A stretch of DNA of 60,747 nucleotides, counting the filler, from Basidiobolus ranarum (lineage: Eukaryota), in NCBI GenBank assembly GCA_040143965.1. It is 9 parts of 9 records of this genome, joined end to end, with 100 filler letters (N's around TTAATTAATTAA, not from the genome) between each part and the next. Parts side by side here need not be neighbours in the genome. Positions count along the whole stretch, not along the records: positions 54,100 to 60,747 come from JASJQH010008153.1; 8 more parts are not named here. One strand, written 5' to 3'. This document shows, in pieces, positions 1 through 60,747 of the stretch. Each line of letters opens with the position of its first letter. The first letter of the stretch is position 1. The position numbers and the translations under genes were made by a program. A model generated the notes under the pieces. It did no database searches. It was given only the letters and a program-made list of their open reading frames with translations, and was not told the origin of the DNA.

Positions 1-70
1 TAAGGGAGATTTCATTAATAATGTTAATTGGAATAAGGAGGAAACTAGAAAGATAAGGATGAATGTTCTT

Positions 71-817
71 TCATAGCGTTATTAAACTTGATGTTTCTGC
101 GGCCTCTTGGATCAACTTCGATTCCAGACCAAGTACCTCCCGCCAAGGCTTGGAAGTTTGTCGGTCCGTTAATGGATTCTGGAGTAAATGACAACTTTGG
201 GAGATCGCCACTCCCGCTAGTACTTTAGATGAATACAGTAAACATAATGGGCTTCGTATAAAATCGCTGACAATCCTGGTCGCTAACAATGAGTGCTTTT
301 GCGTGGCACCACACCGCTTCAACGCCTCAAAGAGATATCGATGAGGTAAATCCAAGTGCAAATCGAAACAGAGCGTCTCTAAAAGAATCTCTTCATGGTA
401 ATAAATCGTCTCCTTCCAACGTCTTATATTTTCGCTCAAATTCTCTATCTTGTGACGATCAGCGGATTTCGAAGATACCATAGTACACTCTTGAAACAAT
501 CGTGATATTTGTTTCGATATCTCTTCAGGATAGTAGCTAAGAAAGTCTTCCTCCTCTTTAATGGCCACAAATAGACAAGTTCCGGCTAGATCATACTGAT
601 GGAATACTCGGAAACTCTGTCGCATGTAAAATCGATGAAAATATAACCCAGCTGCATATATCGTTGTCGGTAACAGTTGTAGATTATGTCCAACTTTGAC
701 AATAAAGTTTACACCTTTCTGTCGCAACCGTTGCTCCTTTTCCCAGGTAGAACCATCACGTATCGAAGGGGTATGCGCCAAATCGTTTTGAGTGAACGTC
801 CAATCATTAAGCTCCAT
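71..817 (-). CDS. Cyclin T/K-like transcriptional cyclin (Pch1/Ctk2/Bur2 type)
   Basis: First ATG at 817 (MELNDWTFTQNDLAHTPSIRDG). Cyclin-box motifs LRQKGVNFI, YFHRFYMRQSF, TCLFVAIKEEE, EEILLETLCFDL..PH. No intron is obvious; the exact 3' end is uncertain because it lies near the contig edge. Confidence 0.85.
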   Translation of the reverse strand: MELNDWTFTQNDLAHTPSIRDGSTWEKEQRLRQKGVNFIVKVGHNLQLLPTTIYAAGLYFHRFYMRQSFRVFHQYDLAGTCLFVAIKEEEDFLSYYPEEISKQISRLFQECTMVSSKSADRHKIENLSENIRRWKETIYYHEEILLETLCFDLHLDLPHRYLFEALKRCGATQKHSLLATRIVSDFIRSPLCLLYSSKVLAGVAISQSCHLLQNPLTDRQTSKPWREVLGLESKLIQEAAETSSLITL

Positions 818-3550
818 ATTGAACGATAGAAACAAATAGGGTAAAAATAACAATAAGTAGAAAGAGGGGGGAGTGGAAGATAACTAAGTCTAAGGTGAAA
901 ATCACCGAAATATTCAAAAAGCCAAGTCTATATTCTCTTGGAAGGAAAGTAGGAGGTACTCAAAGAAGTGAGTATTTTTTGGTAGGTTGGTTTTGTTTTT
1001 TCAGCGGTTATAGCGTTTTGATTTTGGTTTCAATTGTTTGTTATAAAACTGCTACAAGCTGTTTGCTTTTTCTTGTTTTTTTCTTTTTTTGGAATAAAAA
1101 GAATGTGATTGAAAGGAGAACTAAACGAATAAAAAACGTAAGAAAGCTTATAATACAATAAACTTACACTAGGCTTCTGAAGCTAGAAAGTTGACCACTG
1201 GCTTACTTAAGAGTTGGATACAACAAGTGAGTGTGTGTTGGTCGTTATTTGACTCGGTAAAATAATAATATAAAAGACAATGAAGAATAGGACAATATAC
1301 AAAAATAAAGCAATTTGAACTGAGGAAATAGACTAAGCAACTCAACTGCAAAGAAAGGAAAACTACAAAAAGTCGAAGGAAGCGAAAAGGTTTGGAAATC
1401 AAGGTAAATGTATCGGTAAAAAAGAAGTTCAATATTAATCGAAAAAGTTCAACCAGCAAGTAAACTTGAGCAAGGTAGACGTGGTTGAACAAAGGTAGGT
1501 ATCGGAATATTCAACCGAAACTAGACCAAATCTTATCAAAGATCCAAGCTTCGCATACAAAACGTTGGAAACGTTTTGATGTTTTGTATTCCTCTTCTGG
1601 GGTAAAAGAGTATTCGAGATGTACAATTAAGATTGTCTACTTCTCTATGAAAGGTTAAGTATATGATTATTGACTTTCTTCCCGAAAAGAGTTTCTTTCA
1701 GTTAAACCTGAGCCAAAAGAAACAGACGAAAGTTAAATGATAAACTGATATTTTTGGTTCTGTGGATAATAAAAATTGTAAAAGAAAATTATAATCGTGA
1801 ATGAATATATTATCTGGCTCTTCAATTTTTCGATAATATTCTACCAAACAGAGTTAACTAATGTAATATCATCAGCAAATCGTCATCGTCGAACTGTCGG
1901 CAGAACAGCAGAATTTTCCCAGATGGAGAGCAATAGGATCCAGGCATATTCTTAGTACAAACAAATCAATAGAATTGTTATAAGAGTGTAAGGAACCCTT
2001 TCAGGCAATTGGATACAGCTTGCCTCATTGTCTCATAAAATCCATAAATGGAGAGATGGATACAGCATATAGCTAATCATAGCTCATAAAAAATATCGCA
2101 CATTAGTTTTGTCGAGAATATCTTACTTGTGGTTACCCTACATTAATTCGATCATATTCTGTGTAGATATTTTAGTTAATTAAACCTTGAAGTCATGGTA
2201 GTTGAGTAGAGTTATTCAACGAATGAAATATGTGGAATTCAATAATTTCTGGTCACATAATATATACTTTTAGTTTCTAACTTTGGAGTAACTTTACGTT
2301 AATTAACATCAGTCGGCCGAACCAACCGTAATGTATCGGCTCAACATCAAGACCGAAATATATCGACGATTGGCGGTTTAAGTAAGCTGAGCATGGTAAT
2401 TACCGTAGGAGATTTATCCGGGAGTCAACAATAGCTTAGAAGCTATATCGAGTGTTTATTGGATGACCCTTCAGGAAATCCCTATTTTGGGTTTTATCTA
2501 TTAATGTAGTAAAATTTCGGATAGTCACGAAACCTTATGTATATCATGTCCTACACATTCAGTTATCGCTCATTGACTAATACTATCGTTGTATCGCAAT
2601 GGGTTCAGTATTTCCAACACATACCAATATACCTGAATTGGTATACTATCTTGAATATGCTCCCATCATCCGATTTGTTAGTCATTGCGCTATTGCTATA
2701 TATCTACTTAGAATTTTTTACTTATGAAGTTCAATAGAGCGAGATATTACAACTATACATATTTCAAATGGATACATTATCAAATTTTACAAAAGACAAA
2801 TCTGAATAAATCATAAGGTACTTTAACGCTCCGTACGGCTTTTGAGTAGGACATTTATATACATAGGTACTAAAATCGGTCCCAAATCAATTGAAGGTGA
2901 AATGTCAAGTAAAAGTTTGATTAAATCTTAACAAGTTGCGATTGATAGCCCAGTTGATAGCGCGGATGCTCCACATAACTAGGTTGTTGAATGCGACAAG
3001 TTCGAATCACACCAAGAGCCTTTTTTCATTTATTTGATTTGACCGAATTCTCGGATACATCATTGATGTCATCAGCACATGGGCACCCATGAACATTGAT
3101 GATTACAAACCTTGATAATCTAGTGGGGTCTTACTGGTTTATCGTAGTAAAATTTTTCATTGGTTCATACTAATACCCTTCTAAAACGTTACCCAATCAA
3201 AGTTAAATGTTTCATCCTTTTGCCGAATACTCCATTCCAATTTAGTATGTGTTGCATGGTGGGGCTTGAGCGACTGGGGTCGGAGGTGTGCGATAGACCT
3301 CGGTTGCACAAAGGAAAAAAAGTTTGACAGAGTACCAGTCGTATAAATAAGGGACGACAGTTGCTGGATCGGTTTAGACTTTGCAATTTCCACCTTGCAA
3401 CGCAGTCACTTTCGCCTTTTCTTACCGGTCTATTATTATAGATTCAAAATTCAATTTATATTATACATTCATATCTTGTAGATAAAAAATCAAAAATTAC
3501 ACTCGTCAAGAGCATCTGTTAATCCGCACATCTCTAAAGAAACTGCTACC

Positions 3551-6500
3551 ATGTCCGCTGAACACACTACTGAAATTATCAACAAAAACCTCCTTTTGAC
3601 TCCTGATCAGCCTGTCGTCCCAATGTCTCCTAGACTTCCTTGCCCACCAGTTACCGCTCCCTCTTCTCATGCACAAGACTCCGTGATTGCTACCTTGTTC
3701 CTTAAGGATGGATCCAGCTTCCAAGGTATCTCTTTTGGTGCTGAAACCCATTCCATTTCGGGAGAATGCGTATTTCAAACCGGTAAGTTCTCAATCTGTC
3801 ATTTTAATTGTACCGTCTTAGACCTTTGTCTTAACATGTGTATCAATCATAGGTATGGTCGGGTATCCCGAGTCTTTGACTGATCCCTCATATCGTGGAC
3901 AAATCCTCGTCGTTACCTATCCTTTGATTGGTAACTATGGTGTCCCCTCCCGTGAAGTTGTTGAAGAACACTTGAACAATTTACCCAAATACTTTGAATC
4001 TAATCAGATCCACGTTGCTGGTCTTATCGTTGGTCAATACACCGAGGAATACTCTCACTTCCTCGCCGCTTCTTCTTTGGGTGATTGGTTAAAGGAGAAC
4101 GACGTTCCTGCCATTTATGGTATTGATACCCGTGCCTTAACCAAGAAGATCCGTCAACAGGGTGTTTTGTTAGGAAAAATGCTCTTCCCCAAGTCGGTTG
4201 TTGAAAGAGATGCTGCTTTGGGAATTCAAGTACCTGCTGGAGAGTTGGAAGAGCCTTGGATGAAAGATTACCAAAATGTTGATTGGGTCGATCCCAACGA
4301 TCGTAACTTAGTCGCCGAAGTTTCGACCAAGAAACTTGAACTTTATGTTCCTCAAGAAGCTAATGCTATAAAGAAGGCTAATGGAAAAACCATTCGCATT
4401 CTTGCTCTTGATGTTGGTATGAAATATAACCAAATTCGTTGCTTCGTTAACCGTGGTGTCGAATTGATGGTTGCTCCATGGGATTACGATTTCCTTAAAG
4501 ATACTGAATACGATGGTCTTTTCATCTCCAACGGTCCAGGTGATCCAACCATGGTTAAAGAGACCATTGATCGCCTCAGCGTTTATTTGAAAAACCCTCG
4601 TACTCCAGTCTTCGGTATTTGCTTGGGTCACCAGCTTACTGCTTTGGCTTCTGGTGCCAAAACTATCAAGATGAAGTATGGTAACCGTGGTCATAACATT
4701 CCTTGTACCGATATGTTCACTGGTCGTTGTTACATTACCTCTCAAAATCACGGTTACGCTGTTGATGCCACTTCCCTTCCTGAAGATTTCAAGGAGTTCT
4801 TTGTTAATGCCAATGATGGCTCTAACGAAGGTATCATTCACACTAAGCTTCCTATTTTCTCGGTTCAATTCCATCCCGAATCTACCCCTGGTCCTCGTGA
4901 TACTGAATACCTGTTTAATGTATTCATTGATACCGTCAAGGCCTGCAGTGATGCCGGTAAATTAGTCAAGGTTCAACTTCCTGGATTAACTGATATTGTG
5001 CCACTTGAGCGCATTAATACTCGTGTTAGTGTTCGTAAGGTCCTCGTTCTTGGAAGTGGTGGTCTTAGTATCGGCCAAGCCGGTGAGTTCGATTACTCCG
5101 GTTCCCAAGCTATTAAGGCACTTAAGGAAGAAGGAATCTACACTATCCTTATTAACCCTAATATTGCTACCATCCAAACCTCAAAAGGTCTTGCCGATAA
5201 GGTTTACTTCCTTCCAGTCACTGCTGAATTCGTTCGTAAGGTTATTAAGCACGAAAAACCTGATGGTATTTACGTGACATTTGGTGGTCAAACTGCATTG
5301 AATGTTGGTATCAAGCTCAAGGACGAGTTTGAAGGTCTTGGTGTCAAGGTCCTTGGTACTCAAGTTGACACTGTTATCACCACAGAAGATCGTGAGCTCT
5401 TCGCTCAAGCCATGTTGGAAATCAACGAAAAATGTGCCAAATCCTTCTCTGCTACTTCCATGGCTGAAGCTATTGAGGCCGGTGAAAAGATCGGTTTCCC
5501 AATTATCGTTCGTGCCGCATACGCCTTGGGTGGTCTCGGCTCCGGTTTTGCTGAGAACGAAGAGCAATTGATTGATTTGTGTAACAAGGCATTCGCTGCC
5601 AGTCCCCAAGTTTTAATTGAGAAATCCATGAAGGGATGGAAAGAAATCGAATATGAAGTTGTTCGTGATTGTCGTGACAACTGTATCACAGTTTGTAACA
5701 TGGAGAACTTCGATCCTCTTGGTATTCACACTGGTGACTCCATTGTCATTGCTCCATCTCAAACTCTTTCCGACGAAGACTATAATATGCTTAGAACTAC
5801 CGCTGTTAATGTCATTCGTCACCTCGGAGTTGTTGGTGAATGTAACATTCAGTACGCTCTTAACCCAGTTTCCAAGGAATATTGCATTATTGAAGTCAAC
5901 GCTCGTCTTTCCAGAAGTTCCGCTTTGGCTTCTAAGGCCACTGGTTATCCTCTTGCTTTTGTTGCCGCCAAATTGGGTCTTGGTATTCCTCTTAACGAGA
6001 TCAAGAACAGTGTCACCAAGAAAACCATTGCTTGCTTCGAACCTTCATTGGATTATGTGGTCGTCAAGATGCCCAGATGGGATCTTAAGAAGTTCAACCG
6101 TGTTAGTACTAAGATCAGTTCTTCCATGAAATCCGTTGGTGAAGTCATGTCTATTGGTAGAACTTTCGAAGAAGCCATTCAAAAAGCTATTCGCGCAGTT
6201 GAGTTTGCCTTTATCGGCTTTTCCGAGAACGATTTCGTTGAGAACATTGACGAGGAGTTGGTGAACCCTACTGATGAGCGTATCTTCGCCATTGCTAACG
6301 CTTTACACAGAGGTTACACTGTTGATCGTATCTGGGAACTTACCAAGATCGACAAATGGTTCCTTAACAAGCTTCATAAGATTGTTTCTTTGGACAAATC
6401 TTTGAGCAAATTCGGTATTAATGATGCTCCTATTAACCTTATCCGTAGCTCTAAGCAACTTGGTTTCAGTGATCGTCAAATTGCCAAATGCTTAGGCAGC

Positions 6501-6676
6501 AATGAACTTGCTGTTCGTAAGGTTCGTTGTGAAGCTGGTATTACTCCCTTCGTCAAGCAAATCGATACCGTTGCCGCCGAATTCCCTGCTTACACCAATT
6601 ACTTGTACATGACTTACAATGCCGTAGAACACGATATCGAGTTTGAGGACAAGGGTATCATGGTTTTAGGTTCTGG
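3551..6676 (+). CDS. URA2: Multifunctional pyrimidine synthesis protein (fused glutamine amidotransferase + carbamoyl-phosphate synthetase), 3' truncated at contig end
   Basis: Exon 1 is 3551-3782 and a GT-AG intron at 3783-3852 restores [21 protein letters not shown]. GATase motifs SNGPGDP, GICLGHQ and QFHPE are fused in frame to the CPSase start [25 protein letters not shown]. The fusion marks the URA2/CAD-type enzyme rather than the arginine-pathway CPA1/CPA2 pair. Confidence 0.95.
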
Positions 6677-6776
6677 NNNNNNNNNNNNNNNNNNNNNNNN
6701 NNNNNNNNNNNNNNNNNNNNTTAATTAATTAANNNNNNNNNNNNNNNNNNNNNNNNNNNNNNNNNNNNNNNNNNNN
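6677..6776. other. Artificial contig spacer
   Basis: N44-TTAATTAATTAA-N44 (stops in all six frames). Confidence 0.99.
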
Positions 6777-9700
6777 TGTTTCTTTGTATTCAAGAAAAGG
6801 AAACTTCTCGACTTGTATAAATAGGATTGATTACCGTATTTGGTGAGGAGGTTTGAATTCGTTTGTCAGTAATGCATAGGATGGAAGGATCATTTCTAAA
6901 CGCCAGTGAGACGCGAGTTTTCCTTTCAAAAATGGAAATGTAGTCGCGAACAACTTCGATTTAGGGTTCACTGGAGAAGATTAGGCAATACTAAAGACTG
7001 CACTAATTTAACTAGATTGATCGATGAAGGAGAAATCCAATTGAAGGAAGTAAATCCAAGGAAGATCCTTGGCAATTATAACACTTCAGGCCCAGACTTT
7101 CAAAACGGAATACTATCCCTTCCAAAGCATATTCTGGGAACGAAATACGTAGTCTCAACTCAAATAGAGATAGATCGCAAAGACGAACTAATATTGAATT
7201 CCAATTAATAGCTTATTCCAACACACCAAAAAATCAACTTTTTCGAAGATAAACAATTTCTAATGTTGGCTATTTATGAACATACCTACAATAAACCTAA
7301 CTTCGGATCTTACTTCGTCCTACTTGCTCGAACAACATGGAGATCGACTTGCAGTTGGTCATGGCTGACATTACTGATGGTGGTGTCAAACAGGATAAAG
7401 CCTGATTCTAAAGATCTGTTACTGGCTAATACGAAACCCTGATTGAGTCTAATGGTCCACTGTCAGCAATAATCTGGTTTTAGTAATCCCAAACCTAGAA
7501 AGCATTTGAGTTGATGATAAGTTGTGAGTTAGGGTTAGGGCTAAGTATTGAAGAAACTCTAATTCAATGTTCCATTATTGTTCATTTCTCTGATTCGAGT
7601 ATTAGCAATACCATCATCATGGTGCCTCGAATACCGACTGACCTTGAACCTGTAGAAAGGGTTATGGTTATTAATCTAGGCTCCAAGTCAGATAATCGAA
7701 ATGATCGTAGCACCCCATAATTCTTCTTGCTATCAAACATATCTAGTACATCACCTAAAGTTGTCTTTTGATGGATGACAGAGACTACCATATCTGATTA
7801 CTGTGGATTATTATAGGTCGCAATTAAGATGCGTGATAGTTTTTTCGGCTTGTATGTGTTCTCTCCGCTATTGGTTTGCCTTTAATATTGAACGCTACTG
7901 CCGAGCTTTCAATAGAGAGGTTTTGTGCGTCAGTGGCCCACTTGGACTATATGATGTTCGTATTCTCCGGATTATTCTCGGATTCTGAGTTACTCAGAAA
8001 TTTGCGAACACCGAAACTTAATTGTAACCTCGAGGTTCTTTACACATATCACGCTTATTGCTATTCAGATATGCTAGCTTCAATAGTTCACTGGATCAAG
8101 TAACAAACTAGATGAGGTAAATCCTTCTATAGGAAACTTCTGTGTATACAATCATCGTATCTATTCATCCTAGCTTATAATGCTTTAGCATATCTTTACG
8201 GAAGCTATAGTTTCGAACAATTGGCTGTATTGTTGGTAACCGTTTGAGTCATAATGTCGATAACTCTTCATGGCCTACACACAACTTTATCTCTAAGGAA
8301 TCTCACTCCCACCACGATGATGAGGATGAGGAAAGTACTAATGAGGTTGAGGTCACGCAAACGAAGTACTAGTTGATTAGTTTGGAATACGATGGCTATC
8401 ATATTAAATTCAAGTAAAATTTCAATGTATAGTATCAAGTACGAAATAAGCCACAATTCAAGTAACCACAATCTATATTACTGTTGAATAAGGATTAGGC
8501 TGATGTTAAGGGGGCAAATCAAGGGTCGATCTTGAATGAGATAATTGTATATACTGAATAATACCACATGGCGATGCCAGTGCTTAGTAAATTACGGTCA
8601 GCTTTGACTCACTCAATATTATAAGATTTATGTTGAGCCCATATTAAATTATTTAGGATAGGCGATGAAGAATCAGTAGGTTCTGAATATGCATACATAT
8701 ATATGGCATGCAAATCTCATCATATTTCTTATCTCCTTACTTGCACATCAACTTCAACATTGCTTTATATTTTCAAAACTAAATATATTTAAACTGCTAA
8801 GAGATTTTAATCCCGTATTGTGTTTGATATCATCTAATACATGAGTAAAATATGTCTACAGTTGCCAACCCTTCTTGACTGTACTCCAGTGATTCATCGT
8901 TATTTCTGCTTAATTCTATATTTCAGAAGTTACGAGCAACCAGATAGCTTTACAGCTGCAACTGGAAGGAATTGAAGCGAGGAATCAACTGAAACACCAG
9001 TGATTGCGTGCATTAATAAATTGCCGTGAGTACGAGAGATTATCTTACTCGCAGAATACACATGAACTCAATAAATCCAGAATAGTTAAGATATGTAGCG
9101 TTTATTAAAGGCAAACTAAAATAGATCAATGCAGGGAGGGCCACACAAAAGAACCTAAAGAGACGAACGTTAGGAAGGTGAAAGTAGAATGTTGATAATG
9201 GAATGAGAGTGATTCAGAAAAAGTTTGAGTACATTATGCTCACATTCCTCCCATAAATGAGAGGCAGGCATTCAAACAAGAGGTGTCAGAAAAATATTTT
9301 CATCACGATCAAACTCATTAAATAAAAATTACTGATTCTTACCGTATGAAGCTTCTGATCAACACTAGAAGTGCTGATGATAAACGTAAGAACATGTTTT
9401 CAGATTTTATTGATTTGCTTCATCAATGGGAATTCTTGATTTCCACTACGGACATGAATTTCACTCTATTTAGTATCAAGCTAAAGCTAATCGGATTTGG
9501 GACTTGAATTGATTTCCGCAACCAGCATTTAAGCTCGATATTGTTGAATCTGTGGATATACCTTACGTAGAAATTGATTGGTGTTGACACTCAACCTCTA
9601 ATTCCTTAGCAGAATAATATCTACTGAATTAAATATACGCCTTTGACTAGACGAAATCCAACCGCTAGAATTGATTGTTACTAGCTGCGGATGGATATCC

Positions 9701-10334
9701 ATACAGGCATGGCATATCAAGTAGTTGTTACTCCACAGTACACAAGACTCTTGCATTGTGTGTTGCCTCATTAATATAACAGGTTTAAAATCGATTACAT
9801 ATTCCTATGGGTTTCCTCTTAGAATTGCAATTATCGGCACCTAAAATACAATCATGATGAACTATTCTTCCTGTACTATACAACAAAGCAAGCGTCATCA
9901 ACGATACTAACCTTGGTGTTTCTACATTCACCATATGAATTTTGGGATATGCTTCATATACACATACGATTTTCATCTGAATCTGGTATACCCCATGCCT
10001 GTATTTTATGGCATAGCCAGTGCACGACCACGTGGGAATATTTGATGAAGTTGCTTTGTCATCGTTATTATTGTGAATACCTTGCTACTTTATATTAGTA
10101 TATAATACATCTTTCAATAGCATATTATCCAGTTTTTGAGGCTTTATTGAAGATCTTGAATTCTTGTCCAATAAAAACTGCGAGTAGTAGAGTACTGGTA
10201 AAGAAGCCGACCAGGGTATCCATGTGCCCTGGCCAAGGCGTTCGAGATATTAACAAGCCTGAAGAACTAAAGCGGGCATTCCATCGAGCTACTGATATAG
10301 GCAATAGGCTCCAATTTGAAAATTACAGTGAACG

Positions 10335-10661
10335 ATGGAATCTCTACAAGTGGGTGATATGTTCTACATATTTGGACATCAGGAAAGAGTACTTAGCTGC
10401 AATGAAGCCGACGAAATTTATTTTGTGGATACCTCCAACACTGTTCTGCATGAGCAGTTACTTATACTTTGCGGAAACATGAAGGAAAAAAACAGCTTCT
10501 ATCTGACATTCAAGTATAAGAAAGGTTTCCTCGGTACAAATGAGGAAGGAAAGCTGATCAATGGCTTGCCTTTCTATAACAGAGGTACTTTTACCATTGA
10601 GAGTTTTCAACAAGCACTAGGACAACAATTTACAGTACGCACGGAAGCTGTAAGCAATTAG
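10335..10661 (+). CDS. Small hypothetical protein (108 aa), possible beta-trefoil/fascin-like repeat
   Basis: ATG-started ORF with globular, beta-rich composition. KKGFLGTNEEGKLINGLPFYNRGTFTIE resembles a fascin-type repeat by eye only. Confidence 0.35.
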   Translation: MESLQVGDMFYIFGHQERVLSCNEADEIYFVDTSNTVLHEQLLILCGNMKEKNSFYLTFKYKKGFLGTNEEGKLINGLPFYNRGTFTIESFQQALGQQFTVRTEAVSN

Positions 10662-13446
10662 CAGATGCACATATTTATATGCTAACTGAGGAATATGACA
10701 GTGAACGAGTAAAGTATAATCAACTACCTCATGCCCACTCTTCTGTGATATATATAATTTTTTATTACTAAAACCGACACTCTATGTTAATATTCCACCT
10801 TTAGTTGAAGGTTATATCTTGAGTAATAACCATGTAGGTGTACGTAATTGTACTTATTGTCCACATGTTATGAACTATGTTCAATATTTGCATCATATTT
10901 ACAGTCAGACAGTATACCCTAGTTAAGTATCCTGTAGAGGGAATCTTCATTAGAAACTAGTTAATGCAGTTGCAGTCTTACTGCATAGATATTATCGACA
11001 TTTCTGGTGTCGTTAGTTGCTTGGTAATCAACTGCCTGAATAAAGATACATAGCGTACTCATGGCCTTGCTTATACATAAGATGGATAATAGTACATAGT
11101 AGTATAGATATAGGGGCGCTGCTTCCCTGACTCATCCAGAGCTTTTTTCTCCGCCACCTGAGGAACACTTCTCATCGATGAAAGTCAAGTTGTAGTGGAC
11201 TTTCATCATTTTGGTGTGCAAATAAAGAATATTAATGGACATGATATTACTCCTTATTTATCCCATAAAGTGCTTGTGTAGGGTTTAAAGTAAAGCCCAT
11301 ACAGTACCACTATCGTGAAGCATGAAAAGGTACAACCAATGACTGTAGGTATTCATGACGTTGCAATACTCAAGCATGAGAGTCAAAATTTAACCCAACG
11401 AAAGAATACCTGTTTCATTCTAAGGTAATATGCAAGTTTTCTCCAAGGAAGTCTGAGAGCAGTTAGGTTAGGCTGTAACATGGCTCACTTTCCTACTTCT
11501 AGTCAGTGCCCTGTTTGACAGCCATGATTCTCTCATCTACGTCAATTTGTATGCTTAGCCGAAGTTGCTTTGAAGTCACTCTGTAGCGCCCACTCGAAAT
11601 AATGGCTAATGTATTGTTGGTAGTGTAGTGGTAATTGCAACTATCATAGACTGTGCTGATGTTTATTCGGTACAAGTATTATGTTTGTTTCCGATCAAGA
11701 TGATAGGTTATAGAATCATAGCGCATTCAACAGGATTACAGACAGAGACAGATGAGCGATTCTAATTTGACATATATGCTAGTGACCGAAGCATTTCAAA
11801 CCACGTAATGCCTGCAAAACATCCGAAAGCTCACTGTTGACAATTTCTTGGAACATACTATACAGTATAATTTGAAAGTTTATTTAAAGTACCTTCAAAT
11901 GCTGGCAGTACTCTTTTCATTGGTACATCTGAATAATTTAGTTTCTGTACTGCTTTAGTGTTTATGGATATACTGAAAGACTCTTTTTGGTGTTGCTTCC
12001 TATAGGTTTGACTATCTTTATCAGCTATCACGATGAGAACTTTGTCAAAACAAGAATGGAATTTGGAAATGTGAGGGCTCTGCAACACTAAAAACTTGTA
12101 TTTCTAGTAAGTATGCGATTATATGTGTATTCCTCCTCTAGTGGACTGATAGATTCAATATAATACAAGGACAAGTATGTCAAACCTTCTTCAATATTGC
12201 AACACGTATACTCCGAGTCGCAGCCTTAAAACTGTATGTAATGAACCGATGCTAGCCCTCTGGCAACTGAAAATGAAATATAGGGCATAGTAGTAGGTAT
12301 TGGCATTAGAGTTTAACACAGGCCTGGTTAAATCTCTATGGAGTCACAAAATATAAATACTGCCTATGGGTTGTTAGTCTTAAATTCTGATGCTGCATCT
12401 AGAAGAGAATTTTGGATAAGTTATAAGTAGAGCTACTATAATGGAAAATAAAATTTTGTTCTCTGGACTCATGTTTTCAAAATAATATTTATGAAAAAAC
12501 TTTGAAACCCGGGATAGTTCTTGGAGCTAAATATTCAAGTGATATATCATGATGTGGGCTTCATGAGTCGGATTTATTATAGGTTGAATACAAAGAAACA
12601 TAGTAGCATCCTATATAACAACTAAGTACCAATGAGTCTTCTCCAGAGAAAGTCAGGAGAGTGGTCTAGTCAACTAAAATGGTGCAGTGAACATATCAAT
12701 CAATAGCACCAGAAAATTGCAAGATCTAAAGGAATACTAGCAAGCGCCAAGCAGGAGTATACTGAGCAGAGCAACATGCCAAAATATTTTAATGAAATCA
12801 GCATGGCAATAAAGAAATTTTCAACACAAATGCATATACTGTAAATTCCAATATACCAAAAGCCTAGCAGGTTGTCAAAGAATTAACATTACAATTCTAG
12901 ATATATTGAACTGAGTGTAAAAGAAATGAGCACTTAGTTTGTGTGTTTAATGGATATGAACGTATCACACCTTGTAAAAGCAGTGTGGAATAATATAGAT
13001 AATGTGCATCTGGTAATGTATTAGAATATCAAATATTTATATATAAATATATCTCTCCCAATCGCTAAAATACATGTAATGTGCGCTATCCACGCTAATG
13101 AGATTAGGTACTCAGAAACTGGCCTATGTTCCTCGTTGGGAATTATAATGGTGTTGAGTTGTTTCTTTCCCATCAAGTGTTGTATTTTCTGATCCTGAGA
13201 ATCTAACTATCAAAAACGAAATGAGATGAAGTGACACAACAAGCTTATATATACTACGTAGTTATTTCTAACCAACAATATGGATGAAAAAAAACACCCA
13301 ACAGGTGCTATTCAGAGTTCCACAATTCTTAATTACGCGTAAAGATCGTATTTTATCCCTCATTCTCACTGAATGATAGAATAGTAGTGAGAGCGCGTTT
13401 TGATTGTATTACGATGAATGTTGATCAAGTAGAGTATGTTGGGTTG

Positions 13447-13546
13447 NNNNNNNNNNNNNNNNNNNNNNNNNNNNNNNNNNNNNNNNNNNNTTAATTAATT
13501 AANNNNNNNNNNNNNNNNNNNNNNNNNNNNNNNNNNNNNNNNNNNN
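13447..13546. other. Artificial contig spacer
   Basis: N44-TTAATTAATTAA-N44. Confidence 0.99.
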
Positions 13547-14473
13547 CACCATGGATTAAAGAGGTGGTATCATCGCTCAGATGCTTGCTAAACCATGTGA
13601 GGATTTTCTTGAATCCAGGAAGTTCACCAACAGCTACTCCTTGCTCATTAGTTACTTCAGATTGGATTTGGGAAATCCTGCCAAGAGATTTGATTTGTCT
13701 TGCATAAAACCCAGAGTCTTTGCCATAGTCTCCAAGACCAATCTTTCTAAAATCAGTCGAATGAAGCTTCGCCAAAGTAGAAACTGCAGAATTCCAGCTG
13801 ACATAGAGCATGTTAGTTTCGTTGATTTTAGCAGTGAGTCATTGGAAAATTGATTTTGTTACCAGTCTCTACGCTCTTTAGGGGGCAGGTCCTTGAAATG
13901 AACCTCAGTGTAGATACGACCGTTTACAAATTCCATGACCTACAAGTAATCGGTTAGTATGGTTGGATAAAACTTTATGAGCCTAAAAAGATGAAGAATA
14001 CTAACATAGAAAGGAGTACCGATGATATCGCTATCTTCACAGAGACAATAAACTTTTGGTACTGGAAGATCGGTATTCTTACTCAAAGCCGATAAAATTT
14101 TGTATTCTCTCTCTACTGCATGAGCAGTGCGAGAAAGAATTTGACCAGGTGGCTTTTTACGCACAACATATTTTGTATTGCTAATAAAGAGATTTGAAAT
14201 AAATATAATTTTCGAAAAGGTCAGAGAAGATAATCCTTTCAGAAAAAGGTCCTTACTTGGCATCGATTAATAAATAGGTTGGATTACTTTGACCAAAAGC
14301 AAACTGCTGTAATTCAAATGGGGCTTTAAAACCGGTCACATTTTCAACCAGGTATGCTTCTAGCTTGGTAGAATCAATCTCATGTCTAAGAAAGTAAGTT
14401 ACAACCTTGATAGCTTTGCCAAAAAGAAACAGATATCTTACCTGACTGCAGTTGTTGCTTGGCCAGCGGTCAT
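13547..14473 (-). CDS. APH/choline-kinase-family phosphotransferase (ACAD10/ACAD11 N-terminal kinase-like), 3' truncated
   Basis: Spliced reading (first intron 14386-14441): [23 protein letters not shown]...[13 protein letters not shown]...[55 protein letters not shown]...LAKLH...[16 protein letters not shown]...SLIHG (cut before the HGD motif is complete). Confidence 0.9.
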
Positions 14474-14858
14474 GATGTTCTTGGAGATAAAGTTAAAGAA
14501 AAATGGGGATACCTCTTAGTTCTTCTCAATGCTAATAGCAAACAGCAGCAGGTAGATGAGATTTATTAAATACGTAGGCTTGGTTATAACCAGATGGGAA
14601 ATAAGTCAGTCACACTCACACATATTTCAACGGAATACGCTGCCGTTGTAGTGAATATTAAAATTTCATTGGCAAAACCACATCGACAACTGGATTCACC
14701 TTTGTCATCTCAAATACACAAACATCCGAGATTCAGAAATCTAATCAAACTGCATGTGTACACTATTGCTAACATGAGTAGATTTAGCGCGTGATATTTC
14801 ATTCATTCGTCATAAAATCAAGTAGATGAGAATATGGCTTTTATTATGCATTGGATAT

Positions 14859-16072
14859 TCATTGATGAAGGGAATGGTGTTCAACAACAACTCTTTTGGA
14901 AGGCAAACCACGTCCTAAGGATTAAGGTAGTTGAGCCTATGAAACAATCATTCAATCTGAAGGCAGTATACTTTACCTGGAACATCAACGTACAGATATC
15001 TGTACTCCCATTTACCTTTCCCGGTCTAGCAAAATAAGAGTTAAGCATTTGTACTATGCGATATATATAAGAATATAGCTTTACTTTTGTCATATCCACG
15101 TGCGCTTCACCGGTGTTATCAGGTCCCTCGACAAAGAATCGCATTAGCATATGTGTCGTGCCTGCAGCATCATCAACTACTTGAGAGCTGTCACGGTACA
15201 AGAAAGATTGGATTAGTTGAGGATAACAAGTGAGTGAATATGGAGCACCTTACGCAATTCTTCTATTTCGACGTCTTTGACTCGAGGAGGGCTCACCATA
15301 CCCTTTAATGGGGCTTCCAAGTACTGCTTGTAGCTTCAAAATGTTAAGAAAATACATGAGCAAAGATAGTCAGGAAAATATTTTCTCGAGGGAAATTGAC
15401 ATACTTCATCGTTAACTCTAATTTTATCGAGGGCGTCTCCAAAAACATGAGTAGAGCTTTCAGAACCAAAGAGTTCCGAAGAAAGATAATAAACAATGGT
15501 TCCTATTTCACCATTTGGTTAGATATGTGCCATGGCGGTACGTTAAACCGAAATCGTAATTGATTGCTACCTAATATGCCAACACCTAGAGCGATAATTC
15601 CAAGGTTGGTGGTGGTTTTACCAGCTGCAACAACTATTCAGACATGAAAGATTAATACATAAATCACAATAAGAAAGTACATTTTTACTTTCAACACCTT
15701 TTTCACCAGTGGTAAGTTCACTCCATTCCTTTTTCCCGCTCCCTTCAACTAATGACCTGTTACTAGCAAATCTCTTTATTTGGTGTCCTGTAAGAACTCT
15801 TCTCTCAATAGTTGTAGTAGTATGTAGACCAAGGGAGTCTACACTTAAAAGTCTTGTGTATTCAAAATTTAATTGGGGAAATATTACGTTAAGTCAATTT
15901 GCATTTACCTTTTTCTAATAAGAGAGTTAGAGATCAGAAGCCTTTGAGGGAACTGAAATCTATTTTCCAACAGTTTGTAAGCATAATATATTTTTAGATG
16001 TTGTCGAGAAATAACTTTATTTACTAACCTAGTTAAAGTACTGGTGGTTTGTTTGACTGTCGAGGTGAGCAT
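14859..16072 (-). CDS. TIM21: Mitochondrial inner membrane translocase subunit Tim21 (multi-exon)
   Basis: Basic presequence, KEWSELTTGEK, a TM segment NLGIIALGVGILG, ELFGSESST, LGSPIKGYGEPSSSQRRRNRRI, HMLMRFFVEG, WEYRYLYVDVPG, then GRGLPSKRVVVEHHSLHQ* after the last intron. Confidence 0.88.
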
Positions 16073-17181
16073 ATTTTCACAATATTCACAACTGAGTTGC
16101 TTCAAATACACGGCGCCTTGTACTACTGATTTGATGGATCAAATGACGCCACCAAAGGATTTTATATTTGAGGGAAATTGAATTTCTTATAGAATTTACA
16201 GTTGTGGCTGTCAGGTTGAGTTTGTGCTAAACTTCTTACACATGCTTGAGAATTGAGTTTTCCAAAACTTCAGACCTCATTGATTGGGTTAGTTTCTGAT
16301 TTGACCAAGGGTATTGTACAGTATACTGATGATCATGATATAGTTGCAAGAGCTGTAAAGGCAAGTTGTCAGAAATAATAAGGTGCTTTTGGGAGAAACC
16401 TTGGTGTAGCTCCTTTTTATTTAATCACAACAGGGCTTCGTCCACAACTCCCCATCAATGATTTCAAGAGCAATCAGGGCAGACAATCTTCCGAGAATTT
16501 GGCTTTCATTGGCAAGTAGTTTTGTTATCAGCAGCTGCATATCAAGGAACCTTTTATTTATCTTGCGCTTTGTCACCGTTATTATTTCGTAAGACCTATT
16601 GGGGTCTAAATTTAAAAGGAGTCCTCCAATTAGCTAGGTACGTATGCTCTTATTGTTGTACATTTTCAGAATACCTATGACTGAGAGATACTGATACTTT
16701 TTTGCAACCTCAATTATTGACAGGTTTCCTCTGAAAGATAATTTTCTTTCTGTATACTGACAGTTAGATTACAGTTATGAGAAAATGGAGAAAAGTAGGC
16801 ATACTATTCAAAGCAAAAGTGGCAACTTGTAGATTGAGTGTAAGAGAGAGTATCTAAGAAAATAGTGCTGTATATATATGCACTCAAAACTGACCCATCA
16901 TCAATGCGGCATATAAATACTGTTTTCATGGGTATAAGCAATGCCAATAATGCAATACTCTCAGGAGTTGATATTCAAATATATATGAAAACATGGTGTT
17001 ATTTGGATATTCCTTGACTTGTATGCATCTAAATATTGATATTTACAGATGCTAATGTATACTTTTGAATCACTGTTGGTGACAGTGTTATAACATACTG
17101 ACATATGGCTAGTGTACATCATGAGAAGGTTTATGATACACACTTACAACTGATTCCACTTTCTGAAATACACCAAGTATG

Positions 17182-18071
17182 TGTTGAAATTAGCATTGCC
17201 TAAACACTTATATAGTCATATATAGCTTAGCACTTAGTTATTTTATATATTACTAAGATATTGCCCATTATTTTCATGAGGAATTTACTTAGAATATTTG
17301 TACCAACTTAGAAGCTCTCAGATATATAGGTTTTCAAACTTATGCTAGAAGCCCCACACTTTGCACACATGCTCCTGGGACCTTCCTTAACACATTCTAC
17401 ACTTTAGTTTGTTTACATCTTGACAAAACTATAAATGTCAACTGAATAGTAAATAAATCAATAAGTGAAAACCACCAATTTCTCCAATTCTCCAAACCAC
17501 TTCCAACCGCCTCCCAAATACTTTAGCAGTATGTTCCAAAAGCTAATGGTTAACTGCTTCTGCTTATAGGTTTTGTGAAATTTTTGCTATAGAGTGATAA
17601 GCACACAAAAGAGCTTCCATTGTTTCACTAAAGAATCAAACATTTGATCATCTTCATAGTTATGACCACTACCACTACCATCATACCATACCACTAACGC
17701 CACATCCCACATTACTATAGATTGTTAACGTATTTTGGGAGCCTGTTGGAAGTGGTTTGGAGAATTAGAGCAATTGGTGGTTTTCATTCATTGGTTTATT
17801 GAGTATTAAGTTACCATTCATAGTTTTGTAAAAGATGTAAGCAAACTAGAGTGTAGAGTGTGTTAAGAAAGGTCCCAGGAGCATGTGTGGAAAGTTTGGG
17901 GCTCCTGGCACAAGTTTGAAAAATCTGTATATCTGAGAGCTTCTAAGTTGGTCTCAATATTCTAAGTAAATTTCGATTGAGAATAATGGGTAATATCTTA
18001 GTCAATACAGAATAACTAAATACTAAGCTATATATGACTCTATAGATATTTAGACAATGCTAATTTTAACA
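17182..18071. mobile_element. Non-autonomous foldback/MITE-like element with about 350-bp terminal inverted repeats
   Basis: Left arm TGTTGAAATTAGCATTGCCTAAAC...CCAAACCACTTCCAACCGCCTCCCAAATAC (17182 to about 17530) is the diverged reverse complement of about 17725-18071 (...GACAATGCTAATTTTAACA). The centre is about 190 bp and non-coding. No TSD was recognised. Confidence 0.85.
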
Positions 18072-20126
18072 TAGATCGTACGAACCTTCAGATGCGCTCG
18101 CATTTATGACTAAAACTGCTGAGAGTGCAAGTAATAGTTGTGCGGTTGAGCATTTCATCGCTGAGATAATTGTGAGCATTTTGTGGTTGAGATAATTATG
18201 AGCATTATCAATTTCTCATCTCATTCACCCACACTTCAAGGTTCACTCTTTAGTCGACATTTGCATCATGAAAATCGATTCATCGCTTGCTATTGTGCCA
18301 ATAAACCAAGTGCAAATGTGCTAACTTCTCTAGTCATTTTATCACCCTGTTTAAGGAGGGAGCTGATGGCTTCTGATGAATATGAGAATATGCTTATGCC
18401 AACTTTCTCATAGGCTTACCACCTTAATAGTACAATTATATGGAAAGGGTAACCATGTAAACACTGAACACTAACGTATCCAGCTCTACCTTACAGAACC
18501 GTATGTTTTATATTAGTGACCAACTACTACACTCAATGCTCCTGTTTGCGCTTAGTAACCTTTTTAAATTTTCTGCCATTAAGCGGTTTTATGAATCGGA
18601 GGAAAAAAAGCCTGATAAGGATAAATAATAGATATTTTCATTTTGGCAATTGAACCATAAATAGTACTTGCCATATTGAGTGACTTATTCTTTTTTACCT
18701 CGGTGTGAAGAAAGCAAGCTTGCTAGCGACCGGAATATTTGCTATTCATGAGTGTCCAGATCACTATTTTGGTACAACAGATGTGGATGCCACCGTATAT
18801 CCTATTCCGTCTCGAATACAACTTCTTGCTGGTGATCTAGTTCAAGTAGCTCAAGTTAAGGGCATGCTTGACTAGCCGAAGCGATGGGAGTCAAAAATAG
18901 AGCGAGCTAGATACGTCGCTTAAAATGCAAATGGAGACCTTTCTACTTACAATGTAACCAAGGTATGATTGCACATCTACTCAATTTACAGTATCTCTGA
19001 GTGATTGGCGGGCATATGGAGACTAAAGCTTCGAGCATTAGCGCTTCAATGGAGATATTATTGGAAAGAACTGCCTGGTTAAGGAAATTTTGGATGTAAT
19101 AATCTGGGTGCGTGGTATTACCCATCCATCATGGCCGATTTACCAAAAACTCTTCCTTGATTTACAAATTGCTTGTATAGTGAAGATTAAATATGGGTGT
19201 TGGTTTTCGTTATGGAAAGGCCAAACGCTGTATTAAAGGGATGCGTATCGCCACAAAGTGGCTGTTGAAAGAGGCACTGAAACCTTTTACATAAGGAGTT
19301 ACGCCGGTGAAACATAGAGTTGGGTATATAGGTATATGTATGTACTAGGAACAGTGCTCTATTGTAAGAGTATATTTGACTGGACGTGCTATATATATTT
19401 GTGATGCGTGGCATTTCATATTAGTTACTATGTGTAGATCGTGGCAATTAAACCAAAACTGAAATTAGCCTCCAATCGCCAGCCATGAATATTAACAAAA
19501 GCTTCCAAGAAAATTAACAAATAGACTGACATATGAATGCGAATGATAAACTTCGCTTGGGTCTACCCACACAATGTTTCTATTTGTGTACAGTGGCTTT
19601 TTAAGCTTTCTGCTACTAAGCAATCTTTCGGATTGAAGGAGAAAGAGCCTGATATGGATACATTTTAGATATCTCCATTTTGTCAACATTGGTTCTGTAA
19701 TTTAACTATAAATGGTAACCGATCATTTTCAGTGATTTTATCCTTTTTTGCTGAAACCCTTCTCTTGATTGCGTTGAAGAGCACAGCGCTTTCTTCCTTG
19801 CTCTGAGTATCGCGCAAGTATGATCGTTATAGGTTTTGCGTTATTCTTCTCAAGCTTGAGATTCTTACTTGGTCGATAGACTGCCTTTATCCTTAGTACC
19901 AATGGTCGCTAGTTTACGAAAATATTCGTAAGTACTGAAAGAAAACTCTTTTTGGTGGAGATATTGGATGCTTTTAATTGATTCCATAAATGGCAATCAG
20001 CTAATAAACGGTATGATCCTCATTTCCAATGTCGAGACCAACAAAGGCTCCATTATTTTGTATAAAAGTGTTGTCCCTCAAAGTCACCATCCTCACTATC
20101 TACTCTCCAATTACTACTTCTTAACT

Positions 20127-20213
20127 ATGACTGTGGACAACACTGCCGAAGCCCCCAAAGTCTCAACAAGTTCAGAGTCTCATCCTACCGCTTTTCTCCA
20201 TGTAAGCGCCAAT
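20127..20213 (+). CDS. 5' fragment of an unidentified gene (truncated at contig end)
   Basis: TATAAAA at 20061, ATG at 20127 (MTVDNTAEAPKVSTSSESHPTAFLH), then a GTAAGC donor-like site just before the gap. Confidence 0.45.
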
Positions 20214-20313
20214 NNNNNNNNNNNNNNNNNNNNNNNNNNNNNNNNNNNNNNNNNNNNTTAATTAATTAANNNNNNNNNNNNNNNNNNNNNNNNNNNNNNN
20301 NNNNNNNNNNNNN
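20214..20313. other. Artificial contig spacer
   Basis: N44-TTAATTAATTAA-N44. Confidence 0.99.
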
Positions 20314-20363
20314 AAATCCAGCGGCTCTCCACGGCCTGCTGGAGTTTGCTCTCTTGATGCCAT
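20314..20363 (-). CDS. Possible 5' fragment of an Lsm3-like gene, divergent from FCP1
   Basis: MASREQTPAGRGEPLD(L/F) runs into the gap. EPLDL is how Lsm3 proteins begin their Sm domain, but only 16 codons are visible. Confidence 0.2.
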
Positions 20364-21163
20364 ACATCACTATTCAAGATTTGGTAGAATATGGGTTATA
20401 GTAAGATATTAGAAGAGATAATGGTCGGTTGTCCAATGATTTACAAAACTACACAAATTGGTCGAATAACTTCAAATTTTACCTGATTAGCATTGGCTGA
20501 GTAGCGTATGATGCTAAATCGTAACCGCGCTATGAAATTGATTCCTATACTTTGATACAAATTCATATAAAAATAAAAATAATTTCTGATTACCAATTAT
20601 CGATATTATGCGATATATGACCAAAGCTTTTGAACTGTTCAAATTCGTCATATTGGCGGATCGCATTACACTGCACATCAATTTCATCTCACTGATTCTC
20701 ACCGCCTGTATTACTAACCAAGGTGCATTAGTTAGCGATAAAGATATCTTTTAGGCCCTATCTTTAGTATGACCGCCGAACGTGCGCAGCTGGAGCTCGT
20801 TCCGACTGAATGCTAATCTTTGCACCCCCTTTACTGGATCCGTGTAAATCTATTTATCAAAGTCATGGTGCATCATTTTCAGAATTTTTTTGAAACGACT
20901 GCACCCGGGGTTTTTACATTCAAATTTGAGATTCAGTTCAGTTACTTCACCTAAATTCAATCGATTTCATACCACTTACTGGTTATACATATCCTTTGTG
21001 ATCAACTGTATCCGAGTTTTTATTCTTTAACCTTTTATTTCGCGCCATATATCTTGAATTCGAACACTACGCGTATTCTTCTCCTAGATCAGCGTGTTTA
21101 CCTTAGATAAATTAGAATTGATAACTCCCAAGCTCATTAGACCTACCAGGTGGCTCCCGTTAA

Positions 21164-24100
21164 ATGGAAACCATACGCGACATTTACATACCGGAGGAAC
21201 ATTTACCTGCAACGGTAATATCCTTTAAGGTTTCTCCCCAAGATGAAATTGAAAAATACCAAGTTGTTTGTCTATATGAACATATAACTACTGAAGAGGT
21301 TAAAGGCGAGCGTGACCCTGACTTTCCGAAACAAGAGCCAGAAGTTAAATTGGTTATCCGAAATGTACGAGAAGAACTTTTTAGTCCTTTTGAAGGGACT
21401 GTCGAGAAAATCTTGGTGACAGTTGGAGATAGAATTACAGAAAAGGGGTAAGTTGAAATGTGCCATTGTATTAGGGAATGTTTCAATTAACTTTTTGTAT
21501 TAATTTTGAAGTCATCCCATCCTAACTGTAAAGGAACCATGTAGTCATGGGATGCAATTTAATGGATTGTGTGCTTTTTGTGCCAAAGATTTAAGCGTGT
21601 ATGTACATTTGTGACATCTTTCACTGATTCAGTTAACTATAGCTAATTTTTTATAGTCCCGATTTTGGCGGCTCCGACACAAATCGTGCCACAATTAACA
21701 TGACCCATGACGCTTTTGGCCTTAGAGTAAGCACAGAGGTAAGTTTGATTCTTAAAAGGATAATGGTCGTAGCAACGACTAAGCCGGCTATCTTATTTAG
21801 GAAGCAGAACGTTTGGAGAAAGAAACTTCTGATAGACTTCTCCGCTCTCGCAAACTTTCATTAATTGTAGATTTAGATCAAACCATTATTCATGCTGCCG
21901 TTGATCCTACTATTGAGGACTGGATGAATGATGAGAACAACATTAATCACGCTGCTACAAACGTAAGAGGCCCTGATTATTTAAGGTTTTTGTAGTTGTC
22001 TAACTATCAGAAATCTAGGAAATTGCCAAGTTTGTTTTGCCAGACAGCCCTACTGTTTACTACATAAAGCTACGGTAATTGTCATTTTTTTTGCTCACAT
22101 AGAGTTGATAATAACATAACCTTTCAGTCCTGGGTTGAGGGAGTTCTTAAAAGAGATCACCAAGATCTACGAACTTCACATCTACACAATGGGTACGCGT
22201 AACTATGCCTCTGCGGTCGCCAATGTAATCGACCCAGATAAGGAGTTTTTCAAAGAGAGAATTCTTTCTCGAGATGAGAGTGGAAGTACGTATATGTCTC
22301 TTGAGTATTTCATCCGTATATACTAACTTATGGTTATTTGTAGGTATGACTCAAAAAACCATTCAACGACTCTTTCCATGTGATACATCCATGGTAGTAA
22401 TCATTGATGATCGTGGGGACGTATGGCAATGGTCCCCTAATCTTATCAAAGTCAATCCATGTAAGCGCGGACTCTATTGTATAGTGGATTCTGTAGTAAT
22501 ATGTACTGATTTTGTAAATTCCTAGATGATTTCTTTGTTGGTATAGGCGATATCAATGGTTCTTTCCTTCCCAAGCAAGAGGTAATTTCTCATTTTTTTG
22601 CATGAGAGTTTGTTGAAACTGTCTAAACTTTCAAGTGATCATTCATAGACCGTCCCGATGAAATCAAATGATAAAATGACGAATCCCAAGTTGTCTATGA
22701 CAAAAGCTAGTCAAAAGGCCGCTGACAAAAATGAGGATGGTAACGTAGCTATTGTACCATGTGGAGATTTAATGTTGGATACTTATTAGAGTAAAATATA
22801 GATCAAGTGGACGAAACTGTGTTAGCTCAACAGGAGCAAGAGCAAAACGAAATCATGGAGAGCCAAAAGGCAAATAAACCACTGCAGCAACTTCAGCAAC
22901 AACAGCAAGAGCAGGTCGAACAAAAGCCCATTCTCATTGATAATGACATGGAGCTATCCATGCTGCTTAAAGTAATCTATCTCATACGAATTGTATTGCT
23001 ACATCAATACTAACTTTGCTACTTTTTTAGGTTTTACAAGATATTCATAGCAAATTCTATCAAGAATATGAGCTAGTCGAATCCCAGGAAAGTGGCACAA
23101 ACCGCCGGGTTCTTCCGGATGTAAAGGTAAGATCTCTGTAGATTACTATTTTCTTCACATGCTTGCTCAACCACCTTGTTCCAATTGACTAGAATATCAT
23201 CCCATCGATGAAAAACCGTGTCCTTAAAAATACCAATATCGTATTTAGTAGTGTAATCCCTCTTGGTTATGATCCCACAAAGTAAGATAGACATCTTTGG
23301 TAGATTCTATAAATTTTCATTCTTTTTAAATGCGTCTTTATAGGTCAGACATTTGGTGTTTAGCTCGTAGTTTTGGCGCTCAGTGCTCTACAAATTTAAA
23401 CAGCCAAATTACTCATATAGTTGCTGGCAAGGTAAGTCAAGCTTACTGAAGACATACTGGAATTTTGCTAATACTGTTATACTAGCCTGGAACTGCCAAG
23501 GTGAATCATGCCCGTAAAATGGCCGACGTATTTGTTGTCAGACCTGAATGGTAGGTGCATTCCTGTGAAAGTATATACTTAACAATTAACTATAACATCG
23601 ATGTGTTTAGGCTCTTCGATTCGATTTCTCGTTGGGAACGTCAAGATGAACGATTGTATTCCATTGACGATTCTCCCTCGGCACAAAGTACATTAAACTC
23701 CATGGCACCCCAATCAGATGAAGAGGTATTCGAGTTTGGAGGCCAGGTATTAGCCAATGGGGCTAATGAGGAAGATGAGGATGATCAATTAATGATCGAC
23801 GACAATGAAATGAACGAACATATGATGCGTATGGATTGGGGAGATGCTGCACGTGAGGTTGAGGAGTTCCTAGATGATTCTGATTTCAACACTGCTACTT
23901 CAGAAGTGGATTCAGAGAAAGATGATGATGGTGACGATGGGTCTGCATTCCGGAAGCGCAAGTCAGGAGAATTCCTCGACCCTGAGTCTGTCGAATTCAA
24001 AGGCATAGAAGAATCAGAGAGAAATGGTATCAAGCGTATGCGAGCTCTTCGTGCTCACGCCTCCCCCCTAAAAAACTCGGTTAGTTTTATGGAAGATGAC

Positions 24101-24325
24101 GATTTTGAGATTCAATCAGATACAGTTGAAGATCAGAATGCTAGTGATGGGGTTGCTCGTGAGAGTGAAGGCGACGAAGCAGACCATACTGATGGGAACG
24201 AGCATGAATTAGATGATGACGACGATGACGATGATGATTTTTTGGATGATTTCACTAGAGAGATTGAAGAAGAGTTGAACAAACCTGGAACACCTTTACC
24301 TGGGACACCTTCACCATCTACGTAA
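21164..24325 (+). CDS. FCP1: RNA polymerase II CTD phosphatase Fcp1 (multi-exon)
   Basis: N-terminal biotinyl-like domain, EPCSH..FNGLCAFCAKDL, catalytic RKLSLIVDLDQTIIHA (DxDxT), YELHIYTMGTRNYA, RILSRDESG, RLFPCDTSMVVIIDDRGDVW, BRCT (THIVAGK.GTAKV...WLFDSISRWERQDE) and an acidic C-terminus. Confidence 0.95.
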
Positions 24326-24998
24326 AGTTATTTGAGATGAATGTTTATATCAATCGACTCGACTCTCAATCTTCTACTCTCAAGCATCTACACTTGTAAC
24401 CACCCACTATTAATCCCAAAACTTTACTATATTAGACATTCCTTTTCTTGTGATTTTCTTTGTATTCCACTTTCAAATGACCCTGAATAATTCGTTTCAA
24501 AGGGTAGTTAATCATTGAATAGTATCGCCTCTTTTGTGTTCACGTTCTTCTGGATATCGTCTCTTCTGAATTCTTGCGCTTTACTTTTTGGCTCACAGAT
24601 TATGTTGTACATAATAAAATTAAAGTTGTTCAAGTTTTTATCCACTAGAAGCGATCTGTTGCGTTTTGTACAAGATGTGACTCTCTTTGAGCGCATGATT
24701 GTGTTGAAACAACAAGACCTGTCTAAGATTGTAAAAATAAACTACCTTTCACCACTAAGCAATCTCATCTACTTAACCCTGACTTTTCATATGTTAGTTA
24801 AATTAAACACCATTTATACAAAAAGATACCCACAGGTTGAATGGAAACTCAATCTGATGTGTGAACTTAAGCCGAATTCAAATTGATTCCTAGAAATTTT
24901 TCTTTTTTTTTCGCAAGTATAGGATATTGACAGTAAAGTCTAATGGTCGTGTTTTTGCAGGTTCATCAATACCATCCAATATTTAGCTTGAAACACCG

Positions 24999-26095
<1,097 letters not shown>

Positions 26096-26636
26096 TTAAA
26101 AACTCAATAAACACCCTATTTTCTGACATACAATCAATTTACAGATTTCAAAATGGGATATTTTAATCACTTGCTTAAATCAAATGACGTCCGATCACTT
26201 ATTCATGTTTATCTGAATGGTTTTCGTAGGCTCTTATGGATGCAATTCTAGCGGGTTAGGGCTAGAGAACATAGTACTGTAAAATGAATGTTGTGGCTCT
26301 AGTTTGACCAATAATATTTTAGTAGGAATTAATTGGCTGAGATGGAAAAAAGCTATAAACACTTTTTTCTTTTTTTACTCAAGTGGGTAATATGATTCGT
26401 ACATTCCATTTAAGGATAGGCTCAATAACAATGGGGAAATGGAGAGGATAATAAAAATATTGCAAAGTCACCAAGAGCACCTACCTGACCTCGACCCCTG
26501 GCCTTAATATCTAGATGAAAAAAAGTTTCCATCAAAAAAACTGCATTCTCCCCTGTAGCCACATCATATAAACCCGTCTACCTGCAACTACATTCCTTCG
26601 CTGGATACTCCACCCTTTTATCTTCAACTCACCAAG

Positions 26637-26737
26637 GTACGTCAGGATTTACATGACGCGTCAACATGGTTCTTTATCGGTTGTCGTCCGCCAATTCAAT
26701 GTTTCGACATTCACTAATTTGCAACTATTTTGTTTAG
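26637..26737 (+). other. 5'-UTR intron of eIF5A
   Basis: AG|GTACGT donor, CACTAAT branch-like site at 26712, TTTAG acceptor 6 nt before the ATG; TATAAA upstream near 26567. Confidence 0.7.
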
Positions 26738-26743
26738 ATTAAG

Positions 26744-26976
26744 ATGTCTGACGACGAACAACATAACCACACCTTCGAGTCCGCCTCCTCCGGTGCTTCT
26801 CTTACCTACCCTATGCAATGTTCCGCTCTTCGTAAGCACGGGCACGTTGTCATCAAGGGACGTCCATGTAAGATTGTTGACATGTCAACCCCCAAGACTG
26901 GTAAGCACGGTCACGCCAAGGTTAACTTGGTTGCCATTGATATCTTCACTGGCAAGAAGCTTGAAGATCTTTCTCC
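26744..26976 (+). CDS. eIF5A: Translation factor eIF5A, 3' truncated
   Basis: [74 protein letters not shown]. Confidence 0.95.
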
Positions 26977-27076
26977 NNNNNNNNNNNNNNNNNNNNNNNN
27001 NNNNNNNNNNNNNNNNNNNNTTAATTAATTAANNNNNNNNNNNNNNNNNNNNNNNNNNNNNNNNNNNNNNNNNNNN
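26977..27076. other. Artificial contig spacer
   Basis: N44-TTAATTAATTAA-N44. Confidence 0.99.
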
Positions 27077-28131
27077 AAGCAGAATACTGGGTGATTCCCA
27101 GGATTTGGCGAAGCCGGTAGTAGGTACAAATATGTGGTTTTTGGTGTACGTTTGATTTGATTATCCTTTTGATCGATAATGTCAGAGTTTGTCATTCAAA
27201 ATTCTCGATTCCTGATGAATCCTGCGGATCATTTAGAGACGATGCTTGGACATCCATAAATGTTGCTAGGTAACTGAAGTGAATCGTCTCAGTATGCATT
27301 GATATGATAGTCATTGGTGAAGTACTTGCAGTATTTCTCCTATATCACGCAGTAGTCTCATGTTACGTGACATTTGTCGCATGAACGAAACAAGTAGATT
27401 CTCTAACTGAAAGCGCTAGGAGCATTTTATCAAATGACATGCACTAATTTCCCAAAATAAATATTACAAGTTTCCCTTGCCCACTTCCCTTGTTTTTACG
27501 CCACAATCCCTGTCATCTTCACTGGTTTGTATATTATGTAATGATTATCTACTATTTTATCATAGTTTATTTGATTTTCAACTGCATATCCAAAATCTCA
27601 ATTAAAATCAATCCCTGGACTATCATTGGTCAATCAAGGGTTCTTTTACTTACCGCAATATGTGAATTTGCATCTGATCTATATGCTTGGCTGTGGTGTA
27701 TGAAATCTCTGAATCATGACTCCATTATATTGAAATAGGGCCCACTCAATGGTACGATGAGGTGTAGTTTCGATTTTATTGGATTTATTGTGGCCCGTGC
27801 TGAGCATTCGAATATATGAATCTAATACATATATATGAATCTATTAAATCATTCCAACTCACCAGGCTCAGTTTACCGTTGGTTGATTCGCCTCCGTAAG
27901 ATGACACGTTAGAGTTTGTTCAGCTTAAATAATTATATAGTGTAATGAGGGTGTACAATAATTGCCATTTTGAGCTCTTCAGGTGATGTAATGATTGCCA
28001 AGATGTAAATTATAAATATTCGAGATGGGACGACAGTGGACTTTACATAGCCACATCAACTACTGGTTTAATCCGCCAACATTTCAAGTCTAAACAACTA
28101 AGATCGTTAACATTGACAATTATCAACTATA

Positions 28132-28524
28132 ATGCTTGTACAGCAATCTCAAAAGTCCATTTCTTCGCAAGTGGACCGGGGGTGCAGAAAACTATTAATT
28201 AGCTTGCCCCGGAACCCGTATGTTGATGACTACAGTTATAACTCAGCCCGAAGAGAGGAAGATCAGCTTTCATCCACCCTAAAGTCGTTAATAGAAGATC
28301 AGGAGACGAATAATTGTGAAAAGTGGAATAATCGCTGCGATAAAGAGAGTGAGACAATAGAATTATGTAAAAAGAAGCCACATCGTATTAAGAGTCCTGC
28401 TGAGATTGCTTACCATCGTTCACTTGCTGTCCGTTACGAGCAGTTATTACTAAGATATATGCTATTACGAGAAAGAATTCCTCGCGAAGGATTACTTCAC
28501 AATGTGACTTCCACTCCTATGTAA
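28132..28524 (+). CDS. Hypothetical small protein (130 aa)
   Basis: ATG-started ORF about 120 nt after TATAAATA (28011), with an A/C-rich leader. Charged protein with a C-terminal amphipathic helix (AEIAYHRSLAVRYEQLLLRYMLL). No recognisable family. Confidence 0.5.
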   Translation: MLVQQSQKSISSQVDRGCRKLLISLPRNPYVDDYSYNSARREEDQLSSTLKSLIEDQETNNCEKWNNRCDKESETIELCKKKPHRIKSPAEIAYHRSLAVRYEQLLLRYMLLRERIPREGLLHNVTSTPM

Positions 28525-29472
28525 TCGATATATTCTGGTTCCAACTTCTCATTGTACAAACTTCCTTTTAGCGTGACCCCTCATGTCTTCTTTTTGAAAT
28601 ACTCTCACAACATCTCAGCTGGGCCGAGCATGCCCTCTTTCTGCAGCCTTGTATATTAGTCTTCATGTAAAAACTCGCCAGTGGTTAATCCAACGGCTAC
28701 AGAGCTTAAACTCGATGTTTGTAGTCTATGTGAAACCACTTTGCTTAAAACTGGCATTTATTCAATGCTAATATTTTATATTGCCAATACATCATCTCTA
28801 TTCGAGTGATACTGCTATATTTAATTTATATGATCAGAAAATAAAGTATAATATTGGTGATAAATTGGTCCGTTACATGTAAGTTTTCAACATCAATAGA
28901 AACCTACATCCGTTTGACTAAAAACGAACCTTATGATGGAGTATATATCCTGCAATGGTAAGCATTGTTCTTTACTTGATTCTCAAAGATCATTAGTCAT
29001 CTGCACTACTTAAGAAGCCATGCTACTCGAGAATGTTTGATTACAATAGTAGCTAGATGTTGTATACTCTTCAATAATTCATATTTAAGTTGTTTCTGAT
29101 ATTGTTTATACAGTATACATACACATCATCAATCTTAACAAAAGCCTGGGATCAATCGGCCGGTTAAGAGCTGTGCATTGGTCATTTGATGTGGTAATTT
29201 TTTACAGAAGGAAGTCGCATCATTTGTTCAATTCATAGAATAGTCATTTAGTAGCAATATATTGCAATGAAGTTGTATGAAACCTATATTTTGATAGATC
29301 CCTACTAGCCAATCTACTCCAGATTACGTGTCTCATGAGTCAGAAATATATTGAATACTGTTAAAAAGTTGATATACCACCAAAATTAGCAGAGCATTCT
29401 GTTGAAATTTTAATAAGTTCATATTTTGGTGGGGGAGGAGAAGGTTTAAACGATATGAATGCCAATAAGACA

Positions 29473-30215
29473 TTAGAGTTCTAATTTAATATTGTCTGGT
29501 ATTTGTGGTTTCTTGGGTTCTTCCGCATCTGAAGTTTCTATGCATTTACTCCCTTCTTTATGACATCCATGTGGGCATTTCCCTTTAGGATCGAATTGCC
29601 AACTAAACCAAGGATCGGTTATCTCAGAGAGAACACCTTCTACTACTACTAAATTAGCAGAATGTTCAGTATTGGCATGTTCAGCAACTTGAGTATATCT
29701 CAAGGGAATATGTTCGAATCCACTCTTAGCAAATACTTCCATAGGAGTGGAAATAACCAATCGACCAATATGGGACCCTATGTAGACAAACATTAGTTTT
29801 CTGATTATCTTTGGGTGTACATAGTTAATCACTTACATAAAATAGCTGCAGAACACATTGGACATGGTTCACCGGTGGTATACAAAGTTAACTCTTTCCA
29901 AAAAGTAACATTGTTTCCTTGATCGGGATATATGGCAGCACAATTTTCAATAGCCTTAGTTTCTCCGTGCCAAGTAGGCGACTGACTGACCGTGTTCACC
30001 CCGTAGCATAGTACTTCTCCTGTTCTTTTTCGGACAATCGATGCACCGAAGGGTTGTTCTAAGCATTTACCAATTGACAGAGTGTAGTCGATGGTTCGTT
30101 GCATATATTTGAAGTCATCTTCATCAGGTTGCTCTATGCGAATCAAGTCTACATTCCTGGCGAGCATGAAGAAGAGAGCTGAAGAAATAACACCAAGCTT
30201 AATAAGAACTTTCAT
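29473..30215 (-). CDS. Zn-dependent cytidine/guanine deaminase-fold protein with signal peptide and C-terminal KLEL
   Basis: ATG at 30215 (MKVLIKLGVISSALFFMLA), PFGASIV, HGE (HxE) and TTGEPCPMC (PCxxC). Intron 29778-29836 restores AAILWSHIG. Ends WFSWQFDPKGKCPHGC...NIKLEL*. Confidence 0.88.
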
Positions 30216-30669
30216 GATTATGTATGTGATAGTACTCCTGGCATGACGACTATATATACTATATAGATGATCCTGTACTGTATTGAGGTCGTAATTTAAG
30301 ATATGATGAGATCTCATCAATATGCCTCACACTGATAATCTTTAAATAGTATATATATGTATATAATGCAACCACATTTAACATGGTAATATTAGTAACA
30401 AGCCGGGGTACAGGTCTGATGTTGGGGACTGGTTAATCAGCCAGCAAATCATTTTGAGTACGGAATGACGGGGACTTGCCAGGTCAGGTATACGGATCTT
30501 GTTTACTAGCATATACAAATGAATCCAGGAGTTCCATTCCATCCGCTAGAGCTCCAGTAATTAATATATTCAGTCAACTGTATTGTCGAACTGGACTAAG
30601 CATTTGAGATATTGGATTGTCACAAAGGAATGATCTATACGAGGTGAAATGTCATCATGGGAAATGTTT

Positions 30670-32503
30670 TTATTTAAATACAATGCCTTCAATTGCTTCA
30701 GCAATCAGTCCCTGTGAAATACCACCTCTCACTGAAGTCGGTGGTGGCAATACGAGAAGTTTTCTCAGTCTCTTGCAGTTGGCCATTAACTGCCAAAATA
30801 CTTGATTTGAGAGTTCTGGAGAATTCTGGAATCCCAAATAACGAATCGTCATAAAGCAATGACGAGCAATGGCACTCAATTCTATATCGATGAGTGGCCA
30901 ATGTGGAATATCAAGAAAGCGTAAACGATAACCATGCTTCCGGATAAATTCCAATATAATGGAACTTTCTGGACGTATATCTCCGTTGGTAGATATTGCC
31001 AGCTCTTCAAGTACTTTACAATGTTCAGTAATGGCTTGTAATGTTCTTCGAGTTTGCTGGCGGTTATGTATATCCGTGATATACAAATGTCTTATATGGC
31101 TTCCACATGCTTCGACAACAGCTACTATAGTAGCATCGGTGATACTGGTAGAGGTGCAGTCAAGGTAACGTAATCGAGAGCAATATTGGGCGATCAAAGT
31201 TCCAACCTTATCATCCACAGTATTATTCTTAGAGAGCTTTAAGACTTGAATGCTATTCCCACAATTTATCAATATATTTTCCCAGAAGGAGGCGGCAAAA
31301 TTACCCATTCTGTCTAATTGTGAAAAATCAAGCTCCTTCAAGTTTGCCAATGATGCTGCTTTAGTAAGCTGCGTTAATCCTGGGGCCAACCATTCATTTC
31401 CAGAGATATTGACCTTTCGTAGAGATTTACCACCAGTTAATAGTCTCACTATAGCTAAATCCGCATCCCTTGCTCTCTGCGAAATCCCTCTCATGTCTAA
31501 CTCCACCAGTCTATCACTTAATTTATCAAATGTATCCGTACTTAATGCACATCCAGCAAAGTTGAGCACTTCTATGCGGGGACAGGAGAAGAAGAGAGTC
31601 TCCACAAATACCTCAGTAATACTTTCTCTAGGAATGGCAAGAGACTTCAAATTTGGCGCACGCAATATCAAAGCGCGCAGAATATCAATCCCAGGTCGAG
31701 GGCCAAAAAACTTCAAAGTACGAAGTTCTTTCAAAGTAGGTAATATCTCTACCATCTCAATTAGTCGCTTGCCTAGGAAAGAATTTGCATAATTTTGCCG
31801 AAGTAGAACCAATTCTTCGAGATGAGGCGCATTCTTTAATACTGTCACCAAGTTTCTTAGTCCGGCAATTGGGTCCATAGTAGTATCATGATATTCATAG
31901 AATCTAAGATTTTTCAAGATATCTTTGGGAATTGTTGGGCATTCTAACCCAGAGGAAAGTTTTGGTAAGCGGATAGATGTTAAATTGGGTAAAGACTCCA
32001 GTAACAAGCCTATTCTAGCATTTGTCCAGAATTCCCAATTATATAGAGTGAGGTCTAAAGAACTAACCAACTCAGCTGTACAATATTAATGATTTTGTTT
32101 AGCTGCTTTAATCTTCACAAATGTGTATTTTGTAGACCTAACCTTTTTCGGTATTAACAGCAATTCTTTCGAATCGTTCCAGAGCTCGTTCGGAATAAAA
32201 TATTGGAGATTTCCACAACTCATAAGATGCCATTTTGTTCCATTCTTTACTCACTAGAGAACAAGCCCAAAAGTCGCCTTGATTCTCAAAGAAGGAAAAT
32301 ATCGAAAGGAGAACAGTGTCCGGAAGATATAATCTATATTTACTATCCGAGGTAGCTTGAGACAATTGAGCTTTTATATTTCTTAATGAGGCGGTCACTT
32401 GGGCTGCTAAAGGGAGAACCAACTCCTGTGGTTGCTCTCGGAGTAAGTCAGTCATTACCCTATCAACTTTACCTAGCCATTCGTGAGTCTGCATCGCTTC
32501 CAT
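30670..32503 (-). CDS. F-box/leucine-rich repeat protein
   Basis: F-box LPDTVLLSIFSFF...CSLVSKEWNKMA..LW. Intron 32076-32142 joins TEKA-ELVSSLDL. Many LxxLxL repeats follow (CPRIEVLNFAGC, CSRLRYLDCTSTSITD). Confidence 0.88.
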
Positions 32504-33163
32504 GTGCCTCCAATAAGTTCGTTAAATATGTACTATGGTATTAAAAGCACTGACAAAAGTAACTGAGTAGAATGTAAGAAATATGCAACCTGGTTGGTTT
32601 GAAAATGTGTGACGACCGAGGTCATTGACTTCATCATGTGATTAAAAGAGTCATGGTAAGGAAAAATAGGCAAATGTGGGAAATTTTTAAAAACTGCGGG
32701 AACTGTGTTGCTACAATAGGATCGGCTTATCCATGGAACCGAAACTCGGATTGGACTGCCTTTCAGAAGTATAGTTTAATGGCAGTGGAGTGAGGAATCA
32801 CAGTCACTCAAAAATTTAGAATGCTTAAACTTGGATGATTCTATTTTGATTACTAAGCTAAATTTATACCAGAAAGGAAGCAAAGCCGATCTAGCCGTAA
32901 ATACATTTGACGACTGAGGGAAGTGGAAAACGAGTGAACTAACACTCATCTTTGTGTAACGGGGAAAGAACTAGCGTTACATAAACAGAAAAGAACAAAA
33001 CTTTGGTATTTGTACTCTGCATTTGTACACTACTTCATATAAAAATCATGCTTCAAGTTTATAAAATCGAGATGGTTATTTGCTTTACTTGACATTAGAA
33101 CTTCATATTAGAGCTACAGTGCCGGTTTGAATAATAGAAAGCACTATACAAGATAAAACGGGC

Positions 33164-33736
33164 TCACTCTTGTTTACCAACTGGGCCGAGGTCACGCTGC
33201 TTCAAGTACTTTAGATAGTTAAGGTTGGTGCCATGCCAGAAATCAAGAACTACCAAAACAAGTTAATGGAATGAACGCTCAGCGTTTTAAAAAGTAAAGT
33301 CTTACATCCTAAGACACCAAAGTTGTTGTTAAACTGTTGATGATGAAAATCATGGGCAAGCGGGCTCGGCATTCCTGGGAGAGCAAACCCACAATGTGAG
33401 TTTACGGCGTTCATTATTCCTAGAACTAGCCAAATCCACACAGTGATCATATGGGAATTCATGATTAGTGGCCCAGCAAGGAGAGGGATCATGTTCGAGA
33501 TGAGATGCTCAATAGGGTGTGCATAAATTGCTTCCAATAATACTCCATTAGTATGCTGGACAAGAATTGACAGATTAAAATTCCAACTTACCGGCAATCC
33601 CAATTGGCGCTGTAAATTCATGGTGTTTCTTGTGGAAATGCTTATATAACTTTGGGAAATGAAGTATCCTGTGACCATAATAGAATCCAACCTCTTCAAC
33701 TACCCAAAATACTATCAAATCTCTGATGAACTAGAC
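33164..33736 (-). CDS. Fatty acid hydroxylase/sterol desaturase family protein (FAXDC2/ERG25-like), 5' truncated
   Basis: Spliced reading FYYGHRILH..LYKHFHKKHHEFTAPIGIAAIYAHPIEH...SHCGF...HDFHHQQFNNNFGVLGFLDFWHGT: the three His boxes are present. Confidence 0.9.
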
Positions 33737-33836
33737 NNNNNNNNNNNNNNNNNNNNNNNNNNNNNNNNNNNNNNNNNNNNTTAATTAATTAANNNNNNNN
33801 NNNNNNNNNNNNNNNNNNNNNNNNNNNNNNNNNNNN
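33737..33836. other. Artificial contig spacer
   Basis: N44-TTAATTAATTAA-N44. Confidence 0.99.
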
Positions 33837-34405
33837 ATGCTCGAATTCAAAGAGATCTGTGGTGGAGTGGAGAGTGCGGAATGATCTGTTATCCCATCAG
33901 TACGTTGATTATTAAAATTCGAAGAGAGCATAGAAAAGATTACTTGATAAATTGGTGCTAATCTAGGTGACTTGATTCCATAAATTAGAATCTCGTCCAG
34001 CAATTTAATACTTTGGGGGATATCCTCATCATACAATTCACTGAGGGCTTTCAAAAAAACCGCTTCAACCTGATGTTCAAGTGGGATAAAAGGGGTTTCT
34101 AGAGTTTGTTGTGAATCGAATGAATTCTCATTCTCTAATGGTTCCTCTATTGAAGACAGAATAATGAGGATGGAAGGTAAAAATGCCTCAATTTCTTGGG
34201 TGTCCTCTTTGAGCAAAAGAGCAATATCCTTTATCGCTTTGGAAATCTGATCCTTGCGTCTCTTCCCTTCGGTGACTCGAATGTTCGAGGTAATGCTGGA
34301 GGAGGGCAATGGGTGATCAAAGTGAGGACTGATGCTTGAGCCTGGCTCAATATTCTTGCAGTATATTTTCAACCTGGGAGGGAAGTAGCTATCTGAAAGT
34401 GACAT
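33837..34405 (-). CDS. Hypothetical protein, 3' truncated; possibly the N-terminus of a JMJD5-like JmjC protein
   Basis: 189-codon open frame from ATG to the gap, with a TATA (TATAAAA on the minus strand) near 34500. The helical segment IKLLDEILIYG loosely recalls the JMJD5 N-terminal region; no catalytic domain is visible. Confidence 0.55.
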
Positions 34406-37400
34406 TAAAGTGGAGGATTAGAAGTAGCATCAGTTGAGGAACAGAGTGATTTGTGGACAGACCAGCATTGCGAGGATCTACACACTGTTGAGTGGCTTTT
34501 ATATTTGTGGAAAGGTTATCTGGGGGGGATCTCATTTGCAATCCTAGCAAAGAAAGTTTTGGATGCGTAGTTGATACCTATTACAGCATCATATGCATAT
34601 TTCGTAATGAGATCACAGAATCTATCCGCTGTCAACTCATCATTGATAAGTAAAAACCTTACCAACACTGGGTCACATCAATGCGGGTCTGAAAAGACAG
34701 AAATAACTACAGGTTTTTATCAAAATCATCTAATAATCTAGTGAGAATACAAGGAGGTCAATTGGTACTGTTCTACCTACTGGACGAAAAAGAACGGTAC
34801 TTGCTTCTAAGATTCATCAGAAATACCATTCATCGTTCCTGACTATTTTCTTTCTTCTCGCCGAGTGTAGCAAGGCCCATATAGGAGACTCTGGAGGTTT
34901 CCCTCATAGGAATGGAAATCAAGGGTCGTATTCTGTTGTTTCTCATCGTCAGAATTAGTGTTGTGGTTAGAGAAAGGCGCCCAGATTTAACGGGTCAGTA
35001 TCGCATTTCCGCAGAGGCCAAAGGACATACAACCAAAGAATCTGCAATAGATTTCAGATAGTAAACAAATTTAACAAGTGGTACAAATCCGAATAACCTG
35101 GAGTGTTAATTCCACGAGTGAAACTTCTTACTAGACCTAGCGTCAGCCAATGTGACTATTCTAAATACTCCACCTCGATTTATATCGACAAGTCAAAAAA
35201 CTTGGAATTGTCGTTTATGGAATTATGATAACTTGAATTGCTAGATTGCACTCTTTTGCTGATCAGCCAGTCTGGATTCTTGTCAGAAGCCCCGTAATCT
35301 ATCGTAGTTGTAGGCATGTACGAGGCTGTGTGTAATGTTGAATCTACACCTGAATGAAGCCCTTGAGAAAAGAGATGCGTTGAACGAGGTCTGCCCTTTC
35401 TAGAGCTCAAGTATATCGAGTAGCTGGACTGCTAATCAGAGGCGATGTAGTCCTCCAAAGCGCTTTGGACATCCAACTCTATGCATCAAAAAAGTAGGAG
35501 CCTCATGTCTATGTCATCATGTCATCAATGAATTTTGTTCTGGAATGGGCCAACTTTAGGCATCTGGTTACTGCAGCTTAGAAAAGCTTACTCCTTTTGA
35601 TTGAAAGAACCTAGTAGTTTCAGATACACTTCTGAGTTGGAGAGCGTTGCAAAATGGATTTCTGGCCATTGATTCGTTGACTTAACGAAGACTCATAATC
35701 CGTCATAATCTATCAAGCTGACCTCGGACAGCCGCAGTGCAGTATCGATGTATTATATTGAGTTGTATTGTGTTCGTATTAGATAAGAACTTTCATTCAA
35801 AAATCCAAGCAATCGTTTTTTGACATTGCAGTTAAATAAAAATTAAATTAGAGAGGTTTGCTATTCTGTGAGATCACAGGAGTCGCAATATCAATTATTA
35901 CCCTTAAAGGCGAGCCTAGATTTTATCTTAGTGGTCACATTGTAAGACTTACTCGCTGATCGCATCCAGTTGCATATTCTACTTTTTTATACTGAACTTC
36001 GGGTACCTGGTATCGAGGAAGAGTGTAAGATTGATGATCGTTCCCAGCAGTAATCGATTAAATATAATTAATCGATCATCATTAATCAGTTGTTGACTGG
36101 TTAAATTTGCTATACTGGAGATATACACATAAATATCTCAACCATAGCCTTTCTTCGCCGAGTCTTTGCTCTTCTGACGCTGGATACTGCCAATATAAGA
36201 ACATGATGCTTTGCTACTGTAGTTCGTATATAGTACGTTCAAGCTTTCCCTGTGTTGCAATGAATGTTTGGCCAATTCTATAAAAGGTAAACGTCATGCT
36301 GATATGAAACTACAGCATATTGTACCGAGATAACAAAGAGATTGACGGTCAGTATGTGTTGCACTTTAGATGCCAATAGGGGGCTCCCTTTGCTAGGCAT
36401 CGTCACAACTAAGTTTGAAAACAATATCTACTCCAGGAACAATAAGTTGTGGGTAAATGGATTATCCTGTCAACAATGCTTGTGAACTTAACTTCCTGCG
36501 AGGTGTCCAGTAGCGGTGATTCCATATCTTCCAAGTCATCTAGCTAGAGATTAATATGTTGAATAGCCTTATTGTGGAAAAATTCAAGTGTACCAACGTC
36601 AACTAATAAAATATCGAGTATGTAAATGCTCGGCAAATGGTGTTTGAATTACTCGGATAATAAGCGATTTTAGACACAACGAATTACAATGCTTGTTTTC
36701 CAAAAACATTCATGCAGGTGTACCAGTAAAGGTGCTATTAATGGTCTTCCTCTACAGAGGTATCGAGGCTAAAGGCTGACTTGGACCGTGAAACGACTTG
36801 ACATGTAATAAAGGTCATAATCAATGGATAGAGACGACGAGATGTTTTGCCCATATCATTATTGTCACACGATAGGACTTGATCTCAGTAGAATCGTACT
36901 TCATAGAGCACATCAATTAGAAATGTGCTTACACGTTCATGAATCTACAAGCACATGCTTTGCTCATTCAACAATCGAAGTGATGTATGATTAACAATTT
37001 AGACTTGCCGGTATCTAAACGAAGCTCAGGGCTAAGCCATGTTAAACATTTACTCACTACAAATAACTTTGATCTGAAAGTTGCATTTACTATTGACCTA
37101 ACATAGCGTCATTGCTACGGGGGAAATGCAACTCCCTGATCGTTCATGCGCTATGAAATTCATACATAATGTCACCAGTAACGACTAGGGGGATATATCT
37201 TTTCCCAACAGAGTGGTTTAAAGCGAGTAAACTTTCGGGCCGTGGCATGGTCACAAAGACACCCTGCACAACTGTAGCAAACCACGAGTTCTGGGTAATT
37301 AAGATAACCAATTGTGTCGACATGATGATTAAACGTCGTTGCTTAGTTTTGTTTGTCTGTTGATACTCTAGTCATTGTAATTAGAGATGCAATTTACGCT

Positions 37401-37593
37401 CGCAGTATTATTTGCGACATGAATCTTTCGCATTGGCATCCTGGTAAGAGATTTTCCAGACACTGCAGTATATATAGGCTCTGATCAAGGTGGTCAGCTA
37501 AGTAAAGCGTACCTACTTTTTACCAATCAAGTATTTACTAGGCTTCTTTACTTCATTTACTCACAACTAGCTAATTCGACTCATTTCAAAATC

Positions 37594-39635
37594 ATGGAGG
37601 ATAATACCCAAGAACGGCGTAAATGTGGTGAGGTATCCAAGAAAGCCCAAGCCATTATTTACCGTATCTTTCCTATTATTAGTTGGCTTCCTCGATACAA
37701 CAGAGGATGGCTATTCGGAGACTTCATAGCTGGGATTACAATTGGGATCATGGTTGTCCCTCAGGTGAGTTGAATCCCCAAAACATACTCTTTCCTCCGT
37801 ACATCCATCTTATATAACACTGAATTCATTTTTAGGCATTATCCTATGCGTTGATAGCAAATCTTCCTGTTCAGTATGGTCTTTACACTGCCACCTTTAG
37901 CGCCATTCTCTACTGCTTATTTGGAACATCTAAGGATATTAATGTTGGTCCTATAACTATGCTCTCTCTGTTAACTGGCCAGGTAGCTCTAAGGATTGCT
38001 AACACATATGGCTATAGTACACAAGAGGTGGCTATTACGATGGCTTTCATGTCGGGTATTATTCTACTCATTTTGGGAATCTTGCGACTTGGTATTCTTT
38101 TGGATTTCATATCTGCTCCAGTGAGTATTGGCTTTACTACTGGCGCCGCCTTGTCCATTATGTCTACTCAGATACCTTCGCTTTTGGGAGTCAAGGGTAT
38201 AGATACTGAAAGAATGCCAATAATAATCATCATTGAATCTTGCAAGTCCTTACCTCACTCACAATGGGTTGATCTTATCCTCGGTATCTTAGCAATAATC
38301 GTGCTGGCAAGTTTAAATTATATCAAGACTCGTTTTGGTTACAGGTATTTCATCCTCCGATTTCTTGGTACCGCAAGAAATGCCATCGTTATTGTCATCT
38401 TTACTCTTGTAAGCTTGACCATCAAAAGACTGGACGACCAGAGCAAGGTTACCATTATTGGGGATGTTCCAAGGGGCTTACAGCCACCCGAAATCCCAAA
38501 CCTAAATGGCCAACTACTACGTGAAATCGGAGCATCCTCAGGAATTGCCGTGTTACTTGGGTTGATGGAGCATTTTGGCGTTTGTAAATCTATGGGTCGT
38601 AAGAATAAGTATACTACTGATAACAATCAGGAGTTACTTGGATTAGGAGTTTGCAATATTATTGGATCCATCTTTTCTGGTTATTGTGCTAGCGGATCTT
38701 TTTCAAGAGGTGCAGTTAACGCTCAATCAAATGTCAAAACTCCACTTTCTGGCGTTCTTACGGGAGTGATTGCCATATTCTCTTTACTATTTTTACCAAG
38801 TGCTTTCTATTACATCCCTCAAGCCTCTCTTTCAGCCATAATCCTAGTTAGTATGACTGGATTAGTGAGTAGTCCCCGAGTATTCTGGCACATTTGGAAG
38901 ATAGATAAAACAGATTTCATGGCTTCCGTGATAGGTGCTCTTATCACACTTTTCGTCAAGATTGAGACTGGTATATTAATGGCGATTGGGTGTTCTATAA
39001 TCGTACTTCTCTATCGCCTAGCACGTCCCCGAGTAATGTTCCCACTTGGCGTCGATCAGGTGGAAATATTTGGTGGCGAACATTCAGGTGATGTCTCAAG
39101 AGGTGTTGTGATGGTTCGCTTACAAGAGTCATTACTTTTTCCCAATGTAGAATACTTTCGTAGAAAAACCATGAGAAATATCGCCCGTTGTACTCGTTCT
39201 ATCGATACCGTACCTGGTGAGTTAAATTGGTGTGATTGTAAGGCCGAAACTAGAGATTCTGGTAACAGAGATTTAACTACCCTACCATATCTCAAAGCGG
39301 TTATATTTGATATGACGCTAGTTAATCAAATTGACTATTCTGGTGTGCAATGTATTTTGGAGATAAAATCCGAATTGGAGAGATATGTAGAGGTAGATGA
39401 GGTGGAGAACTCAGTTCAGATCTATTATGTGGGTGTAAATCCTACAGTACATAAGAAACTGCAATCGGCCGACCTAATTGCTGAGGAAGCCCCTATTCTT
39501 GCCAAGGCTATTAATGGAATTGAGTTGAAGGGATTGGAGGCTACTAAACTTCGTAAAAATGATGATTCCCTGAACGATGTTCCCAGTGTGGCCATATCAA
39601 TCGATTTTATAAATCAACCGGTCTCCAATAGCTGA
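37594..39635 (+). CDS. SulP/SLC26 sulfate/anion permease with STAS domain
   Basis: FPIISWLPRYN..WLFGDFIAGITIGIMVVPQ, intron 37765-37835, ALSYALIANLPVQYGLY, FGTSKDINVGP, NQELLGLG, GSFSRGAVN, RLQESLLFPN, AVIFDMTLVNQIDYSGVQ. Confidence 0.93.
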
Positions 39636-40316
39636 TGCGGCGTTCTTCGAATCAGTTAATAAGCCAGATGTTTCTGTTTGCTTGGTCCTTAGCCTAGGCT
39701 TGGGGCCAGGATTGAAAAGTATAATGATCGTACATTTTGTAAATAAATCATTTTCCTAAATCGTTCTTGGATTTGATTGCTTTCAAATGATATTAGAGAC
39801 AGTTACCGACTAAACTGAATTTCAGTGATATCGAAGTTACTTGAATTGGGGTGCATTGTTGAATCGAATCTATAATATCATTTGATTAATTCATCCACTT
39901 ATCGAAATAATGAGTAAGAATCTGCAGATATTAGCATGTAACTCAGCCAAATAATTCTTACTTTGCCGCAGTCAATATGAATTTTGTGAGCGCATTTAAG
40001 AGATTTGAAACCACGTTAGAAGTCGACTGCAGACTCTCTTGTCTTATACTTATATTTAAAGACTACCGATTGTGTACATGCCTAGTCTCATGCTGAGTGT
40101 ATCATCAGTACTAATGGGTGTGATTTAGTAGGTGGCTGATCTGATATTGAGTAATCAACATCACTGCGGAATTTGGAGTATAATTCATGGCCACTATTCC
40201 CGCTCAAAAGATGGATTTCTTATTACTCAATGAATTATTCACTCATTAGCATATCTACTTCACTTGATGGGTTTGCCTCTCGACGAAACTATAAATGTCA
40301 ACTTTCAACTTAATAA

Positions 40317-40495
40317 TGTTGAAATTAGCATTGCCTAAGCACCTATATAGTCATATATAACTTAGTACTTAGTTATCTCATAACTCACTAAGATATTATC
40401 AATTATTCTCAATCGGAATTTACTTAGAATATTGACACCAACTTAGAAGTTCTCAGATATATAGATTTTTCAAAGAAGCCCCAAACTTTGCACAC
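40317..40495 (+). repeat. Second copy of the foldback-element terminal arm (truncated by contig end)
   Basis: TGTTGAAATTAGCATTGCCTAAGCACCTATATAGTCATATATA...CCAACTTAGAAG...CTTTGCACAC matches 17182 to about 17368. Confidence 0.88.
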
Positions 40496-40595
40496 NNNNN
40501 NNNNNNNNNNNNNNNNNNNNNNNNNNNNNNNNNNNNNNNTTAATTAATTAANNNNNNNNNNNNNNNNNNNNNNNNNNNNNNNNNNNNNNNNNNNN
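40496..40595. other. Artificial contig spacer
   Basis: N44-TTAATTAATTAA-N44. Confidence 0.99.
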
Positions 40596-41860
40596 ACTAT
40601 ATAAGTCACCATATACTCTTAAGAATAAACTAACTAAAAACACACTATCATAAGTTGCTTCTAATACTCAAAGTCTACCCCCATTATGTCAAGATCCTCC
40701 AACAATGAGTCACTTCAAAAATGCATTGGTGTTAGCAAACATTAGTTCTACAAAATGTGCAATGTCAAAAATTGAGATCTTGTAATTTGTAGCATTTAGT
40801 GCCAAAAATATGTCAAACTCATCACTGACTCATTAACTGTGAAGAATACCAAGGTATGTAATATCACCAAGAGTAGTGGAATCACCCTCATACTACCAAA
40901 GGCTGTTATTTCAGCTTTGCATAGACGGTGTGACAAGTATCAAGTTGAATCATGGAGTGAATGCTGACTTATTATCATTTGAAAAATGCATGCAAAAGGA
41001 GCGAATGAGTTATGAGCGCTAATACCAAGTAGAGAAATGTATCCCAAAAATATTAAGCTTTCACTCAACATCAAGATCGTCCTTGGAAAACAAATAAAAC
41101 AATGCATATATACATTACGTGTGTTTCCTGATTTTCTTAAACACTATTGATTCACCCCAATTTTTTGCAATGATTGTGTCAATGGAGGAAAAGTAATCTA
41201 CTGGATACCTGCCAATATTACATACGAAATATAAAAAGCGCGAGCACCATTCAATAATTTCAAATAGTATCATTTTGAATGCAGAAATGAAAATATGTAT
41301 ACAGTTGATTTCATAGCGCCTGTATACATCAAAATTGATACACTAAATTTAATTCTTGAAGCTCTGAAAAAAGTAATGTATCGCGCGATAGTCAGATGTT
41401 CCGTCAATAGGACGGTTAAGTCCTCAATTCTGGAATCCCGGCTTATCCGCACGACGATTTAGGCTATTAATGAAGACAATGCCGAGAGGGGGTTACATGG
41501 TAGTGAAATCTGACATGTAACCAGGTCAACATTTCAAAGAAACGAAGACTGGTCTGCAAACACTGCGGTAACGAATAATTATGCAGTGAATGAGGCTTTA
41601 AAAAAACATGGGTGAATCATCAAGTTATGGGTTGGAGGTACTTTTCCTCTCAAAGAGATTTTCCTCGAATGGATGACTATATGATTCTATTAGGAAAGAT
41701 ATTTCAAAATATGACTGAAATTTACCAATTTGATCAATCCTAGACAGTCCAAAATTCTCCTGCAATCTTGTCTTTTTCGCCATGTAGAAATGGTATAGCG
41801 GAGCTCAAGGCAGTTGTTGAATAAAAGGAATTCTTCAAAAGCTATTCAGAAAGTTCCAAA

Positions 41861-43291
41861 ATAAAGCTCTACCCAGGTGATGAGACTGGCCTATTAAAAG
41901 GCAACCATAATTACATACTATGTATTGTTGAGTAGTTATCACATCTGCACCATCTCTATCGGAAAAGAAAGCAAAGAAAGTCAACGTTGCTTAGGAGGAG
42001 GAGATAAACCGAAAAAGTGACGCTAATCTTAAAGCTTCTGTCTCATTCTACGGTAAAGTGGATTGTAATTGTGAAGAGATTCAGCTATTAATTATGGCCA
42101 AAGTTGAAGATGAGAATCTTAAAATGATAAGTTACTTGGATATCCTACGAACGTGAAGATGTTCTTATATTTCAAACCACTTATTTCTGCCTTCTGAAAG
42201 ATCATTGTCGCTCGTAAAAATGGCAAAATTCGATGTATCTGACGGTTGTGTCGGAAAGGAATTTGTAGAAGAATTTCCTACTGTCACTAAGAAAGATCCT
42301 GCCTGCTTGCTGGTTTGCATTCTACAGCTGAGTATGTTTCCGAAGTATCACTTGTGGTGTATCAATGATATTTAACCTTTGGTTATCCACCGCACGTCAA
42401 TCACATGTACCAGTGATGGCAGTATTAGATAACATTCAATCTTAACAGACATTGTATCCATACCACTGGTACCTTCAATGTTAGAAATACTTCTAACTCT
42501 TTAATGTTCCTGTAGCTCAGCACTGAACGTTAGATGTGAGTAATGATATTTGTTGTATGAGGGTTCACCCTCAACAAAGCAACATCCTGGCTACTGGTGT
42601 CAAGGAGCGTGATTTAATTATTAAGGATATTAACCAAATTACCAGTACCCCCAATGGCGAAGTTGAGCCCATCTTCAAAGCCAAAAATGCTGGTCACTTA
42701 TATGTTTTAATCACCATGGATTTCAGGTGAGAAATGACTTCTTGGATTTACGCCCATTGGATCACATATTGAGTTTTTAAGTGACGATATCAATAAGGTC
42801 GTTGTCGAAACCAAATATCATCAAATCCGCCTTTATGATACCAAAGCAGCTCGTCGACCAGTTATGAGTGTAGAGATTGGCGAGCATCCTATTGTTTCTT
42901 TAGCTCTGGCGCCTAATCAAACGTAAGATTCTTTCAGCAATATAGAAATTGATTGATTCCTATCTGACTATTGATCGCCCTTTTTAGCGAGATAATCTGC
43001 TCCGATAGCATTGAAAACCTGTCAACTGCTGACATTCGCACTGGTAAGTGCACTGATGTTTTCTTCAAGTAAGCTCCTCCATACATACAAGAGGATTGTC
43101 AGTTCTGTTCAACACATAGCCATTAGCTCGATACTGACCCCTCATCCTGTGGACTCAAGCAAAGGCTCACCCATGTCGTGGTGGATGAGGAGGAGGACGT
43201 CGAGGCTACACCTGAAGAGGATGAAAATGAGATTTTGTGGAACAGTATGTGCAAGATCAATGAAGCCAAAACAACCAAGAAACACAAGTAA
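41861..43291 (+). pseudogene. NSA1: Disrupted ribosome biogenesis WD40 gene NSA1/WDR74
   Basis: (ATA)KLYPGDETGLLK, MRVHPQQSNILATGVKERDL, IFKAKN, RNDFLDLR, TKYHQIRLYDTKAARRPV..EIGEHPI and an acidic tail ending KKHK*. ATG is replaced by ATA, first donor is GC, and there are in-frame stops and frameshifts (e.g. after NDFLDLR). Confidence 0.8.
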
Positions 43292-43860
43292 AAGACCTCT
43301 TCGCAAAGAAGTGATGGAGCTACTATACATATACGATTTGGGGACAATTTCTGTTGATTATTAGAATTTTTTATATTATTTATATATATTTTGTTATTTT
43401 ATCTTAAGTTATTATTACTTGCGCTGCGTCACAACTGAATAAATACACAAGTCATGTTAACACACCATATTCATCGTTGCAGCCTTTAGGATTAGGTCTG
43501 CGGAAATCCCAGCTTACTGTTTGTTCCGAATATTCCGTTGCATTTATCGTCTTTGGTCAGAAATCAGCCGATATGTACATAGTTTTCGATAATTTCTCAT
43601 TGCCCATTAGAATTAATGGCAGGTCACAATTTAAGCATGTTATGTAGCGCTATCAATCCTAGCTATGCTATGACAGAATGGTGTGTCCTCACTAGAATCC
43701 AAATCAGATAAAGCTGCGAAAATTGCGCTAACCTATCCAAATCCAGTCGAATCTCGAGGCTGCGGCGAGCTTCAGTATATCGTTCACAGCGTTACAGAAA
43801 GTAGAACAGTACGGCTTCGACCGAAACTATTTCTTGTTACCTAACCAAAAGTCAAACGTC

Positions 43861-46715
43861 ATGTCTAACGGTGATAAGGGAAAAGCCAAGTCACTTGGGT
43901 AATGGATTGGAATTCCACTTTTCAATTTTTCTGAACTAACCTCACCAATTCAAATCCTCTTAGCTTAGACGTCAATATGTTCCCACAAGAGCTTCTTATG
44001 TACGTGTTCTCCTTTTTGGATCCGAACGGTTTGGTGAGTAGTATCGCATAATTCGCTTGCACCCCTCTGAACATTTACTTATTCTCGATCAATCTTAGAC
44101 GAACTGTTCAAAAGTATGTAAGTACTGGAGAACTGTCTTGAATGATGACTTAGCATGGAAATCAGCTTTCCTTAGAAGCTTTGGCTGTCTTCCTTACGAG
44201 TAAGTTTCTTTCAGTTGTAGATTTCCTTGATTGTTAGATCTAAACTTTATTTTTCAAGACGGTTGAGTCAGGATAGTTGGAAGTTGGAGTATATCAAACG
44301 AATGAAGTTAATCAGGTTGGGAGCTCTTTTACATTTTCTTCATTCAAACCACAACATTCTAAAGTTGTCGAGTACCTTAGGACTTTTGAGTTCGGAAGAT
44401 CCAAGAATATTCAATTTGATGCCAGACTTGGTGTAATCGATCGATTGTATATAGACTCCGAAGCAGGTTTCGGGCTAGCAGGATCTTTAGACAAAGGTGG
44501 GTGTTTTAAAACAAGACTTAAAGCGATACACCTCACTAAGTAATACATCTACATAGGAATGGTTGTGAGATGTGATCATGTTAGAGGTAAAATTGATAAA
44601 GGACGCATCTTTAGCAACGATAACCTCGCTACTATCAGAATCTCATCGCTGAAATTGGACAGGTATATTTTGTTAAGCATTTCCCGATTATATTTTTTGG
44701 ATGAGCTAACTCTCTTTCTGTCAGTAATCGAATAATTTGGGGGTTTATGTCAGGACATGTGGCAGTCACTACACTGACCAAGGGAGCCACTAGTCGTCGC
44801 TTGAAAACGATGAGAACCTTCCATAATGGGCCTGTCACTTGCTTACAACGAGACCCTCTCACTCCAAACATCGTCTTGAGTGGTAGTGAAGATCGTCAAG
44901 TAATGATGTGGGATTGTGACGCAGGAGAGTGCATTCAAGTTTTCACTGGTAAATCATCTCTTCGAATTGCTGATCGCCCATTCTATAACATGCTCATTGA
45001 TCATACGTTTGTGTTTAAGGTGCCGATGATGCTTTGGTGGATTTGGTCTTTCACCCGAAACATTTAATTATCGCTACTACTGCTGGTGGTAACATTCTAA
45101 TTTGGAGTATACAAGAAATGGGAGAAACGGCCACTTCATCTGCCCCCATATATCCCACACACCAGTTCTCCTTTGGTGCGCCAGTTTCTAAACTTCATTA
45201 TGACGCGATTACTTTCACGTTTCTAGTGACTGGCGCGTCAAAAGAGTTTAAGAAATACTCTGCCAAGGATGGACAATGCTTGTCTATTTATAAAGAAGGC
45301 CACATAGGAAACATTACATGTGTGACTTGGGCTGATGGTGAGAGTGGTAAAGGTCGCGGTATGATAGCAACCGGAGATGAATACGGGGCCGTCTGTCTAT
45401 GGCCAGGCGAGAGTCTTCCTGAAGACAGAGATGTAGAGGTGAAGCCCATTCGAATTCTAGCTGATCACGTCGAGTCCGTTACCAATCTACATATTGATTC
45501 ATTCAAAGTTGTGACATCTGGGTAAGTGTAGCGGTTATCGCATGTAACAGTAGGGAAAATGATGCTAACGACATTAACCCTTAGCTTGGATGGTTACGTT
45601 AAAATCTGGGAACCATTGTCAGGCCGCCTCGTTCGCAATCTCAGTTGCAGGTAATTAGCAATCTTGGCATTCACTTTTCTTATCGAAGTCTAAATTTTTA
45701 CTCTCAGGTATTCCAGAGCGGCAATTCGAAGTGCCCAACAGTACGAAACGGGACGCCGTCCAGTGCGCTGTTTTTACGCATCCAAATATGACATCATTAT
45801 ATCTTTTGAAGGACAAATTAAATCATGGAACTACTCGCCAGACCACAAATCTTCATGTAAGTGCATTTTTAAGTGACTAGAAGTTTATCTTGGCATTGTG
45901 ATAACAGTAGTATGTTCAATCCCTAGCTCATTCGCGTAAACACAAGAAGAAGAAACCAGGATTTTTCCAATCTCCTCGCTTTCAGAGTAATAATTTCAGT
46001 AATGATATGTATCGATTTCAAAGCATTGCATCTAACCTCCCATATCATCCTTGTAGTGAAAATGGAAATGAAAGCACAGATCGAGGAATCAAAAGATATA
46101 ATCAAATCTGAACGTGCCAAGGTTCGTCATCAAGCTGCCATACGTAAAGAGTTTACGCCAATTCCTGGGTTGTCAGAAGAAGAGCTCATGAATTACGCCA
46201 TGATGCTTTCTCTAGAAAATGAACCCAATTCCAATATCAACCCAACGGAGCTATCAGAAGAAGATCAGATTAGATATGCCATGCACCTCTCAGAGCACGA
46301 TGATAAACTCCCTCAACAAGAGAGTCATGTTACAGAGGAAAAAAAGGATGAATTGCCTAGGCTCTCTGAATCCGAACTTGAAGCAATGAGCGAGGAGGAC
46401 CAGATGCGGTATTTTATGGAGATTTCGCGGAACTCACAAGGCAGCATTGAAGACCCAGACGACAGTGAGGATAGCTACGAAAGCGAAGTGGATGAACAGA
46501 CATTTAGAAGACTCGACGAAAAGGAATTCTATGAACTAGATGAAGAAGAGCAAATGATGTATCTGGCGGATTTAGATCACTACGAAAGCCATGCGGCATC
46601 TGCTCTGTCACCAGAATCGGAGTCCCATGTTGTAGATGGACTCACTGAAGAGGAAATGATCCGCTACGCATTGTTCATGTCCAACGAAGAATCTCATAAC
46701 GAGAAGTCAAGTTAA
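43861..46715 (+). CDS. F-box/WD40 protein with C-terminal UIM array (Pof10/Ufo1-like architecture), multi-exon
   Basis: F-box FPQELLMYVFSFL...SKVCKYWR..W, SWKLEYIKR. WD repeats (HNGPVTCL..SGSEDRQVMMWD; GHIGNITCV..TGDEYGAVCLW; DHVESVTNL..TSGLDGYVKIWE). UIMs SEEELMNYAMMLSLE, SEEDQIRYAMHLSE, SEEDQMRYFMEISR, TEEEMIRYALFMS. Confidence 0.88.
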
Positions 46716-47248
46716 ACCAGTTAGCAGAAAGTGCAAAATGGCATTGCACCCTATTCATTGGGATTACCATTCAACTGAGGGACAAACCTATCTTCCGAGC
46801 CATACAATCTTCTCAATCCCCTCATATTTTTGTTCAATGTTTTCTGATCTAATGCGTTCGTTTTGATGGCAACTCGAAGAACGTTGCGTATACATCCGAT
46901 TCATGCATTTCAGCTTTATCAATAATCCGCAATTCTTCAGCCTGCCGTCAAACGGGCGAATAGCTGTAGTCACTTGACCGTTTGATGCGACTGAGCCTGT
47001 TTCGAACCCAATGTATTTCCAGGACTTTGTTCTAAAGATTCACCAAACACCGCCCCCTTCAAACGATCCGGTTTTTGATTTTATTTACTTCAGTGTAAAA
47101 CCAGAAAATAGCATAAATAAAATGATCCCTCCTAACAGCCACCGAGCCCTTCAACACCCTCCAATGTCATCAACGTGACCGAATCGAATCATGGGATCAA
47201 TGTAGTGTTGTGTATTTGTATACCCATGCCCCATGAGCCTGTCCATCT

Positions 47249-47348
47249 NNNNNNNNNNNNNNNNNNNNNNNNNNNNNNNNNNNNNNNNNNNNTTAATTAA
47301 TTAANNNNNNNNNNNNNNNNNNNNNNNNNNNNNNNNNNNNNNNNNNNN
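47249..47348. other. Artificial contig spacer
   Basis: N44-TTAATTAATTAA-N44. Confidence 0.99.
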
Positions 47349-47668
47349 ACACCTACCTGTCAGTACTTCCTTTGAGCTGGTCAAGTCCTTTCAAGTCACA
47401 CAGTAGCCTGTAACTGCCTCTAGTAGTCTCTCTTGAGCTTCCTCTTCAAAGGTCTTGTAAGTGGTGATGGAAATAAGGGGTGATCACAAGTAGTAATTGT
47501 TAGCTGAAAACCAAGATGATTTTCATTTGAAAAGATATGGCTCCTGTTTATACTTTTCTGAAGGAAGAAATGATTATGAATAAGGATCTGTCAAAAGTTC
47601 CAGAGAATTCTATTGGTGGGGATCTGGGGTTATGATATCACCATAAATCGTAAGATTAGTAATCCATG

Positions 47669-47813
47669 GAATGTTCCAGAAGGTTATAGAATAATCCAGA
47701 AAGTCAAGGAATGTTCTGGCAAAATCAGGTTTTGAGCAATCAAAACTCAATCAATCCACAAATATTCCAAGAATCATGTGGAATGTTCTGGAAGATTGTA
47801 GAATTTTCCAGAA
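47669..47813. promoter_or_regulatory. Two heat-shock-element-like nGAAn arrays, probably within a TE promoter/LTR
   Basis: GAAtgTTCcaGAAggTTAtaGAAtaATCcaGAA (47669-47701) and GAAtgTTCtgGAAgaTTGtaGAAttTTCcaGAA (47781-47813). Minus-strand TATAAA near 47550. Confidence 0.55.
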
Positions 47814-47997
47814 AATAATTGAGTTAATGTGGGTTAATACTGATAAATCTGAAATAATAGGGGATAATATTAATGGTGCAATATGATTGGCTAGAAAATA
47901 TGAGTAAGTCAAATATGGATAATAAAAAAGAAATTGTGCAATAGTAATGATATGAGCTTGGAGTAGAAATAAGTCAACCTGCCAGTGGGTAGCAATG

Positions 47998-48432
47998 CTG
48001 CCCCACTACAATGGTAGCCAGTCAAAAGAGATGAAGCTTCTACCATGGTTGAAGAGGCAAGAGCTGCCAAATGTGAACCACAAGGTAGATGACTTACTCC
48101 AACACATACTGCCATGCAACCATAGCAACAGCCAGTTGAAAGAGATGAAGCTTCCACTGTGGTTGAAGAAGCAAAAACCACCAAACACAAACCACAAGGT
48201 AGACAACTAGCTCCAAGACATACTGCCATGCAACCATGGACATGGCCAGTCAAAAGAGATGAAGCTTCTACAATGGTTGAAGAGGAAAAAACTGCCAAAC
48301 ATGAACCTCAAGGTAGACAACTTGCTCCAACACATACAGCCATGCAAACATGACCACAGCCAGTTGAAAGAGATGAAGCTTCTGCCATGGCTGAAGAAAC
48401 AATAACTGTTGAGCATAAACCTCAAGTGAGAC
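47998..48432 (+). repeat. 114-bp tandem repeat, about 4 copies (38-codon decayed peptide repeat)
   Basis: GAGATGAAGCTTC recurs at 48028, 48142, 48256 and 48370. One frame reads PV(K/E)RDEAST(M/V)VEE...(E/K)PQGRQLAPTHTAMQP with in-frame stops. Confidence 0.92.
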
Positions 48433-49093
48433 ATTCTGGGTTGACATGTAGAGCTGGGCACCAGCAGCAATGGCTGGTTGACCCATTAACTGAAGGCTCC
48501 ACATCTGAAGAGACTATAGATACAAACATATTGCAAACTAGACCAGACAAGCCAATGCATACTACTATGCATTGACCTCAAGCCACAACTCATGCTGGCC
48601 AAGATACAGGAACTTCAGCAGGATCAAACTGACCAACTCAGCACAGAGGTTAAAGCAAAGCTCCTTCTGTGGCAATATCAAGGAGACAACAAAAATAACA
48701 GAAGCAAATCAATGTGTACAGCTTCAAACCTGGGCAACTGCTGAACACTCATATTGATACTTACATTATGCTATCTTTACTATTTAGCACATCATGCAAA
48801 ATGGATATGGATTGCAGCTGAATATATTATAAATTGCTTTAGTTGGATGGTGATTGATTATGTCTTTGTGAAAGACTGATAGTGTGAAATTGTCATATAT
48901 CAAAAAATCAATGATAGCCTATTAATACAAGCAATTTCACTACAATTAAATGAAAAATGTCTGTCAATAAAAAGCTTGTGCATCCATATTGGCTTGATAT
49001 AGCTCAATCTGTTCACATTCTCACCTAATTAAAGCTTACATAATTGAATGAATAATTTGCTGATCTAAAATGATGAGTCAAGTGATCCTGATC

Positions 49094-50043
49094 ATTACTA
49101 TCATACTGCAGATTGATCCATCAGCAAGTGCTGTGATTTGTCACCAGTATGCCAAAACTACTGGAGTCACATAATGCAGAAGCCATTGGGCCAAATTGAA
49201 AATCAGGATATTGTGTTAGTAAGGCACATATAATAGGCCTAAAAACATGCAAATGTCTGGGTTATACATTTGGCAAGTCACAAACTAGGGGATGAACTAG
49301 CTTTGTCAGTTACCCAGAATCTCAATTTGGCATTACTAAATTGGGTAACATGGTACAGGCTTGCATGATATCTCCAAAAAGATCACCATGTCCAATTGTT
49401 GTGAGATAGTGCCATATTATTCCTTATAGTGTCCAATTGAGTGTTATAGGACCTAGCCATGGTAATTGACAGATTGTGTGAGATGGTGTGATAGTGGGCT
49501 AGATCAAGCAGCACAATCTGACTGGGTCCAATGGAGCAAGTCTATTACTATCATACTGCAGATCAATCCATCATTGAGTGTGGTGATTTGTCACTGGTGG
49601 GCCAAAACTACTGATGTTTAAAAATGCAGGAGCCATTTGGCCCAATTGAAAATCAGGATATTGTGTTAGTAAGGGACAAATGATTGGCCTAAAAATATGC
49701 AAATGTCTTGGTTATACATTTGATTGGGTAAGTTACAGTATAAATTGTTTATTGTTACATATTCCATAATTGGTAAGTTACAAACTAGGGGATGAACTTG
49801 CTTTGTCAGTTACTCAAAATCTTAATTTGGCAATACTCAATTGGGTAACTTGGTATTGGCTGGTCCAATATCTCCAAAAGAATTATCATGTCTGATAGTG
49901 GTGGGATAGTGCCATATTGTTCCTTATTGTGTCTAATCAAGTGTTAAAGGACCTGGCCATGGTAATTGACAGATTGCACCAGATGGTGTGATAGCAGGCT
50001 GGATTGGGTGGCATGATCTGACCTGGTCCAATGGAACAAGTCT
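49094..50043. repeat. Head-to-tail tandem duplication (450 bp + 500 bp)
   Basis: Both units start ATTACTATCATACTGCAGAT (49094, 49544) and end CCAATGGA(G/A)CAAGTCT. The second unit has an insertion of about 50 bp near 49722-49771. Confidence 0.92.
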
Positions 50044-50444
50044 TTTGCATTTAATAAGTGCATGGGTGAGTGGATTTTAAGGGAGACCTTATAGATTCTC
50101 TAGTCACTTGATATTTTCAACCATTATATCAGTTGATTAAAATCCAGATCTTCTCTTGTATGATTTATTCAAATTGAACTCTCCACTGTAGAGCTGAGTT
50201 GTTAATATTGGAATATTGTTAGACTTGTTCCATTTAATTGAGCCAGATCAGGCCATCTCAAAAGTGTGCCAGCACTTATTGGCATGATTGGGCACTATCC
50301 GGCATTATTTTTTTTACCTTTTCAGAAGCTGTAGTTTTACTTATATGGTATATTTAGAAAAAGTACTTTTAGACATTATTACAGATTCAAAAGATGATGA
50401 AAGCTTTATTCATTGTGTCTCTAGTCTAGAGCTCTCAATGGATA

Positions 50445-51348
50445 TCTTTGAGTATGAATGTATTGAGAATTAATCAAGATTTTGCCTACTTTGCCTAACT
50501 TTGATTGAGGCCCACAAAATGATTTTCCTCTATAATTTCCTGCTACAATGCTATATCTCTTTAGGAAGCCAAAGCTACATTCTACTCTTGCTCTAAAACT
50601 GGGAAAAAATGTTATTATAAAGCTTTTCCTTCTCTGTGAGTATCCCTCCAGTGCACCTCTTATTTGCAGTGATGCTTCCTAGCCTTCTGCATTCTACCCC
50701 AACATATGCCAAATCAGCCATATTCATCTCATATGTTACAAATGGTGCATGCCTCTCAACCCAAAGCCTTTTGTCATGGTGTCTCCCTGAATGTGGCCCA
50801 CTAAACCAAATGATGTTTCATTCCAAATCTGTCAAAGCCTGGAACTTCACACAGTGAGTTTTGTACTTGCCAGATTAGAATATCATTTGGTTGCTTTTGG
50901 GCCTGTTAATTCTCACAGGAAATGTGTTAAGAATTTTTCTGATATGAACTCTTTTAGGAAATACTCCAGGAAATGGAAGGAGATTAAAGTCTCTAAATTT
51001 TTTGTCCCAGGCATCTTCAACATCATTCATCACTGAAGCTAGATAATTCTCACTTACTTGAAGCCTGGTATGGAAGCTTCTCCCACTTTTACTACCATTA
51101 ATAGTGCACTAAAATCTGATTGGACAATAGTTTTTGTAGTAACAAAACAAATTGACTAGTGACTTTCCGGTGGGTATTGGAGTACATAAGCCACAGTATC
51201 TCTCAAACATAGCTTCCAGGGTGGTAATAGGAAAGCCAGTAGCAGCTTTTTGATTAATGAGGACCCTAACAGATATTTGAGGATTGTTATCATAGGAATA
51301 TTGTCACAATTTTTATCCATTTGGGATTGATTGTTCAACTATTGTCAT
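50445..51348 (-). pseudogene. Degenerate DDE transposase, PIF/Harbinger-ISL2EU/IS5 (DDE_Tnp_4) type
   Basis: Manual translation: IL(N)TFPVRINRPKSNQMIF*SGKYKTHCVKFQALTDLE*NIIWFSGPHSGRHHDKRLW...MADLAYVG...KRCTGGILTEKEKLYN...(frameshift)RARVECSFGFLKRY. These are the SGK..H..K, G..HD, AD..Y.G and R..VE..FG.LK motifs. Confidence 0.85.
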
Positions 51349-53999
51349 AAAATCATCAAGTTAGATATAATTTTAATCAATTTTTTCAATTCCCAGAGTG
51401 AAGCTTCAAGATCTTGCAAAATAGTTGTACATGATTGGCCACAATCTCAGAGAACTATGGATCAACACATGTGCAAAAAACATAACTCAAATTTTATACA
51501 ATTATCACTAGGACACTAATTTGTCACCTTCAAAATCCCTAGTTTCTTTGATATTTTCTCCTGAATATTTTTATAGAGTCCATCATACGCAAGGCTTAGC
51601 TCTTATCCAACACAAGTTTGTATCAATACCTCCATCAAAGCCCATGATCTTATTAATGTTGCTGAATCAACATTCTTCCTGCTATCTGGCAGATGCCCTG
51701 CAATATTATGCCACTCTGTATTAAGTTCTTCCCAGATTTCTGCACAGTCAACACCCAACTGAATGTCAAGTTAAATACTCTTCTTCAGAAGCCACTTTCT
51801 GCACATTTGCACTGTGTTTTTCCCTTCGTATTTTTGAAAATACTCCCCAAGCAGTGTGCCTATTTTTATACAGCCTTGTAATATAATACTACTGAGGGTG
51901 CTTTGCAGTGTTTGTGCAACTTTTTGCTTGCCTTTAACTTTGGGGCTAATTTCAACACTTTGAAAAGTACCAGTTGAAGTTGGAGAGCTGTGAGTCTTAT
52001 TGCTAGTGTTTTGGCTTGTTGAGAGGAGCCAGGTGCTGGACAAACTTCCAAGTTTAGCACTCTTCCAACTGGTGTACCAGGCTCCATAGTGAAATTAAGC
52101 TTTTTTGCCATTATATCTGACTCTGGGAATGCAGATCTTTGTAATGGTGTGAAGAATTTGGTAAGTGGGACAGTAGAGCCAAAACTCACTGGCTCCTTTG
52201 TTTTCCCTTTGTTTTACAAACTTCCTGCTCCTTGAATACTTGTTTAGCTTCTTTTCTTTTTTTTCCAAATCAATAACTGTGTACATTTTTGAGATGTTTT
52301 ACAAATTGGCCTATACCAGCCAAATTGCCATTTGCTTGCAAAAACCTAGGATAAGCCACATTAAATAAGTCAAGAACCTCCAGAGTAATGCATGGTTTTT
52401 GGTTTTTCCAACATTGGCTCAAATCCAGGTAATTTTGGGCAAAATTCTGCACAGTTTCCAAAATGTTAAACCACTCATCATCAGAGCAAGTGATGGCTGC
52501 TATGACATTCAGAGTCTTTTGGTTTGTGGTTTTTCTATGGGATTTCTACTTTGAAGTGCCCAAACAATTTTGGGTTGTGGTGTAGGCTTGATGGTCAAAT
52601 ACATATTCTGCTCTGCTAGATTGTAACAGTGACATTCACATGTATGTTGTGGGATTGATTGAAATCTGGTATGAGAATGGATGGAGGGAGCAGCATGTTG
52701 CTGTAGCTCAAGTAAAGCATCCTGAAGATCTTGTATCATTGTTGAGTGACTCTCTAACTGTTGACTAATTGCTTGCAAATGCTGCATTAATTGAAACATT
52801 ATGGCGTAATTACTTGTCATGTCCTGTATAGCAACTTTGTAGTTTATACTTATGATTGCATACAAATCATTATGATGTTCTGTCTGTGATTCCCTTGTTG
52901 TAATAATTCTATCCAAATTTTCTGCCAAGGGTTTTTTGAATAGTTGGCAAAGTTACCATTTAGGAAGTTGATGGTGTTTCAGTTGAACTTTGCTCAAGTA
53001 TTGATTTACTATGTAATTGGGTGATTACCATCTCTTCACTTGCACCATTGCTGAAAAGGAACACATCTGTAAATTGATTAATGATTCATCATAACTTGAG
53101 TTAGTGTTGGCATGTTAATGCCTTCCAAAGTGGATAGTGGATTGCAAGACTGCTCATCAATTAAGTCCTCTGTTATTGCTTTTTTTTTGCTTTTGTGCCA
53201 GCAGGCTTTGGCTTGGAAGCTGATTTTGATTTAGATTTTGAATGCTTTTTGAATGGCATTGATGATATTGATGGGCTATACCTAAAATACCACTCTTACA
53301 TAGGAAGTGTTCTTTTTTCCACAATATTCTAGTCATGCTGCAACACAAATGTTTAAAGAAGCCCTGCTATTAATATCACAAATTCTGGTGCTTTGAAAGC
53401 CCAAGGCTTCATAGAAAATATAATCACAAGCACAGTCACTATATAAAGCCACTAGCTGCACAAGGCCTGGTGAATATCAGTAGCAATAAGTGCTCAAAAT
53501 TAACCTTAGTTTTGCCCACTGAGTCCAACAACTGTACTTTGCCTCAAAGTTTTGGTAGCACTGCTGAAAGTCAAGATACCATGGAGTTACCATAGTTATA
53601 TGGCCAGAATGATGTCGGCAGAAATGCAACTTTGGTCCAAGCAGTAAGTGCAGACAACTTTGAGGACATGTAGCTAGATGTTGGCCTTGGTTATTCCGGT
53701 ACTGATGGTAGTATATCAGTAGTTGAAGAAGATGATGGTTTTGTTACACACTCTTTGTAACTGGCATGCATTAGTCCACTCATAACACTTACAGTAAAGG
53801 AAGCAGCTTTGATTATTGAGGAGTGGGGAGTTCAATCCAATCTTAGCAACCTGGTGTTTATTGGTTTTCTTACACTTTTAGCACAATTGATTTGCAACTG
53901 TTGCTTGCCACAGACCTGGTACAAGTGAAAAACACTTGTCAGTTGTATGACTTATAATCCTTCAGTAATTAAGCTACCTTCATGTCCAAATGGTTGTTT

Positions 54000-54099
54000 N
54001 NNNNNNNNNNNNNNNNNNNNNNNNNNNNNNNNNNNNNNNNNNNTTAATTAATTAANNNNNNNNNNNNNNNNNNNNNNNNNNNNNNNNNNNNNNNNNNNN
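54000..54099. other. Artificial contig spacer
   Basis: N44-TTAATTAATTAA-N44. Confidence 0.99.
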
Positions 54100-55074
54100 T
54101 TCCATATCTTGAACCTTGTAGTGACACTTAACCTTACCCTGAGCAGCAAAGTCGAGAGCCTCAGCAAGATCTTGACGGTTACCAACAATAGAACCACGGA
54201 TGGTCAAACGCTGGAGAACAAGATCGAAGACAGGGAAAGTTCCCTTAGCACCAGCGGGAAGGGCAATGCAAGCAACAGTACCCCAACGACGAGTGTAGTC
54301 AACAGCTTGTTGGAAAGGCTTCTCAGCAGGGGACAAGAGAAGAACACCATGAGACCCTCCATTGGTAACCTTTTTGACTTCAGCGACAACATCATCCTTC
54401 ATAAAGTCAACAAAATGATCGGCACCAAGCTCTTGAGTACAAAGTTGCTTTTTGTCATCACCAGTATCAACGGCTACAACATTCATACCCATAGCCTTTG
54501 CATATTGAATGGCCAAGTGACCGAGACCTCCACCAGCCCCAACAATGGTGACAAACTGACCAGAACGAACCTCAGTTTCCTTGAGACCCTTGTAGACAGT
54601 GACACCAGCACAGAGGATAGGAGCAGCCTCAATGAGAGGAAGATTATCAGGAATACGAGCAACGTGAGAAGCGCGAGCAACACAGTAGTCTTGGAAAGTA
54701 CCATCAACACTGTAACCAGACATATGTTGGTTAGGGCAGACAGTTTCACGACCTTGAATACAGTATTCGCAAGTCATGCAAGCTGAGTGAAGCCAGACGA
54801 CACCGACCTTATCGCCAACCTTGAGATCTTTAACATTTTCACCAACTTGAACAACCTTGCCAGCACCTTCATGCCCTCCCACTAAAGGAAGCTTGGTTGG
54901 AATAGGCCAGTCACCTTCAGCGGCATGAAGATCAGTATGACACACACCAGTGTATTCAATTTTAACCAAAACATCATCTGGACCAGGCTTAGGGACGGGA
55001 ATGGTTTTAATCTCCACTGGTTTATCGTGGGACTCAATAACAGCGGCCTTCTGCGTCTTTGGAATTTGAGTCAT
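54100..55074 (-). CDS. ADH: Zn-dependent alcohol dehydrogenase (cytosolic type), 3' truncated
   Basis: GVCHTDLH, GGHEGAG, structural Zn cysteines C..CEYC.......C, APILCAGVTVYK, GAGGGLGHLA, IRGSIVGNR. Intronless in the visible part. Confidence 0.96.
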
Positions 55075-56235
55075 TTGTAAAGTTGGATATTCTCATCATT
55101 GAGGACTATGTATCAATTTATACTTGCAATTGGAATGCGTGGCATGTGGCTCTGATTTTTGTTAAATCCTCGTAATCGTCGTAATCCGAATGATTCTTTA
55201 TCACACATTACTCTTAGTACAGCTAAATATTAGGGGCTGACGACAAAACCAATTAAGGTAAATGTACGAAGTTGAAGCATTTTCATACATCTAGGATGTA
55301 TCACTACTGTATTAGTGATTCATTATAGTGAATGACGTTTCTTCCCAGAATTGAACATTTGTGTTGCAAAGGCCATGATAAACGGAATAATGGAGCTTTG
55401 ATAAAATATCCGAAAAGTGAATAAACAAATAGTCCTTATTTCTGTGACTATTTTCCAGGCCCTGAAGTTACCAGTGATTTAGTCAGAATACGTGGTCACA
55501 GTTGTCTTATGATTGGCTACAAAGCCGGCTTTACCAGTTCAACGGGTGGAAAATGAAACTAAAAATAAACCTATTGAGGAATATCCGATCTGGATGGAGC
55601 AGTTAGAATCGGTGTGACACGTTAAACAGCATATACAATCTGATAACGCGCTTTTCAAAAGCTTATGGAGAGGGACCAATGAGTAAGGTGTCTAGCATTA
55701 CGTGTGCTTCCGATTCAACTTTTACTGCTTCTCATTATAAGTGTCTTATTGGTTCTAGACTCTTCTTTGTTCCTTTGGTAAATATATAGACCAATCAATC
55801 ATATTTACTGTCAGTCGAAAACACGTGAACCACGATTGTTCTCTGACCAATTGAAGTTGATCTGTCAAATGTGACAGTCATAGTGAGAGTTACGTGACGT
55901 ATAGTTCGGATGATTCGTATCCTAAAACTAAAACTTGCCGGTGGCATTACTTGAACAGCAACATAGCCATAATATAGCCTCAGAACAGGGCTAGTAGAGT
56001 TTAAATGGGGGAGAAAATCATTGGGCAAGGATTGCAGATATTAATTCATAAACGTAGCTGGGAATAAGAATTGGGAATTGAGTGGTAATGAGAATTGGAA
56101 ATTGTGAAAAATATTATACTACAACCACAAATTCGCCTAATAATTTGATAACGTAACCAGAATCAGACTCAATATAAAGTGGGTGGAATCCTTTGAGTAG
56201 TCTAGCATTTCCTTCAGAGTAAATATCATTTCACC
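55075..56235. promoter_or_regulatory. Divergent ADH/PDC promoter region
   Basis: Minus-strand TATAAA near 55120 (ADH) and plus-strand TATAAA near 56173 (PDC). Five ACGTG cores lie between 55490 and 55896. Confidence 0.65.
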
Positions 56236-57993
56236 ATGTCTGCCAATACTGAAACTATGACCGTTAGTCAATACCTATTGCACCGTCTGAAGGAAATTGG
56301 CATCGATGATATCTTCTCTGTTCCTGGTGATTTCAACCTTGTCTTTTTGGATCGTGTACAAGATTCCGGATTAATCAATCTTGTCGGTGACTGTAATGAG
56401 TTGAACGCAGCTTATGCTGCAGATGGCTACGCTAGAGTGAAAGGTGTTGGCGTAAGTTTGTCTTTTGTACAATGACATTTGCGATTACTTTAACAGTGAC
56501 TAATACAAGGTAATCTTTTCGGTTTACAGGCAGTAATCACCACATTCGGTGTAGGAGAGCTAAGCGCTGTCAATGGTATTGCTGGTTCTTACTCTGAGAT
56601 GGTTCCAGTTGTAAAGATCACTGGTACCCCTAACACAAAATCTCAGGCTTCTGGCGCTCTTCTCCATCACACTCTTGGTAATGGCGACTTCCGTGCTTTC
56701 CAAAAGATTTTCAGCCACATCACTGTCACCAACACTACCTTACTGCCTCACAATGCCGCTTCCGAGATCGACAGGGTTTTAACCGAGTGTGTCCAAAAGG
56801 TTCGCCCCGTCTACATCTCTCTCCCTACTGACGTCGTTGATGCTGAAATTACAGTAGACAAGAAGCCATTGAATCTAGCACTTCCACCAAACCCTGAAAA
56901 AATTGAGGCTGCTTGTATTCGTCAAATTGCCAAGGCTGTTGAAGAGGCAAAGGATCCTATTATCATTGCTGATGCTTGTGCTATTCGTCACCACTGCGAG
57001 AAGGAACTTCTTGAATTAATTGAGAAAACTGGTTTACCATTCTACACCACTCCCATGGGTAAAGCTGTAATCAGTGAAAGTCATCCTCAATTCCGTGGTA
57101 TCTATGTGGGATCTCTTTCTAACGTCAGGGTTAAGGATGAGGTCGAGAATGCTGATCTTATCCTCAGCATTGGTGGCTTGAAGTCAGATTTCAACACTGG
57201 TTCTTTCAGTTACCGTATGGATACCGACAAGACTGTTGAAATTCACTCTGACTATACTGATGTCTTTTTCGGAACTTACAAGGCTGTTGGTATGAAGTAT
57301 CTACTGCCCAAGTTGGCATCAGTGATCCCCAAGCGTGAGTTCAAGCGTATTGGTGCTTTGTCCAACGAAGTTCCTCAAATTGATATGAAGGCTATGGTTC
57401 CTCAAGCATGGTTTTGGCCTAGAATGGGACAGTTTATGAAGGCCAATGATATTGTTGTTGCTGAAACTGGTACTTCAGTCTTCGGTGCTTTGAACTCTCA
57501 CTTGCCAGAAGGAGCTACCTTCATTTCCCAGATTCTTTGGGGCTCTATTGGATATACTGTTGGCTCCACACTTGGAGCTGCAGTTGCAGGTGGGGCTCGT
57601 CGTGTAATTTTATTCGTTGGTGATGGTAGTTTCCAGCTTACCTGCCAAGAAGTGTCTGTCATGATTCGCCTCGGTCTTCATCCAATCATTTTCTTACTGA
57701 ACAACAACGGATACACCATTGAACGTTTAATTCACGGAGTCAAGCGTACTTACAACGATATTGATAACTGGGACTTCAGCAAGACCCTTGACTACTTTGG
57801 TGGTGCTGCCGGACAAGACAAGATTGGTTTCCAAGGTCGTGCTAACACTGCTGAGGAATTTGAGCAAGTTTTGAAGAAAGTGGAATCCCACAATGATAAA
57901 ATCAACTTTGTTGAAGTAATGATGGATTGGTTGGATGCTCCTGAGAACTTAGTCAAACAAGCTGAAGCTTCAGCTGCTCTTAATCGATCATAA
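56236..57993 (+). CDS. PDC: Pyruvate decarboxylase (TPP-dependent 2-oxo-acid decarboxylase)
   Basis: YLLHRLKE..FSVPGDFNL, CNELNAAYAADGYAR, intron 56452-56529, TTFGVGELSAVNGIAGSYSE, LLHHTLGNGDF, AETGTS, QILWGSIGY, GDGSFQLT..E, NNNGYTIERLIHG. Confidence 0.95.
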
Positions 57994-58274
57994 TTTATCA
58001 ACTATTTTTGATTATATATGAGATGTAGTTGCCCTGAGCTATTGTGAATATATTATGTGTGAATTTAAACAATAAAAAGAAATTTAAACATGAAACTTGC
58101 CAATTAAGTAATATCAAAAAAAGACAGTATATTGTCTCGTGATGGAATTCATTAGAACATTAAACTGTTGATATTTTCCATAATTTAGTATGAAAATAAC
58201 TTTATTAATTTGTACAGATATTTCGGCTACTGAAACAGGATTCCAATATATTCTAAACAGTGATTTATACATCT

Positions 58275-59489
58275 TTAAATTCTGTTCTTTTTAGTAAGAT
58301 CATCGTTGCCTCCATTCTCCTTTCTCTTTCCTGATAAGTCGAGAACAATACGACCTGCGATCTTGCCTGCCTTCATTTCATCAAAGACTGAAGGCAGATC
58401 TTCCAATGTTAGTGTCTTGTAATGACACTTGACCTTACCCTGGGCAGCAAAGTCAAGGGCCTCAGCAAGATCTTGACGGTTACCAACAATAGAACCACGG
58501 ATGGTCAAACGTTGAAGAACAAGATCGAAGACAGGGAAAGAGCCCTTAGCACCAGCGGGAAGGGCGATACAAGCAACAGTACCCCAACGACGAGTGTAGT
58601 CGACAGCTTGTTGGAAAGGCTTCTCAGCAGGGGACAAGAGAAGAACACCATGAGACCCTCCATTAGTAACCTCCTTTACGGTGGCAACAACATCATCCTT
58701 CATGAAATCAACAAAGTGATCAGCTCCGAGCTGCTCAACACACAGCTTCTTCTTGTCATCGCCAGTATCAACGGCTACAACATTCATACCCATAGCCTTA
58801 GCATATTGAACAGCCAAATGACCAAGACCTCCACCAGCACCAACAATGGTCACATACTGACCAGAGCGAACCTCAGTTTCCTTGAGGCCCTTGTAGACAG
58901 TGACACCAGCACAGAGGATAGGGGCAGCCTCAATAAGAGGAAGCTTGTCAGGAATACGAGCAACGTGAGAAGCACGAGCGACACAGTATTCTTGGAAAGA
59001 ACCATCCACGCTATAACCGGACATATGTTGATCAGGGCAGACAGTCTCACGACCTTGGATGCAGTATTCGCAGGTCATGCAAGCAGAATGGAGCCAGACA
59101 ACACCGACTCTGTCACCGATTTTGAGATCCTTAACATTGCTACCGAGAGCGACGACCTTACCGGCACCTTCGTGACCACCAACCAAAGGAAGCTTGGTAG
59201 GAATAGGCCAGTCACCATCAGCAGCGTGAAGATCAGTGTGGCAAACGCCTGTGTACTCGACCTTTACAAGGACATCATCGGGGCCAGGAGTAGGAACAGG
59301 GATATCTTGAATGGTTACAGGCTTGGTGTGAGAAGTCACGACTGCACCGCGTTGAAATTGTGGAATTGAATACATTCTCAAAAAATTACGTGTAGCTGAG
59401 ATTTGAGATGGAAACACACGGTTAGGTACCATACGAGTTTTTAACAAACATTTAGCGACCTGAAAATTTTTTAAAAGGATGGACGTCAT
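58275..59489 (-). CDS. ADH: Zn-dependent alcohol dehydrogenase with mitochondrial-type presequence and C-terminal extension
   Basis: All ADH motifs as above. 38-aa acid-free, R/K/S/T-rich N-extension, and a tail after GRIVLDL (SGKRKENGGNDDLTKKNRI). Intronless. Confidence 0.95.
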   Translation of the reverse strand: MTSILLKNFQVAKCLLKTRMVPNRVFPSQISATRNFLRMYSIPQFQRGAVVTSHTKPVTIQDIPVPTPGPDDVLVKVEYTGVCHTDLHAADGDWPIPTKLPLVGGHEGAGKVVALGSNVKDLKIGDRVGVVWLHSACMTCEYCIQGRETVCPDQHMSGYSVDGSFQEYCVARASHVARIPDKLPLIEAAPILCAGVTVYKGLKETEVRSGQYVTIVGAGGGLGHLAVQYAKAMGMNVVAVDTGDDKKKLCVEQLGADHFVDFMKDDVVATVKEVTNGGSHGVLLLSPAEKPFQQAVDYTRRWGTVACIALPAGAKGSFPVFDLVLQRLTIRGSIVGNRQDLAEALDFAAQGKVKCHYKTLTLEDLPSVFDEMKAGKIAGRIVLDLSGKRKENGGNDDLTKKNRI

Positions 59490-60035
59490 CTTGTGAAGTG
59501 ATTTGAAACTGTCTCATTCGCAGACTTCCCCTTTTAATAAACATTTCACCAGCAAATGTTTTTCTAGAATCGCGAACGCCATTATGTGGAAGTAAACCCA
59601 GTCCGCTAATCTCATTGGACTTTGTTTACGATAAAACCCTTGATTCTTGTCATGGGTTTGACTGGCTATCGAACAGTGAGGACGCGAATTTCTATCTGAG
59701 CGAAAAATCCCATTAACGGGCCTCGAACGTACACTGAAGGGGATATTACGCTGAGTGGCTCTAAAACATCCCATTTCATTCGCGATATGGCTCACATATT
59801 TACTTATGATTTGTAATCTCCATATATATCCAGGAGGTAGATGGATTATAAATACTAATGCGAGTCTGGGTTTCTTTTATTGATTATTTTGATATAGCAA
59901 TTTACAAGTTCCGTACTAACCATTGTAGCTCCAGAACCAAACTTCTAGATTTCTTATTAACAATCATGTCCTCAAACAACTGAGAAATGACTCACTTTCA
60001 CCTTGAATGTCCAATAAATGGATATCTAATGCAGT

Positions 60036-60747
60036 TCAATGGTTGTGCATATCTAGAACGATGCGACCAGCTATCTTACCAGTTTCCATATCTTCGAATA
60101 CCTGAGGAATAGTTTCAATATCTTGAACCTTATAGTGACACTTTACTTTAGCACGAGCAGCAAAGTCAAGAGCTTCAGTAAGATCTTGACGGTTGCCAAG
60201 AATAGAACCACGGATGGTCAAACGCTTGAGAACAAGATCGAATACGGGGAAAGTTCCTGTAGCATTAGGTGGAAGAGCAATACAAACAACAGTACCCCAA
60301 CGACGAGTATAGTCAACAGCTTGTTGGAAAGGTCTCTCAGCAGGAGACAAGAGGAGAACACCATGAGATCCACCCCCAGTAACCTTCTTGACAGTAGCAA
60401 CGACATCATCCTTCATAAAGTCAACAAAATAGTCAGCTCCAAGTTCTTCGACACACATTTTTCTCTTGTCATCACCAGTATCAACGGCAACAACATTCAT
60501 ACCCATAGCCTTAGCATATTGGATGGCCAAGTGACCGAGGCCTCCAGCAGCACCAACAATGGTGATGAATTGGCCAGAGCGAACCTCGGTCTCCTTGAGA
60601 CCCTTGTAGACAGTGACACCAGCACAAAAGATAGGGGCAGCCTCAACAAGAGGAAGGTTATCAGGAATACGAGCAACGTGGGAGGCACGAGCAACACAGT
60701 ATTCTTGGAAAGTAGCATCAACACTGTAAGCAGACAAATTTTGATTA
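60036..60747 (-). CDS. ADH: Zn-dependent alcohol dehydrogenase, third paralog, 5' truncated
   Basis: APIFCAGVTVYKGLKET, GAAGGLGHLA, IRGSILGNR, GKIAGRIVLDMHNH*. Confidence 0.93.
   Translation of the reverse strand, partial: NQNLSAYSVDATFQEYCVARASHVARIPDNLPLVEAAPIFCAGVTVYKGLKETEVRSGQFITIVGAAGGLGHLAIQYAKAMGMNVVAVDTGDDKRKMCVEELGADYFVDFMKDDVVATVKKVTGGGSHGVLLLSPAERPFQQAVDYTRRWGTVVCIALPPNATGTFPVFDLVLKRLTIRGSILGNRQDLTEALDFAARAKVKCHYKVQDIETIPQVFEDMETGKIAGRIVLDMHNH

Follow-up and report, generated by a model that had tools for sequence, protein, structure and literature searches.

Pyruvate decarboxylase (PDC), a ThDP/Mg-dependent enzyme, converts pyruvate to acetaldehyde and CO2, and alcohol dehydrogenase (ADH) turns acetaldehyde and NADH into ethanol and NAD+. 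Their genes are a textbook unlinked pair in yeast, and toxic acetaldehyde is common to both enzymes. Gene clusters of primary metabolism are rare in eukaryotes and have been used to test why genes cluster, with co-regulation, co-inheritance, and avoidance of a toxic intermediate among the proposed reasons. Fungal examples are the GAL, DAL, and nitrate assimilation clusters and the Aspergillus nidulans alc cluster, which serves ethanol utilization and has no PDC gene. The same two reactions are found side by side in the PET operon, an engineered combination of Zymomonas pdc and adhB, and in bacterial pdc-adh neighborhoods; these are prokaryotic operons, whereas the genes described here, from the fungus Basidiobolus ranarum, are separate eukaryotic transcription units. 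PDC-ADH adjacency is rare in bacteria: among the 80 closest PDC-like loci of bacteria or archaea, scanned for Zn-type ADHs, only 2 had a Zn-ADH-like match within ~6 kb. One contig of a Limisphaerales MAG (L013) carries, in succession on one strand, genes for pyruvate kinase and a PDC-like protein and then the N-terminal domain of a Zn-ADH. In agreement with the original prediction, which knew of no such cluster in early-diverging fungi, a full-text literature search for a natural PDC-ADH cluster in fungi turned up no previous account of one.

The window, that is, the whole stretch of 60,747 nucleotides that was analyzed, consists of nine contigs of ~6.65 kb each with artificial spacers between them. 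The PDC/ADH contig (54100..60747, 6,648 bp) holds four genes and no others (Table 1). Because all three ADH genes lie on one strand, the locus is a direct ADH tandem array with PDC inverted between ADH-A and ADH-B. PDC has an ADH gene as its immediate neighbor on both sides, nonhomologous genes of one pathway, in contrast to the unlinked genes of yeast. Pfam, Rfam, and ORF scans agree with the predicted flanking of PDC by three Zn-ADH paralogs on one contig with no gene in between: none of the four intergenic ORFs of at least 60 aa had a Pfam match, no Rfam match was found on the contig, and the ADH coding regions account for all of its repeats. The head-to-head arrangement of ADH-A and PDC across 1.16 kb was likewise recovered, with start codons 1,161 bp apart, and both contig ends do fall inside ADH genes. 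ADH-A, which loses its 3′ end, has 325 codons from its ATG (55074..55072), with ~25 C-terminal codons past the left end of the contig, and ADH-C, which loses its 5′ end, retains 236 C-terminal codons and the stop codon, with ~114 N-terminal codons past the right end. That the array possibly extends beyond the contig, as had been suggested, is supported only indirectly, by further PDC fragments in B. ranarum (P0245 and P0241, on 2.1-kb contigs).

Table 1. Features of the B. ranarum PDC/ADH contig and of the spacer that precedes it, in window positions
Feature	Position	Strand	Description
Artificial spacer N44-TTAATTAATTAA-N44	54000..54099	none	Nonbiological; joins unrelated contigs
ADH-A	55074..54100	minus	ADH1-type zinc alcohol dehydrogenase; ADH_N + ADH_zinc_N
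ADH-A/PDC divergent intergenic region	55075..56235		1161 bp between the two start codons
PDC exon 1	56236..56451	plus	72 codons; start of TPP_enzyme_N
PDC intron	56452..56529	plus	78 nt; GTAAGT...CAG
PDC exon 2	56530..57993	plus	Remaining TPP_enzyme_N, TPP_enzyme_M, TPP_enzyme_C; stop codon
PDC/ADH-B spacer	57994..58274		281 bp; convergent 3′ ends (stop to stop)
ADH-B	58275..59489	minus	Full-length ADH1-type zinc alcohol dehydrogenase; 404 aa + stop
ADH-B N-terminal extension	59376..59489	minus	38 codons
ADH-B start/ADH-C stop spacer	59490..60035		546 bp; ADH-B promoter region
ADH-C	60036..60746	minus	ADH1-type zinc alcohol dehydrogenase

The enzymes are of the same families as PDC1, cytosolic ADH1, and mitochondrial ADH3 of Saccharomyces cerevisiae and K. 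lactis and have the same catalytic residues (E = 1e-157 to 1e-160 for PDC; ~1e-110 for the ADH match to yeast ADH1). The PDC gene call was upheld by three domains and what appears to be a PDC1-like active site. Its spliced product of 559 aa is 100% identical to B. ranarum K7432_013261 (P0001), which confirms the splice site, and the three domains TPP_enzyme_N, TPP_enzyme_M, and TPP_enzyme_C of an ~560-aa enzyme are present when the exons are scanned separately with Pfam. The closest relatives of solved structure are the yeast PDCs of K. lactis (2vjy, E = 1e-160) and S. cerevisiae (1qpb, E = 2e-157), while PDCs of fungi other than Basidiobolus are at most 57% identical. In the printed 1qpb_A alignment, off which the yeast PDC1 residue numbers were counted, the ThDP motif GDGS...NNNGYTIE and NELNAAYAADGYAR are retained (the GDG(X)nNN and E51 criteria), and the two proteins are identical at D28, E51, H114, H115, C221, D291, F292, T388, W412, I476, and E477. 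We take D28, H114, H115, and E477 to be catalytic, F292, T388, and I476 to line the pocket, and E51 to be the cofactor-activating Glu of yeast PDC1. The substrate-activation relay of that enzyme presumably runs through C221, H92, E91, and W412; B. ranarum PDC retains C221, E91, and W412, but His92 is replaced by Met.

Pfam, structure matches, and alignment all bear out the reading of the ADH genes as encoding ADH1-type, NAD-binding zinc enzymes. Both the GroES-like ADH_N domain and ADH_zinc_N are present in ADH-A and ADH-B, and ADH-C has ADH_zinc_N alone because its N terminus lies off the contig. K. phaffii mitochondrial ADH III and S. cerevisiae ADH1 are among the best solved-structure matches (E = 1e-112 to 1e-109). 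Across a nine-sequence alignment that includes ADH-A and ADH-B, C83, H106, and C193 (ADH-B numbering), which we take to be the catalytic zinc ligands, and C137/C140/C143/C151, presumably the structural-zinc cysteines, are invariant, as are the NAD(H) site G217-A-G-G-G-L-G223 (GxGxxG) and D241. ADH-C carries the NAD(H) motifs GAAGGLG and VDTGD, and the last catalytic Cys is its sole catalytic zinc ligand on the contig. Pairwise identity among the three ADHs is 89, 87, and 81% at the amino acid level (89% between the ADH-B core and ADH-A) and 83, 87, and 81% at the nucleotide level. Pairwise dS values of 0.70, 0.44, and 0.69 and dN/dS values of 0.12, 0.16, and 0.14 show the paralogs to be old and purifying selection to act on them. 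A single ADH gene captured at both contig ends is ruled out, the paralogs being 81 to 89% identical.

Like yeast, B. ranarum has several ADH isozymes, one of which, ADH-B, has a presequence-like N terminus. The 38-aa extension contains seven K/R, no D/E, and six S/T residues and is amphipathic, with a maximum hydrophobic moment of 0.53 versus 0.37 for the 95th percentile of the core. It resembles a mitochondrial presequence, and on the strength of this basic, acid-free extension we propose that ADH-B may be a mitochondrial isozyme. The extension was absent from all Basidiobolus relatives found (alignment coverage of 85 to 86%), and translation may instead start at Met39, without it. The C-terminal tail of ADH-B is 16 aa longer than in relatives.

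The genes annotated as PdcB/PDC isozyme and the “GroES-like protein” ADHs of Basidiobolus meristosporus CBS 931.73 are orthologs of the B. ranarum genes. Linkage in this sister species is seen at the scaffold level, from two PDCs, P0002 (93%) and P0003 (90%), and two ADHs, P0122 (93% to ADH-A) and P0125 (59%), each of which reports a contig of 260,741 bp. Since an independent assembly has scaffold-level linkage as well, the association of PDC with ADH is not a quirk of the small B. ranarum contig. The two species are congeneric, however, and may simply have inherited their linkage as synteny, with no selection for clustering. The B. meristosporus assembly contains both PDC copies in full, whereas the second copy of B. 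ranarum is seen as fragments only, of which P0245 is 96.5% identical to P0003.

Codon bias is stronger in all four PDC/ADH genes than in five comparison ORFs: Nc is 36.2 for ADH-A, 36.3 for ADH-C, 38.8 for the ADH-B core, and 43.4 for PDC, against 50.6 to 57.3 for comparison host ORFs in the window (at least 250 aa; n = 5 only). A TATAAA precedes each of the two start codons, ~45 bp from that of ADH-A on the minus strand (55122..55117) and ~60 bp from that of PDC on the plus strand (56173..56178), and one CACGTG palindrome lies in the divergent region (55822..55827), in which Pfam and Rfam scans found no feature. The ADH-B upstream region had no more k-mers in common with the divergent region than shuffles did (22 8-mers observed versus a shuffle mean of 28, and one 10-mer versus 2.0).

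This is, then, a real linked fermentation locus, and it probably joins the primary-metabolism clusters already described as a class in fungi. As in those clusters, nonhomologous genes for consecutive steps adjoin, a divergent promoter lies between two of them, and a toxic intermediate, acetaldehyde, is involved; it differs from them in having no pathway-specific regulator or transporter within 6.6 kb and in being conserved at the scaffold level in one congener only. We lean toward the view that PDC within a co-oriented three-ADH tandem array is a genuine B. ranarum fermentation locus, with co-control and a benefit of linkage that we infer. The locus would be highly expressed and provide the last two steps of alcoholic fermentation, the 1.16-kb divergent promoter region would co-control ADH-A and PDC, and linking the producer and the consumer of toxic acetaldehyde would be an advantage. 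Of the original prediction of a primary-metabolism gene cluster, possibly co-induced under hypoxia, the linked fermentation-gene neighbors are confirmed, PDC and ADH also lying on one scaffold in B. meristosporus, while promoter k-mers in common beyond shuffles did not appear. Only the arrangement is of value; it involves ordinary enzymes, and public databases already contain the annotated sequence. Because the two enzymes have a toxic intermediate in common and are textbook unlinked genes in yeast, the toxic-intermediate hypothesis could be tested cleanly on a PDC-ADH cluster of this gut-associated, early-diverging fungus, provided that the cluster is natural and conserved. Conservation would also hint that fermentation matters to the Basidiobolus lifestyle.

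It is possible, although we think it doubtful, that the neighborhood is incidental, the ADH1-type family having grown by local tandem duplication with one array around PDC, so that the genes still act in fermentation but being linked means nothing for their regulation or for selection. A large Zn-ADH family makes incidental ADH neighbors more likely, and one study gives B. meristosporus 25 Zn-ADHs, the second highest number among 37 fungi (PMC10526403). Three co-oriented direct repeats are typical of tandem duplication, the promoter regions have no motif in common beyond chance, conservation is seen in a congener only, and other contigs hold further ADH paralogs, P0123 (contig of 37,979 bp) and P0124 (contig of 180,378 bp). 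Chance is less likely given that the genes on both sides of PDC encode the enzyme that acts directly after it and that all four genes have unusually strong codon bias. Furthermore, the scaffold with both PDCs and two ADHs is ~0.3% of a B. meristosporus genome that the same study puts at 89.48 Mb (PMC10526403).

More ambitious than the linked locus that we favor, and in our judgment unlikely, is a selected “fermentation supergene.” PDC and ADH modules would have been kept together and block-duplicated, linked inheritance and common control would have a protective effect on the fungus, a gut dweller, when it grows under hypoxia, and ADH-B would have been redirected to the mitochondria, there to serve a redox shuttle between ethanol and acetaldehyde. 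The proposal draws on the single B. meristosporus scaffold with two PDCs as well as several ADHs and on the second, unassembled PDC copy of B. ranarum. Were it true, both steps of alcoholic fermentation would here have their first natural cluster in a eukaryote.

A role other than glucose-to-ethanol fermentation is improbable, be it the Ehrlich pathway, in which a broad-range 2-oxo-acid decarboxylase and ADHs yield fusel alcohols, or oxidation of ethanol or other alcohols as by yeast ADH2. The structure 9axw, named branched-chain-2-oxoacid decarboxylase, matches PDC at E = 1e-157, almost equal to the PDC chains, but its printed alignment is nearly letter for letter that of yeast PDC1. Strong matches further include KdcA-type and indolepyruvate decarboxylases, and the direction in which the ADHs work is not readable from sequence; the pocket residues matching yeast PDC1 F292, T388, I476, and E477 are nevertheless all retained, and the nearest named relatives of PDC carry the annotation pyruvate decarboxylase.

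Finally, a contig made chimeric by similar ADH sequences, its linkage unreal, is hardly credible: the assembly is fragmented (6.6-kb contigs in the window, still shorter ones for the PDC fragments), ADH paralogs lie at both contig ends, and ADH-A and ADH-B have an identical 62-nt run in common, but unique, nonrepeated spacers connect PDC to ADH-A and to ADH-B, a chimeric join would need to fall within ADH-B, the frame of which is intact, and the independent B. meristosporus assembly places PDC and ADH orthologs each on a contig of the same 260,741 bp.

The last contig of the window (54100..60747, 6648 bp) lies directly after the linker at 54000..54099 and is itself free of linkers; the original prediction was correct in treating it as an uninterrupted 6.6-kb contig. 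The window is not a single molecule: nine unrelated contigs of ~6.65 kb each are joined by linkers of the form N44-TTAATTAATTAA-N44, and apparent linkage across any linker is not real. Gene calls based on stop-to-stop ORFs, raw sequence, and Pfam place four genes and nothing else on the last contig: three ADH1-type zinc alcohol dehydrogenase paralogs (ADH-A, ADH-B, and ADH-C) and one pyruvate decarboxylase (PDC) gene. No Pfam match was obtained for the four intergenic ORFs of at least 60 aa (0/4) and no Rfam match on the contig, confirming that PDC is flanked by Zn-ADH paralogs with no other gene between them. Repeats on this contig are confined to the coding regions of the ADHs, which form direct repeats (start-to-start distances of 4301 and 1713 bp). 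Thus, all three ADHs point the same way and make up a tandem array, into which PDC is set in the opposite orientation between ADH-A and ADH-B. By tblastn, the window's other eight contigs carry no further ADH or PDC pieces, matches being confined to this contig. Sigma-70 promoter and terminator calls in the 3' spacer between PDC and ADH-B have no meaning for a eukaryote and were disregarded.

Features of the PDC-ADH locus, of the rest of the window, and of the bacterial locus L013
Feature	Sequence	Position	Strand	Remarks
ADH-A	window	ATG at 55074 down to contig end 54100	-	325 codons; ADH_N + ADH_zinc_N; ~25 C-terminal codons missing
ADH-A/PDC spacer, start to start	window			divergent; 1161 bp
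PDC exon 1	window	56236..56451	+	from sequence
PDC intron	window	56452..56529	+	78 nt; GTAAGT...CAG; from sequence
PDC exon 2	window	56530..57993	+	from sequence
PDC/ADH-B spacer	window			convergent; 281 bp
ADH-B	window	59489..58275	-	complete; 404 aa
ADH-B start/ADH-C stop spacer	window			546 bp
ADH-C	window	60746..60036	-	final 236 codons + stop; ~114 N-terminal codons past contig end
Stop-free antisense frame	window	58413..59369	+	318 aa; opposite ADH-B
Stop-free antisense frame	window	54052..54786	+	244 aa
Stop-free antisense frame	window	60057..60746	+	230 aa
Cyclin	window	74..883	-	Pfam
LRR protein	window	30673..32085	-	Pfam
SulP sulfate permease with STAS domain	window	37836..39632	+	Pfam
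Linkers	window	6677..6776, 13447..13546, 20214..20313, 26977..27076, 33737..33836, 40496..40595, 47249..47348, 54000..54099
Pyruvate kinase	L013	3..1040	same as others
PDC-like gene	L013	1042..2709	same
Zn-ADH N-domain	L013	2724..3269	same	cut by contig end

In B. ranarum, the genes for the last two steps of alcoholic fermentation are truly linked, and they are intact, under constraint, and codon biased. The observation is thus confirmed, and its interpretation is supported in part: the locus may be a cluster in the functional sense, which would be co-regulated, selected for its linkage, and induced by hypoxia. The main rival reading is incidental adjacency inside an expanded, tandemly duplicating ADH family, and Basidiobolus meristosporus is listed with 25 Zn-ADHs, the second highest number among 37 fungi, in the part of the source consulted (PMC10526403).

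Effective codon numbers are 36.2 for ADH-A, 36.3 for ADH-C, 38.8 for the ADH-B core, and 43.4 for PDC exon 2, compared with 50.6 to 57.3 in the five other window ORFs of at least 250 aa. Of these five background ORFs, one has no Pfam match and four have ordinary domains (cyclin, LRR protein, SulP sulfate permease, and, weakly, UIM); the three host genes in the table belong to this codon-usage background. Fermentative genes are usually highly expressed, and the strong codon bias of the four locus genes, set against a background of five ORFs, would be consistent with high expression. One TATAAA lies ~45 bp ahead of the start codon of ADH-A (55122, minus strand), and another ~60 bp ahead of that of PDC (56173); ADH-A and PDC therefore have separate core promoters, ~1 kb apart. 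Between the promoter regions 55075..56235 (divergent) and 59490..60035 (ADH-B upstream), shared k-mers (k = 8 to 12) do not exceed shuffle means, and an SRE-like pattern has no matches. E-box, CRE, and RCGTG patterns occur in the divergent region 55075..56235 only, as raw matches without significance control. Co-regulation of the locus genes is unsupported by the sequence.

Linkage of PDC and ADH is also seen in B. meristosporus. Two PDCs (P0002 and P0003) and two ADHs (P0122, 93% identical to ADH-A, and P0125, a divergent ADH with 59% identity) of this species fall into four clusters whose longest contig is 260,741 bp in every case. The PDCs carry the names PdcB and “pyruvate decarboxylase isozyme,” P0122 is named “GroES-like protein,” and P0125 “putative alcohol dehydrogenase.” Because the four clusters come from one organism and share this identical length, the four genes almost certainly reside on a single scaffold, which corresponds to ~0.3% of the 89.48-Mb genome given in the consulted part of PMC10526403. 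This shows that PDC-ADH linkage, observed at the scaffold level and not as immediate adjacency, is older than the split of the two species; the locus is inherited from their common ancestor. Since B. ranarum and B. meristosporus are congeners, the shared linkage may reflect no more than inherited synteny. The presence of PDC and ADH on one scaffold of an independent B. meristosporus assembly argues against a chimera in B. ranarum.

The PDC of the locus (P0001) is 93.2% identical to P0002, while P0003 is 89.9% and 89.7% identical to these two; the PDC duplication therefore predates the species split. Two B. ranarum PDC fragments are found outside the window. P0245 (K7432_017396), the N-terminal 145 aa on a 2144-bp contig, is 96.5% identical to P0003 and is its ortholog; P0241 (K7432_017415), the C-terminal 258 aa on a 2121-bp contig, is 88 to 90% identical to all three full-length PDCs. 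Both are pieces of at least one additional B. ranarum PDC gene, the second copy being broken in this assembly. These two fragments give the sole support, and an indirect one, for the suggestion that the array may extend further.

The full-text literature searched yielded no description of a natural fungal PDC-ADH cluster and nothing on PDC or fermentation in Basidiobolus. In the parts consulted, a study of Pichia stipitis clusters treats PDC and ADH, though not as neighbors (PMC2784038), and pdc of G. diazotrophicus is divergent from a LysR regulator (PMC4428508). Wisecaver et al. 2014 (PMC4256263) gave no match in the main text, and “4.1.1.1” and “Basidiobolus” are absent from the searched part of its supplement; term searches of PMC4347624 and PMC11381361 were also without a match. 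With ordinary enzymes and a sequence that is in the public domain, any novelty of this locus would lie in how its genes are arranged.

The spliced PDC product (559 aa) matches P0001 letter for letter, that is, “hypothetical protein K7432_013261 [Basidiobolus ranarum],” which is encoded on a 6648-bp contig; the assignment of the host to an early-diverging fungus was thus borne out. The protein search gave 6290 matches among 7999 scored candidates, and relatives were taken from the best 120 of the 6290. The next matches are the two PDCs of B. meristosporus CBS 931.73 (93% and 90%), beyond which identity among the matches listed is 50 to 57% (Mucoromycota, Glomeromycota, bdelloid rotifers, and Basidiomycota). 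PDCs of the bdelloid rotifers Adineta, Rotaria, and Didymodactylos, 49 to 51% identical, rank amid the fungal matches listed, in keeping with the known occurrence of PDCs of fungal type in bdelloids. The top solved-structure relatives are yeast pyruvate decarboxylases (2vjy, 1e-160; 1qpb, 2e-157). With residues counted along the printed 1qpb_A alignment, D28, E51, E91, H114, H115, C221, D291, F292, T388, W412, I476, E477, and the GDG...NN ThDP motif are retained, and H92 is replaced by Met; the functional roles of these yeast-numbered residues are presumed. For ADH-B, the top solved-structure relatives are ADH1-type enzymes from bacteria and yeasts (1e-115 to 1e-109), among them mitochondrial ADH III of K. 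phaffii and ADH1 of S. cerevisiae. A 9-sequence ADH alignment shows no variation at the zinc ligands, whether catalytic or structural, in the GxGxxG motif, or at the Asp that binds NAD. The sequence thus supports the prediction that the decarboxylase is of the pyruvate type and that the ADHs depend on NAD and have a narrow pocket.

Among bacteria and archaea, scanned with one genome per species, there are 577 PDC-like stretches, from which the best 80 loci (39 to 49% identity) were kept. A Zn-ADH-like match (tblastn E <= 1e-5) lies within flanks of up to 6 kb, shorter for some loci at contig ends, in only 2 of the 80. Prokaryotes, too, thus seldom show this arrangement, at least with ADHs of the Zn type, to which the scan was confined (as opposed to the Fe type). 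A bacterial origin of the cluster is not indicated, as the nearest non-Basidiobolus PDC relatives among the matches listed are fungal or rotifer (50 to 57%) versus 39 to 49% for bacterial ones, with 2/80 having a Zn-ADH-like neighbor. One of the two, L013 (JBKJSC010000086.1), lies on a contig of 3270 bp from a Limisphaerales MAG, and its genes share a single strand, only a few bases apart. This bacterial string covers three successive steps between PEP and ethanol and is a natural operon-like analogue. PDC-like genes are widespread in bacteria: the best 80 of 577 include Legionella, Coxiellaceae, Nostoc and other cyanobacteria, the Bacillus cereus group, Sporolactobacillus, Sarcina, and gastric Helicobacter species, as well as a Methanocellaceae archaeon. 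The bacterial sequences (39 to 49%) are nearly as near to Basidiobolus PDC as the non-Basidiobolus fungal PDCs among the matches listed (50 to 57%).

The three ADHs share 89% (A-B), 87% (A-C), and 81% (B-C) amino acid identity and 83.4, 86.7, and 81.2% nucleotide identity, respectively, with a longest identical run of 62 nt. Nei-Gojobori estimates of dS are 0.70, 0.44, and 0.69, and of dN/dS 0.12, 0.16, and 0.14, in the same order. The paralogs are old duplicates, each under purifying selection, neither recent nor a collapsed repeat. The contig does not start and end in one and the same gene, as a circular or collapsed-tandem artifact would, since ADH-A and ADH-C are 87% identical over 211 shared residues and 86.7% over 633 nt. 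The ADH tree for dating the duplications against the species split has support below 80 on 8 of its 10 inner branches and hence gives no order.

Unlike its paralogs, ADH-B has a 38-residue N-terminal extension (7 K/R, 0 D/E, and 6 S/T), with Met39 aligning to the ADH-A start, and its C-terminal tail runs 16 residues beyond that of relatives. The maximal hydrophobic moment of the extension is 0.53 versus a core 95th percentile of 0.37. Such an extension is absent from every Basidiobolus relative found (coverage, 85 to 86%). It looks like a mitochondrial presequence, and on these features the odds that ADH-B would be targeted to mitochondria are roughly even. Stop-free antisense frames lie opposite all three ADHs; the one of 318 aa matches nothing in Pfam (0/1) and has a GC3 of 0.66, and the frames are most likely a by-product of strong sense-strand codon bias, not genes.
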